DNA from: an uncultured Gemmatimonadaceae bacterium
GTDB taxonomy: Bacteria; Gemmatimonadota; Gemmatimonadetes; Gemmatimonadales; Gemmatimonadaceae
Reading direction: 5' to 3'
DNA: 64,000 nt
NCBI GenBank assembly: GCA_963751275.1
Contig: CAVVTZ010000007.1
Span: forward strand, 576,001-640,000
Part shown: positions 1-64,000 of the stretch, piece after piece
How the letters are laid out: each line of letters starts with the position of its first letter
Position numbering within the stretch: the stretch's first letter is position 1
The notes under the pieces: model-generated
Seen by the model: the letters and a program-made list of their open reading frames with translations, nothing else
The model's database searches: none
Told to the model about the DNA's origin: nothing
Translations under genes and position numbers: made by a program

Positions 1-241
1 CGTGCGCGCCGGGGCACATGCGTGGGCGCCCATGCCCTGAGTTGCGCCCTTTGACCTTGCTTGCTCTCACGAAACGAGATACCCGCCTGACATCACGCGT
101 TACTTTAGCCCGCCCTGCTCGTGTGATTAGCGATAAGGCCTTGGCACCGGTCGGTCGAAGTTCGGTGCCGGCTCGTATTCGTGTTCGTCGGCGCGCGCAT
201 CAACGCGTGCGTTTTCGCTTCCACCAACCTCGGCCTCTCAC

Positions 242-1288
242 ATGGCGCTCTTCGGCAAGAAGAAGACGACGATCGGCCTCGACATCGGATCGGGTCTCAT
301 CAAGGTCGCAGTCGTGGATCACAGCCGCTCCGAGCCCGAGCTCGTGAAGGTCGCGATCGCGCCGCTGCTCGCCGACGCGATCGTCGAGGGCGAAGTGATG
401 GATCCCGGCATCGTCGCCGATGCGATCCGCACCGCGCTCGCCGGCACGGGCACGAAATCGAAGTCCGTCGTCACCGCCGTCGGCGGCCGCGACGTGATCA
501 TCAAGAAGATCCAGATCGACCGGGTGAAGGAGCAGCAGGCGCGCGAGCTGATCCGCTGGGAAGCGGAGCAGCACGTCCCGTTCGACATGGAATCGGTCGA
601 GCTCGATTTCCAGATCCTCGATCCCGACGCCGATGGCCTCGAGATGAGCGTGCTGCTCGTGGCCGCCAAGCGCGAGCTGATCGAAGGCAAGCTCCGGCTG
701 CTCGTGGATGCCGAGGTCCAGCCGGCGATCGTGGACGTCGACGCTTTCGCACTGCACAACGCGTTCGAGGTGAACTACCCCGAGGCGATGAGCGGCGTGG
801 TCGCTCTCGTGAACATCGGGCACGAAGTCACGAACATCAACATCCTCGACGACGGCGTGCCGCTGCTCACCCGCGACATGACGGTGGGCACGCGCCGCTT
901 CCGCGAGGATCTGCAGCGCGAGCGCGGGCTGAGCGCGGAGGAGGCCGATGGCGCTGCTGCAGGGCTTCGAGCGCTCGCCGCACCTGCACGTCGATGATCG
1001 ACACGCGCGGCGAGGAGCTCGCCGTCGGCATCGAGCGCGCGGCCGCGTTCCTCGCGTCGTTCGTCGCGCTCGGCGGCCAAGCTGAAGCGCGGCGTACACC
1101 TGCGGCGGCGGCGCCCGCATGCCCGGTCTCACCGAGGCGCTCGCGGCCCGTCTTCGCATTCCGGTGACCAGGCCAACCCGTTGCAGCGCTTGCGAGTGCG
1201 TGACGGCGCTCTCGAGTCGCTCGTCACGGACGAAGTCGCTCCGCTGCTGATGCTGCCCATCGGACTGGCGCTCCGCCAGGTCGCCTGA
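242..1288 (+). CDS. pilM: Type IV pilus assembly protein PilM (frameshifted after ~950, probably sequencing error)
   Basis: IGLDIGSGLIKVA actin-like motif; EAEQHVPF; NIGHEVTNI; C-terminus LMLPIGLALRQVA* in another frame; first gene of a pilMNOPQ array. Confidence 0.93.
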
Positions 1289-1309
1289 CCCAACTGACAA
1301 GGTCGCGAC

Positions 1310-2044
1310 ATGATTGAGATCAACCTGCTTCCTGGCACCACCAGCAAGGCGCGTGGCCGCAGCGGACCCGGTGTCGATTTCGCCGGCGCCGCCGCGGGCA
1401 TCGTCAACCGCGTCAAGGACCCGTATCTCATCGGGGCCATGGCGAGCGTCGTCGTCTCGCTCGCGGTGATCGTCGGCGCGATGTGGTGGCAGCGCGGCCA
1501 AGAGGCCGACCTCGACCGCCAGCTCCAGGGCGCGGTCAGCGACTCCACGCGCTTCACCGGCGTCATCCGCGAGAAGCGGCACGCCGAGGCCGAGCGCGAT
1601 TCCGTCGTGCGGCAGGTCGATCTCATCAAGAGCTTCGACAACAAGCGCTTCGTCTGGCCGCACATCATGGACGAGATCAGCCGCGCGCTGCCGCCGTACA
1701 CGTGGATCACGCAGATCCAGCAGACGAACTCGAGCACGATCACCGCGGCCACCCCGGCGCCCGCCGCCGCGAAGCCCGGCCCGCCGCGCCTGCCCGAGGT
1801 GGACAGCAGCAGCGTGCCGCGCGTCCGCCTCCGCATCATCGGGAACACCGTCGATATCCAGGCGCTCACGCGCTTCATGAAACTCCTCGAGGCGTCCCCC
1901 TTCCTCGAGAACGTCCAGCTCGACAAGTCGTCGATCATCCTGATCGATGGCAAGGAAGTCACCGAGTTCACGCTCACGGCGTTCTACCAGAACCCCGACC
2001 CCTCGGCGATCAAGACGGTTCCCGTTTCCCTGGCGGTGAGGTAG
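1310..2044 (+). CDS. pilN: Type IV pilus assembly protein PilN
   Basis: N-terminal MIEINLLP motif, one TM helix, coiled coil, ferredoxin-like C-terminal domain. Confidence 0.92.
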   Translation: MIEINLLPGTTSKARGRSGPGVDFAGAAAGIVNRVKDPYLIGAMASVVVSLAVIVGAMWWQRGQEADLDRQLQGAVSDSTRFTGVIREKRHAEAERDSVVRQVDLIKSFDNKRFVWPHIMDEISRALPPYTWITQIQQTNSSTITAATPAPAAAKPGPPRLPEVDSSSVPRVRLRIIGNTVDIQALTRFMKLLEASPFLENVQLDKSSIILIDGKEVTEFTLTAFYQNPDPSAIKTVPVSLAVR

Positions 2045-2046
2045 CC

Positions 2047-2679
2047 ATGGCCGGTCTCCCGAAGGGACAGCGCGAACAGGTCATGCTCCTGCTCGGCGTC
2101 ATCGCGATCGCCGCCATCGGCATCGATTGGTACTACGTGTACCGGCCGAAGGCGGACAAGATCGAGGCGAAGCGCGAGCAGCTCGACCGCTTGATCGAGA
2201 TCAACCAGAAGGCGAAGTCGGAGATGACCAAGGGCAGCCTCGACCAGCTCCGCCGGCAGCTCGCCGAGTACCAGCAGAATCTCGTGCTCATCCGCACGCT
2301 CGTGCCGGTGGGGAACGAGGTGCCGTCGCTGCTCGAGCAGGTGTCCACCGCGGCGCGCCGCGCCGGCCTCGACGTGTCGGCGGTCGATCCGCAGGCGGTC
2401 ATCGAGGGCGAGAACTACGACACCTACCGCTACAAGATGACGGTGGTGGGCGGCTACAACGCGCTGGGCGAGTTCTTCGCCAACGTGGGCAACCTGACGC
2501 GCATCATCCTGCCCGTGAATATGTCGCTTGCGGCGCCGTCGAACCCGCAGCTCTCCAAGGCGACGAAGAAGACCACGGACGACGCAGTGGTCGAAGCCCG
2601 CTTCGAGCTGCAGACGTTCGTCGCCAAGCCGCAGAACATGGATCAACCGGGTCCCAAGAAGAGCGGAGCCAAGAAATGA
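2047..2679 (+). CDS. pilO: Type IV pilus assembly protein PilO
   Basis: TM helix, coiled coil, LVPVGNEVPSLL and GGYNALGEFFANVGNLTRII PilO-like motifs. Confidence 0.9.
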   Translation: MAGLPKGQREQVMLLLGVIAIAAIGIDWYYVYRPKADKIEAKREQLDRLIEINQKAKSEMTKGSLDQLRRQLAEYQQNLVLIRTLVPVGNEVPSLLEQVSTAARRAGLDVSAVDPQAVIEGENYDTYRYKMTVVGGYNALGEFFANVGNLTRIILPVNMSLAAPSNPQLSKATKKTTDDAVVEARFELQTFVAKPQNMDQPGPKKSGAKK

Positions 2680-3458
2680 GCGCACGCATCCGAATTGTCG
2701 CGCTCGCGGCTTCCGCCGCGATCTCGGCCGCCGGCCTGAACGCCGCCGCGCAGTCGATGCCGAACATCACGGCGCCGAAGACCGCGGCTACGAACGCGGC
2801 CGCGGCGACCAACGCGCACATCCAGGCGGAGCAGAACACGGGCGCCCCGCCGCCGCAGTCGGCGGCGAAGCCCACCGCCACTCCATATACGAAGCCAACG
2901 GCCCCGCCGCCGGCTCCCAAACCGTCCGCCGCGCCCCAACAGTCGGCGGCCAAGCCGGCTGTCGGCGTGCAGAATCCGGGCAAGCCGCCAGCGGCTCCGC
3001 CCGTCGCCGCCAAGCCGGCGCCCGCGTCGGCCGCTCAGACGAAGGGCGGCAAGGCCGCACCCGCCGCCGCCCCCGCCGCCGCCGCGCCCGACCAGTCGAG
3101 CTCGGTCTCGGAACGCGGCGGCAAATCGGAGATCTCGCTCCTCCGCGAGACCTTCACCTACCAGTCCGACAACCGGCGGGATCCATTCCTCTCGCTGATG
3201 CGCACGGGCGACCTCCGGCCAATGGTCTCCGACCTCCGCCTCGTCGCCGTGATTTACGACCCCCAGGGCCGGAGCGTCGCTATCCTGCGCGACCTCCAGA
3301 CCAAGGAGCAGTACCGCGTGAAGGTCGGGCAGACGCTCGGCCGCATGCGCGTGAACCAGATCCGTCCACAGCAAGTGATCTTCACGATCGAAGAGATCGG
3401 AATGACCCGACAGGAAGCGCTTGGGATGAACGCAACGACGACCACGAGGGCGCAATGA
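2676..3458 (+). CDS. pilP: PilP-like protein with long Pro/Ala-rich linker
   Basis: FTYQSDNRRDPF motif and C-terminal beta domain (YRVKVGQTLG); lies between pilO and pilQ with ATGA overlaps. Confidence 0.75.
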   Translation: MSARIRIVALAASAAISAAGLNAAAQSMPNITAPKTAATNAAAATNAHIQAEQNTGAPPPQSAAKPTATPYTKPTAPPPAPKPSAAPQQSAAKPAVGVQNPGKPPAAPPVAAKPAPASAAQTKGGKAAPAAAPAAAAPDQSSSVSERGGKSEISLLRETFTYQSDNRRDPFLSLMRTGDLRPMVSDLRLVAVIYDPQGRSVAILRDLQTKEQYRVKVGQTLGRMRVNQIRPQQVIFTIEEIGMTRQEALGMNATTTTRAQ

Positions 3459-5413
3459 GCCGCATCTGGACGCTGGTAGGGATCGCCGTGGTGACGCTGG
3501 GCTTCAAAATGCCCGCTCCCATCGACGCAACGACTGATGCAGCCAAGGGCGGCGAGGTCCGCGCTCTCAGCATCGTTCCCGCTTCGGGTCGCGCCGAAGT
3601 GGTCATCGCCGTGGACGGCTCCGTCGACGTCTCGGATTTTGCGCTCGCCTCACCGGCCCGCATCATCCTCGACCTCAAGGGCGCCACGTTCACCGGCTCC
3701 TCGCGCCTCTACGACAAGATCCCGCGCGGCGGCATCACGAACGTCCGCATCGCGCAGTACCGCGACGACGTCGTACGCGTGGTGATCGAGCTCGATGGCG
3801 ATCACAAGTACACCGTGAAGCGCGACGCCGACGATGTGCGCCTCACCATCGATGGCGTCTCGGCCGGCAGCTTCGGCGCGTGGGCCACCACGCCGTCGAT
3901 CGCCGCGGCCCCCGCGGCCGACTACGCCGCCGGTGGCAGCGACCGCATCCTCCGCGGGCACGCGAACGTGAAGGCCGCCCGCCAGACCGCCTTCGTCTCG
4001 AGCTCCTCCCAGCCGCGCATCACCGTCACCTACGTCGATGCCGACATCCGTGACGTCATCGCCGCCTTCGCCCTCTTCTCCGGCCGCACGATCGTCGTCG
4101 GCAAGGGCGTGACCGGAACGGTCACCGCCGAAGTGCGCGACCAGCCGTGGGACGTCGCCCTCCGCGCCATCCTGCAGTCGCAGGGCCTGGCCGCGAAGGA
4201 GGACGCCGACGGCATCATCACGGTCGACTCCTTCGACAATCTCGGCAAGCAGCAGGCGTCCGAGCCGCTCACCACGCAGATGATCTCGCTCAACTATGCG
4301 CGCGCGGCCTCGCTCGTCCCTTCGGTGAAGGGCCTCCTCTCCAAGGAGTGCGCGGGCCTCGGCTACGGCGGCGCCAACGCCGGCACCGTGCAGAACAGCC
4401 CGGGCTATGGCAATTCCGGCTGCACCTCGCGCGGCGACGTCTCCTTCGATTCGGCCTCCAACCGGCTGATCGTGACCGACGTCGGCTCGCGCCTGCTCGA
4501 CATGATCAACTACATCCGCGACCTCGACATCCGTACGCCGCAGGTCGCGATCAAGGCCAAGATCATCGAGGTCGACCGCACGAGCATTCAGGACATCGGC
4601 GTCTCGTACGACCTCGGAACGGCCAACACGTTCTTCAACAAGCTCGTGCAGCGCCCCGATCCGACCACCTTCCAGCCGGTGGACTCGAACGGCGACGGCG
4701 TACCCGACGGCGTCTCGGCCAAGGGCTACCCGACCAACCAGACGGTCGTGGACATCGGCGGCAATTCGCTCGCCATGATCACCAACGCCAACCAGCGCGT
4801 GGTGAATCCGGCGCTGCAGCTGCTCTTCACCACCACGATCGGCAAGTTCAACCTCACGACCTTCATCGACGCACTCCAGGAAACGCGGCTCGCCGACGTC
4901 CAGGCGGAGCCGAGCGTCGTGACGCTCGACAACAAGAAGGCCGAGATCATGTCCGGCCAGGAGATCCCGATCCGTATCGTCGACGTCGGATCGCTGACGA
5001 CCGGCGGTGCGGTCGCGACGGCGCCGCGTTCGACGGTCGCGTACAAGGAGACCGGTATCATCCTCACGGTCACGCCGCACATCACGAACAACCGCCAGGT
5101 GCTGCTGACCGTGCACGCCGAGCGTTCCACCGTGACGCCGGCGTCGGCCGACCTCGGCTACGTGATCGACAAACAGCGCGCCGACAACGAAGTGCTCGTC
5201 GGCGATGGCGAGACCGCGGTCATCGGCGGCCTCACCGATTCGCACGTCCTGCAGGACAAGACCGGCATCCCGATCCTCGTCGACCTGCCGTTCATCGGCA
5301 AGCTCTTCGGCGAGACGCGCACGGAAGAGACGAAGAACGACCTGATCATCCTGATCACGCCGCACATCGTGGATGAAGGCGAGGCGCTTGGCCCGCCGAG
5401 CTCCAACCCGTAA
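3455..5413 (+). CDS. pilQ: Type IV pilus secretin PilQ (AMIN + N domains + secretin)
   Basis: AMIN-like (PARIILDL, VVRVVIEL), PQVAIKAKIIE, GIILTVTPHIT, GETAVIGGL, IPILVDLPFIGKLF, LIILITPHIV. Confidence 0.95.
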   Translation: MSRIWTLVGIAVVTLGFKMPAPIDATTDAAKGGEVRALSIVPASGRAEVVIAVDGSVDVSDFALASPARIILDLKGATFTGSSRLYDKIPRGGITNVRIAQYRDDVVRVVIELDGDHKYTVKRDADDVRLTIDGVSAGSFGAWATTPSIAAAPAADYAAGGSDRILRGHANVKAARQTAFVSSSSQPRITVTYVDADIRDVIAAFALFSGRTIVVGKGVTGTVTAEVRDQPWDVALRAILQSQGLAAKEDADGIITVDSFDNLGKQQASEPLTTQMISLNYARAASLVPSVKGLLSKECAGLGYGGANAGTVQNSPGYGNSGCTSRGDVSFDSASNRLIVTDVGSRLLDMINYIRDLDIRTPQVAIKAKIIEVDRTSIQDIGVSYDLGTANTFFNKLVQRPDPTTFQPVDSNGDGVPDGVSAKGYPTNQTVVDIGGNSLAMITNANQRVVNPALQLLFTTTIGKFNLTTFIDALQETRLADVQAEPSVVTLDNKKAEIMSGQEIPIRIVDVGSLTTGGAVATAPRSTVAYKETGIILTVTPHITNNRQVLLTVHAERSTVTPASADLGYVIDKQRADNEVLVGDGETAVIGGLTDSHVLQDKTGIPILVDLPFIGKLFGETRTEETKNDLIILITPHIVDEGEALGPPSSNP

Positions 5414-5442
5414 GCCAGCCGCCCCCCCCGGTGAGACTTCCT

Positions 5443-7929
5443 ATGATGCTGTCCATGGACACGCGCACCCTCGCTTCCGGCCGCCCTCGCGCCGCCCGCC
5501 TCGCGGCGGCGGTCGCGCTCGCGATCACGCTCGCGAGCTGCGTCTCGAGCGATGCCACGAACGGGCTGAGCGACAAGAACCCGCCCACGGTGAGTCTCTC
5601 GCCGGGCGCGGTCACCGACTCGTCGATGGCCTTCACGATCTCGGCCACCGACAACCTCGGCCTCCTCCACGTGGACGCCGTCGCCGGCTCCGCCGCGGGC
5701 GGACTCGCGGCCGTGTGCGACACGACGTTCAACACCGCCGTCACCACCTTCTCGCGGATCTGCACGATCGCGGTGCCGGCGACGGTCCCGATCGGCACGC
5801 AAGTCACGATCCTCGGCCAGTCGGTGGACGGTGCGCACAACATCTCGGTCGTGGACACGCTGCTCATGGTCACCGGCGGCGGCAGCCCGTCCGTCGTGCG
5901 GTTCACGGCGCCGAAGATTGGTGACAGCGCGGTGGTCGGTTCGGCCATCGCGATGTCGATCAGCGGCAAGTCCGGCCTCAAGGTGAAGACCCTGGGCTGG
6001 ATCGTGCAGCAGGCGAGCGGCACGTTCAATCCCGCGAAGCGCGATTCCGTGATCTTCAACAGCCCGCTCAAGGATTCCACGGGCGTCGATTCGTCGATCA
6101 GCTTCGTCGGCGCCGTCGCGGGCCCCGCGACCGCCACGCCGTTCATGTATGATTCGATCGGCACGCTCTATCTCGGGCCCCCGGTAACGCTGACCGTGCT
6201 CACGACGGGCGGCACGGGTACGATCCCGGTGGTCGACTTCGGCATCACCAAGCGCATCGAGACCACCGACACGATCCACGTCACCGCGAAGGATCTCGCC
6301 GGTGTCCAGTGGATGGGCTACAAGATCACCACCATGCCGCCGGCGAATGCGCTCGTCGCGTCGGAATCGGTGTTCGTCGCCGGCAGCGTCACCTCGGCGA
6401 TCCATACGTTCAATCTGGCGCTCCCGGTCACGGTCTTCCCGACCTCGGTGCGGGTGATGGCGTTCGCCACGAACGCCAACGGGCGGCAGGACTCGGCGCG
6501 CGTTCCGGTGGGGACCACCGGGTTCGTACGCTTCGACACCGTCACGGTCGTGGCCGGCCTCACGCGGCCGCTGCCGAACGGCGGTCTGATCGCCGACGGA
6601 CTCTATCATCCGCCCACGAACCGGATCTATCTCACGAACATCCAGCGCAATGAGCTTGACGTCTTCGACCTCGGCGACTCGACCTTCCACCCGGCCATCC
6701 CGGTCGGCTTCCAGCCGTGGGGCATCACGGCCTGGCCGCTGGATCATGGCGCGGGCGGCAACCCGGGCACCATGTCGGACACGCTGCTCGTCGCGCTCTC
6801 CGGCGCCACGCACATCAGCTACGTGGACGTCAATGCCGGCGCCGAGTTCCGGCGCTACGCGCTGCCGAACATCGTCGCGTACAAAGTGACCTCGACGCTC
6901 AACGCCAACGGCCAGATCGTCGAGACCCGCACGGTCTACGACTTCAGCGACCGGCCCCAGTACGTCGCGGCGACGTGCAAGGGCCTCGGCCTCTGCGGCG
7001 ATGTTCTGCTGGCGTACTCCACGACGCCGACCCCCGGGCAGACTCTCCCCTTCCCGAACCAGGGAACCATTCGTTGGGAGGATCTGAGCAACCAGACCTC
7101 GCACTTCTTCTTCGAACAGTCGATCGGTCAGCTCGGCAATGGCTCCATCGACACGCTCGAGATCGAGCGGTTCCCCTCGTCCGGCTACGGCTCTCACGTG
7201 TTCCTCGTGCCGTTCCGCCAGGGTCCGTTCATCACGGGCCCCGATACGTCCTACTTCTCGATCCAATTCCGGGTGAACGAGCTTGGTTTCCGCGACACGA
7301 CCTTTACGCGCAACTCGGGCAACTTCGCGCACGCCGTGTTCGGTGAGGGCGGACAGATCGGCGGCGGCGGGAACCTCACGAATGCGCGCGCGCTCACGTA
7401 CGATGTCAATCCGGGGCTGATCCCGACCTTCACGGACAAGGGACACACCTACGCGCTCCCCGTACCGGTGATCGACGCCGGGATCTCGGCGCCGACGGAC
7501 GTCCTCGACTTCATCGCCAACACCTCCACCAGGGTGACGGGCGTCGCAGCCAACCTCGATGGTCTCACCAACGCGATCCGAGCCGACTCGACCTACATGG
7601 TCAATGCCACGCTCCGCCTCACCGGTATGCTGCAGACCTCCGGCGGCAATGATGGTATCGACTTCCATCCCAAGAACTTCGGCGAGCCGCGCCCCGGCGC
7701 GACCGGCGGCACCCAGATGATGTTCTCAGCGTCCACGCAGCCGCAGATCGAGGTGTACAATACGAACAACGGCCAGCGCTGCATGCTCGTGCCCACGCGC
7801 GATCCGGTGATCGGCCCGATCAAGTCGGCGCTCCTCGCCGGCGGCAACACGGTGGTCGTGGGTGCCACGCAGTTCGGTGTCGTGATCATCACGATCCCGC
7901 AGGCGCAGATGGCGGCGGCCTGCCCGTAA
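5443..7929 (+). CDS. Large predicted lipoprotein (Ig-like N-terminal domains + beta-propeller-like C-terminus), function unknown
   Basis: Lipobox LASC after a hydrophobic stretch; Thr/Val-rich beta strands; YVTN-like AIPVGFQPWGI; start could be 5431, 5443 or 5455. Confidence 0.75.
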   Translation: MMLSMDTRTLASGRPRAARLAAAVALAITLASCVSSDATNGLSDKNPPTVSLSPGAVTDSSMAFTISATDNLGLLHVDAVAGSAAGGLAAVCDTTFNTAVTTFSRICTIAVPATVPIGTQVTILGQSVDGAHNISVVDTLLMVTGGGSPSVVRFTAPKIGDSAVVGSAIAMSISGKSGLKVKTLGWIVQQASGTFNPAKRDSVIFNSPLKDSTGVDSSISFVGAVAGPATATPFMYDSIGTLYLGPPVTLTVLTTGGTGTIPVVDFGITKRIETTDTIHVTAKDLAGVQWMGYKITTMPPANALVASESVFVAGSVTSAIHTFNLALPVTVFPTSVRVMAFATNANGRQDSARVPVGTTGFVRFDTVTVVAGLTRPLPNGGLIADGLYHPPTNRIYLTNIQRNELDVFDLGDSTFHPAIPVGFQPWGITAWPLDHGAGGNPGTMSDTLLVALSGATHISYVDVNAGAEFRRYALPNIVAYKVTSTLNANGQIVETRTVYDFSDRPQYVAATCKGLGLCGDVLLAYSTTPTPGQTLPFPNQGTIRWEDLSNQTSHFFFEQSIGQLGNGSIDTLEIERFPSSGYGSHVFLVPFRQGPFITGPDTSYFSIQFRVNELGFRDTTFTRNSGNFAHAVFGEGGQIGGGGNLTNARALTYDVNPGLIPTFTDKGHTYALPVPVIDAGISAPTDVLDFIANTSTRVTGVAANLDGLTNAIRADSTYMVNATLRLTGMLQTSGGNDGIDFHPKNFGEPRPGATGGTQMMFSASTQPQIEVYNTNNGQRCMLVPTRDPVIGPIKSALLAGGNTVVVGATQFGVVIITIPQAQMAAACP

Positions 7930-7953
7930 ACACTCGCTCCTGTTAGAAACGGG

Positions 7954-7994
7954 ACCCGCCCGGCGCACCGTTCGCGCCGGGCGGGTTTCGTTTT
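7954..7994 (+). terminator. Rho-independent terminator closing the pil operon
   Basis: 13-bp stem ACCCGCCCGGCGC/GCGCCGGGCGGGT followed by TTCGTTTT. Confidence 0.75.
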
Positions 7995-8019
7995 CCCCTC
8001 CCGCGCGTAGCTTAACCGC

Positions 8020-9218
8020 ATGCTCCGATTCACCACCGCCGGCGAGTCGCACGGCCCCGCGCTGCTCGCGATCCTCGAGGGGATGCCCGCGGGCCTCCCC
8101 CTGCTCGCCGCCGACGTGGACGCCGATCTGGAGCGCCGCCAGCAGGGCTACGGCCGCGGCCGCCGCATGCAGATCGAGCGCGACACGGTGGAGTTCCTCG
8201 CGGGCGTGCGCGCCGGCTTCACGCTCGGCACGCCCATCGCGATGCGCATCGCGAACCTCGACTGGAAGAACTGGCAGGAGATCATGGACCCGGCCCCGCG
8301 CGAGGGGGATCCCGCGCCGCGCAAACGCGCCGTCACGCGCGCACGCCCTGGCCACATCGATCTCAGCGGGATGCTCAAGTACGACCGCACCGACGGCCGC
8401 GATCTGCTCGAGCGCGCCTCCGCGCGCGAGACCGCCTCGCGCACCGCCGCCGGCGCCGTCTGCCGCCGATTCCTGCGCGAGTTCGGCATTTCCGTCGCCA
8501 GCCACGTCGTGCACCTGGGCGGCATCGACGCGCGCCGCCCCGATCCGCTCCCGGCCGATCTCAACGCCGCCGCCGACAAGTCGCCCCTCCGCACGCTCGA
8601 CGCCGACGCCGAGCGCGCGATGACCGCCGCCATCGACGCCGCGAAGAAAGAAGGCAACACGCTCGGCGGCATGTCGAGGTGATCTGCGACGGCGCGCCGG
8701 TCGGCCTCGGTTCGCACGTGAGCTGGGATACAAAGCTCGACGCCCGCCTCGCCGCCGCGATCATGTCGATCCCCGCGGTGAAGGGCGTCGAGATCGGCCC
8801 CGGATTCGAGAACGCGCGCCGCACCGGCGCCGAGGTGCACGACGAGATCTCGCTCGCGCCCGGCCGCGCGCGCACCGGCAACGTGCAGCGCCGCACCAAC
8901 CGCGCCGGCGGCCTCGAGGCCGGCGTCACCAACGGCGAGCCGCTCGTCATCCACGCGGCCATGAAGCCGATCAGCACGCTCATGCGCCCCCTCGCCACGA
9001 TCGACCTCGCCACCGGCGAACCCGCGCAGGCGGTGGCCGAGCGCAGCGACGTGACCGCCGTGCCCGCGATGGGCGTGATCGCGGAAGCGATGACCGCATT
9101 CATCGTCGCGCAGGCGATGCTCGAGAAGTTCGGCGGCGACTCGCTCGGCGAGACGCGCCGCAATTACGATGGCTACCTCGCGCACATTGCCACTCGGATC
9201 GGACCCGCCAGGCGCTGA
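8020..9218 (+). CDS. aroC: Chorismate synthase (frameshift near 8675)
   Basis: [40 protein letters not shown] split across ORFs 8020-8682 and 8679-9218. Confidence 0.95.
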
Positions 9219-9736
9219 TCGCCACCTCGTTCTGGTCGGGCTGCCGGGCGTCGGAAAGTCCTCGGCCGCGCGGCGCGCGGCGCGCCGGCTCGGCCGAACG
9301 TTCATCGATTTCGACACCGAGATCGAATCGCGCGAACAGATGTCCATCGACCGCATCTTCGCCGAGAAGGGCGAAGCGTACTTCCGCGCCTGCGAACTCG
9401 CGCTCACGCGGGATCTCGCGCAGCGCAGCGGCCTGGTGCTCGCGCCGGGCGGCGGCTGGGTCACCACGCCCGAGGCGGTGGCGCTCCTCCGCCCGCGCTC
9501 GCTGCTCATCTGATCTGCGCATGCGGCCCGAGATCGCGCTCTCCCGCGTGCGTCGCGCGAAGCGGCAGCGCCCGTTGTTGCTCACCGCGGATCCGCTTGC
9601 GACGATGCGGCGCTTGCTCGCCGAGCGCGAGTCCGCGTACCTCTCGGCGGACCACGTTCTCGATGTGGGCGCGATGACGCCGGCGGCGCTGGTGGCCGAG
9701 ATCGTGCGCCTTGCCGGAGCCGGGCCCGCCCGCTAG
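9169..9736 (+). CDS. aroK: Shikimate kinase (frameshift near 9510)
   Basis: GLPGVGKS P-loop, GEAYFR, APGGG, RPLL motifs. Confidence 0.9.
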
Positions 9737-9902
9737 CTTGGGCGCCTACTTGACGGCCCTACTATACTATTGCACTTCACAGGCCGACGGGGCGCCGAAC
9801 AGTGCTTCGACGGGCAACGTTCCGGTTACAACGGGCAGGCTGGGGTGTCCAATCCTTCGACCGGCTCGATACCGACTTCCGACCGCCAACGGTCGAGGCT
9901 GA

Positions 9903-10139
9903 ATGACTTTCCGAGTGCTCGGTCCCCACGAACGGGGACGATTCGCCCCCGAAGCATGGGGCCACCTGATGACGCTCTCCGGCGCCGGACTCATTAGCGC
10001 CGACGAGATGGAGTCGCTCATCGAGCGCGCGCTCTCGCAGATCGAAGGCCGCATCGCGCTCGATGATCTTCGCGCGCTCATGGAAGGCGTCGGCTACATC
10101 GACGATGGCCTGGGCGGCGACAACGTGACGGTGCACTGA
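9903..10139 (+). CDS. Short Smg/DUF494-like protein
   Basis: FRVLGPHE...AWGHLMTL..GLIS..EMESLIERAL resembles the C-terminal half of Smg; directly upstream of topA as in the usual synteny. Confidence 0.65.
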   Translation: MTFRVLGPHERGRFAPEAWGHLMTLSGAGLISADEMESLIERALSQIEGRIALDDLRALMEGVGYIDDGLGGDNVTVH

Positions 10140-10141
10140 TC

Positions 10142-12672
10142 GTGGCGACCAAGAAGAAAGCCCCAGCCAAGAAGGTCGCGGCCGCGAAGAAGAAAGCGCC
10201 CGCGAAGAAGGTCGCGCCGGTGAAGAAGGCCGCGCCCGTGAAGAAGCCCATCGCCGCTCGGCCCTCGGCCATCGTCACGGCGAAGAGGCCGTCGAAGGTG
10301 GCGGAAGCCGTCGCCGCGCCGGCGAAGAAGGGCAAGAAGGCGGGCCCGATGGCCGAGAGCCGGGAGCCGACGTCCGACGTCGACTTCTCGACCTACCAGA
10401 ACAAGCGATTGGTCATCGTCGAGTCGCCCGCCAAGGCGAAGACCATCGGGAAATACCTCGGCAACGACTACCGCGTGCGCGCCACCGTCGGCCACGTGCG
10501 CGATCTGCCCGAGAAGGGGCTCGGCATCGACATCGAGAACGGCTTCACGCCCAAGTACGTCCCCGTCCCCGGCAAGGAGAAGGTGCTCGACGAGCTGAAG
10601 GGCGCCGCGAAGGTCGCGTCGCACATCTACCTCGCCACCGACCCCGACCGCGAGGGCGAGGCGATCGCCTGGCACGTCGCCGAATCCATCAAGCAGACGA
10701 ACGGCGCGCCGGTGCAGCGCGTGCTCTTCCACGAGATCACGAAGGAAGCGGTGCAGCAGGCGATCAAGAAGGCCGGCAAGATCGACGACAAGAAGGTGAA
10801 CGCGCAGCAGGCGCGCCGCGTGCTCGACCGGCTCGTGGGCTACAAGGCCAGCCCGCTGCTCTGGAAGACCGTCAAGAAAGGATTGTCGGCCGGCCGCGTG
10901 CAGACCGTCGCGCTGCGGCTCATCGTCGAGCGCGAGCGCGAGATCCGCGCCTTCAAGCCGGTGGAATACTGGACCGTGGATGCGCTGCTCGAGAAGAACG
11001 GGCAGAAGTTCACCGCCAAGCTCCACCAGCTCGATGGCAAGAAGCCCGAGATCCACGACGGGGCCACCGCCAACGCGATCCTCACCGACCTCAAAGGGCG
11101 CAAGCACTTCCAGGTCACCGAGGTCCGCAAGCGCGAGCGTCGCAAGAATCCGTCGGCGCCCTTCACCACGAGCACGCTGCAGCAGGAAGGCGCGAAGAAG
11201 CTCAGCTTCGGCTCGCGGAAGACGATGCGCGTCGCGCAGGATCTCTACGAAGGCATCGAGCTGGGCAAGGAAGAAGGGCAGGTGGGTCTCATCACCTACA
11301 TGCGCACCGACTCCACGCGCGTGTCCCCCGCGGCGGCCGACCAGGCGCGCACCTTCCTCGCCGCGCAGTACGGCCAGGACTCGCTTGCCGCCGGCCCACA
11401 GCTGTTCGGCAAAGCCGACGCCAACACGCAGGACGCGCACGAAGCCGTGCGTCCCACCGATCCCGCGCGCCGGCCCGAGGACGTCAAGAAATTCCTCTCG
11501 CCCGAACAGTTCAAGCTCTATGAGCTGATCTGGAAGCGGTTCATGGCGTCGCAGATGGCGCCCGCCGTGTTCGACACTACCACAGTAGACTTCGACCTCA
11601 CTCGCTATCTGTTCCGCTCCACCGGCAGCGTCATCAAGTTCGAAGGCTTCCTTGCGCTCTACCGCGAGGCGCACGAGGAAGGGGAGGGACGCGCGCTCGA
11701 GGACGAGCAGGCGCTCCCGGTGCTCGAGGTGAAGGAGAACGTGCCGGTGCGCGAGATCACGCCGCACCAGCACTTCACCGAGCCGCCGCCGCGCTTCTCC
11801 GAGGCGAGTCTCGTGAAGGAGCTCGAACGGCTCGGCATCGGGCGGCCGTCCACCTACGCGAGCATCATCTCGGTGCTCGCCGACCGCCGCTACGTGCTGC
11901 TCGAACAGCGCCGCTTCTCCCCCACGCCGCTCGGCGAGACGGTGGAGAAGATCATGGTGCACCAGTTCCCCGACGTCTTCAACGTGGGGTTCACGTCGGA
12001 GATGGAGCAGGAGCTCGACAAGATCGAGGAAGGGCACCTGGGCTGGCAGCGCGTGCTCAAGGATTTCTGACGGCCCGTTCGCGATGTCGCTCGACAAGGC
12101 GACGTCGACCGACTCATCGCCGCGGCGCACGACCTCCAAGCAATTCGAGAACGAGCGCTGTCCGAAGTGCGGCGGCAAGCTCGTGGCCAAGGGCGGCATC
12201 TTCGGACCGTTCGTGGCGTGCGAGAACCGGCCGGCCACGTGCGATTACACGCGGCCGCTCGGCCGCGACCGCAAGCCCGGCGGAGACCGACGAGACTACG
12301 TGTGCCAGCTCTGCGGCAACGTCATGGTCATGCGCTCCGGGCGCTCCGGCGAATTCCTCGGCTGCAGCAAGTTCCCGAAGTGCCGCGGCACGCGCGCGCT
12401 GCCCGATCGGCGTGATGTGCCCGAAGGACGGCGGCGATCTGATCGCAGCGCCGCTCGAAGAAGGGCGGCCGCCCGTTCTACGGATGCGAGAACTATCCCA
12501 AGTGCGATTTCATTGCTGGAACAAGCCCGTGCTCGAGAAGTGCCCCGACTGCGGCAACATGGGCGCCGAGGTGAAGTCCACGAAGACGCGCGGCGAGTAC
12601 CGCAAGTGCCTCAAGTGCGGCAACGAGTGGGACGTCGCGGGTGAACCGGAGCCCGCCGCCGCCGCGAGCTAG
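10142..12672 (+). CDS. topA: DNA topoisomerase I (frameshifts in the Zn-ribbon region)
   Basis: LVIVESPAKAKTI, ATDPDREGEAI, SAGRVQ, LITYMRTDS, GIGRPSTYA; CxxC zinc ribbons at 12150-12630. Confidence 0.96.
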
Positions 12673-12680
12673 CGGCAGCT

Positions 12681-14063
12681 GTGGCAGGTAGCGCCAGTCG
12701 CCAGTCGACAGTCGACGTCCGTAGTGACGCGGTTCACGTAGTCGGCGGCGGCTTGGCCGGCTCCGAAGCATCCTGGCAACTTGCTGAGCGCGGGGTGAAG
12801 GTCGTTCTCCACGAGATGCGCCCCGCCGTCACCACCGAGGCGCACAAGACCGACCGCCTCGCCGAGCTCGTCTGCTCCAACACGTTCAAGAGCACCGAGA
12901 CCACGAACGCGCACGGCTTGCTCAAAGCCGAGATGCGCCGCCTGGGCTCTCTCATCCTCTGGGCCGCCGACCAGGCGCGCGTTCCCGGCGGCAGCGCGCT
13001 CGCGGTGGATCGCGAGATCTTCTCGCGGGCGGTGCACGACCGCATCGCCGCGCACTCGAACATCACGATCGAGCGCGGCGAAGTGACGGAGATCCGCTCG
13101 CCCGGCATCATCGCGACGGGCCCGCTCACCTCCGACGCGTTGGCCGACAAGATCCGCGCCCGCCTCGGCATCACGGCGCTCGCCTTCTACGATGCGATCG
13201 CGCCCGTGATCGCGCGCGATTCGATCGACGACGCGATCGTCTTCCGCGCCTCGCGCTACGGCAAGGAGACGATGGACGGCGCCGGCGACGAAGGCGCGTA
13301 CCTGAATTGCCCGATGTCGCGCGAACAGTACGAAGGCTTCCTCGACGCGCTGCTCGCCGCCGACAAGTACCAGGGCCACCAATTCGACGAGGTGCCGTAC
13401 TTCGAGGGCTGCATGCCGGTGGAGGAGATGGCATCGCGCGGCCGCGAGACGCTGCGCTTCGGCCCGCTCAAGCCCGTTGGCCTTCGCGATCCGCGCACCG
13501 GCAAGGATGCTTGCGCCGTGGTGCAGCTCCGCCAGGAGGACCGCGCCGGCCGCATGTGGAACCTCGTCGGCTTCCAGACGCGGCTCCGCACCGGCGAGCA
13601 GCAGCGCGTCTTCCGGATGATCCCCGGCCTCGCCAATGCGGAATTCCTGCGCTTCGGCTCCATCCACCGGAACTCCTACGTGAACACGCCGGCCGCGCTC
13701 ACGCCGGCGCTCACGCTGCGCGATGACCCGTGCGTCTTCCTCGCCGGACAGATCAGCGGCGTCGAGGGCTACACCGAGAGCAGCGCCACCGGACTCGTCG
13801 CCGGCATCAACCTCGCGCGCCGCCTCGCCGGTCTCGAGCCCGTGCTCCCGCCGCCCACGACGATGCTCGGCGCCCTCTACCGCTACCTGCGCGAGGCCGA
13901 CCCATTGCACTTCCAGCCGATGAACGCCAACTTCGGTCTCGTGGACGACCTCGAGCACCCTGAGCGCGACAAGCGGCGCAAGAAGGAATTGATGGCCGCG
14001 CGAGCTCTCGCGCACATCGAGTCGTGGATGGAAGCGAACGACTTGCACCCGGTCGCCGCATGA
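12681..14063 (+). CDS. trmFO: Folate/FAD-dependent tRNA (uracil-54) methyltransferase TrmFO
   Basis: VVGGGLAGSEA, AELVCSN, YFEGCMPVEE, GQISGVEGY, FQPMNANFG. Confidence 0.95.
   Translation: MAGSASRQSTVDVRSDAVHVVGGGLAGSEASWQLAERGVKVVLHEMRPAVTTEAHKTDRLAELVCSNTFKSTETTNAHGLLKAEMRRLGSLILWAADQARVPGGSALAVDREIFSRAVHDRIAAHSNITIERGEVTEIRSPGIIATGPLTSDALADKIRARLGITALAFYDAIAPVIARDSIDDAIVFRASRYGKETMDGAGDEGAYLNCPMSREQYEGFLDALLAADKYQGHQFDEVPYFEGCMPVEEMASRGRETLRFGPLKPVGLRDPRTGKDACAVVQLRQEDRAGRMWNLVGFQTRLRTGEQQRVFRMIPGLANAEFLRFGSIHRNSYVNTPAALTPALTLRDDPCVFLAGQISGVEGYTESSATGLVAGINLARRLAGLEPVLPPPTTMLGALYRYLREADPLHFQPMNANFGLVDDLEHPERDKRRKKELMAARALAHIESWMEANDLHPVAA
12694..12725. repeat. Heptamer (C/A)CAGTCG tandem array inside the trmFO 5' end
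   Basis: ccagtcg ccagtcg acagtcg acgtccgtagt; 24 bp identical to 14108-14131. Confidence 0.85.
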
Positions 14064-15040
14064 GCGCGCGGCGCTCGAAGAAGGATGCCGTTGCCGGCGA
14101 CAGTCGACAGTCGACAGTCGACGTCCGTAGTCCGGTCCTGGATTATCTGACGTACCTGGAAAAGGAACGTCAGGACTCCGCCCACACGGTGAAAGCGTAT
14201 ACGAGAGACCTCGAGGAATTCGTCGCCTTTCTCGGCAACTACTACGGCGCCGAGCCGTGGTCCTTCGAGGGACTCGACCGCCTCGCCATCCGCGGCTATC
14301 TCGGCCACCTCACCCGCCGCGGACTCGGTAAGCGCTCCATCGCGCGTTCGCTCTCGGCCGTGCGTTCGTTCTACAAGTGGATGCACCACGCCGAGCGCGT
14401 CGAGTCCAACCCCGCGCGCGGCGTCGCGAGCCCCAAGCAGGACAAGTATCTCCCGGCCTATCTCGACCGCGCGCAGATCGATCTCCTTTTCGAATCCGCG
14501 CAACTGCGCGCGCAGGACGGACGCTTCGAGAGCGCACGCGATCTCGCGATCCTCGAGCTGTTCTACTCGACGGGCATGCGTCTCTCGGAGCTCGCGGGCA
14601 TCAACCGCGCCGATCTCGATCTCGTCGCGCAGGTGGTTAAGGTGCGCGGCAAGGGGCGCAAGGAGCGGATCGTCCCCGTGGGCGACCACGCCCAACTCGC
14701 GCTCCGCAATTACGAGGGCAAGCGCGAGGAACTCACCAAGCGCCTCGGCGCGCGCTCGGAGCGCTACGCCTATTTCCTCGCGCGCACCGGCCGCCGCATC
14801 GCGCCGCGCACCGTGCAGCAGTTGGTCTCCAAATTCCTGAACGCGATCGACGAAGACGCCGGCCTGTCCGTCCACTCGCTGCGCCACACGTTCGCGACGC
14901 ACTTGCTCGATGCCGGCGCCGACCTCCGTGCCGTCCAGGAATTGCTCGGCCACTCCTCGATCAGCACGACGCAGATCTACACGCACACCAGCGTGGAGCG
15001 CCTGAAAGAGGTGTACAAGAAGTCTCACCCGAGAGCCTGA
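14060..15040 (+). CDS. xerC: Tyrosine recombinase XerC
   Basis: YSTGMRLSEL, VRGKGRKERIVP, HSLRHTFATHLL, LLGHSSISTTQIYTH; in the topA-trmFO-xerC-hslVU synteny. Confidence 0.9.
   Translation: MSARRSKKDAVAGDSRQSTVDVRSPVLDYLTYLEKERQDSAHTVKAYTRDLEEFVAFLGNYYGAEPWSFEGLDRLAIRGYLGHLTRRGLGKRSIARSLSAVRSFYKWMHHAERVESNPARGVASPKQDKYLPAYLDRAQIDLLFESAQLRAQDGRFESARDLAILELFYSTGMRLSELAGINRADLDLVAQVVKVRGKGRKERIVPVGDHAQLALRNYEGKREELTKRLGARSERYAYFLARTGRRIAPRTVQQLVSKFLNAIDEDAGLSVHSLRHTFATHLLDAGADLRAVQELLGHSSISTTQIYTHTSVERLKEVYKKSHPRA
14100..14131. repeat. Heptamer ACAGTCG x3 array inside the xerC 5' end
   Basis: acagtcg acagtcg acagtcg acgtccgtagt. Confidence 0.85.
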
Positions 15041-15042
15041 TA

Positions 15043-15158
15043 CAACGGCAACGGCTTTTGACAGGATTCACATGATGGACATGATGCAGCACTGCGGTCG
15101 GGACCGCAGTGTTGCATCATGTCCATCATGTGAATCCTGTCAAAAGCCGTTGCCGTTG
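15043..15158. repeat. 116-bp near-perfect palindrome (REP/REPIN-like, 9-mer units)
   Basis: 57-bp arms with a single G.T mismatch and a 2-nt loop; arms contain ACAGGATTC-ACATGATGG-ACATGATGC. Confidence 0.92.
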
Positions 15159-15196
15159 CCGAGCGCCGACCCCCGCGATGACGTTATCTTGAGCGC

Positions 15197-15731
15197 ATGG
15201 AACGCCCTCACGCGACAACCATCCTCGCCGCGCGACGCGATGGCAAAGTCGCCATCGCCGGCGATGGCCAGGTCACCGTCGGCGACACGGTGATGAAGGC
15301 CAACGCGCAGAAGGTGCGCGCGCTGCGCGGCGGCAAGGTGCTCGCCGGGTTTCGCCGGCGCCGCGGCCGATGCGTTCACGCTCTTCGAGAAGTTCGAGGA
15401 GAAGCTCGAGCGCTACCCCGAGAATCTCCCGCGCGCCTCGGTGGAGCTCGCGAAGGACTGGCGCAGCGACCGCGTGCTCCGCCGCCTCGAAGCGCTGCTC
15501 GCCGTGGTGGACAGGCAGCATGGCTTCGTGATCTCCGGCACCGGCGACATCATCGAACCCGACGATGGCATTCTCGCGATCGGGTCCGGCGGTCCCTACG
15601 CCCTCGCCGCCGCGCGCGCTCTCATGGCGAACTCCCAGCTCGCCGCCCCCGAGCTCGTGCGCTCCGCGCTCGAGATCGCCGCCGACATCTGCATCTACAC
15701 CAACCGGAACATCACGGTGCTCGAGCTCTGA
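15197..15731 (+). CDS. hslV: ATP-dependent protease peptidase subunit HslV (frameshift near 15350)
   Basis: [26 protein letters not shown]. Confidence 0.95.
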
Positions 15732-15756
15732 GCTCGGCGCGTCGATGAGAGACTGA

Positions 15757-17223
15757 ATGCCGTCCAAACGCACCCAGCAGGCCATCGCGCGTCTCGCGGA
15801 TCTGACGCCGCGCCAGATCGTCGCCGAACTCGACCGCTACATCGTGGGACAGAGCGACGCGAAGAAGGCCGTCGCCATCGCGCTCCGCAACCGCTGGCGC
15901 CGCCAGCAGGCGCCCGACGCGATCCGCGAAGAGATCGCGCCGAACAACATCATCCTCATCGGCCCCACCGGCGTCGGCAAGACCGAGATCGCGCGCCGCC
16001 TCGCGAAACTCTCGAGCGCGCCCTTCATCAAGGTGGAGGCCTCCAAGTTCACCGAGGTCGGCTATGTCGGCCGCGACGTGGAATCGATGGTGCGCGATCT
16101 CGTCGAGAGCGCCATCGACATGGTGCGCACCGAGCGCGAGAACGAAGTGGAGGATCTCGCCTACGAGCGCACCGACGAGCGCATCCTCGACCTGCTCCTG
16201 CCCAAGCCCGTCGAGAACGCGCCGCCTGAGAACGCGCCTTCCGCCGGCGACCGCCCCGCCACCGGGCCCGCGCTCTTCGTCGTGTCTTCGAGCGGCACGG
16301 TGAACAAGGAGAACGCCCCCGATCCCGCCGCTGAACGCCACCACCGCACGCGCGAGAAGCTCCGCCAACTTCTGGTGGACGGCCAGCTCGAGGAGCGCGA
16401 GGTGGAAGTCGAGATCACCCAGCCGTCGGGGCCAATGGTCGAGATGCTCGTGCCGCAGGGCGCACCGGAAGGGATGGGCAACTTCGGCGAGATGCTGCAG
16501 GAGATGATGCCCAAGCGCACGAAGAAGCGCACGGTGAAGGTCGCCGAGGCGCGCCGCATTCTGATGGACCAGGAACTCGAGAAGCTGATCGACGCCGAGG
16601 ACGTCACCACCGACGCGCTCGAACGCGTGGAGAAGATGGGGATCATCTTCCTCGACGAGATCGACAAGATCGCCGGCGAGCGCGCCGCGACCGGCGGACC
16701 CGACGTCTCGCGCGAAGGCGTGCAGCGTGATCTCCTGCCGATCGTCGAAGGCTCCAACGTGCAAACGAAGTACGGCATGGTGAAGACCGACCACGTGCTC
16801 TTCATCGCCGCCGGCGCCTTCCACGTGTCGAAGCCCAGCGACCTGATCCCCGAACTCCAGGGACGCTTCCCCATTCGCGTGGAACTCACGCACCTCACCG
16901 AGGGGGATTTCGTCCGCATCATGACCGAGCCCGAGAACGCGCTCACGCGCCAGTACGCCGCGCTCGTGGAGAGCGAGGGCGCGAAGCTCGCGTTCACCCC
17001 CGACGGGATCGCCGAGGTCGCGCGCATCGCCGCGCAGGTGAACGACCGCATGGAGAACATCGGCGCGCGCCGGCTGCACACCGTGATGTCCACGCTGCTC
17101 GAGGATGTGCTCTACGAGCTCCCCGACCGCGGCAAGGACCCGATCACCGTGAACGCCGCCATGGTCCGCGACCGGCTGAAGCGCATCTCCGAGGACGAAG
17201 ACCTGCGCAAGTACATCCTCTAG
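15757..17223 (+). CDS. hslU: ATP-dependent protease ATPase subunit HslU
   Basis: [53 protein letters not shown]. Confidence 0.97.
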
Positions 17224-17228
17224 CGACA

Positions 17229-17328
17229 GCGAACTGCCTTTGACAGGATGAACATGATGGACATGATGAACGGCGGTGAACCGCCGTTCATCATGTCCAT
17301 CATGTTCATCCTGTCAAAAGCAGTTCGC
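17229..17328. repeat. 100-bp near-perfect palindrome related to 15043-15158; probably a bidirectional terminator
   Basis: Arms share TTTGACAGGATnnACATGATGGACATGATG with the 15043 element; lies between convergent genes. Confidence 0.92.
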
Positions 17329-17381
17329 CGTGAGCCGACCCGACCGGGCCCTCAGTCGCGCGTCCCGATCCCGCCGAACTT

Positions 17382-17972
17382 CTAGAACCCGATCCCGACC
17401 ACGAGCGGCATGATGAACGAGGGTGCGTTCGTTCCATGGTAGAACGTGGTGTACATCACCTGCACCTCGCCGTACAGCCGCGCGACCCCGATGTTGAAGT
17501 TCATCCCGATGCCCCCGCCGGCACCGAGGCCGGTGGCCAGGTACTGCTGCCGCGACGCGGCCGTCACCGGATCGCCGAGCGCCGCGGAAGACACCGCGAA
17601 TCTCGACTGGTAGAGACCCACCGTCGCGACGAGATACGGCGCTTGATCGGCATCGAACACATTGAATCGCGCGCCCACGCTCGTGCCCACGAGTTGATTC
17701 GTGGCGGTGGTCGCCGGGCAGATCGCCAAGCAGCCGCCGGGCACCGGTACGCCGTAGCTGCCCGTTCCGTAATACTGCACCAGATACCGGATCTGGAAGC
17801 GGTCGTCCGGCAGGTTGAACGCGACGCCGGCCTGCGCGCCGAACATCATCGGTCCCTGTCCCACCAATCCGCTGGCCGACGCCACGCCCTGCAGGCCCGT
17901 GTCCGTCTGCGCCGCCGCTCCGCCCGCCGCCAGCAACGCCGCCATCGCCGCGAACCCACGCAAGAATCTCAT
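17382..17972 (-). CDS. Predicted small outer-membrane beta-barrel protein
   Basis: Signal peptide (AAAQ), amphipathic strands, [12 protein letters not shown]-terminal VVGIGF. Confidence 0.7.
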
Positions 17973-18082
17973 GGTGCCCTCCCCGAAGACTGACACCCGC
18001 TCACCTATCGATGCTCCATACCCCCGCCGAACGCAATAGCTCCGCTGGCGCCCCCACTGAGCCCGCCGCTAACTTCCGCCCC

Positions 18083-19022
<940 letters not shown>

Positions 19023-19048
<26 letters not shown>

Positions 19049-19853
19049 CCGGCGGCGCCGGCGAGGCGCCCGGCGCGTGCCCGGTCTGCGACAGCAATTC
19101 TCTGATCACATAGCCGGCGCCGCCGCGCGCGCGCACCTGATGTGGGGCGGCGTGCACGTAGCGCTGGCAGGCGTTCCGGAAGGCGCTGCCCGAGGGATAG
19201 TCGAGGGCCAGCGCCACGCCGTCGGCGGTGCGCTCCGGATCCTCCAGCAATCTCGCCGCGACGATCAGCCGCCCCCACGCGATCAAGCGCTGCGACGTCG
19301 GGAATCCGGCGGATACCAGCCGTTCCGAGAGGAGCTTCCGGCGGAGCCCCAGCACCGCGGCCAGGTCGTCGGGTTTGAGCTGCTGGTGGGCGCGCGTCAC
19401 GCAGAGCAGCAGCGCATCGCGCACCGTTGGCTTCACATTGGTCAGCGCCGGACGGAGCAGTTCGATCGCGCCGCGCGCCTCGGCCTGGTCGATGATGGCG
19501 CGCAGCCGGCGCGGATCATCGTCCTGGTCGGCGAGCACGAGGCCTTCCATGCCGAAGCGTCCCGCTTCGAACAGGTCGTGCGCGCCGGCGGTGGAAGGCG
19601 AGGTATACAGCACCACCGTGACGCTCGGGAACCGCCGGCGGAGCCGGCGCAGGGCGTCGAAGGAGGCCGTCGTGTCCGTGCCGGGCGCGTCGGGATAGAG
19701 ATCGACGAGCGCCACCGTGACCGCCTTGCGGGCGCATGCGGTGAGCAACTCGTCCCACGAGTCGCAGGACACGAGCCCATGCCGGTCGCGCAGCGCGGCG
19801 CGCACCCGCTCGCGTCTGATCGGGGCGGGCAGGAGCGTGGCGACAAGTCCCAT
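19023..19853 (-). CDS. AraC-like HTH regulator with degenerate receiver-like N-terminus
   Basis: C-terminal [33 protein letters not shown]-terminal beta/alpha fold with VALVD. Confidence 0.7.
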
Positions 19854-20097
19854 GGGGTCCTCGGTTTCGTGCGTCGGCCTGCGGCGTGACAGTGGGCACA
19901 GTGGATGCGTCCCTGACAAAGGGAAGATGACTGGCGCCTCATACTGGTCACGATTGCCATGCTGATTGCCGGCGCAAATCACCCTGGCAATGACTCTCGA
20001 GATAGGTTATGCAATAATGTTGCGACAGTGCAATTCATTGCATATGGTTTGGCGCTGTTGGTAATTATAACTCCTTTTAATGCAAACAGTTACGTCG

Positions 20098-20113
20098 CGG
20101 CATGGTAACTGCT
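20098..20113 (+). promoter_or_regulatory. Sigma54 (-24/-12) promoter for the minor-pilin cluster
   Basis: CGGCATGGTAACTGCT has GG-N10-GC spacing; AT-rich upstream region with an IHF-like CAA-N4-TTA and palindrome TGCAAT-TC-ATTGCA (20029-20042). Confidence 0.65.
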
Positions 20114-20255
20114 TATATCATTGGTGTCTCCCGTCACATGTGGCTGGATGGGTGTGCGATGGGGACGTGCGACGGTCGGTAGTTCCGACCGCAAGATTTG
20201 GACAGGACGCGTGACCGCGCGGGAGGCTCAGCGCGGACGACCACCAGAGGAATCC

Positions 20256-20843
20256 GTGAACGCTCGTAGAATTGCGCTGCGCGTGACACCCGCGAACCGG
20301 ACCGGCTACACGGCGATCGAGCTGATCATCGTGCTGGTGATCATCGGCATCATCGCGGCGTTCGCCTATCCCCGCGTGAATTTCACGCAATTCCAAGTGG
20401 ACGCGGCCTCGCGCCAGATCCGCATGGTGCTGCAGAATGCGCAGCGCCTCGCGGTCACGCGCCAGTACAACGTGGTGGTCAGCTTCGACGCTGTGAACAA
20501 CAAGGTGCGCACGCTCGAGGACAACAACAGCGACAACTCGTACACCGCGGGCGAGCGCGTCACCTGGTCCACGCTCGAGGATTCCGTGCATTTCGCCATT
20601 CCGCCCGTGGGCGTGAACGGCGCGGTGTCCGGCTCGATCGTGGGTGCCTCGCTGACCACGGTGGACGGCCTGCCCAGCATCATCTTCCGCCGCGACGGCG
20701 CGGGCAGCAGCGATCTCGAACTCTACCTGACCTCGCGCCGGGCCTCCGCCAACGACTGGCGCGGGATCACGGTCATTCAGTCCACCGGACGCACCGACTG
20801 GTTCAAGTACATCGGAGCGGCCTGGAAGCCGGGGAACCTATGA
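20256..20843 (+). CDS. FimU/GspH-like minor pilin
   Basis: Prepilin motif RTG|YTAIELIIVLVIIGII; GTG start after GAGGA. Confidence 0.85.
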   Translation: MNARRIALRVTPANRTGYTAIELIIVLVIIGIIAAFAYPRVNFTQFQVDAASRQIRMVLQNAQRLAVTRQYNVVVSFDAVNNKVRTLEDNNSDNSYTAGERVTWSTLEDSVHFAIPPVGVNGAVSGSIVGASLTTVDGLPSIIFRRDGAGSSDLELYLTSRRASANDWRGITVIQSTGRTDWFKYIGAAWKPGNL

Positions 20844-21247
20844 ACTCGAACGTCTCGCAGAAGCCCGCCGCCCGCCGCCTTCGCCGCGGCATGACGCTCA
20901 TGGAAGTCATGGTGGCCATGGTGATCCTCACGGGCGCGCTGCTCGGCATGGGGCGCTTCATCACCAGCTTCCAGCATTCCACGAGCAACAACTCCTTGAG
21001 CTCGACCGCGACCGACCTGGTGGTCGACCGCCTGGAGACGATCAAGGCGAGCACGTCCTATGCGACCCTCACCGCCACGTATGCGGCGACCGAAGGCACG
21101 ATCGCGGGCTATCCGGGCTATACGCGCGTGACCCAGGTGCTCCGCACCAACGACGCGACCACCGACTACACCGCCGTCACGGTCACCGTATCGCATCCCA
21201 GTCTGAGCAAGCCGGTGAAGAAGACCACCATCATCGCCGCCTTCTGA
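20840..21247 (+). CDS. PilV-like minor pilin
   Basis: RRG|MTLMEVMVAMVIL. Confidence 0.85.
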   Translation: MNSNVSQKPAARRLRRGMTLMEVMVAMVILTGALLGMGRFITSFQHSTSNNSLSSTATDLVVDRLETIKASTSYATLTATYAATEGTIAGYPGYTRVTQVLRTNDATTDYTAVTVTVSHPSLSKPVKKTTIIAAF

Positions 21248-21258
21248 GGAATATCTCG

Positions 21259-22420
21259 ATGAATCCGCGCAGCCTCCTCTCCGCCCGCCGTGGTGTGACG
21301 CTCATCGAGCTGATGATCGCGCTCTTCCTGTTCGTCATGGTCTTCGGCCTCGCGGTGCCTTTCTTCCGCTTCCAGGCCCGCTCGGTGAGCACCAGCTCGG
21401 GCCGCCAGGACGCGCTCCAGAACGCGCGGTTCGCGCAGAACGCGATCGACCGCGACCTCCGCATCGCCGGCATCGGCATCGTTGCGGAGCAGCCGCTCAT
21501 CGTGCAGGCCGACCGGATGGCGATCACCTTCAATGCCGACCTCGCCACGACCGACTCATCGGACGCGAGCTCGATCTACTACGATCCGACGCTCGATTCG
21601 CTCTCGGTGACCAGCATGACCACCGCGGCCAAGCAGCAACTCGCGTACAGCGCCTGGAACTATCCCGACTCGAACTACTACGCGAACTCGATCCCGAGCC
21701 GCGCCGAGACGGTGCAGTATTGGGCATCGCTCGACAGCTCGTCGGGCCGCTCGGACCAGTACGTCATCTGGCGCCGGGTGAACACCCAGACGCCGCGTCT
21801 GGTCGCCAAGGACATCATCATTCCCGCCGGCCAGTTCCTGTTCAGCTACTACCGCGTCGACTCCGCCGGGAATCTCGACTCGGTCCCCTCGGCGCAATAT
21901 CCGCTCCTGCACTCCGCGCCGATCCACGGGTCCACCGTGGACACCGGCAAGAGCGCGTGGACGGATTCGCTCCGCGTGGTGCGCATCCACGCGTGGGGCC
22001 TGTTCAAGGATCCCAGCAAGGGCGACATCATCCGCAAGGTCGAGAGTTCCACCAAGCTGATCAACGCGGGCATGGTGCGCGCCACGATGTGCGGCGATGC
22101 GCCGCTGCCGGTGACCGGCCTGACCGCCACGGCGCTCCCGGTCGGCGGCCCGCCGTACAACAAGGTCCGCCTGCAGTGGAACGCTTCGGTGGACCAGGAC
22201 AACGGCGAGAAGGACGTCGAGCGGTACATGGTGTTCAAGAAACTTCAGACCGACTCTGATTGGGGCGAGCCCGTCGCGGACGTCGCGGCGAGCGGCGCCA
22301 CGTTCACGCTCGATGACACGTCGCTCTCGATCCGGCGTCTGGGTATGGGCGGTGGTCGCACAGGACTGCACGCCGGCCAACTCGACGCTCGTCCAAGCCG
22401 GCCCCATCACCCTTCCGTAG
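21259..22420 (+). CDS. PilW-like minor pilin with C-terminal FN3-like domain (frameshift near 22330)
   Basis: RRG|VTLIELMIAL; IDRDLRIAG; VRLQWNAS..YMVFKK; shifted tail WAVVAQDCTPANS..TLP*. Confidence 0.8.
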
Positions 22421-22435
22421 GAACAGGAACCGACC

Positions 22436-24425
22436 ATGCCTCGCTTCCCCCGCGCTCACGCCGGCCGCCGACATCGTCGCGGTTCCGCGCTGGTCCTCGT
22501 GCTCCTCATGACGGTGACGCTCGCGGCGGTAGCCATGTCCGCGATCCTGCTCACCGGCAGCGGCAAGATGCTCACCAAGTACTATGACCGCGAGCGCGAG
22601 TTCCGCTACGCGGCCGAGGCGGCGCTCGCCATGGGGAAGGCGCGCATCACGAAGGACACCACGATCCACCTCCCCGACAGCGGTTTCGTGACGCTGGTGT
22701 CGGGCGGCACGATCACCGGCGCCGATGGCCAGACGATCCCGAACGTGCGGGTGAACTTGTACGCCGGCAAGACCGGTAACACCACCGGCCAGTTCGGACA
22801 GTTCGCCAGCCTCATCGCCGAGGCCTATGACGCCGGCGGCACGCACTACGTGCGCCGCCTCGAGCTCGAGGCCTCGAACTTCGCGCGCTACGCGATGTTC
22901 ACCAACGTGTTCCCGGGCGTCTGCTACAGCACCGGCGAGTTCATCAGAGGGCGTGCGCACAGCAATCAGGGGTGGAACAACTGCGGCTCGCCCACTTACT
23001 ACGACACGGTCTCGGCGGTGACGTCGGTCACCGTGAGCAGCGCGGTGTTCAAGAAGGGCTACATCAACGGCGCCAAGGTCGATCCCGATCCCGTCGGTCG
23101 CGCAGCTCGCGAATCTGCACACCAACGCGGTGGCCGGGAATCTGGACGTCGTGCCGCTCGGCACCTCGCTCGCGAATCTCCGGACCCGCATCGAATTCGT
23201 CGCGATCGACCTCGACAACGACGGCCTCATCACCGGCCCGGCGGAAGGCTTCTTCCGCGTCTACAACTCGAACCGCACCGACCGCCTGCGCGTGACGCCC
23301 ATCCAGTACAGCGGCGGCATCAACTCGCCGCCCGACAGCCTCTGCGGCGACTGGCACATCGACTCGACCAACGTCCCGCGCCGCCTCGTATTCTACCCCA
23401 CCGCCACGCACAACCAGGCGTGGATGTGGGCGCGCTTCGCCGGCAGTCCGCCGGCCGACACCTTCAACACCACGCTGGCCACGTTGAACAAGCGCGACGC
23501 GATCATGGCGAATCCGAACGGATTCCGCTGCTACAGCGCGGGCGACCCCCATCTCGTGGCGTTCGAGCGCAAGTTGAAACTCTCGCTCCCGTCACCGGTC
23601 GCCGCCGACTACCAGAAGGGCGGCGAAGACACCACGTGGACCGACAGCACCAGCTACGGCTGGTGGGTCAAGTGGCCCGGCGCCACGGGCAACACGGTCA
23701 CGGCGCTCTCGAGCATGAGCGGCGGGAACAAGTATGTGAACTATCAGGCCCAGGCGACGCGTCTCTGGCCGCTGTATCGCGGCATCAACACGACGACGAA
23801 GGGCGTCGTCCACGTGCACGGCCCCGTGGCGCTTAGCGGCGTACTGCGCGGCAAGATCACGCTGTATGCCGCCACGACCGGCGGCGCCACCGGCACCGTG
23901 CTCTACATCGATGACCTCGTGTATGCGCAGGATCCGGCGGCGGTGCTCTGCGCCAATCTCCTCGGCGTGCTCTCGGACGGCGACCAGATGATCGCCGACA
24001 ATGCGATCAACTCGCCGCAGCAGGCGGGATCGGGAAAATCCTTCCGCTGGACCGATGGCACCGACAACGGGATGCTCACCGCCAACGACTTCGTCTTCCA
24101 CGGCGTGATGATGAGCCGCACGGGCACGATCGGCGTCGAGAACTATGGCTCGCACCCGGAGAACCTGAAGCACTGCAACGGCGCCCCCACGGGCCGCGGA
24201 TGCATCACGCAGGCCGGCGGCGTCATCCAGCAGACGATGTCCGCCACCTACGCGGGCGGCAACACGGGCTACGGCGAGAACCGCAGCGTGGACCAGTGCA
24301 TGCTGCAGATGTCGCCGCCGTACTTCCCCGTTACCGGGCAGTACATCGACAACCGCTTCTACGAGATCGATCCGGGCCGCTTCAACGTCTCGAACATGTT
24401 CTTCAATCTCCAGGGAGGTTTCTAG
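22436..24425 (+). CDS. Large PilX/GspK-like pilin, paralog 1 (frameshift near 23080)
   Basis: RRG|SALVLVLLMTVTL without E5; YAAEAALAMGKA; colinear with 24653-26626. Confidence 0.8.
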
Positions 24426-24652
24426 CGGCGCCGCTCGGATGCTTCGAGCGCACCACGACGCATTGGCGCAGCTCCCGGGCGCAGCGGGACTCGATCGCAG
24501 GACATTGATGGGCGGCCACCACGCACCAGTCGCGTGTCAGGCCGCTCGTCGTGCTTCCGGAAGGTCGCGATCGAGGAAGTGAAAACTTTCATTACACCGT
24601 GCGACGGATCGTTCCAGTGTGCCGCCGCCGAACTCGCACCACGGGTACTCCC

Positions 24653-26626
24653 ATGATCCGACGCAAGCAGCCGTCGAAGCCGCAGCCCGCCGAGAGCCGT
24701 CGCGGCAGCGCACTGATCCTCGTGCTCCTGATGACCGTCACCCTCGCGGCGCTCGCGCTCTCCTCGTTGGTGCTCATGAGCAGCGGTGTGCTGGTGGGCG
24801 ACTACCTCGATCACGAGAACGACTTCCGCTATGCGGCTGAGGCGGCGCTCGCGATGGGCAAGGCGCAGCTCACGAAGGACACCACGATCGCGATGCCGGA
24901 CAGCGGGTACATCACGCTGATCTCCGGCGGCCAGATCATGGGAGCCGACGGCCTTCCCGTCCCGCGCGTGCACGTCAACGTCTACATCGGACCCTCGGGC
25001 AATACCTCGGGCCAGTTCGGCCAGTTCGCGAGCGTGGTCGCCGAGGCGTACGACGCGTCGGGCACGCGCTATGTGCGGCGGCTCGAGCTGCAAGCCGAGA
25101 ACTTCGCGCGCTTCGCGATGTTCACGAACATCTGGCCCGGCGTCTGCTACGCGACCGGCGAATTCATCCGCGGGCGCGGGCACAGCAATCAGAATTGGCA
25201 GTCGTGCGGCAGTCCCAATTATTACGACACCATCTCCGCGCACGGCACCGTGGGCGGCGGCGCGCCGATCTACCACAAGGGGAAGATCGACGGCGCGCCG
25301 TACATCGCGATCCCGCCCGTCACGAAGCTCGCGATCATCCACACGCGGGCCGTGGACGGGAACCTGGACATCATCTCGAACGGCACGAACTCCAACAACG
25401 TGCGCACGCGCCTCGAGTTCGTGCCGGTGGACCTGGACGGCAACGGCGACATCTTCGGCCCGAACGAGGGATTCTTCCGCGTTTACCAGGGGAACAGCTC
25501 GAACGATGTGCGCGCCGATCCGAGCGGCGCGCACGGCCCCGACGACCAGTGCGGCGACTGGCACATCGACTCCGTGGCCGTGCCGGCGCGCCTCACCTTC
25601 TGGCCGGTGTCGGTGCACAACAACGCGTGGATGGCGGCGCGCTTCGCGGGCGGCCCGCCCGCGGACATGTACGTGGGTGGGATCACCCAGGCGCAGCGCG
25701 ACGCGATCATGGCGAACCCCAATTTCCGCTGCTATCCGCGCGGCGATCCGCATCTCGTGGCGGTGGAGCGCCCGGCGAAACTCTCGAGCCCCGCGCCGGT
25801 TCCGGCCGATTGGCAGAAGGGCGGCGAGGACACGACCTTCACCGACAGCACCACCTTCGGCTACTGGCAGCGCTGGGGCGGCGCCACCGGCAGCGTGACG
25901 GCCGCGCTCTCCGCGATCCCGTCCACGTCGCCGTACGCCGGCTACCTGGAGCAGGACCAGTGGCTCTGGCCGCTCTATAAGAGCATCAATCCCGGATCGC
26001 ACGGCGCCATCCACGTGCACGGCCCGATCGCGCTGAGCGGCGTGCTGCGCGGCAAGGTCACGATCTATGCCCAGACCTTCGGCGGCCAGCACGGCGATGT
26101 CGTCTATATCGACGATCTCGTGTACGCGCAGGACCCGTCCACGGTGCTGTGCGCGAACCTGCTCGGCGTGCTCTCCGACGGGAACCAAATGATCGCGGAC
26201 AACGCGATCAACTCGCCGCAGCGGGCGGGCGGCGGCTGGCCGTACCGCTGGACCGACGGCGACGACAACGGGATGTTCACCTCGCACGACTTCGTCTTCC
26301 ACGGCGTGATGATGAGCCGCACGGGGACGATCGGCGTCGAGAATTACGGCTCGCACGCGGAGCATCTGCAGAACTGCGGTGTGGCCAACTCCGGGCGCGG
26401 CTGCATCCGGCAAGCCGGCGGAGTGATCCAGAACCAGATCTCCGCGACGTTCACGAACAGCGGCGACGGCTACGGCGAGAACCGCAGCGTGGACCAATGC
26501 ATGAACCAGGAATCGCCGCCATACTTCCCCGTGACCGGGCGCTACCTCGACAACCGGTTCTACGAGATGGATCCGGCGCGGTTCAACATCACCACCCTCT
26601 TCCAATCGCTGCAGTCGGGGTTCTAA
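24653..26626 (+). CDS. Large PilX/GspK-like pilin, paralog 2
   Basis: RRG|SALILVLLMTVTL; many identical blocks with paralog 1 (DDLVYAQDP, CANLLGVLSDG, SPPYFPVTG). Confidence 0.82.
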   Translation: MIRRKQPSKPQPAESRRGSALILVLLMTVTLAALALSSLVLMSSGVLVGDYLDHENDFRYAAEAALAMGKAQLTKDTTIAMPDSGYITLISGGQIMGADGLPVPRVHVNVYIGPSGNTSGQFGQFASVVAEAYDASGTRYVRRLELQAENFARFAMFTNIWPGVCYATGEFIRGRGHSNQNWQSCGSPNYYDTISAHGTVGGGAPIYHKGKIDGAPYIAIPPVTKLAIIHTRAVDGNLDIISNGTNSNNVRTRLEFVPVDLDGNGDIFGPNEGFFRVYQGNSSNDVRADPSGAHGPDDQCGDWHIDSVAVPARLTFWPVSVHNNAWMAARFAGGPPADMYVGGITQAQRDAIMANPNFRCYPRGDPHLVAVERPAKLSSPAPVPADWQKGGEDTTFTDSTTFGYWQRWGGATGSVTAALSAIPSTSPYAGYLEQDQWLWPLYKSINPGSHGAIHVHGPIALSGVLRGKVTIYAQTFGGQHGDVVYIDDLVYAQDPSTVLCANLLGVLSDGNQMIADNAINSPQRAGGGWPYRWTDGDDNGMFTSHDFVFHGVMMSRTGTIGVENYGSHAEHLQNCGVANSGRGCIRQAGGVIQNQISATFTNSGDGYGENRSVDQCMNQESPPYFPVTGRYLDNRFYEMDPARFNITTLFQSLQSGF

Positions 26627-26650
26627 CCACGACTACCTGAAGGGCAACAA

Positions 26651-26713
26651 GGGATACGGCAAACGGGAAACGGGACGAACCACTCACTCCCGTTTCCCGT
26701 TTCCCGTTTCCCC
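26651..26713. repeat. Inverted heptamer arrays (GGGAAAC / GTTTCCC) forming a hairpin after the pilin cluster
   Basis: gggatac ggcaaac gggaaac ggga...tcccgtt tcccgtt tcccgtt tcccc. Confidence 0.8.
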
Positions 26714-26800
26714 TCTTGTCGGTCGTAGTCGATAGGAGGGAGTGGCAGTCCGCCTGCCACTCAGGCATATTCCCCGGCCCCACCCTCATCGCCGCGGTCT

Positions 26801-27907
26801 ATGTCCGATTCCCAAGCAGCCCTCAAGAAGACCCCCTTCCACGCCATCCACGTCGCACTCGGCGCCAAGATGGTCCCCTTCGCGGGCTTCGAGATGCCCG
26901 TCCAGTATCCCACCGGGATCACCGTCGAGCACAAGACCGTGCGCGAGAGCTGCGGTGTGTTCGACGTCAGCCACATGGGCGAGTTCGAGATCACCGGCGA
27001 GGATCGCGTCGCATTCGTGAATCACGTGACCACGAACGACGTCGCCGCGCTCGCGATCGGCCAGGTGCATTACTCCACCATCCTGAACGAGCGCGGCACG
27101 ATCGAGGATGATTGCCTCGTCTATCGCGCGGCCGACCGCATCGTGATGGTCGTCAACGCGTCGAACAGCGACAAGGATTTCGCGCACATCATGCAGTACG
27201 CGAAACCGTTCAAGGTCACGGTGAAGGACATCAGCGACGACATCGCGCTGCTCGCGGTGCAGGGACCCAAGGCCGCCGCGATCCTCCAGCCGCTCACGAA
27301 AACGGATCTCTCCGCGATCAAATACTATCATTTCGAGGAGGGCGAGGTCGGCGGCGTCAAGGCGATCATCTCACGCACCGGCTACACCGGCGAAGATGGC
27401 TTCGAGCTCTACCACGCCGCGAAAGATGGCCTCCGCCTCTGGAAGGTCCTCATGGACACCAAGGCCATCACCCCCGTCGGACTCGGCTGCCGCGATTCCC
27501 TGCGCCTCGAGATGGGCATGGCGCTCTACGGCAACGACATCGACAGCGGCGTCACCCCCCTCGAAGCCAACCTCGGCTGGCTGGTCAAACTCAAGAAAGG
27601 CGACTTCGTGGGACGGAATGCGCTCGTCGCGCAGAAAGAAGCTGGCATTCCGAAGAAATTGATCGGGTTCACGAGCGAAGAACGCGCCTTCCCGCGCCAT
27701 GGGTATCCGGTGTTCGTGAACGGAGCGCCCAGCGGCGAAGTGCGCAGCGGCACGCTCAGCCCGAGCCTCGGCATCCCGATAGGCACCGCCTACGTGCCCA
27801 CTGCGTTCGCGAAGGAGGGGCAGCCGATCGAGATCGAGATCCGCGGCAAGCGCGTGAAGGGGTCCGTGGTCAAGCTCCCCTTCTATCAGCACGGCTCGCA
27901 CCTCTAG
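26801..27907 (+). CDS. gcvT: Glycine cleavage system aminomethyltransferase
   Basis: FDVSHMGE, SRTGYTGEDGFE, RDSLRLEMG. Confidence 0.96.
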   Translation: MSDSQAALKKTPFHAIHVALGAKMVPFAGFEMPVQYPTGITVEHKTVRESCGVFDVSHMGEFEITGEDRVAFVNHVTTNDVAALAIGQVHYSTILNERGTIEDDCLVYRAADRIVMVVNASNSDKDFAHIMQYAKPFKVTVKDISDDIALLAVQGPKAAAILQPLTKTDLSAIKYYHFEEGEVGGVKAIISRTGYTGEDGFELYHAAKDGLRLWKVLMDTKAITPVGLGCRDSLRLEMGMALYGNDIDSGVTPLEANLGWLVKLKKGDFVGRNALVAQKEAGIPKKLIGFTSEERAFPRHGYPVFVNGAPSGEVRSGTLSPSLGIPIGTAYVPTAFAKEGQPIEIEIRGKRVKGSVVKLPFYQHGSHL

Positions 27908-27934
27908 AAGGCCCGCGGAGCCCGGGGCAGTGCC

Positions 27935-28416
27935 GTGAGGATCGCCATCCTGACCGTCTCTGACGCCGGTGCGCGCGGCGAACGCACCGACCTCTCGGGC
28001 GACGCGATCGCCGCATGGGCGAAGACGCACGGCCATCTGGTCGCCCAGCGCGCGCTCGTCGCCGATCGCACGGAGTTGATCGCGCCGCTCATCGCGCAAT
28101 GGTGCGATGACGATTCGGCCGATCTGGTGCTCACCACCGGCGGCACCGGGCTCTCGCCGCGCGACGTGACCCCCGAGGCGACGCGTGCCGTGGTCGAGCG
28201 CGAAGCGCCCGGCATCGCGGAGCGGCTGCGCATGAGCGTCATGGACAGATTCCCGCGCGCCGCGCTGTCGCGCGGGCTCGCGGGCGTGCGCGCGCGATCG
28301 CTCGTCGTGAACCTCCCGGGATCGCCATCGGGTGTGGCCGACGGACTCGCCGCGCTCGACGCCATCGTCGAGCACGCGGTGGCGATCGTGCGCGGCACGG
28401 CCACGGAGCACGCCAA

Positions 28417-28420
<4 letters not shown>
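27935..28420 (+). CDS. MogA/MoaB-family molybdopterin adenylyltransferase
   Basis: ILTVSD, TTGGTGLSPRDVTPEAT, NLPGSP. Confidence 0.92.
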
Positions 28421-29946
<1,526 letters not shown>

Positions 29947-30083
29947 CTTGATTTTCTAATCTTTTGCGGGGATATTCGGCTGGGCAGAATCGTAGGGTGT
30001 TCGGTGCATTTTGTGCCAGTTGACATCGAATCATTGCAGGCGCAATCAATAGTGTCGGTTGGTCACCTTTTGCTCCGGAACGC

Positions 30084-30818
30084 ATGGCTCTGAACGTGCC
30101 CGGCCACTCGTCGCACTCACCGATCGCGGGCAGTGTACTGCCGATCAAGCGCGCCGAGGATCTGTTGCTGACGCTGCCGGGGGTGCTGTCGGCGCGGATC
30201 GTGGCGGCGGACGACGGGGCGGTGAGCGAGATCCATTTGCTCACGAGCGCCGAAGTGAATCCGAAGCAGACCGTGCGGAACGTGGAGAGTGCGCTGATCG
30301 CGCATTTGGGGATGAAGGTCGATCACCGGAAGATCTCGGTGGCGACCAGCGTGGATACGCAGCAGACGGCGGACGCGCGGAAGGAGAGCGTGGCGTCGGC
30401 CGCGGCGGTGGTGGCGGCGGCGACGCTGCCCAGCCGGATGCTCTATTTCGAGGACGTGGAGGTGCGGCGTTCACGGGTGCAGGGGGTCACCTGCCGTGTG
30501 ACGCTGAGGAAGGGCGAGAAGTCCTACATTGGAGAAGCCGAGGGGGCTGAGACCGAGCGGTCGCGCGCCGAGCTGGCTGCGCGAGCGGCACTTTTGGCTA
30601 TCGTGCAGGCGGAGCCGGACGCGCATTTCGTGGCGGTGGAAGGCTGCAAGATGTTCGAGGCGTTCGACGCCGAGCATGTGTTCGTGGGGATCGCGGCGCG
30701 CGACGGACGGGACCGGGTGCTGCTGACGGGGAGCTGCCAGGTGAAGGACAGTCCGGAGACCGCGAGTGTGTTGGCGGTGCTGGACGCGACGAACCGGTGG
30801 TTGGGCCGCGCGAAGTAG
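30084..30818 (+). CDS. Conserved hypothetical two-domain protein
   Basis: Clean 244-aa ORF; motif LPGVLSARIV..EIHLL..PKQTVRNVESAL..DHRKISVA; C-terminal AVLDATNRW. Confidence 0.8.
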   Translation: MALNVPGHSSHSPIAGSVLPIKRAEDLLLTLPGVLSARIVAADDGAVSEIHLLTSAEVNPKQTVRNVESALIAHLGMKVDHRKISVATSVDTQQTADARKESVASAAAVVAAATLPSRMLYFEDVEVRRSRVQGVTCRVTLRKGEKSYIGEAEGAETERSRAELAARAALLAIVQAEPDAHFVAVEGCKMFEAFDAEHVFVGIAARDGRDRVLLTGSCQVKDSPETASVLAVLDATNRWLGRAK

Positions 30819-31116
30819 GGTAGGCCGCAGCGGCTGGAGTGATAGCAGGGGACGTGAACGCGTGGGGGCGTTTCGGCGCCGTCGCGCGATTGGTGTCCGC
30901 GGAAGAGCGGTAGGGATTGGAACTCAAACTTTGGTATAGATCACCAGCACCCTCACGAACGAAAAACTGAAACGAACCCCCGTTCTCGGCTAAGCAAGTT
31001 GGACAAGTAGTTAGCGAAGCTGAGCGGGCCAGACCAAGCAATTGAGCGGAGCCAACCTTATTGCATGTCACGACGAGCGTCGGGCATGACAAGACCTAAA
31101 GGGGGGTGACGCGACA

Positions 31117-31203
31117 ATGATGCATTTGCTGAAGGCTTGGGCGAAGCTCGCCAAGTTCATGAAGAACATTCCGGTTGATTTCGCCACGTTGAATTGGGGC
31201 TGA
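31117..31203 (+). CDS. 28-aa peptide MMHLLKAWAKLAKFMKNIPVDFATLNWG (candidate signal-peptide precursor)
   Basis: SD-like AAAGGGGGGTGA (31098-31109) 7 nt before the ATG; stop 27 nt upstream of the HD-GYP gene; amphipathic N-terminus. Confidence 0.65.
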   Translation: MMHLLKAWAKLAKFMKNIPVDFATLNWG

Positions 31204-31230
31204 AACCGGAGCGGGGGTTCCTCCTTAACT

Positions 31231-32586
31231 ATGCCGAAAAAGGTTCGGATCTACGTAGCCCTTACATTTCTTGCGGCCCTCGCGACGGGAGCCGTACTTC
31301 TTGGCATCGGATCACCGATCGAGGTTAAGGATCTCCAAGCAATCGTGGTTCTCGCGATTCTTGGTGTTAGCGCGGAGGCTTTGGCGCATAGCGCCCCCAG
31401 CGGCGCCACCGAATCAATCGCGTATATCCCCTACGTTACAATGGCGGTGCTGGTACCAAGCTGGCCTTCGGCGCTCGCAATTGGAGCCGCTTCTGGATTC
31501 GGCTCGTTGTTGCGTGGTTCTGGTGGGCTAAAGCCGATCTTTAATTTCTCGCAGGCCAGCCTTTCTGCAGGCCTCGCAGCAATCGCATTTCTACTGACGG
31601 GTGGGCACTCCCTTCTGGGGACTTCGTCGGCTGGGATCGGCTTCTCTTGGCTAATGTTGCTCGCTGTATTCGCGGCGTCGATGGCGTACGTGTTGGTAAA
31701 TACCGCTGTCGTTTCAGGGGTGATTGCTGTAAGTGAGGACCGAAACTTCGTCATGGTGTGGCGTACGACCGCGCTGCGTAGCGTGTTGTACGACGTTGTG
31801 GCCAGCCCAGTGGTCTACCTGCTCTCTTGGCTCTATGCAAGCTTTGGGATTCTTGGCGCAATAGCATTCGCGGCGCCCCTGTTGGTCCTTCGCGAGATTT
31901 ATAAGACGAATCGCCAGCTCGAGCGCGTCAACCATGAGCTCCTCGAACTCATGGTCAAAGCAATTGAAGCGCGCGACCCGTATACCTCAGGTCATTCGAG
32001 GCGCGTGTCGCAATACTCGAGAATCATCGCGCGCGCCATTGGCATCGGAGGTGCGGAGCTAGAACGAATCTCGGTAGTCGCTCTTCTTCACGACGTCGGC
32101 AAGATTCACGAAATCTACGCGCCCATTCTGCGGAAGCCGGAGAAACTCAGTCCAGCAGAATGGTCGGTAATGCAGACGCATCCTATCAAGAGTTCGGAGT
32201 TGGTCGCGACGGTTTCGCATTTGAAAGACATCGTTGCGCCGGTGCGGCATCATCATGAGAACTGGGATGGCACTGGATACCCTGACGGATTGCAAGGCGA
32301 GCAGATTCCGCTCGGAGCGCGCATCGTCTTGTTTGCTGATACCATAGATGCGATGACGACTGATCGCCCGTATCGAAAGGCGCTATCTGAGGCGCAGGTC
32401 CGGTCTGAGCTCGTGAAATTCCGCGGGAAGCAGTTCGATCCTGAGATGTGCGACAAGCTTCTCGCAAGTCCAATGTTTGGCCTCCTGTTCGCTCCGCATG
32501 CGCGTGAGTCGACCCCCGAGCAGGGCATGCCAGTCACCGCCGGCGGAAATCGGGGAGGTTCGCCCCCCTTGAGGTCGGCGCGATAG
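31231..32586 (+). CDS. Membrane-anchored HD-GYP cyclic-dinucleotide phosphodiesterase (MASE-type multi-TM sensor)
   Basis: About 7 hydrophobic helices in the first ~220 aa; TSGHSRRV, LLHDVGK, HHHENWDGTGYP, DAMTTDRPYR intact. Confidence 0.92.
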   Translation: MPKKVRIYVALTFLAALATGAVLLGIGSPIEVKDLQAIVVLAILGVSAEALAHSAPSGATESIAYIPYVTMAVLVPSWPSALAIGAASGFGSLLRGSGGLKPIFNFSQASLSAGLAAIAFLLTGGHSLLGTSSAGIGFSWLMLLAVFAASMAYVLVNTAVVSGVIAVSEDRNFVMVWRTTALRSVLYDVVASPVVYLLSWLYASFGILGAIAFAAPLLVLREIYKTNRQLERVNHELLELMVKAIEARDPYTSGHSRRVSQYSRIIARAIGIGGAELERISVVALLHDVGKIHEIYAPILRKPEKLSPAEWSVMQTHPIKSSELVATVSHLKDIVAPVRHHHENWDGTGYPDGLQGEQIPLGARIVLFADTIDAMTTDRPYRKALSEAQVRSELVKFRGKQFDPEMCDKLLASPMFGLLFAPHARESTPEQGMPVTAGGNRGGSPPLRSAR

Positions 32587-32600
32587 CGGCATTCCGCTTG

Positions 32601-35600
32601 CTAGGCCAGGCTCTTCTCGTGGCGATGTGTACGCGCCCGCTTATCCGCATCAGCCAGAAGGCCCCGACCAAGCTCGACAGTTCCAACTAGCCTTCCTACT
32701 CGTAGACTCAGCTGCGAGAGTATTGGGCCGCGCTCAAACCGAAAGTTCGTTACGTACTCATTCCAGAGCGCAACGAATCTCGGAAGTTCTCCCCGCCTCT
32801 CAAATGCATATGAGAGTGCAAGAACGTAGAGATCGTGGTGCGCCATCTGCCGTGCCATGTGATGGATCCGGAGTAACTCATCAATCTCGGTGTTCGTCGG
32901 ACACCATTGTTCCACAAGAAGACGTGCCAGTGTCCACGAACCTGTTCGGTGCGCCATTCCGCGCGGCCATTTCGCTTCGACAGACTCGAAGAGGCGTCGG
33001 AGCAGACTGATAGCGCTCGCGCCATCGCCCTCGAGTAGCGACAGCCGAGCCTCGTAGTCCAAGTCTCTAATCCGGTCCATGTCTACGAGGGTCGTTGAGC
33101 GCTGTCTCCAGGCAAGAAGGGATTTCCGTGCAGCTGCCGTGTCCCCGAGTGCCAATTGGTATTTCGCCCGAGACAACTGGTAGCGGTGAATGCCGTCAGG
33201 CAACCAGAGTTTTGTCGCGAGCAGTTCTCCGTCGTCAATCAAGTTGAAGAGGTCCGCGATATGACCGCCTAGGTAGAGACCTTCGGCACATTGCCCTATG
33301 GCGCGAATCAAATATCCGGGGTTTTCAGAACTCTTGAGAACACGCCGCAGATCCTGCGCAGCTTTCCCGCAGGCGGCCGCCGAGCCGAAGGACCCCTGAA
33401 ATATGATTTCCAACTCCGCGACGGCCGAGTCCTCCACCCCCGCGAAGAGTGGAGTCGTTGCCTCGAATATCTCGATCCCCTCTGTGCGAGCGAACAAATT
33501 ACTGGCAAGCTTCATCGCTATCGTTGCGGCCATCACCCGGAATGTGGGAGATGCGTCGGGATCCAACGCACAGGCACGGCTCTTGTCGAACCCCGCCCGC
33601 GATGGCCCGGTCGAGAAGTGCTCGGCATCGACCGCATAGAGAAATTCGGGCGTACAAGGCGTGCTGGCATTTGCTCCGGCTGTCTGAGTTCTTTCAAGCA
33701 TCGCGTAGATTTCGAGCAGCCGAGCATAGTCGCGAGTGGTATAGAGCGCGCCGATCAGGCGGCGCAGAAATCTCTCACGTACCACTTCCTGCTCAGGTTC
33801 GAGCGTAAGCGCATACTCCAGAATACGTATGGCGTCGAGCGGAATGCCCATCTTGATTGCTCGTTCGGAGCAGCGCTCCAGGAGCATGAGAGCCGCGTCA
33901 CGCTCACCGGCGTTCTCTCGATGCTTCGCACAATCGAAGAGGAGAGATGGATTTGAGCTCGCGTCGACCTCCCGTTCCAGCGTCTCCGCAGCATGACGGT
34001 GAAGCACACGTAGTGATAGTTGTGATATCTCGCTCAGTGCGGACATTCCGAGTAGGTCATGCCGGCAGAGCAGGTGGTCAGCCTCGGTGAGAATGAGCGA
34101 GTGTCGAGAAAGCTCATCGAGACTATCAAGGAGCGAAATCCTTCGCTCGTCGAGGACCGACTCGACGCGACGAAGCGTGGAATTCGATCCAAGTACTGCC
34201 GCTGCCTGAAGTACCCGCCGGGACAGCGGAGTGATATCTAGAAACCTCTCCGCAATCAGCTTCGTCAGGCTCGGTGGGGCCTGGAAGCGACCATCGGCAG
34301 TCGACGCTCGGCGGCCAAGTTCAATCAAGAAATAGGGATTCCCCGCGCTCGTGCGGACACACCAGTCGATGAAGTCCTCCTCGTTGGAGCGCTTCGCGGG
34401 GCCCACGTGGCCGAAGAGTTTGCGGCAGAATGCGGCGCTCAATGGCTGGAGTGGCATGGGCATGACTGCCGCGTCTTTCGGGATCGGGGTCGAGCCCTCC
34501 TCGGCGTCGCGCCGCGTCATCAGGACCAACACACCGGTCGTCGCAAGCTTCTTGCTCAACGCGGCCATCACATCCCAGCTCCACTCGTCCATCCAGTGGA
34601 TGTCCTCGATCAAGAGGATCACGCAGCTCTCGGTCGCCACGGCCGCAACGAGATCCACGATCGACAGCCTGATCCGCGCGAACAGATACTCCGCGTCCTG
34701 GCTCTCGGCGCTTGGCGTGGTCTGCTTGCAGTCGTAACTCGTCAGACGCTGCAGGTACGGAATTGAGTCGGGGTCGATGCCCACGGCGCCGGGCATCCGC
34801 CGGAGGGGCGGAACCAAATCACTCCACGCGCCCAATGGCCGGTGATCATCGTGCCGGCCCATGCTCGTGCGTGCGATCTTCGTTCCTTTCAACTCCGCGG
34901 CGCGCGTGAACTCGGTCACTAATCGCGTCTTCCCGATCCCCGGCGGACCGCTGATCACGAACGCGCTCCCGCGTCCCTCGCGCGCGTCCTTGAGCGCTGC
35001 GTCGAGCTTCGCCATCTCCTCCTCACGCCCGATCTGCGGCGGCTCGACTTCGATCACCGGCGGCACCGGATACAACTCGATGATCCGCTTCCGCAGCGCG
35101 AGCATCGGTTCGCGGATCTGCTTGCTCGCGGGACCGATCTCCGATGAATACCGGTCGAGCACGGCGATCGCCCGCGCCTTGCTGCCATCCATCGCGATGG
35201 ATTCCGCGTAGGCGAGAGTCGCGAGCTCGTTGAGCGGGTCCAGCTCCAGGCAGCGCATCGCCAGCTTCTCGGTCGCCTGCCAATCGCCCGCGGCGCGACG
35301 CTCGGTGATCGCGGCGCCGAGCCGGCGCCGGAGCGCCGCGTTCACTTGCGCACGCTGCTCCTCCACCCACGTGGTGAACGGGTCCGACACGCGCGGCATG
35401 TAGCCGGGCAGGAAGCCGCCCGGGATCCGCGTCAGCAATTCCTCGGTGGCGATGCCCGAGTCCTCATCGAGGAGATCGTCGAAATCCGTCGCGACGATCC
35501 CGTCAGGCAGCGTGATCCGCGCGCCGCTCGCCTCGATCGGCATGCCGCACGTGCGCAGGCGATAGCACATCTGCCGCATCGCGTGCGTGCCGTTGGACTC

Positions 35601-35807
35601 GGGTAGTTCAGGCCAGAGGGTCTCGGTGAACTTGCTGCGCTCCACTTTGCGCCGCCCCTCGACGGCCACGAACAGCGCGCTCGCGAACAGCATGCGCGCG
35701 TTCGGCGCGAGGCGCGTGGCGCCGATCGAGATCAGGCACTGGCCAAGACTCTGCAGATGGATCATGACGTCCCCGCTGACTGCTGTGGAGCGCAACGCTG
35801 TGGTCAT
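32601..35807 (-). CDS. AfsR/SARP-like STAND regulator: wHTH + BTAD + NTPase + helical-repeat sensor
   Basis: HLQSLG..wHTH-like start; LELDPLNE (BTAD); IGREEEM, GPPGIGKT, LLIEDIHWMD, AGNPYFLIEL; TPR-like C-terminus. Confidence 0.85.
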   Translation of the reverse strand: MTTALRSTAVSGDVMIHLQSLGQCLISIGATRLAPNARMLFASALFVAVEGRRKVERSKFTETLWPELPESNGTHAMRQMCYRLRTCGMPIEASGARITLPDGIVATDFDDLLDEDSGIATEELLTRIPGGFLPGYMPRVSDPFTTWVEEQRAQVNAALRRRLGAAITERRAAGDWQATEKLAMRCLELDPLNELATLAYAESIAMDGSKARAIAVLDRYSSEIGPASKQIREPMLALRKRIIELYPVPPVIEVEPPQIGREEEMAKLDAALKDAREGRGSAFVISGPPGIGKTRLVTEFTRAAELKGTKIARTSMGRHDDHRPLGAWSDLVPPLRRMPGAVGIDPDSIPYLQRLTSYDCKQTTPSAESQDAEYLFARIRLSIVDLVAAVATESCVILLIEDIHWMDEWSWDVMAALSKKLATTGVLVLMTRRDAEEGSTPIPKDAAVMPMPLQPLSAAFCRKLFGHVGPAKRSNEEDFIDWCVRTSAGNPYFLIELGRRASTADGRFQAPPSLTKLIAERFLDITPLSRRVLQAAAVLGSNSTLRRVESVLDERRISLLDSLDELSRHSLILTEADHLLCRHDLLGMSALSEISQLSLRVLHRHAAETLEREVDASSNPSLLFDCAKHRENAGERDAALMLLERCSERAIKMGIPLDAIRILEYALTLEPEQEVVRERFLRRLIGALYTTRDYARLLEIYAMLERTQTAGANASTPCTPEFLYAVDAEHFSTGPSRAGFDKSRACALDPDASPTFRVMAATIAMKLASNLFARTEGIEIFEATTPLFAGVEDSAVAELEIIFQGSFGSAAACGKAAQDLRRVLKSSENPGYLIRAIGQCAEGLYLGGHIADLFNLIDDGELLATKLWLPDGIHRYQLSRAKYQLALGDTAAARKSLLAWRQRSTTLVDMDRIRDLDYEARLSLLEGDGASAISLLRRLFESVEAKWPRGMAHRTGSWTLARLLVEQWCPTNTEIDELLRIHHMARQMAHHDLYVLALSYAFERRGELPRFVALWNEYVTNFRFERGPILSQLSLRVGRLVGTVELGRGLLADADKRARTHRHEKSLA

Positions 35808-35919
35808 GGCGTCACCGAAGTGTCACGGGGAGCATTAAGGCAGACTTAGACGTTGGACTGAGACGGTAGACAGATACTGCTAACGCCTGGCCGAGTCCGC
35901 GAGTACTGTCGGGGTTTGT

Positions 35920-36423
35920 TCAGCCGGTGGAGCCCAAACCGCCTGAACGGTCGGTGCTCTTGCCGACCTTGCCCGGTTTCCATTCGGCGGTCTCATAGCG
36001 CGCGAGGACCGCCTGCGCGATGCGCTCGCCGTGGTCGATGCGGACGTCCTTCGTTCCCGAATTGCGGGTCATCACGAGCCACTCGTCGGGATAGTCGGCA
36101 TCAATGGTGCCGGGGGCGTTCGGCAAGGTGAGACCCTTCTTCAGTGCGGCGGAACTGCGAATCCTTATCTGCGCTTCGAAGTGCGAGGGCAATCGCGCGC
36201 GGAATCCCAGCGGCACGAGCGCGATCTCGCCGGGAGCCAACGTCAGCGCATCGTCGGCGCCGATCGCGCGCTCGGTCATGGTACCGCTCACGAAGACCTT
36301 CACGCTGCGGCCGCGCAGGCACGCGCTCAGGTCATAGCCGCTCGAGTCCGCCGTCGCGCGCGAGGGCATGCGCGCGTCCGCGTGCAGCGCTTCGAAGATC
36401 ACCACCGGTAACGAATCGGTCAT
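35920..36423 (-). CDS. dut: dUTP diphosphatase
   Basis: SSGYDL, RSSAALK, GTIDADY, GERIAQ, RSGGLGSTG. Confidence 0.95.
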   Translation of the reverse strand: MTDSLPVVIFEALHADARMPSRATADSSGYDLSACLRGRSVKVFVSGTMTERAIGADDALTLAPGEIALVPLGFRARLPSHFEAQIRIRSSAALKKGLTLPNAPGTIDADYPDEWLVMTRNSGTKDVRIDHGERIAQAVLARYETAEWKPGKVGKSTDRSGGLGSTG

Positions 36424-36479
36424 TCCACTCGTAGTGAGAGTCGCAAGCTTGGCCCCACCAGTGCGAACGGGTAACTTCC

Positions 36480-38261
36480 ATGATCAGTTCCACACACGAG
36501 TACCGCATGCCGCGCGACGACCGGCCGTTCAGAGACCGCGTCACACACAAACTGCCCCCTCATCTCGCCGGCTGGCAACTGCCATCCGACTGGACGTGGG
36601 GGAGCGACGGCGTCGAAGGCGAATACCGCCATTACCAGGAACTCGTGGACGGCCTGGGCCGCTCGCTCTCGCTCGTGAGCGTGCCGGACACCTCGCACGA
36701 AGAATGGCTCTTCTCCGAGGCGCGGCGCCTCGCGCACCTGAACCACCCGTCGATCCCCACCACGTACCACTACTGGGCGCGCCACGTGAACTCGCCGCGC
36801 GGCCCCGGCTATCTGCGCCGCTGGATCCCGGGCGAAACGGTGTTCGCGCAGCTCGAGCGCGCGGGCATCTACGACCTTGCCACCACGCTGCAGCTGCTGC
36901 GCAACATCGGCTCCGCCATCGCGTACCTGCACACCGCCGGCAGCACGCACGGCGCGGTGAGCGCGGAAACGTGCTGGGTGGCACCCACGGGACGCCTCTG
37001 GCTGCTGGGATGGGAATGGGCAATGCCGCGCGCCGAGATCCCGGACGGGCTCACGCCGTCGCGCCGCTACATGCCGATCCCGCCCGAATGGAGCGGCGAC
37101 GAGTGGGCGCCCACGATCGCGAGCGACCAGTGGCAGATCGCCGCCACGGCCTTCGCGACGCTCACCGGCGAGTATCCGCCCGAGGATCTGCCGCCGCTGC
37201 GGCTCGTGCGCCCCGATCTGCCCAAGAGCGTGAGCGACGTGCTCTCGCGCGCGCTCGCCAACTCGCCCGCCGACCGTTTCCATTCGGTGAGCGCAATGCT
37301 CCGCGAGCTCGACCGCGCGGTGGGCAGCCGCACGAGCATGTTCGTGAGCGGCGGCGTGGCGGCGATGCGCACGAGCGGCGACTCCGAAGAGGCGCGCCTT
37401 CGCTGGGCCACCGGCGAAGATTACGAAGTGATCGCGCGGCTCGGATCCGGCACCTTCGGCTCGGTGTGGCGCGTGCGCGACCTCACGCTCAATCGTGAAG
37501 TGGCGCTCAGAATGCTGCACCCGCACGTGAGCAGCGACGAGCAGGCGGTGCACCGCTTCCGGCGCGAGGCGCAGCTTGCCGCGCAGCTCGCGCACCCCGC
37601 CATTGTCCCGATCTTCGACTGGGACACGAACGGCGGCGTCTCCTGGTACACGATGGAGCTCGCCGAGGGCGGCTCGCTCTCGGATCTCGTGAAGCGCGCG
37701 GGCAAGCGCAGCGTGGAAGAGATCGCGCCGCAGATCGATTTCGTGCTCGACGGTCTCGCCGCCGCGCATTCGGCGGGGATCATCCATCGCGACTTGAAGC
37801 CCGAGAACATCCTGATCGACCGCTGGCGCCGGTGGCGGATCGGGGATTTCGGCGTGGCGAAGATCAGCGGCGAGGATCTCCTGCTCGGCACCACGGGCAC
37901 GCCGGAATTCGCGGCGCCGGAGCAGTTGCTCGGCGAGCCGCAGGGGCCGGCGGTGGACTGCTTCGAGCTCGCGGCGATCACGCTCTTCCTGCTCAGCGGC
38001 AAGGCGCCCTTCGGCAGTGGCGATGGCCGCGTGATCCTCGCGCGCATGCTCAAGATGGACATCAATGTCGACGGCATTCCGCCGGCGATCGAGGCATGGC
38101 TGCGCAAGGGACTCGCGCCGCGCCCCGAGGACCGGTTCACGGATGCGGGCGAGATGGCCGAGTCGTGGCGCGAAGCCGTGGACGCGACGATCGGCGACGG
38201 GATCCGCGCACCGTGGTGGCGGCGCTGGCTGGGCGCGAGCGATTCCGCGGCGGCCATGTGA
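36480..38261 (+). CDS. Ser/Thr protein kinase with two tandem kinase-fold domains
   Basis: C-terminal domain [20 protein letters not shown]; degenerate N-terminal kinase domain. Confidence 0.88.
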
Positions 38262-38268
38262 GGAGCGC

Positions 38269-38658
38269 ATGACGAGACAGAACATCTCGAGCGGCACGCC
38301 GTGGGAGCCGAAGGTCGGCTACTCGCGCGCGGTACGGGTGGGGAACGTGGTGCACGTGTCGGGCACGACGGCCACGGGTGACGGCGGCACCGTGGTGGGC
38401 GCCGACGATGCCTACGCGCAGACGGTGCAGACGCTCAAGAACATCGAGAGCGCGCTGACGAAAGCGGGCGCGAAGATGACCGACGTGGTGCGCACGCGCA
38501 TCTACGTGACCGACATCTCGCGCTGGGAGGACATCGGCCGCGCGCACGGCGAGGTGTTCGGCACCATCCGCCCCGCGACCGCCATGATCGAGATCAGCCG
38601 CCTGATCAACCCCGAGATGCTCGTCGAGATCGAGGCGGAAGCGATCATCGAGCGCTGA
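38269..38658 (+). CDS. RidA/YjgF-family protein
   Basis: [32 protein letters not shown]. Confidence 0.92.
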
Positions 38659-38664
38659 CGCTCA

Positions 38665-39051
38665 CTACGGCGCGGGTCGGAGCCGCGCCGTGAGATCCGT
38701 GGAGATCGCGCCGCCGCACGCGTTGGCCGCGACCATGACGGAGCTGCGCATCCAGGTGACGTAGCCGGTGTGCATCACCGTAACCGTATACCTGCCCGGG
38801 CCGACGTTACCGACGAGAATACTGTCCTGCGGCGCGAAGCCGTGTCGCAGACTGTCACTGACGGCGGTGGATTGCACCGTGCCGGTGGCGGTGTCGGCCA
38901 GCGGGCGTCCCGTCACCGAGTCGGCGACGCCCACGATGATGCCAGGCTGGTACGCTCCGGGCGTGGGAATGCAGTTCGCCGTGGGACTCGAACAGGCGAG
39001 CGCGCCGGCGGCGGCCAGGAGCGGAAGCGAGAACAGCGCGGAACGAGACAT
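38665..39051 (-). CDS. Small lipoprotein, carboxypeptidase-regulatory/PEGA-like beta fold (paralog A)
   Basis: Lipobox ALAC-SSPT; VADSVTGRPL; GRYTVTV..GY..W; additional Cys pair. Confidence 0.75.
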   Translation of the reverse strand: MSRSALFSLPLLAAAGALACSSPTANCIPTPGAYQPGIIVGVADSVTGRPLADTATGTVQSTAVSDSLRHGFAPQDSILVGNVGPGRYTVTVMHTGYVTWMRSSVMVAANACGGAISTDLTARLRPAP

Positions 39052-39064
39052 GCCGGCGATCACT

Positions 39065-39460
39065 CTACGGCGCTGGTTGGAGAGGCGCCCGCAGATCCAC
39101 GGTATTCAACTCGTTGCAGAAGCCGGACGGCGTCACCACGATGTTCGCGCGCGTCCAATCCTGATAGCCGGCGCGGCTGATCGTCACCCGGTAGGTGCCC
39201 GCGACGGGCCCGCCGAAGAGCACGCTGTCCAGCGCCGCCGCGCCATGGTAGAGCGAATCCGCCATGGTGTCGACCTGGAACGTGCCATGCCCGAGGCCGG
39301 CCAGCGGCGCACCGGTCACCGAGTCGACCGCCACCACACTGACGGCCGGCGTGTACACCGCCGAGCAGACGCCGAGCGGGGGGGCGGAGGTGGGACTGGA
39401 GCACGCGACCGCAGCCAGGGTAGCGGCCCATGCCAACGAACGCTGACGAGAATTGGACAT
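39065..39460 (-). CDS. Small lipoprotein, same family (paralog B)
   Basis: Lipobox AVAC-SSPT; AVDSVTGAPL; GTYRVTI..GY..W. Confidence 0.75.
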   Translation of the reverse strand: MSNSRQRSLAWAATLAAVACSSPTSAPPLGVCSAVYTPAVSVVAVDSVTGAPLAGLGHGTFQVDTMADSLYHGAAALDSVLFGGPVAGTYRVTISRAGYQDWTRANIVVTPSGFCNELNTVDLRAPLQPAP

Positions 39461-39494
39461 TCCGTGCGCCTCGCTGATTCGGATATCAGGTGTG

Positions 39495-39572
39495 CTACCC
39501 CGCGAAGCGTCCAAAGATCGGGCGCCTCCACTCATCGAACCGGATCAGTTTCTCCGCCGTGATCCCATCGCC
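39495..39572 (-). pseudogene. Orphan duplicate of the moxR 3' end
   Basis: Reads GDGITAEKLIRFDEWRRPIFGRFAG* versus moxR C-terminus AEGITVEKLIRLEE*. Confidence 0.75.
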
Positions 39573-39658
39573 CCGCCACCGCGATGCTCGAGATCAGCCG
39601 CCTGATCAACCCGGAGATGCTCGTCGAGATCGAGGCCGAAGCGATCATCGAACGGTAG
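39571..39658 (+). pseudogene. Orphan duplicate of the ridA 3' end
   Basis: [28 protein letters not shown] versus rid[29 protein letters not shown] at 38571-38658. Confidence 0.9.
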
Positions 39659-39735
39659 AGGTTCCTCCGCCATTGCAGTTCACAAGAAATCACCGATCTC
39701 GGTCTTCGCGTTGCGCCCTCGACGCGAGAGGCCGT

Positions 39736-39852
39736 TTCCGCGCATTCCGCGCATTCCGCGCAATCCGCGTGGAAGCAGTTGCTGTGTTCTTGACGACGCC
39801 ACGACAACCGCTTGCACGCGGATCACGCGAAATGCGCGGATGACGCGGAGAC
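39736..39852. repeat. Imperfect palindrome of 9-mer TCCGCGCAT / ACGCGGATC arrays
   Basis: ttccgcgca x3 + atccgcgtg ... cacgcggat cacgcgaaa tgcgcggat gacgcggag. Confidence 0.8.
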
Positions 39853-39877
39853 TGCAACTGCATTCTAGGTGAACTGC

Positions 39878-40864
<987 letters not shown>

Positions 40865-40903
40865 TGAATTGACCGGCGTGAAGGTGGAACGGAGCGGCGG
40901 GTG

Positions 40904-41380
40904 CTACGGCAATACGAATTCTACCCGCTCTTCCACCGGATGGTTGCTGCTGCGCAGGCGCGAGACCGCGGTGAAGCGGCCGCTGTGGCCGGCGCCGTTC
41001 CAGGATTCGCCGAAGGTGATCGTCTCGCGCGAGGCGAGGAGGCGATTCTGCAGAGACTGCGTGAACATGCGGCCGGTGCCGGAGTTCCAGACTTCGCGGC
41101 CGGCGGAATCGACGACGCGGAACTCGTGCGTCTGTCCGGTGGGGAAGCGGATCTCCATGGCGCGGTCGTGGAGATTCGTGACGTGGAGCGTGAATTGCAC
41201 GCCGTCGCCGACGGAGACGCCGGTGGAGACGGCGAGGGCGTTGTCGCTCGAGGGGGCGGTGACGACGCTGGCGTCCTTCTGATCGGCGTCGTCCTTGTGT
41301 GACGCGCGCGGTCCGCACGCAAGGATCAGCGCGGCGGCAGCGGCGAAGAGCAGGAAGGGACGACCGATGGAACGAGACAC
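40904..41380 (-). CDS. Lipoprotein with BsuPI-like (proteinase inhibitor) Ig domain
   Basis: ILAC lipobox; FPTGQTHEF.V.D..GREVWNS...MFTQ motif; start uncertain. Confidence 0.7.
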   Translation of the reverse strand: MSRSIGRPFLLFAAAAALILACGPRASHKDDADQKDASVVTAPSSDNALAVSTGVSVGDGVQFTLHVTNLHDRAMEIRFPTGQTHEFRVVDSAGREVWNSGTGRMFTQSLQNRLLASRETITFGESWNGAGHSGRFTAVSRLRSSNHPVEERVEFVLP

Positions 41381-41550
41381 GTGAGACCGCCGGAAATGCG
41401 ACGCCGAAAAACGATGACGCGAGAGGGACCGCGAAGTTAGCACCCAAGAGACGAGCGGTCAAGATTGGCGTCACTGTAAGTGTTTGTGGCGTTGGATGTT
41501 GCTGGCGGTGTTTGTTCGCAACGGGGCGTGATGGGGTGCGACAGGACTTT

Positions 41551-41581
41551 GCTTGCGAAAAATTTCACAAGCGGGTAAATT
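41551..41581 (+). promoter_or_regulatory. Sigma70 promoter of the atp operon with overlapping Rex-like operator
   Basis: TTGCGA-17-TAAATT; TTGCGAA-AAAT-TTCACAA (41553-41570) is one mismatch from TTGTGAA-N4-TTCACAA. Confidence 0.65.
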
Positions 41582-41591
41582 TCGCCGCGAA

Positions 41592-41825
41592 ATGAACGAC
41601 AAGCCGACTGGCGAGGGGGATCCGGCGGGCCGGACGGTGAATGGCGCGCAATTCGCCGGGATCGGCATCCAGTTCGTCGTGCTGGTCCTGCTCGGTCTGT
41701 ATGGCGGGAAATGGGTCGATGGGCGGCTGCATACGCCTCCGCTGTTCCTCGTGATCGGAGTCTTCGCGGGCGCGGGGGCGGGATTCTGGAACATGTATCG
41801 GGCACTGGCCGGGAACACCCGATGA
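41592..41825 (+). CDS. AtpZ/AtpI-family small membrane protein
   Basis: GLYGGKWVD..LHTPPLFLVIG motif; first gene of the atp operon. Confidence 0.85.
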   Translation: MNDKPTGEGDPAGRTVNGAQFAGIGIQFVVLVLLGLYGGKWVDGRLHTPPLFLVIGVFAGAGAGFWNMYRALAGNTR

Positions 41826-42172
41826 TCCGGCCGATCGTGCTCTTCTCGGCGGCGTCGCTGGCGCTGATCGCGATGGCTGGAGCGTTGCTCGGGTTGGCCT
41901 GGCCGGATCCGGCGTCGCGGCATGCGGTGTTCGTGAGTGCGGTGGTCGCGCTGGTGGTCCAGCTGTTCGCGTTCGCCGTGGTGAAGCTGGCTGCCGGTAC
42001 GAACATGCTCGCCGGATGGGGCATGGGGATGCTGTTGCGGTTCGTGGTGCTGGTGGCGTACGGCTTCGTTGGCGCTCGCGCGCTGGGATTGCCGATGGCC
42101 CCGGCGCTGATCAGTCTGGTCGCCTTCTTCTTCCTGACGTCGCTCCTGGAACCGGTGCTGCTCAAGACATGA
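41822..42172 (+). CDS. AtpI-like 4-TM protein
   Basis: Four hydrophobic helices, GMLLRF; lies before atpB. Confidence 0.75.
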   Translation: MIRPIVLFSAASLALIAMAGALLGLAWPDPASRHAVFVSAVVALVVQLFAFAVVKLAAGTNMLAGWGMGMLLRFVVLVAYGFVGARALGLPMAPALISLVAFFFLTSLLEPVLLKT

Positions 42173-43101
42173 CCATCAAGTCGATCGCGCTGGCCGCCCT
42201 CTTCCTGCTCGCCTTCGCCGCGGCGCCCGCCGTCGCGCAGGGCGGCGCCGAGCCGACGGCACCGTCGGCGGCCGAGGGCCCCGCGCCGGACATGATCACC
42301 CCGCACATCACCGACTCGCACCACCTCGAGTTCTTCGGGAGCGAGATCGAGCTGCCACGCTGGGCGCCGTTGCACGTCGGCGGCGTGACGGTGGACATGT
42401 CGCCCACGAAGCACGTGGTCATGCTGCTCATTGCGGCGTTCCTGAGCCTGGCGACACTGCTCTTCGCGGCCTTCGTGGGGGAGCGCCAGACGAAGAAGGC
42501 CGGCCACTTGTACGGATTCGCCGGCGTGATGGAGACGCTCGTGCTGTACATCCGGAATGAAGTGGCGCTGCCGAACGTCGGGCCGCATGGGGAGGGCTAC
42601 GCGCCGTTCGTGATCACGCTGTTCTTCTTCATTCTCTTCGCGAATCTCCTCGGGCTGATCCCGTACGGCGCGACGGCCACCGGGAACATCGCGGTGACGG
42701 CGACGCTGGCGCTCGTGACGTTCGTGGTGATCGAGGGCGCGACGATGGCGGCGCTGGGCAAGGATTATATCTGGACCATCCTGTACCGCCCGCCCGACAT
42801 GCCGCTCGCGATCAAGATCTTCATGGTCCCGATCATGACGGTCATCGAGATCGCGTCCAAGCTCACGAAGCCCTTCGCGCTCGCGATCCGGCTCTTCGCG
42901 AACATGACGGCGGGCCACATCGTGCTGCTCGCGATCATCAGCCTGATCTTCACCTTCCACAGCTGGATCATCGTGGGCGGACCGGTCGTGATGGGGATCG
43001 GCATCAGCATGCTGGAACTGTTCGTCGCATTCTTGCAGGCGTTCATCTTCGCGCTCCTCGCGAGCGTGTTCATCGGTCTGGGACGGCAAGCGGCACATTA
43101 G
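42169..43101 (+). CDS. atpB: ATP synthase F0 subunit a
   Basis: KPFALAIRLFANMTAGH, LELFVAFLQAFIF. Confidence 0.96.
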   Translation: MTIKSIALAALFLLAFAAAPAVAQGGAEPTAPSAAEGPAPDMITPHITDSHHLEFFGSEIELPRWAPLHVGGVTVDMSPTKHVVMLLIAAFLSLATLLFAAFVGERQTKKAGHLYGFAGVMETLVLYIRNEVALPNVGPHGEGYAPFVITLFFFILFANLLGLIPYGATATGNIAVTATLALVTFVVIEGATMAALGKDYIWTILYRPPDMPLAIKIFMVPIMTVIEIASKLTKPFALAIRLFANMTAGHIVLLAIISLIFTFHSWIIVGGPVVMGIGISMLELFVAFLQAFIFALLASVFIGLGRQAAH

Positions 43102-43268
43102 GCGGCACGAGATGGCAGTTCGCCATTGGAGCGCGCACTACTCCAGGGGCGTCGTACCCGGTCGGGTGACCGGGGAAGCTCGTTGAGGCCCGGGCCTCGT
43201 TGACGAGCAGCGCCGGCGGTGTTGGCGCGGTGCATTGGCACTTCACGTTTCGACTTCAGGAGCACGAA

Positions 43269-43559
43269 ATGCATTCGATCCTTCCACTGCTGCAGGCGAC
43301 GGGGCAGGTCATGAGTCAGTTCGGCAAGGAGTACGCGAGCGCGTGGTCGATGATGGGCGCGGGTATCGGCGCGGGCGTCAGCATCATCGGCGCTGGCATC
43401 GGCATTGGCCGCATCGGCGGACAGGTCGCGGACGGCATGGCGCGCCAGCCGGAGCGCGCGGGTCAGATCCAGACCGCGGGCTTGATCTTCGCGGCACTCG
43501 TCGAGGGCGCGGCCCTCTTCGCGATCGTCATCTGCTTCCTGATCGTCAACAAGTTCTAG
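43269..43559 (+). CDS. atpE: ATP synthase F0 subunit c
   Basis: GAGIGIG, ARQPE, LVEGAALF. Confidence 0.95.
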   Translation: MHSILPLLQATGQVMSQFGKEYASAWSMMGAGIGAGVSIIGAGIGIGRIGGQVADGMARQPERAGQIQTAGLIFAALVEGAALFAIVICFLIVNKF

Positions 43560-43621
43560 TCGGCTCACGGAGATCGGGCCCGGGCCCGTTCTCCAGCTCT
43601 CACTTCGCCGGGAATCGATCC

Positions 43622-44200
43622 ATGCGCACATCGTTCGGCACGCTGCTCGCCACACTGCTCGTCATCCTGCCGCTGGGCGCGCAGGGTGAGGCGCCGAAGG
43701 CCAATCTGCTGTCGCCCGAGCCGGGGCTGATGGTCTGGACGTTCGTGATCTTCATCCTGCTGTTCGGGATCCTCGCGAAGTTCGCATATCCGAAGATCCT
43801 GGGCGCGGTCGTCGCACGCGAGAAGGCGCTGTCCGACGCCCTCGCCTCCGCGAAGAAGGACCGCGAGGAGGCCGCCGCTCTCCTGGCCGAGCAGCAGAAG
43901 CAGCTCGCCGCCACGCGCGACGAGGCGCAGAAGATCATCGCCGACGGGCGCGCCGCGGGCGAGAAGGTGCGCGCCGGCGTGATCGAGCAGGCGAGCGCCG
44001 AGCAGCGGCAGATGCTCGAGCGCGCGAAGACCGAGATCGGCGCCGAGCGCGACCGCGCGATCGCGGAACTCCGCCGCGAGGCGGTGGAGCTCGCGATCAA
44101 GGGCGCGAGCAAGGTGATCGGCAAGAACCTGGACGACGCGACGAACCGGAAGATCGTGGATGACTTCCTCGGCTCGATCGCGCCGGCGAAGAAGAGCTGA
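43622..44200 (+). CDS. atpF: ATP synthase F0 subunit b
   Basis: PGLMVWT..F..L.KFAYPKI followed by a long coiled coil. Confidence 0.94.
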   Translation: MRTSFGTLLATLLVILPLGAQGEAPKANLLSPEPGLMVWTFVIFILLFGILAKFAYPKILGAVVAREKALSDALASAKKDREEAAALLAEQQKQLAATRDEAQKIIADGRAAGEKVRAGVIEQASAEQRQMLERAKTEIGAERDRAIAELRREAVELAIKGASKVIGKNLDDATNRKIVDDFLGSIAPAKKS

Positions 44201-44749
44201 TGCGCGAACCGACGGTCGCCCGCAATTACGCCGAGGTGTTGGTGAGCCTCGCGCAGGAAGCGAAGGATCTCGATGGCTTCGGCGCGGGGATGGACATGGT
44301 GGCGGACGCGTGCGCCGGCGACGCGCGGCTCAAGCAGTTCATGGAGACGCCGCGCGTGACCGCGAAGGAGAAGGCGACGATCGTCGCCAAGGCGTTCGAC
44401 GGCAAACTGCCGGCAAAGCTCGTGCGCTTCGTGGAGGCGGTGATCCGGAACCGCCGGCAGCATCTGCTCAGCGAGATCGCGATCGAGTATCACGGGATCG
44501 TGGATGCGCTCAGCGGCCGCGCGCACGCGCAGGTGCAGGTGGTGAGCGAGCCGAGCGACGCCGAGCGCGAAGTCGATCGCGAAGGAGCTGTCGCGGATCA
44601 CGGGGCTCACCGTGGTGCCGCACTTCTCGGTGCGGCCGCACATCCTGGGCGGCGTGATCGTGCGCATGGGCGACACCGTGATGGACGGTTCGCTGGCGAA
44701 GCGGCTGGCGTCGCTGCGCACGCGCATGCTGGGGACGGCGGCGCGGTAG
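44200..44749 (+). CDS. atpH: ATP synthase F1 subunit delta (frameshift near 44572)
   Basis: VARNYAEVL; shifted tail ILGGVIVRMGDTVMDGSL. Confidence 0.92.
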
Positions 44750-44830
44750 CTAGGGCGGCGCGGTGTCCGGTATCTTGAAGCGGCGCCCGGCAGTTCGGGC
44801 GCCGCGGTCGTTTTCGCGAGGCGAGTGCCC

Positions 44831-47800
44831 ATGCTGCTGGTGAAGGCTGCGTTCCTCTTGCAGGCCACCGTGATGTCCACGACGCCGCCGTCGGGGGACA
44901 CCGTTGGTTATTGGCAGCAGAGCGCGTCGTACACGATCGTCGCGCGGCTGGACGAGCAGGCGCAGGCGGCGCGCGCGACCGGCGAGCTCGTGTACGTGAA
45001 CCATTCGCCGGACACGCTGCGCGAGATCTTCGTGTATCAGTATCTGAATGCGTTCCGTCCGGGCTCGCGGTGGAGCGCGGTCGACGAGCGCGAGGGACGC
45101 ACGCGATTTCAGAATCTGAAGGAGCCCGACTACGGGTACGAGCGGTTCACGGCGGCGCCGGTGGTGGACGGCACGCCCGTGACGCCGACCTATCCCGTTC
45201 GCGCCCGATTCGACGGTGGCGCGCATCGCGCTGCCGCACGCGCTCGCGCCCGGCGCGACGCTCACGGTGCACTTCGCGTGGGATGCGCGGCCGTCCGCGA
45301 CGGTCTATCGCCGGCAAGGACGCAAAGGCCGCCACTACGACTTCGCGCAGTGGTATCCGAAGGTCGCGGTGTACGACCGGCTCGGCTGGGAGATCAACGC
45401 GTTCGTGCCGGCGGGCGAGTTGTACGGCGAGTTCGGCACATTCGATGTCACGATCATCGCGAAGGACGACCAGGTGCTCGGCGCGACGGGCATTCCCGTG
45501 GAGGGCGACCCGGGCTGGGAGCGCGCGCTCAGGTGGGGCAGCGTGATGATCCGGCGCGACGCGTACGGTGCGCTGCCGCCGGCGCCGGCCGTGCGACTCG
45601 ACAGCGGCGAGCGCGCGGTGCGCTTCTACGCGCGCGACATCCATCACTTCGCGTGGACCGCGTCGCCCGACTATCGCTACGAGGGCGCGATGTACCGCGA
45701 CACGATCCCGGTGCACGTCCTCTACGAGCCGAGCGGCGAGAAGGGTTGGGGCCAGGGCGCAGCGATCGAGAAGGAGAAGCGCGCGCTCGCCTGGCTCGAA
45801 TCGATCTACGGTCCGTACGCCTACCCGCAAGTGCTGGGCACGCAGCGGATCGAGGGCGGTGCGACGGAGTTCCCGATGATGGTGATGTACGGGAGCACCG
45901 CACCGAGCCTCGGGCTCGTGCTGCATGAGACGGGGCACATCTACTCGTACGGGTTCCTGGCGAACAACGAGTGGCGCAGCGGTTGGATGGATGAGGGGCT
46001 CACGACGTATCAGACATCGTGGGCGCTGAACCAGACGCCGCAGGAGCGCGCGTTGGGGCTGGGTCCCAAGGACCCGCCGCCGCCCACTGGATATCGCGCG
46101 CACGCGGTGCGCCCGCCGCGGTGGCAGCAGAACGAGATCGACGAGTTCGCGCTCGTGCTCACGGGGCGCGCGGAGCCGATCGGCACGCCGGGACCCGCGT
46201 TCAACGAGTTCGGGGTCTACCAGGACATGGTGTACTCGCGCGCATCGATGATGTACAGCGCGCTGCGGGCGCAGCTCGGCGACAGCGTGTTCCGTCTCTT
46301 CCTGAAGGACTACTACGCGACGTGGAAGCTGAAACACGTCGATGAGTTCGCGATGCAGAAGAGCGCGGAGCGAATGTCCGGGAAGAAGCTGGCGTGGTTC
46401 TTCAGGCAGTGGGTGCACAGCACGGGTCTCGTGGACTACTCGCTGAGCGATGTGCGCTTGGACTCCGGTGCCACCTGGCGCGAGACGGGTCTCGTGGAGC
46501 AGCGGGGCAGCTACCGTGGTGCGTTGAGGGTGGGATATGAGGGGGACAGCGCCATGCTGTCTGTGAAGTGGGACTCGTCGGGGCGCGTGGCGGAACTCAT
46601 CGGCACCGCCAGTGGCGCGCGCCCGAGCTCGCTTCGCCTCGATCCCACGCACGTGACCGGCGACTGGGATTCGCGGAACGACAACGAGCCCGATCCCACG
46701 AAGGTCGTCTTCGGCTGGCCCTTTCTCGATCAATGGGACCGCTACCGCAACATCGCCGCGATCAGCCCGCAGGTCTGGTACACGGGACCCGGCGGGCTCA
46801 CCGTGGGCGCGCGTGTGCGATCGAACTACCAGAAGCAGGTGGATCTCTGGGATGTGGGACTCGTGATGGCCGTGCGTGGCCCCGATCTCTCTGCGATCAC
46901 GCAGGTGCAGGGTTGGGCCTCGGTGGAGAATCCGCGACTCCCTTGGGCGGATCAGCCGTCGATGGGATTGCGCACGGGCCTCTGGATGGTGGACGGCACC
47001 TTCCGCTTCACGCTGCGGCAGAAATGGGACGAGAGTCCATTCCGCTTCGCGAACGGCCGCCAGGATACGCTCACCTTCGCGTTCAATCTCACGTCGCCGT
47101 ACGACCGCGCGTGGCAGGACACGCTGCGCTGGAGCAACGCCACGGTAGCGGACCTGAGCGCCGAGTGGAAGTGGCGGTCGCGGAAACCGGCGCTCTGGTT
47201 CGCGCGCGCGTACATGGACGGCGGCATCGCATTCGCGCGCGCCGGCACGCCGGGCGAAGGCGCCTTCGGCCGCGCCGAGATCGAGGGGGGCGGCACGATC
47301 CCGCTCAATGCATCGGGGCGCTTCGCGCTCATGGTGCGTGGCTTCGGCGGCATCTCGAATGCCACGCCGCCCGAACGGTCGATCGGGCTCTCCTCGCTCG
47401 ACCCGACGGCGACGTTCGACAACAACTTCCTGCGCGGGCAGGACGCCATTCTCGTGCTGCCCGACGTCCCCTACGTGCCGCTCGGCGGCGCGGGGATGCG
47501 CGGGTTCTCGCTCTACAATTTCATGGTGAACGTCATCTCGCTGAACACGCAGGTCGCGTACGCGATCACGCTGCCCAAGCCGGGATCGCTCGTGCCCGGA
47601 CTGCAAGCGGCGCTCTTCGGCGACATCGCGAACGGCGCGCCGCTCGGCCAGACCACCACGTTGAAGTATGGGTATCTTGATGGCGGCGCGAGCGCCATCC
47701 TTCGCGGCGCGCTGTACGACCGCAGCTACGTGCTGCGGCTCGATGTACCGGTGTTCATGAACCGCCCGCAAGACGCTCCCGGCCGCGAGGCCGGCAGCGA

Positions 47801-47846
47801 ACAAGTGAAATTCCGTTGGACCTTCACCGTGGGAGATCTCTGGTGA
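44831..47846 (+). CDS. Secreted M1-family metallopeptidase with C-terminal beta-barrel-like domain (frameshift near 45195)
   Basis: YWQQ..Y, QWYPK.AVYD, GATEFP, HETGH..WMDEG; aromatic beta-rich C-terminus. Confidence 0.85.
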
Positions 47847-48200
47847 GCGGACCCGCCGATGTGAAACGCGTCTCGAAGCCGTGGGGCTACGAGATCATCT
47901 GGGCGCACACCGACCGCTACGTGGGGAAGATCCTCCACATCAACGCCGGCCACGCGCTCTCGGTACAGTATCACGAGCGCAAGGATGAAACCGTCTACCT
48001 GCTGCGCGGCGAGCTCAGCTACCGCGTGAAGGTCGGCGAGGAGATGACCGACGTGCGCCTGAAGGCACGGCGACGCGTACCGGATCACGCCGAACACGAT
48101 CCACTACATGGAAGCGATCACCGACTGCGACGTGCTCGAGGCGAGCACCCGCGATCTCGACGACGTCGGTGCGGGAGCCTGCACCGACCGCTACGGGACG
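47843..48200 (+). CDS. Cupin protein, mannose-6-phosphate isomerase C-terminal-like (frameshifted)
   Basis: KPWGYE, LSVQYHERKDET; end approximate. Confidence 0.75.
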
Positions 48201-48223
48201 CGCGAGGGGACGAGCGCGGCTGC

Positions 48224-49214
48224 GTGAAGGTGATCATCCCGCTCGCGGGCAAGGGCACGCGCCTCCGCCCGCACACGCACACCACGCCCAAGCCGATGCT
48301 GCGCGTCGCCGGCAAGCCGGTGATGGAATACATCCTCGACGATCTCGAGAGCTCGGCGGCGTCGAAGCAGATCGTCTACATCACCGGGCACTTGAAGGAG
48401 ACGGTGGAGAAGTACGTGCGCGAGGCGCGCGCTTCCCCGGCGTCGTTCGTGGAGCAGGTGGTGCAGAACGGCACGGCGAGCGCGGTCGAGCTGGCGCGAT
48501 CGCGTTCGTGGACCAGCCGGTGCTGATCATCTTCGTGGACACGATCTTCGACGCGGACCTGTCGATCATCAACCGCACCGATGCCGACGGGATCATCTGG
48601 ACCAAGGAGGTCGAGGATTACCAGCGCTTCGGCGTGGTGGTGACCGACGCGCGCGGCAACATGACGCAGATCATCGAGAAGCCGAGCACGCCGGTGTCGA
48701 AGCGCGCGAACATCGGGCTGTACTACATCCGGAATTGGAAGCTGCTCTATCGAGGGGATCGCCGAGATCATGCGGCGGCCCGCCGAACAAGGGCGAGTAC
48801 TATCTGACCGATGCGTTCCAGTACATGATCGACCACGGCGCGAAGCTGAAGGTGGTGGACGTGGGCGGATGGTATGACGCCGGGAAGCTCGATACGCTGC
48901 TCGACACGAACCGCGTGATGCTGGAGAAGGGGCGCGCGCGGCGGCCCGCGTCGGTGCCCGCGGGATCGAAGGTCATCGACCCGGTCTATCTCGAGGATGG
49001 CGTGGTGCTGCGCAACGCGACGGTGGGGCCCAATGTATCGGTGAGCGCGGGCTCGGTGCTCGAGAAGTCCACCGTGCGCGACTCGATCATCGGCGCGGGC
49101 GCGAAGATCGTGGATTGCGCGCTCCACGATTCGATGGTGGGCGATGGGGCGGTGCTCGTTAATGTTCGCGGAGCGGTGAGCGTGGGCGACCACGGCGAGG
49201 TTCACGGGGAGTAG
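48224..49214 (+). CDS. Sugar-phosphate nucleotidyltransferase (frameshifted)
   Basis: LAGKGTRLRPHT..PKPML, IIEKP, GEYYLTDA, WYDAG; C-terminal beta-helix. Confidence 0.9.
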
Positions 49215-49247
49215 CGGCCGGTGTGAACCGGCATACATTCACACCCA

Positions 49248-50498
49248 ATGCAGGAACGCGATCTCATTCACGACTGGAACGCCGCGCCTGGCGGCTTCGA
49301 TTGGAGCGCCTGCCGCGTCGAGCTGAACGACGAGACACTGCGCGATGGCTTGCAGTGCCCATCGGTCACGGATCCCGACATCGAGAGCAAGAAGCAGCTG
49401 TTGCACCTGATGGTCGCGCTCGGCATCGCCAGCGCGGACATCGGCTTGCCCGGCGCCGGCCCGCGCGCCGCCGCCGATACGCTCGAACTCGCGCAGGAGA
49501 TCGTCCGCGCGAATCTGCCCCTCTCACCGAACTGCGCCGCGCGCACGATGAAGGCGGACGTCGAGCCCGTCGCGCGGATCTCGCAGGCCGCCGGCATCGC
49601 CATCGAGTGCGCCACCTTCATCGGCTCGTCGCCCATCCGCCAGTACGCCGAGGACTGGACGCTCGACGACCTGCTGCGCACGAGCGAGGCCGCGGTGCTG
49701 CTCGCGGTGAAGGAAGGGCTGCCGGTGATGTTCGTCACGGAGGACACGACCCGCGCCGACCCCGAGACGCTGCGCGCCCTCTACGGGAACGCGATCCGCT
49801 GGGGCGCGCGCCGGCTCTGCCTCGCCGACACCGTCGGCCATGCGACGCCCGACGGCGTGCGCGCGCTCGTGCGGTTCGTGAAGAACGAGATCATCGAGCC
49901 GAGCGGCGAGCAGGTGAAGCTCGACTGGCACGGACACCGCGACCGCGGATTCGGGCTGGCCAATTGCTTCGCCGCGATCGAGGCGGGAGCGGACCGCGTG
50001 CACGGCACGGCGCTCGGCGTCGGCGAGCGGGTGGGCAACGCCGAGATGGACCTGCTGCTGATCAATCTGAATCTGCTGGGCGCGCACCGGCACGACCTGA
50101 GCCGGCTGCCGGAGTACGCGCGCCTCGCATCGGAGGCGCTCGGGATCCCGATCCCGCCCGGCTACCCCGTGCTCGGCGAGGATGCGTTCCGTACGGGGAC
50201 GGGCGTGCACGCGGCGGCGATCATCAAGGCGCGCAAGAAGGGACACGCGTGGCTCGCGGACCGGATCTACTCTGGCGTGCCCGCGGGCGATTTCGGATTG
50301 TCGCAGCGCATCGAGGTGTCGCACGTGTCGGGGCTGTCGAACGTGAAGTGGTGGCTGGAGACGCACGGCCACGATGCCGGCGACGCGGCGCTGTGCCAGC
50401 GGCTCTTGGACGCGGCGAAGCAAACGCACCGCACGCTGCGCGACGACGAGCTCGAAGCGCTCGTGGCGGCGCACGCGCGGCAGCCGGCGGCCACATGA
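49248..50498 (+). CDS. LeuA/homocitrate-synthase-family (DRE-TIM) enzyme lacking the regulatory domain
   Basis: DETLRDGLQ, LADTVG, WHGHRDRG, GVGERVGN. Confidence 0.85.
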   Translation: MQERDLIHDWNAAPGGFDWSACRVELNDETLRDGLQCPSVTDPDIESKKQLLHLMVALGIASADIGLPGAGPRAAADTLELAQEIVRANLPLSPNCAARTMKADVEPVARISQAAGIAIECATFIGSSPIRQYAEDWTLDDLLRTSEAAVLLAVKEGLPVMFVTEDTTRADPETLRALYGNAIRWGARRLCLADTVGHATPDGVRALVRFVKNEIIEPSGEQVKLDWHGHRDRGFGLANCFAAIEAGADRVHGTALGVGERVGNAEMDLLLINLNLLGAHRHDLSRLPEYARLASEALGIPIPPGYPVLGEDAFRTGTGVHAAAIIKARKKGHAWLADRIYSGVPAGDFGLSQRIEVSHVSGLSNVKWWLETHGHDAGDAALCQRLLDAAKQTHRTLRDDELEALVAAHARQPAAT

Positions 50499-52078
50499 AC
50501 GAGGCGCTCGACAAGATCCTCAACGGCTATCTCGACCTCCGCTGGGCGATGAACCCGGTGGAGGCGACGTATCATGGCCGTCACGAGCGCGACGGAGAGT
50601 ACGCGCGCTGGGACACCGCCTCGGTGCTGCAGCACATCGCGGCGCTCAAGGCGTACGAGCACGCGCTGGAGGAGGTCGATCCCGGCAGTCTGGACGATGA
50701 GATCGACCGCACGGCATCGCTGCAGGCCGTGCGGCACGAGATCCTGGTGCTCGATCTCGAGCGGCCGTTCGAGCGGAATCCGGGTTACCACCTGTCGCAC
50801 GCGCTGAACGGATTGTATCTGCTGCTCGCGCGTTCGGCGTCGGATCCGGCGCAGCGCGGGCGTGCGCTGGTGGCGCGGCTGGAGGCGCTGCCGGCCTTCC
50901 TCGAGCGCGCCGCGAAGACGGTGAAGCGACCCGACGCGAGTTTCGTGGAGATGGCGCGCGCAATGCTGCCCGGCGGCGCGGTGCTCGTGCGGCAGGCGAC
51001 CGACGCGGCGGCGCTCGCGGTGGCGTTCGATGCCGAGGTGGTGCGGCAGACGGCACTCGACGCGCTCGTGAAATTCGGCGACGCGATGGTGGTCATGCAG
51101 GAGAAGGCCGGCTCGACGTACGCGATCGGCCGCGAGCTGTTCGACCGCAAGCTCCAGACCTGGCATTTGCTCAGCGAGAACGCGGACCAGCTCTACCGCT
51201 TCGGCGAGCGGCTGCGCGCGGAGGCGATGGCGGAGCTCGAGCGGCGGGCGCAAGAGCTGCGCCCGGGCTCCACGTGGCGCGACGTGGTGCTCGAGCTGCG
51301 CAAGGACCGTCCGGCGCGCGACCAGGCGCTGGCGGAGTACGCGGCCGCGATGAGCAGCGCGCGCGATTTCGCGGCGAAGCGCGCGCTGGTGAAGGTGCCC
51401 GGCGCGGAGCTGGCGGTGATCGAGACGCCGGAGTTCCTGCGCGCGCTCGTGCCGTACGCCGCGTACCAGGGACCGGGCGCGTTCGATTCCGACCAGCGCG
51501 GATTGTTCTTCGTCACGCTGCCGCCGAAGGGGGAGCCGTGGCGCTCGGATTGCCGCGCGGAGCTGCCGAACACCGCGGTGCACGAGGGCTATCCGGGGCA
51601 TCACCTGCAGATCGTCACGGGGAATTCGCTGCCGCGGAACGTGCGGCGGATCCTCTCGACGCCGGCGACGCGCGAGGGCTGGGCGCTGTACTGCGAGACG
51701 CTGATGGCGGATGAAGGATTCCTCGAGCCGCCGCAGCGCTTCTTCCAGGCGCATCATCTGCTCTGGCGCGCGCTGCGCATCATCATCGACGTGTCGCTGC
51801 ACACGCGCGGCATGACGTGGCAGGAGGCGTCGAAGATGCTGCAAGATGAGCTGGGCTTCGATGTCCGCCTGGCCGACGCGGAGGCGCGGCGCTACTGCGC
51901 GTATCCCACGTACCAGCTCTGCTACGCGGTGGGCCGTCGCGAGATCCTGCAGCTGCGCGACGACGCGCGTAAATCTCGCGGCGCGAAGTTCTCGCTCAGC
52001 GGCTTCCACAACGAATTGCTCGCCTACGGATCGTATCCCACGGCGCTCGCGCGCTGGGGGATGGGACTCTCGCAATGA
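50495..52078 (+). CDS. DUF885-family metallopeptidase-like protein
   Basis: HEGYPGHHLQ, EGWALYCE, EARRY..PTYQLCY. Confidence 0.88.
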   Translation: MNEALDKILNGYLDLRWAMNPVEATYHGRHERDGEYARWDTASVLQHIAALKAYEHALEEVDPGSLDDEIDRTASLQAVRHEILVLDLERPFERNPGYHLSHALNGLYLLLARSASDPAQRGRALVARLEALPAFLERAAKTVKRPDASFVEMARAMLPGGAVLVRQATDAAALAVAFDAEVVRQTALDALVKFGDAMVVMQEKAGSTYAIGRELFDRKLQTWHLLSENADQLYRFGERLRAEAMAELERRAQELRPGSTWRDVVLELRKDRPARDQALAEYAAAMSSARDFAAKRALVKVPGAELAVIETPEFLRALVPYAAYQGPGAFDSDQRGLFFVTLPPKGEPWRSDCRAELPNTAVHEGYPGHHLQIVTGNSLPRNVRRILSTPATREGWALYCETLMADEGFLEPPQRFFQAHHLLWRALRIIIDVSLHTRGMTWQEASKMLQDELGFDVRLADAEARRYCAYPTYQLCYAVGRREILQLRDDARKSRGAKFSLSGFHNELLAYGSYPTALARWGMGLSQ

Positions 52079-53151
52079 TCAGGCGCGCGCGCGCGGCCAC
52101 GCTCGCGATGCTGGTCTTCGCCGCCTGCTCGCCGAACGGCGATGCGAGCGGGGACAGCACGGCGGTGGCGAAGCCGCACGTCGCGCGGTCGCTGCTGGGC
52201 GGAGGACCCTATCTCTACGTGAGCGATGAGGACGGGAACTCCGTCGCGGTGATCGATGTGAAAGCGGAGTCGGTGGTCGCCTCAATGGCGCCTGGCCGCC
52301 GGCCGCGCGGCGTGCGCGTGAGTCCCGATGGCAGCACGCTGATCGTCGCCGTGAGCGGCTCGCCCAAGGGCGGCCCGGGCGTGGACGAGAGCAAACTGCC
52401 CCCGGCCGACCACCGGCGCGACGGGATCGCGCTCATGGACCTCACGCGGCGCGTGCTGCGCAAGACGCTGCAAGGCGGCATCGATCCCGAGAATTTCGAC
52501 GTGAGTCAGGACGGCAAGACGATCTATGTCGCGAACGAGGACGCGAGCGCCGTCACGGTGCTGGACGTCGTGAGCAGCAAGCCGGTGGCGACGATCCCCG
52601 TGGGGCGCGAGCCCGAGGGGGTCACGATCAGCCCCGACAGCGATGAGGTCTACGTCACGAACGAGGCGGACGGCACGATCAGCGTCATCGCGACGGACTC
52701 GCGCGTGGTGATCGCCACGATCGGGGTCGGGAAGCGCCCGCGCTCGGTCACGTTCTCGCTCGACGGCTCCAAGGCGTACGTCGCGAACGAAGAGGGGAGC
52801 AGCGTGAGCGTCATCGATACCGACGACCGCCGCGTGAAGAAGACGATCATGCTCATCGGCCCGAACGTGCGCCCCATGGGCACGGCGCTCTCGCCCGATG
52901 GCACGAAGCTCTACGTCACCACGGGCCGCGGCGGCACGCTGGTCGTGATCGACACCAAGACCGACAGCGCCATCGGATCGGTGGCCGCCGGCAGGCGGCC
53001 ATGGGGCGTGGCCGTCTCCGGGGACGGAACGCGCATCTACACGGCGAACGGACCGTCCAACGATGTGTCAGTGATCGATGCCGCAACGCTCACGGTGGTG
53101 CGCCGCATTCCCGCCGGGAGCATGCCGTGGGGCGTCGCCCTCTCGAAGTAG
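52075..53151 (+). CDS. YVTN beta-propeller lipoprotein
   Basis: FAAC lipobox; repeated YVANE/YVTNE..SVID..IPVG..P.G. Confidence 0.9.
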   Translation: MIRRARAATLAMLVFAACSPNGDASGDSTAVAKPHVARSLLGGGPYLYVSDEDGNSVAVIDVKAESVVASMAPGRRPRGVRVSPDGSTLIVAVSGSPKGGPGVDESKLPPADHRRDGIALMDLTRRVLRKTLQGGIDPENFDVSQDGKTIYVANEDASAVTVLDVVSSKPVATIPVGREPEGVTISPDSDEVYVTNEADGTISVIATDSRVVIATIGVGKRPRSVTFSLDGSKAYVANEEGSSVSVIDTDDRRVKKTIMLIGPNVRPMGTALSPDGTKLYVTTGRGGTLVVIDTKTDSAIGSVAAGRRPWGVAVSGDGTRIYTANGPSNDVSVIDAATLTVVRRIPAGSMPWGVALSK

Positions 53152-54341
53152 AGGCGCCGACCGCGAAGCTCGGTCGCAACATCTTCGCCATCTCGGCCGT
53201 GAGTTTCCTCACCGACGTGTCGGGCGAGATGATCTATCCGCTCGTGCCACTGTTCCTCACCACCGTGCTGGGCGCGAGCGCGGGCGCGGTGGGGGTGATC
53301 GAAGGGATCGCCGAATCCACCGCGGCGCTGCTCAAGCTCGCGAGCGGCTGGATCTCGGACCACGTCGCGAGGCGGAAACCGCTGGTCGTGTTCGGCTACG
53401 GGCTCGCGGGGTTCGTGCGCCCGCTCATCGGGCTCGCGCAGAGCGTGCCGCAAGTGGCCGCGATCCGGATCACCGACCGGATCGGGAAGGGGATCCGCAC
53501 GTCGCCGCGCGACGCGCTGATCGCGGATTCCGTGGACCCGTCGATCCACGGGCGCGCGTTCGGATTCCACAGCGCGAGCGACAATGCCGGTGCGGTGCTC
53601 GGCCCGCTCATCGGGTTCGCCGCGCTGCATTGGGCGGGCGTGCCGCTGCGCACCGTCTTCTTCCTCGCGGCGATCCCGGCGGTGCTCGCGTTCGTGGTGG
53701 TGGTGGGCGTGGTGCGCGAAGCGCCGCGTGCGAGCGCGAAGGTCGAGCCGCACGAGCGCGGTTCGGGAAAGCTAGGCGGCCGCTTCTGGGCCTATCTCGC
53801 CGTCGTGCTGCTGTTCACGCTGGGGAATTCGACGGATGCGTTCCTGCTGCTGCGTGCGGCGCAGCTCGGTGTGCCCGTCGCGCTGGCGCCGCTGCTCTGG
53901 GCGCTCTTGAACTTCGTGAAGAGCGCGTCGGGCGTGCCCAGCGGCGCGCTCTCCGATCGCATCGGGCGGAAGCCGCTGATCGTGGCGGGCTGGGCGATGT
54001 ACGCCGCTGTGTACCTGCTGTTCGGCCGCGCGACGAGCGCGTGGGAGGCGTGGGCGCTCTTCGCGCTCTATGGCATTTACTTCGGGCTCACCGAGGGCGT
54101 GGAGAAGGCGCTCGTCGCCGATCTCGTGCCGGCCGCGCGGCGCGGCGTGGCGTTCGGCTGGTACAATCTGGCGCTCGGGCTCGGCGCGCTCCCGGCGTCG
54201 ATCATCTTCGGCGTCATCTGGGACCGCGCCGGTTCGCCCGCGGCGTTCGCGTTCGGCGCCGCGATGGCCGGCGCCGCGACGATCGCGATCCTGTTCGTCG
54301 CGCCATCAACTCAACAGCAGCGTCCTCCCACCGTCTCGTAG
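53127..54341 (+). CDS. MFS transporter
   Basis: SFLTDVSGEMIYP, GWISD..RRK, DRIGKGIRT.PRDALI, GALSDRIGRK; start uncertain. Confidence 0.9.
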   Translation: MGRRPLEVEAPTAKLGRNIFAISAVSFLTDVSGEMIYPLVPLFLTTVLGASAGAVGVIEGIAESTAALLKLASGWISDHVARRKPLVVFGYGLAGFVRPLIGLAQSVPQVAAIRITDRIGKGIRTSPRDALIADSVDPSIHGRAFGFHSASDNAGAVLGPLIGFAALHWAGVPLRTVFFLAAIPAVLAFVVVVGVVREAPRASAKVEPHERGSGKLGGRFWAYLAVVLLFTLGNSTDAFLLLRAAQLGVPVALAPLLWALLNFVKSASGVPSGALSDRIGRKPLIVAGWAMYAAVYLLFGRATSAWEAWALFALYGIYFGLTEGVEKALVADLVPAARRGVAFGWYNLALGLGALPASIIFGVIWDRAGSPAAFAFGAAMAGAATIAILFVAPSTQQQRPPTVS

Positions 54342-54535
54342 CGCGCACGCTGCCGCTCGCGAACGAACTGTTCCTTGGTGAGCATCGGCTCGCCCGGATG
54401 TCTCCGGAGCCGATGCTCCACGTAGGTCTCGTAGTCGGGAACCCCGATCACGCGCCGGACCACCCGGCTGACGCGACGGAAACCGTCGCGCCAACTGAGT
54501 GAGGCCCGCCTGGCGCCTCGGCCTGCTGTCTTCAT
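54311..54535 (-). CDS. YbdD/YjiX (DUF466) CstA-associated protein
   Basis: IGVPDYETYVEH...HPGEP..T..QF...RCC*. Confidence 0.88.
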   Translation of the reverse strand: MKTAGRGARRASLSWRDGFRRVSRVVRRVIGVPDYETYVEHRLRRHPGEPMLTKEQFVRERQRARYETVGGRCC

Positions 54536-56878
54536 TTGGCCACGCCGATCGTTCTGTCGAAGAACTCCAATATCCGCCGGTACTCATCCATCCACGACGT
54601 GGGCCGCACGAAGCCGTGATCCTCGTTCGGGTACGGCTGCCACTCCCAGCCGGTCTTCTGCTCTTCGATCAGCTTCTGGACCAGCTCGACATCGTCCTGG
54701 AAGTGCACATTGGTGTCGATCATGCCGTGCAGGATGAGCAGCGGACGTTCGAGGCCCTGCGTGAAGAAGATCGGCGACGAGATGCGATAGGCGACGGTGT
54801 CGACATCCGGCTGGCCGAGGATGCGCGACGTGTACCAGTGGTTGTAGTTGTTCCAGTTGCTGACCGAGCGGATGGCCGCGCCGGCGCCGAAATGCTTGGG
54901 CTCGGTGAACATCGCCATGAGCGTCATGAAGCCGCCGTAGCTGCCGCCGTACATGCCCACGCGCATGGGCGGGATGCCGAAGGTCGCCTGCAAGTACTTG
55001 GACGCGTCCACTTCGTCCTGCAGGTCGCGCCCGCCCATGTGGTGCCAGATCGCCACGCGCCAATCGCGCCCGTAGCCCTCGGACGCGCGGTAATCCGCGT
55101 CGAGCACCACATAGCCTTTGCTCGCGAGCAGCTGGTTGAACATGTACTCGCGGAAATACGACGGACCACCAGTTGTTCGACGTTGTGCAGGTAGCCCGCG
55201 CCGTGCACGAAGATCACCGCGGCGCCGTTCGGCTTCGCGCCCATGTCCGCCGGACGGTAGATGCGCGCCGGCACCTTCGCGCCGTCGCTCGCGGGGATCC
55301 ACACGATCTCGGGCGCGAGCCACTTGTGCGACCGCCACTGCGCCGTGGGGCTCGTGGTGAGCTGCGACTCGGCGGCGCCCGGCGCGAACTTCATCAGGTA
55401 CAGCTCGGGCGGCTTGTTCGAGAAGGAGTAGACGTCCGCGATCATCTTCCCGTCGGGGGAGATCTCGGTGTCGTGCTCGCCCACCATGGACGTGATCATC
55501 TCGCGCGCGCCGCCGGCTCCGCCGTTCACCGGCATGCGGTAGAGCTGATGCTCGAACCACGACTTCTCGCTCGTGGTGAGGTAGAACCACTTCCGGTCGT
55601 CGGACATGTCGATGTTCACCACTTCCCACTTGCCGCTGGTGAGCTGCTTGCGGTTGCTGCCGTCGGGCGCGATCGAGTAGAGGTGCGCCCAACCATTGGC
55701 CTCCGAGGCGTACCAGATCGCCTTGCCGCCGTCGATCCAGCCGGCGTTGCCGAATGAGGGGCCGTCCACCCACGTGGTGTCGGTGAGCACGTCCACCGCC
55801 TTCAGCGTGCCGGAGTCCCCGCTCATGGTGTACAGGATCCGCTGGTGCCAGTCGAACGGCACCGCGAGGAGCAGCGCCTGCGTGCCGGCGTCGTTCCAGC
55901 CGATCATGGCCGCGATCGCGGGGGACGCACGGTGTCGGATGGCGTGACTTTCAGCCACTTGGTGTCGCCGGAAGGCAGCGACATGAATGCCACGCGCCCG
56001 CCGTTCTGCACGTCGCCCACCTTCTCGCGGCCGCGGATGTCCTCGGTGTACCCGGTCTTGGTGACGAACTGCGGCACCTCGGTGTTCTTCGCCTTGTCGC
56101 CGGCGGGGATGGTCGTGGTGATCACGGCCGCCTTGCCGCTGGGCGACACGGTGATCGACGTGACGCGCTCATCCTTGCCCAGCCAGAGCGTCTTGGGCCA
56201 GAACGATTCGCGAAGCGTCTTCTCGATCTTGGCGAGCGAGTCCTGCAGCAGCTTGTCGCGCACCACCTGCATCAGGAACTTCTGCTGCGCCTCGAGCGCC
56301 GCGCGCTGTCCCTTCGGCACGTCCGGCTCCTTCGGCTCGGGGCCGCCGCGGATGTCGGTGAGTTGGCGTTGCGCGCCATCCACGAGATCGATGGAGTAGG
56401 CGTTGCCATCGCGCGTGTACGTCACCACGTTCGAGCCCGCATTGAAATGCGGATCGCTCTCACGCGCGAGGGTCTGCGTGAGGCGGCGCACGCGCGCGGT
56501 CTTCTGGTCGACGAGGTAGATGTCGCCGTTCGATTCCACCGCGCGCCATTGCCGGTTCGGCGAGAGTTCGCCGTGCGCGATCGAGGGACCCACCGTGTCC
56601 ATGTGCGCGAGCGTCATGCGCTCGGGCTTCGCGCCGGCCTCGGCCCTCACGCGATACGGATGGTTCGGCTCGCGCCAGTCGGTGCCCGGCTCGACCCACC
56701 AGAAGTAGATCCACTTCCCATTGGCGGTCCAACGCGGCCGCTCGGGCGGCCGGCCCACCACTTCGGTGCCGCGCATGATGCTGGGCACGGTGAGCGGGAA
56801 CGAATCCGCGGATTGCTGCGCCGCCGCGGAGACGGCGGCGAACAGGACGAGCATCGGAGCGGCGAGTCGGATCTTCAT
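54532..56878 (-). CDS. Secreted S9 (prolyl oligopeptidase/DPP IV-like) peptidase (frameshifted)
   Basis: Signal peptide; GGSYGG, HGMIDTNV, EDHGF; propeller region. Confidence 0.9.
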
Positions 56879-56928
56879 GGTGAGTCGGATCGGGTGGAGG
56901 GACGCATTCGGATGTCGTGTTACTACGC

Positions 56929-58969
56929 TCACTCGTTCACGAACGCTGTGCGCGGCTGGAAGGGGATCTCGGTATCGACCACCGGGCGCCGGTGCTGGTA
57001 CGCGCGATACCAATCGCGCATTGAATAACCGAGAATGAGAACGAACGACGCCATGAAGAACGCGGCGACCGCGCTGTCGAGGTAATCGTTGAAGATGAGG
57101 CGCGCGGTGCTGCCGGTATGCGCCGCGGCCGCGGTCTGCGCTGCGTGGGCGAGGAAGCCCAGCCGCGGGTCGGACGAGAAGATCTTCTCCGCGCCAGCTG
57201 TGAGCGTGACCAGCGCGAGCCACGCGAGCGGCAGCCCGGTGACCCACGCGTACTTCCCCTTGCCACGATTGATGATCACAGTGGTGCCCACGCACAGCGC
57301 GACCGCGGCGAGCAGTTGGTTGGAGATCCCGAAGAGCGGCCAGAGCGAGTTGATCCCGCCAAGCGGATCGAGCACGCCCTGGTACAGGAAGTGCCCCCAC
57401 ATCGCGACGAAGATCGCGCTCGAGAGGATCACCGCGGGATACCACTGCGCGCGGCCGAAGGGTTCCCACGCATGGCGGCCCAGGTCCTGCAGCATGAAGC
57501 GGCCGACGCGCGTGCCGGCGTCGAGGGTCGTGAGGATGAACAGCGCCTCGAACATGATCGCGAAGTGGTACCAGAGCGCCAGCGTGCCGGCGCCGCCGAG
57601 CGCCTTCGCGAAGAGCGCGGCCATGCCGACGGCGAGGCTCGGCGCGCCGCCGGTGCGCGAGAGCAGCGACACCTCCTGCACCTGCGCCGTGAGCGCGCGG
57701 AATTGTTCCGGCTCGAAGGTGAATCCCCACGCGGCGATCGCGTGGGCGGCGCTCTCCGGCGTCGTGCCGAGCAGCGCGGCCGGCGCGTTGATCGCGAAGT
57801 ACGTGCCCGGCGTCAGCGAGCAGGCGGCGATGAGCGCCATCACCGCCACCATCGATTCCATCAGCATGCCGCCGTAGCCGACGAAGCGCGCGTCCGTTTC
57901 GCGGTCGATCATCTTGGGCGTCGTGCCCGACGCGATGAGCGCGTGCAAGCCGGAGATCGCGCCGCACGCGATCGTGATGAAGGCGAAGGGGAAGAGCTTC
58001 CCGGCGAAGATCGGCCCCGTACCGTCGATGAACCGCGTGAGCGCCGGCATCTGCAGCGGCGGCAGCGCCACGACGATCCCAACCGCGAGCCCCAGCACCA
58101 CGCCGATCTTCACGATCGCCGACAGGTAGTCGCGCGGCGCGAGCAGCAGCCACACCGGCACCACGCTCGCGACGAAGCCGTATGCCATGATGAGCAGCGC
58201 GATCGCGGTGCCGCTCAGCGTGAAGGCCGGCGCCAGATCGGGGCGCTCCGCCACCCAGCGGCCCGCGAACAGCGCCGCGGCGAGCAGCACGATCCCGATC
58301 GCGGTGGCCTCGAGCACCCGGCCCGGGCCGGAACCAGCGCAGATACACACCCATGAACATCGCGATCGGGATGGTCAGTCCGATCGTCACCAGCCCCCAC
58401 GGGCTCTGCTTGAGCGCGTTCACCACCACGAGCCCCAGCACGGACATGAGCACGATCATGATGCCGAGCAGCGAGACGAGCGCGGTGAAGCCGGGCACCG
58501 GCCCGATCTCATCCTTCACCATCTGGCCGAGCGACTTTCCGTCGCGGCGCATGCTCGCGCAGAGGATCACGAAGTCCTGCACCGCGCCGCCCAGCGCGAC
58601 GCCCACGATGATCCAGAGCGCGCCCGGGAGGAATCCGAATTGCGCGGCCAGCGTCGGGCCCACGAGCGGGCCCGGGCCCGCGATCGCGGCGAAGTGGTGG
58701 CCGAAGACGATCCATTTGTTCGTGGGCACGAAATCCCGGCCGTCATCGAGGCGGACGGCGGGCGTCGCCCGCGTCGCGTCGAGCGCGAACACCTTCGCGG
58801 CGATGAACTTCGAGTAGAACCGGTAGGCGACGGCGTAGGTGCAGACCGCGGCCGTGACGAGCCACGCCGCGTTCACGGGCTCGTCGTGCGCGAGCGCGAT
58901 CCAGGCGAACGCGAGGGCGCCGAGCGCGGCGATGATGATCCAGACGAGCACACCCGCGAGACGGCGCAT
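56929..58969 (-). CDS. cstA: Carbon starvation protein CstA-family transporter (frameshift near 58350)
   Basis: GHHFAAIAGPGPLVGP, LLAPRDYLS, IACGAISG, LWPLFGISNQLLA. Confidence 0.95.
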
Positions 58970-59072
58970 GGCGCGAAGATGCCGGTCGGCCGCGGCGGTG
59001 ACAAGTACGCGCTCCGACTAGTCTCTCCTATGGCGCGCCACTAGCTTTCCTCCAACCTCCCAGGACGGGATC

Positions 59073-59756
59073 GTGAAGACACCACTGCTCTCCCTCGCCG
59101 CGCTCCCGGCGCTCGCGCTCCTCGCGGGCGTGAGCGCGGCGCGCGCGCAGTCCATGAGCGCACAGGATTCCGAAGCCGTGATCGCCGCCGGCGAGCACGC
59201 GCCCCTCGCGCCGATGGCGGGACGCAAGCTGGTGGTCGTGCCCACGGCGTATCTGCTCGAGGCCGATCCGATGGGCTGGGCGATCCAGATCCCGGATGAG
59301 AAGCAGTACCTCGCCGACTTCGACGCGGAGCTCGCCTTCGCCCTCGCCGATCGCGGGCTCAAGAACGTCTGGGTCATGTACGACAAGCTGCCGCGCGAGT
59401 ACAAGCGCAACCCGGATTACATGGCCGACCCGTACCACCTCTCCGCCGATTTCCTGCGCTATCCGGGCCCCAAGAAGGCCATTCCGTACATGCCCGATCC
59501 GCTGGCGTCGCAGCTCCGCTCGATCACGGCCATGAACGACAAGTCCGAGTTCATCCTGTTCCCGATCGAGATCCGGTTCATCCCCGCGGAGAACGGCAAG
59601 GGCGGACGCGCGGCGCTCCGCGCGGCGGTCATCGATCCGCGCCGCCTCACCACTCTCTGGATGGCCGACGTCTACAGCGACGACGAGGAGAAGTTCACGC
59701 CCGCGCTGCTGACCAGCCTCGCCGAGCATCTCGCGAACCTTTTCGCGAAGCCCTGA
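59073..59756 (+). CDS. Hypothetical exported protein
   Basis: Signal peptide (ARA|Q), host-like codon usage. Confidence 0.7.
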   Translation: MKTPLLSLAALPALALLAGVSAARAQSMSAQDSEAVIAAGEHAPLAPMAGRKLVVVPTAYLLEADPMGWAIQIPDEKQYLADFDAELAFALADRGLKNVWVMYDKLPREYKRNPDYMADPYHLSADFLRYPGPKKAIPYMPDPLASQLRSITAMNDKSEFILFPIEIRFIPAENGKGGRAALRAAVIDPRRLTTLWMADVYSDDEEKFTPALLTSLAEHLANLFAKP

Positions 59757-59773
59757 GCCTCCCACACGGTAGC

Positions 59774-60793
59774 ATGCCGAAGAAGACTCCCGTCACACTG
59801 ATCCCCGGCGACGGGATCGGCCCCGAGATCACCGAAGCCACCGTCCGCGTCCTCGCCGCCGCGGGCGCGTCGCTCGACTGGGACCGCCAGCTCGGCGGCG
59901 TCGCGGCCGTGAACGCGGTCGGCACGCCGATCCCCGACGCGACGCTCGCGTCGATCGCGCGCACGCGCCTCGCGCTCAAGGGCCCGCTCGAGACCCCGGT
60001 GGGCAAGGGCTTCCGCAGCGTGAACGTCGCGATCCGGCGGGAATTCGACCTCTACGCGAACGTGCGTCCTGCGCACACGATCGTCCCGGGCCGTTTCGAC
60101 GGGATCGACATCGTGCTCGTGCGCGAGAACACGGAGGGCCTCTACAGTGGCGTGGAGCATTTCGTGCGCGTCGGCGACGACGAGCAGGCGGTGGCCGAGT
60201 CGGCCGCGATCATCACGCGGCTCGGCTCGGAGCGCATCGTGCGCTACGCGTTCGAGTACGCGGTGCGCCACGGCCGCAAGAACGTGACGCTCGTGCACAA
60301 GGCGAACATCCTCAAGCTCTCGCAGGGCCTCTTCCTCGAGAGCGGGCGCAAGATCGCGAAGGAATACGAGGGGCGCGTGACGTGCGACGAGCGGATCATC
60401 GATGCCACGGCGATGCATCTCGTGCTGCATCCCGAGAAGTTCGATGTGATCGTGACGACGAACCTCTTCGGCGACATCCTCTCGGACCTCATCTCGGGGC
60501 TCGTCGGCGGGCTGGGGCTGTCGCCCGGCGCCAATATCGGCGTGAACGCGGCGGTGTTCGAGGCGGTGCACGGAACCGCGCCCGACATCGCGGGGAAGAA
60601 CGTCGCGAACCCCGGCGCGCTGCTCATGGCGGCGTGCCTGCTGCTCGAGCACATTGGCGACGGCGCGCGCGCCAAGCGCATCGTGGATGCCTTCGAGGCG
60701 GTGATCCGCGAGAAGACGCATGCCACGCGCGACCTCGGCGGCACCGCCGGCACCTCGCAGTTCGCGGACGCCATCATCGCGCGCCTCGGGTGA
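59774..60793 (+). CDS. Isocitrate/isopropylmalate dehydrogenase family protein
   Basis: IPGDGIGPE, RENTEGLY, HKANI, NLFGDILSD, FEAVHGTAPDIAG. Confidence 0.93.
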   Translation: MPKKTPVTLIPGDGIGPEITEATVRVLAAAGASLDWDRQLGGVAAVNAVGTPIPDATLASIARTRLALKGPLETPVGKGFRSVNVAIRREFDLYANVRPAHTIVPGRFDGIDIVLVRENTEGLYSGVEHFVRVGDDEQAVAESAAIITRLGSERIVRYAFEYAVRHGRKNVTLVHKANILKLSQGLFLESGRKIAKEYEGRVTCDERIIDATAMHLVLHPEKFDVIVTTNLFGDILSDLISGLVGGLGLSPGANIGVNAAVFEAVHGTAPDIAGKNVANPGALLMAACLLLEHIGDGARAKRIVDAFEAVIREKTHATRDLGGTAGTSQFADAIIARLG

Positions 60794-61611
60794 CCTCCGT
60801 CCTGCACGTCTCCGATCTGCATTTCGGGAAGCCGAGCGTCCCGGAGCGGGTCGAGGCGATCGAGCAGCTGATCCGCGCGGAGCGCTTCGACGTGGTGGCC
60901 GTGAGCGGCGACATCAGCCAGCGCGCGCGCGCGAAGGAACTGCGCCGCGGGCGCGTGTTCCTCGATGACGCGGCGAAGGTGTCGGAGACCATCGTCGTGC
61001 CCGGCAATCATGATGTGAAGTGGTGGCGCGACCCGGTGGGGCTCGGCTCGCGCACATTGTCGTTCGCGGCGTACCGGCAATTCGTCGCGGCGGATCTCGA
61101 GCCGGTGCTGCAGGTGCCCGGCGCGACGTTCGTGGGCCTCAACACGGCGCACGGCGTGCAGCCGCACACGCTCACCTGGAACCCGCGCGACATTGGCGTG
61201 GTGGGCGACCTGCGCGATGACCAGATCGCGCGCGCCCGCGCCGCCTTCGACGCGGCGCCCCGCGGCGATGCGCACGCGATCGTGATGCACCACAACCTCG
61301 TGAAGGGCGACCTCTCGCGGCGCCATGGGCTCGCACATACGCGGCGCGCGACGGAGGGGATCGCGGCGTTCCGCGTGGACCTCATTCTCTGCGGCCACGA
61401 CCACCAGGAAGCCGTGCACCTGATCCCGAACGCTGGGAACGGCACCGTGGTCTCCACCGCCGGCACCATCTCGAGCCGCTCCCGCGGCCACCGCCCGAGC
61501 AGCGTGAACGTGATCACCATCGCGCCGGCGGAGATCGTGGTGCACGTGCGCATTCGGGATCCCGCGTCGCGGACTTTTCCCGACGGGCCGGTGCACCGGT
61601 TCGCGCGATAG
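60790..61611 (+). CDS. Calcineurin-like metallophosphoesterase
   Basis: SDLHFG, SGD, PGNHD, MHH, GHDH. Confidence 0.9.
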   Translation: MTSVLHVSDLHFGKPSVPERVEAIEQLIRAERFDVVAVSGDISQRARAKELRRGRVFLDDAAKVSETIVVPGNHDVKWWRDPVGLGSRTLSFAAYRQFVAADLEPVLQVPGATFVGLNTAHGVQPHTLTWNPRDIGVVGDLRDDQIARARAAFDAAPRGDAHAIVMHHNLVKGDLSRRHGLAHTRRATEGIAAFRVDLILCGHDHQEAVHLIPNAGNGTVVSTAGTISSRSRGHRPSSVNVITIAPAEIVVHVRIRDPASRTFPDGPVHRFAR

Positions 61612-61647
61612 GCCTTGGGGCGTCGCGCTCCGCGACGCTCTGCGGAG

Positions 61648-61863
61648 ATCACGATTTCAAGTTTCGACCGGATCAACCGGATGATTCGGATCGCTCGGAT
61701 ACTTCCTCGAGGCGATGGCACTCGTCGTGCAGCGGCGGAGCGGTGCAGTTGTGGTTTACAACAATTCAGGCCCTCGACTCGTCTCGCGGGCACGGAGGCG
61801 CACTCGGGCGTATCCGAATGATCCGAATCATCCGGTTGATCCGGTCGAAACTTCGACCGTGAT
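61648..61863. repeat. MITE/REPIN-like element with ~55-bp inverted arms of 9-mer CGGAT units
   Basis: aagtttcgaccggatcaaccggatgattcggatc ... gatccgaatcatccggttgatccggtcgaaactt. Confidence 0.85.
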
Positions 61864-61942
61864 GTCAGTCAATCCCCGACGTGCGTGAGGCTCCAAGGAA
61901 CTCGGAGTACCCAACACCACTCGCCCACGGTAACTTTCCCGC

Positions 61943-63122
61943 ATGCAAGATTTCTTCAACATTGACAGCGCTCTCCACGAGGATGAGCGCGCGGTGCGCG
62001 ATTCGGTGCGCGCGTTCGTGGACGAGAAGGTCCTTCCCATCATCGGCAAGTGCTACGTGGAGGGGCGTTTCCCCAAGGAACTGGTCCCGGACGATGGGCG
62101 AACTCGGCGTGCTCGGGCGCCAATCTCCCCGAGGAATACGGCTGCGCCGGGCTCAACAACGTCTCGTACGGCCTGATCATGCAGGAGCTCGAGCGCGGCG
62201 ACTCCGGCATCCGCTCGCTTCGCGAGCGTGCAGGGCGCGCTCGTCATGTATCCGATCTACGCGTTCGGCACCGACGAGCAGAAGAAGGAATGGCTGCCGA
62301 AGATGGCGAGCGGCAAGGTCATCGGCTGCTTCGGTCTCACCGAGCCGGACTTCGGCTCGAATCCCGAGCGGCATGATCACGATGGCCAAGGAGCAGAAGG
62401 ACGGCTCCTGGGTGCTGAACGGCGCCAAGATGTGGATCACGAACGGCAGCCAGGCCCACGTCGCCGTCGTGTGGGCGAAAACGAACGGCGACAAGGACCA
62501 GAAGTCCGATTCGCGGCTTCATCGTCCCGACGAACACGAAAGGCTTCACCGCCAAGGACCAGAAGGGGAAGCTCTCCCTGCGCGCGAGCGACACGAGCGA
62601 GCTCGTGCTGCAGGACGTGCATCTCCCCGCCGACGCGATCCTCCCCAAGAGCGGCGGCCTCAAGAGCCCGCTCATGTGCCTCACGCAGGCGCGCTACGGG
62701 ATTCAGCTGGGGCGTGCTCGGCGCCGCGATGGCCTGCTTCGAAGAGGCGTTCGAGCTATTCGAAGACGCGCGTGATGTTCGGCAAACCGATCGGCGGCTT
62801 CCAGATCCAGCAGGTGCGCCTCGCCGACATGCTCACCGAACTCACGAAGGGACAACTCGTGTGCCTGCACCTGGGCCGCATGAAGGACGCGGGCACGATG
62901 ACGCCGCAGCAGGTGTCGCTCGCCAAGCGCAACAATGTGTCGATGGCGGCGGACATCGCGCGCGAAGCGCGGAGGCTCCTCGGCGCGAACGGCATCCTCG
63001 CGGAATACGCGAGCATGAGGCACATGGCGAATCTGGAATCCGTGTACACATACGAGGGTACGCATGACGTGCACTCCCTCGTGTTGGGACAGGCCATCAC
63101 AGGACTCTCCGCCTTTGAGTGA
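61943..63122 (+). CDS. Acyl-CoA dehydrogenase, glutaryl-CoA dehydrogenase-like (several frameshifts)
   Basis: [44 protein letters not shown]. Confidence 0.9.
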
Positions 63123-63126
63123 ACAA

Positions 63127-63234
63127 CCGGGAACCGATTGCCGGGAACCGATGTGGCATGACAATGCATGGAACGAGCGGTCATTCGTTGCCATGCCTCA
63201 CCGGTTCCCGGACGATCGGTTCCCGGCCTTTTTT
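63127..63234 (+). terminator. Large hairpin of 14-bp CCGGGAACCGAT repeats with a T6 tail
   Basis: Two direct copies inverted against two reverse-complement copies, then TTTTTT. Confidence 0.65.
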
Positions 63235-63246
63235 GGAGCGTAGCGA

Positions 63247-63999
63247 ATGAAGATCGCGGTGTTGATCAAGCGCGTCCCCGACATGGAATCCAAGTTCCGC
63301 GTCGGATCCGATGGCGTGTCCGTCGACGCGACCGGCCTCAAGTACGATTTCTCCGACTTCGATGGTTATGCCGTCGAAGCCGCATTGCAGATCAACGAGA
63401 AGCAGGGGCCCGGCGAGACGGTCGTGATCTCCCTCGGACCCGACGTCGTGCAGGAGACTCTGCGCAAAGCGATGAGCATGGGCGCCGAGCGCGCGGTGCA
63501 GCTCAAGGCCGACGTCGTGCCCGCCGACGGCTTTGCCATCGCGACGGCGCTCGCCGCCGAGCTCAAGGGCGGCGGCTACGATCTCATTCTCTTCGGGCGG
63601 ATGGCAATGGACACGTCGGCCGGCACGGTCGGCGCGATGACCGCCGAGCTGCTCGGGCTGCCGTGCGTCACCGCGGTGTCAAAGCTCGATGTCGCCGCGG
63701 GGAAGGGCACCGCGCGGCGCGAGCTCGAAGGCGCGGCGGAGATCGTGGAGTTCCCGCTGCCCGCGGTGGTCACGATCGATGAAGGCGTGGCGCGGCCGCG
63801 GTATCCCGCGCTCAAGGGGATCATGGCGGCGAAGAAGAAGCCGCTCGAGGTGAAGCCGGCGCAACTCGGTCCGGTGCATCTCACCGTCACGAAGATGGAA
63901 TTGCCGCCGGAGCGGAAGGCCGGCCGCATCATCGGCGAAGGTCCCGCGGCGGTGCCGGAGCTGATCCGGCTGCTGCGCGACGAAGCGAAGGTGCTCTAA
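63247..63999 (+). CDS. etfB: Electron transfer flavoprotein beta subunit
   Basis: IKRVPD, D.YAVEAAL, AMSMGA, PRYPALKGIMAAKKK. Confidence 0.94.
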   Translation: MKIAVLIKRVPDMESKFRVGSDGVSVDATGLKYDFSDFDGYAVEAALQINEKQGPGETVVISLGPDVVQETLRKAMSMGAERAVQLKADVVPADGFAIATALAAELKGGGYDLILFGRMAMDTSAGTVGAMTAELLGLPCVTAVSKLDVAAGKGTARRELEGAAEIVEFPLPAVVTIDEGVARPRYPALKGIMAAKKKPLEVKPAQLGPVHLTVTKMELPPERKAGRIIGEGPAAVPELIRLLRDEAKVL

Positions 64000-64000
64000 T

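Follow-up and report, generated by a model that had tools for sequence, protein, structure and literature searches.

The agr (AgrBDCA) and comQXPA systems serve peptide quorum sensing in Bacillota. The small membrane proteins MgrB and SafA tune the sensor PhoQ, and we know of no allele cassette for either of them. Leader ORFs can act by translational coupling, as in the cat and erm leaders, the long-range helix of MS2 and mgtQ, while TRAP, CsrA and ANTAR proteins are regulators that bind repeats in RNA. Messages of type I toxins combine a small amphipathic peptide with a hidden Shine-Dalgarno (SD) sequence and long-range pairing of the message ends.

The MASE9-HD-GYP architecture is represented by Thermotoga maritima TM1467 and Streptomyces venezuelae HdgA (Galperin and Chou, bioRxiv 10.1101/2021.11.05.467447; PMC6205966). 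According to the main text of the former, the ligand of MASE9 is unknown and is proposed to bind inside the membrane (Galperin and Chou, bioRxiv 10.1101/2021.11.05.467447). Mutants in HdgA and HdgB had no developmental phenotype, and the main text presumes that the activating signals were missing (PMC6205966). The word 'peptide' is absent from the main texts of both papers, and their passages on MASE9-HD-GYP proteins mention no small ORF or RNA leader. Full-text literature, mostly without subscription papers, gave no description of the peptide and RNA reported here, of DUF5317 or of a link between MASE9 and subtilases.

Here we compare a locus in a 64,000-nucleotide stretch of DNA from an uncultured Gemmatimonadaceae bacterium, the whole of which is called the window below. 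The locus is an undescribed four-part module, consisting of a putative regulator outside any annotated family, a structured RNA, a Trp-tipped peptide and a MASE9-HD-GYP protein. MASE9 is an orphan sensor domain, and the locus offers candidate ligands for it (Trp tips of 6-8 residues) together with natural allele pairs. If the peptide travels between cells, this would be peptide signalling in a diderm phylum abundant in soil and water, with a signal that feeds c-di-GMP directly rather than a kinase.

The peptide gene and the sensor gene

An earlier note on this DNA had proposed a 28-codon ORF preceded by an extended SD-like match, and both were located where it had placed them. The ORF (31117..31203, plus strand) runs from ATG to TGA, has a second in-frame ATG at 31120, and follows the SD-like stretch AAAGGGGGGTGA at 31098-31109. 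Its 28-aa product, MMHLLKAWAKLAKFMKNIPVDFATLNWG, consists of a conserved helix (codons 1-16) and a variable tip ending in Trp (codons 17-28). Residues 3-18 are amphipathic, as the note had suggested for the N-terminus, with a hydrophobic moment of 0.59 that only 0.5% of 5000 shuffles attained (p about 0.005). The peptide has no full transmembrane or signal segment, the best 19-residue Kyte-Doolittle mean being 0.48.

The sensor gene (31231..32586, plus strand) starts 27 bases after the peptide stop and has no SD in the window. It encodes a 451-aa MASE9-HD-GYP protein (PF20972 at 27.3 bits against a cut-off of 24.3; HD_5, E 6e-32). HD, HHE and GYP motifs are visible in the translation, and because they are intact we infer c-di-GMP hydrolysis; the protein is thus a predicted membrane c-di-GMP phosphodiesterase. 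The MASE9 half is hypervariable, 76 of 83 homologues of the protein match MASE9 at E 0.05 or better, and only one MASE9 gene was found in the window's genome (G000). Compared with solved structures, the MASE9 profile gave one match, at E 0.09. Weak matches to ECF S-components in a few MASE9-like fragments did not recur in the 83 family members.

The peptide family among relatives

Relatives of the sensor gene were collected into a set of 110 loci. Of these, 30 came from 41 related genomes, and 80 were the best of 558 confirmed genome loci. The window itself and four duplicate pairs are among the 110, whose members are not independent. An SD-led ORF of 16-35 aa was found by script in 102 of these 110 loci, best 80 of 558 included, and by eye in two more (L037 and L115), consistent with a conserved SD. 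As four of the 110 loci have too little upstream DNA to be read, short hydrophobic and mostly Trp-ending homologues precede MASE9-HD-GYP in 104 of 106 readable loci, again including the best 80 of 558. At L015 and L039 the ORF starts but overruns its usual stop, and the MASE9 gene of both genomes is broken as well. Start codons (ATG 85, GTG 14, TTG 2) and stop codons (TGA 36, TAG 35, TAA 30) both vary.

The earlier note had named stops or frameshifts together with loss of the SD as speaking against the ORF, and related loci did not show this picture. Coding constraint, which it had proposed to examine, was apparent from all 25 disjoint pairs of same-length ORFs (nucleotide identity 62% or more), where pN was lower than pS (pooled 0.18 vs 0.39, uncorrected). 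Sequence comparison confirms that the 28-codon ORF is a real, conserved small gene.

The 110-locus set yields 95 distinct peptides of 16-35 residues (median 23). In 77 of the 95 the second-last residue is Trp; 85 have Trp among their last three residues and 10 do not. Trp is the only near-invariant residue in the peptide alignment (A5). The suggestion that the variable aromatic C-terminus is the probable business end is supported. Amphipathicity reached p below 0.1 for 60 of 102 family members, and the last four residues average 0.16 K/R, i.e., there is almost no basic tail. The peptide matched no NCBIfam or Pfam family. A phylum-wide MASE9 search added 30 further loci, and most of the 22 inspected show the same ORF; these were not counted. 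The unpublished genome G012 (locus L016) contributes a single row to alignments A1 and A2 and a single unit to several counts, including that of amphipathicity in 102 peptides; no claim depends on it, and its sequence is not quoted here. One copy, L025 (G017:C5), has no upstream 244-aa gene in the DNA read, a weak P0 helix and an altered SD context.

The RNA leader

The DNA upstream of the peptide ORF is more conserved than the ORF, and the leader stretch of the window folds at z -2.6. On the plus strand, the leader opens with the 5' arm (30974..30989) of P0, a long-range helix around the leader and the peptide ORF. It is followed by the first two AGCG(G/A)-type repeats, 10 bases apart (31012..31029; conserved columns of alignment A1), a third repeat that together with the P1 5' strand reads GCG-GA-GCC-AA-CC (31044..31057; 98.3% of cells paired in the RNAalifold consensus), and P2, a variable hairpin with a conserved base (31063..31090; three base pairs 99.5% paired). 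The SD GGGGGGTGA plus CGC forms the P1 3' strand (31101..31112), in invariant or near-invariant columns that are paired. In the fold, the P0 5' arm pairs with 31206-31220; this 3' arm (31206..31220, plus strand) lies directly after the peptide stop and 10 bases before the sensor start codon.

P1 pairs the SD region by way of tandem G-A mismatches and shows few changes across rows; in the predicted fold it hides the ribosome site of the peptide ORF. P2 has 23 and 24 double-sided changes at two of its three base pairs, and in P0 such changes affect 6 of 10 pairs, 67 rows giving 81.5% paired cells. Taken together, the 21 named leader pairs are 90.5% paired over 67 rows and carry 113 double-sided changes vs 44 in shuffled and 26-44 in slid controls, a count favoured by design, as the leader structure was drawn from the same sequences. 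The P0 arms pair on average at -26.6 kcal/mol within their own locus, vs -20.5 across loci and -16.7 for in-gene controls (81 loci). The leader pattern is single-copy in G000; a looser pattern gave many chance matches over 41 genomes and was left out of the counting. No Rfam family exceeded its gathering score in the window (best match SAM-VI, 19.6 bits vs 57.5), and 20 homologous loci gave no match. The leader is a conserved RNA absent from Rfam.

Of 77 loci, 53 have a P0 3' arm that begins no more than 5 bases from the peptide stop, and in 69 the arm ends no more than 30 bases from the sensor start, a position that suits translational coupling in most Gemmatimonadota loci. At L033, L099 and L102, on the other hand, 140-199 bases separate the end of the arm from the estimated sensor start; several metagenome loci have the sensor's own SD outside P0 (sensor starts being estimates). 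Because these loci break the reach to the sensor, P0 tracks the peptide stop and not the sensor start. Elsewhere the arm starts 29-47 bases after the peptide stop or leaves the sensor SD free. P0 does not fit a giant-loop terminator, since five or more T occur in the next 8 bases in only 17 of 77 loci. Processing by RNase III is unlikely here, as only one of 41 genomes from the order gave a PF14622 match. As an observation in its own right, this contrasts with 8 of 14 control genomes, and the order may largely lack RNase III.

The upstream gene is followed by at least two AGCG(G/A)A motifs in 56 of 67 metagenome loci (mean 2.27, vs a background mean of 0.27 and 18 of 493 background windows), and none of 19 MASE9 loci of another type, from Acidobacteriota, has two such leader repeats. 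We considered whether the elements act as DNA, in the form of a mini-hairpin or of direct repeats for a transcription factor, but the spacing between the second and third repeat varies, and G-U pairs together with the covariation favour RNA. A TRAP- or CsrA-type reading of the repeats was set aside, as neither family was found in G000 (83% complete).

Many contigs (L042, L043, L048, L054, L056, L058, L062, L064, L072, L090 and others) have an end within the leader, about 190-220 bases before the sensor gene, and assembly apparently tends to break at the junction between conserved leader and variable cassette. Several of these short contigs belong to genomes that carry the label of another phylum, possibly through mis-binning.

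The upstream protein and other neighbours

A 244-aa protein, the candidate regulator of the RNA leader, is encoded at 30084..30818 (plus strand). It has no Pfam and no meaningful NCBIfam match, and its gene is a family without annotation. The model (pLDDT 90) predicts a small N-terminal alpha/beta domain and a regulatory-type domain as in LeuA and citramalate synthase. The best fold match was 3f6h (Z 10.5, rmsd 3.3, 114 of 119 residues aligned); Foldseek gave E 1e-4 to 3f6g, and matches to the dsRBD fold stayed above E 0.001. In 81 of 82 loci this gene precedes the sensor gene in the same orientation. It was not found in 10 genomes of other families. In family f7 of the phylum, none of 13 genomes gave MASE9 and none of 9 gave the upstream gene, so that both are missing together in those searched. 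Co-occurrence with the AGCG(G/A)A repeats suggests that the protein probably binds them. At eight loci (L031, L032, L036, L111, L130, L134, L135 and L140) about 900 bases lie between the upstream gene and the peptide; at L130 this insert holds an ORF labelled receiver-like from inspection.

A sigma-54 activator (28417..29946, plus strand; Pfam) is a conserved upstream neighbour of the module, present in 44 of the 50 loci where at least 2.5 kb could be read. Convergent to the sensor gene, an AAA_16 protein (32601..35807, minus strand; Pfam) has a variable, TPR-like C-terminal half, and its gene is present in 11 and was not seen in 6 of 17 regions read. Residues 601-1050 are 25-49% identical in three same-genus genomes vs 67-92% for the N-terminal part, and Atlas feature matches of the C-terminal part to TPR clusters at 0.94 are a lead only. 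Divergence of this region does not track MASE9: G005 has the most divergent MASE9 and the least divergent TPR-like region. G+C is 0.56-0.61 at 30800-34400 of the window (leader, sensor and 3' half of the AAA gene) vs 0.62-0.74 in the flanks, a stretch that covers both variable blocks. Further upstream (23130-26626), two neighbouring long ORFs have near-identical C-terminal halves, and the N-terminal segment of the second presumably resembles type IV pilus assembly PilX proteins.

Joint divergence of tip and MASE9

Comparison with two same-genus genomes, G005 and G004, located the variable parts of the cassette. Nucleotide identities were 0.96/0.96 for the leader, 0.96/0.98 for codons 1-16, 0.50/0.64 for codons 17-28, 0.53/0.59 for MASE9 and 0.76/0.79 for HD-GYP. 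With G005, the blastn match ends at 31173, inside the peptide ORF, and resumes at 31900, at the HD-GYP domain. Protein identity to G005 is 97% for the upstream protein, 28% for MASE9, 84% for HD-GYP and 92-97% for flanking proteins. The tips in these three genomes are DFATLNWG (the window), AFETQSWG and SFDTQQWQ. The upstream protein is 96-100% identical between genomes with differing tips.

Across 64 loci, median identity was 0.30 for MASE9, 0.62 for HD-GYP and 0.54 for the upstream protein. In 27 close-host pairs, which are not independent, tip similarity tracked MASE9 identity with rho 0.76 and HD-GYP with rho 0.58. Over all pairs of the 64 loci, the partial correlation of the tip was weak, at 0.11 with MASE9 and 0.15 with HD-GYP, and that of the helix part was 0.26. 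Linkage alone could produce the joint divergence of tip and MASE9, because adjacent DNA recombines together.

Complex prediction was carried out on a homologous locus, L061, with its 35-aa peptide and its own MASE9. The score was 0.49 vs 0.00 for the best control, which falls in the weak class and was set against controls that did not compare cognate with non-cognate peptides. The pLDDT of the partner was at least 65, and runs agreed in at least 81% of contacts. Among solved pairs 116 of 157 attained the mark for a complex, as did 2 of 215 mismatched pairs; 18 of the 157 and both mismatches did so at 0.60 or under.

Trp-repeat tails beside MASE9 in Acidobacteriota

MASE9 was found in 10 of 61 sampled genomes of Acidobacteriota, giving 19 loci after one Gemmatimonad-like contig was left out. 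Ten of the 19 follow ORFs with tandem Trp-repeat ends, in one case with a GNAT gene between, and nine of these ten ORFs are S8 subtilases; the other nine loci have no adjacent repeat tail. The subtilase repeats (NNIVWG, DAMLWS, DQVIWT, DGVIWT) follow the pattern xxΦW[G/S/T], and members of the peptide family have similar ends, such as DGVIWG and DTVIWG. A search from the side of the tails, over 201 genomes, placed a MASE9-like gene within about 6 kb of 16 of the 30 best tail loci, two to three of these positives having helped to train the search profile. The DNA read at the other 14 of 30 contained no MASE9; four of them were read only 1.5 kb each way and one lies at a contig end. The Trp-repeat tails may be structural.

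Several related arrangements were seen. At L176 and L181, free small ORFs upstream of MASE9 encode the motif of the subtilase tails; one contains NIVHW(T/I)D three times and one ends in DGVIWEGDIY. L312 (G213:C190:272000-291999), L302, L303 and L306 carry ORFs with Trp-repeat tails in tandem, up to eight in a row, and 20 kb at L312 contained no MASE9-like gene. GNAT genes often follow Trp-repeat tails.

The arrangement beyond the phylum

Relatives of the 244-aa gene are present in two Bacillota, Natranaerobius thermophilus and Subdoligranulum variabile, in plasmid-labelled records. Both have the order 244-aa relative, AGCG(G/A)A repeats, peptide, membrane HD-GYP gene and DUF5317, with complementary arms around the peptide. 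The peptides end AGGASFTWGGGG and ASGAFFCVR; Pfam calls MASE9 in N. thermophilus and not in S. variabile. In the Natranaerobius plasmid record (L170, 6986-8784), the annotation splits both the MASE9-HD-GYP and the DUF5317 gene in two, as it does other genes there, probably through sequence errors. DUF5317 was found in 0 of 41 genomes of the window's order and, because of this absence, does not appear to be needed there. Nothing new came from searching plasmids with MASE9 and DUF5317 or from a viral scan.

A metagenome set supplied 80 loci of the upstream gene with unassigned taxonomy (G+C 0.27-0.71), of which at least five look like Gemmatimonadota. The finder script recovered a peptide in 42 of 67 loci with 300 bases or more downstream, and an HD-GYP match was present in 42 of 46 loci with 1.5 kb or more. 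Arms of the P0 type paired at -28.6 within loci vs -17.9 across loci (41 loci). Many of these peptide homologues have GG-A before a short aromatic tip.

Proposed mechanism and alternatives

The gene, the RNA helices, the gene order and the joint divergence of tip and MASE9 come from comparing sequences across loci, and the following mechanism is proposed to connect them. P1 would keep the ribosome site of the peptide closed until it is opened, probably by the 244-aa protein acting on the AGCG(G/A)A repeats, with the LeuA-type domain sensing a small ligand. The amphipathic helix would take the peptide to the inner membrane, where the tip, whole or cut by a housekeeping protease, would bind a pocket in MASE9. 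Binding would change c-di-GMP, and either activation or inhibition is possible. P0 would keep the message of the peptide closed on itself, and in this lineage it may also couple translation of the sensor to that of the peptide. The peptide thus likely docks its Trp-bearing tip into the adjacent MASE9 and sets the predicted phosphodiesterase in an allele-specific manner, a reading to which we assign a probability of roughly 0.6, split about evenly between a membrane partner in the same cell and a released signal. That the peptide is the likely partner of MASE9 is suggested by the fixed adjacency of the two genes, by the joint divergence of tip and MASE9, by the subtilase tails of Acidobacteriota and by the weak support for the L061 complex. 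It also fits the proposal that the MASE9 ligand binds within the membrane, as given in the main text (bioRxiv 10.1101/2021.11.05.467447).

A simpler explanation is that the ORF serves only as a gate, ribosomes on it opening P0 and exposing the MASE9-HD-GYP start, with a product that has no target. The P0 3' arm near the peptide stop (53 of 77) and near the sensor start (69 of 77), a sensor gene that lacks an SD in the window, and an ORF whose own SD is hidden by P1 are all in favour of this. However, simple unmasking does not need constraint on the amino acids or a conserved helix and Trp. It also leaves aside that the tip changes together with MASE9, that similar Trp motifs neighbour MASE9 where leader repeats are lacking, and that the arm lies 140-199 bases from the sensor start at L033, L099 and L102 and leaves the sensor SD free at others. 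As a complete account we consider the gate unlikely; coupling of translation and a peptide-MASE9 interaction can coexist. The target might instead be cytoplasmic. It could be the LeuA-type domain of the upstream protein, which would feed back on its own leader, or else the AAA protein with its TPR-like half, in the manner of RRNPP systems. The presence of the upstream gene in 81 of 82 loci, the match of its fold to amino-acid-binding regulatory domains and the hypervariability of the TPR-like half within the genus would suit such targets. Yet the upstream protein hardly changes (96-100%) between genomes whose tips differ, divergence of the TPR region in G005 follows neither MASE9 nor tip, and 6 of 17 regions showed no AAA gene, which makes a cytoplasmic target rather improbable.

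Two further readings start from the peptide itself. Its small size and amphipathicity, the hidden SD and the long-range end pairing recall type I toxin messages, in which a membrane-damaging peptide would be silenced by pairing of the mRNA 5' and 3' ends and by an antisense RNA. This is very improbable, as the gene is single-copy in G000 and keeps a fixed position before one sensor family in several lineages, the last four residues (0.16 K/R) form almost no basic tail, and a consensus scan found no minus-strand promoter or terminator. The earlier note had compared the peptide with AgrD, the precursor of a cyclic (thio)lactone autoinducer. An amphipathic N-terminal leader helix is indeed shared, as is a variable C-terminal part next to a variable membrane sensor. 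However, a conserved Cys/Ser core is lacking (76 of 95 distinct peptides are Cys-free), and there is no charged C-terminal tail; no acidic tail follows the core because the chain ends at or just after Trp. IP, which the note had seen between helix and tail, occurs in 3 of 95 and is not conserved. AgrB (PF04647) exceeded its cut-off in 0 of 41 genomes, with one weak match, in a search whose control set also gave none over cut-off and whose sensitivity is thus unproven; no AgrB-like gene neighbours the ORF, as the note had also observed. With no NCBIfam or Pfam match for the peptide and a putative receptor that is not a histidine kinase, we regard an AgrD-like precursor as hardly credible. What stands of the earlier note is the small gene with its SD, helix and tail; the AgrD reading falls, and the MASE9-HD-GYP neighbour and the surrounding RNA structure had been missed.

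Other precursor types were compared as well. The neighbours are the 244-aa gene and MASE9-HD-GYP, not a ComQ prenyltransferase and a histidine kinase as in comQXP; Trp near the C-terminus is conserved. The leader of the window's peptide has no GG of the double-glycine type, and C39 (PF03412) was not found in G000 (83% complete). A dedicated processor or exporter was not found, with AgrB and DUF5317 each in 0 of 41 genomes and C39 absent from G000.

If docking of the Trp tip into MASE9 is correct, it can be extended to communication by peptides across phyla, an extension that we offer tentatively and do not expect to hold in full. Allele-specific Trp-tipped signals would then come from micro-genes in Gemmatimonadota and Bacillota and from subtilase repeat tails in Acidobacteriota. 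MASE9 would be a general receptor that passes Trp peptides on to c-di-GMP, and a new RNA switch, together with a new RNA-binding protein whose fold is of an amino-acid-sensing type, would gate output post-transcriptionally.

Comparison with known systems

TM1467 and HdgA resemble the locus in that the downstream gene of the window has the same MASE9-HD-GYP architecture. As for the repeats, TRAP, CsrA and ANTAR systems likewise have a number of short, purine-rich repeats ahead of a hidden SD, frequently within hairpin loops, whereas AGCG(G/A)A tolerates GAA for GGA and matches no Rfam family. The likeness to the cat and erm leaders, MS2 and mgtQ is that translation of the upstream ORF could open a helix near the next start codon. 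Here, in contrast, the entire ORF lies within the helix, whose 5' arm is about 140 bases upstream, and in several loci a helix of this type misses the start region of the next gene. A tiny hydrophobic protein acting on a membrane sensor of the same cell, as MgrB and SafA do, fits all data; these proteins differ in not being encoded in the structured leader of their own sensor.

With agr and comQXPA the module shares a small precursor with a membrane-targeting leader beside a membrane sensor, and a peptide tip and sensor domain that form a variable cassette between conserved flanks. It differs in that the sensor is MASE9 on an HD-GYP enzyme and not a kinase, that no AgrB- or ComQ-type gene is a neighbour, that it occurs in a diderm phylum, that control appears at the RNA level, and that no homologous part was found. 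Because no tested part belongs to the agr or com families, we set the module apart as new, although the logic of its inferred mechanism resembles that of their cassettes.
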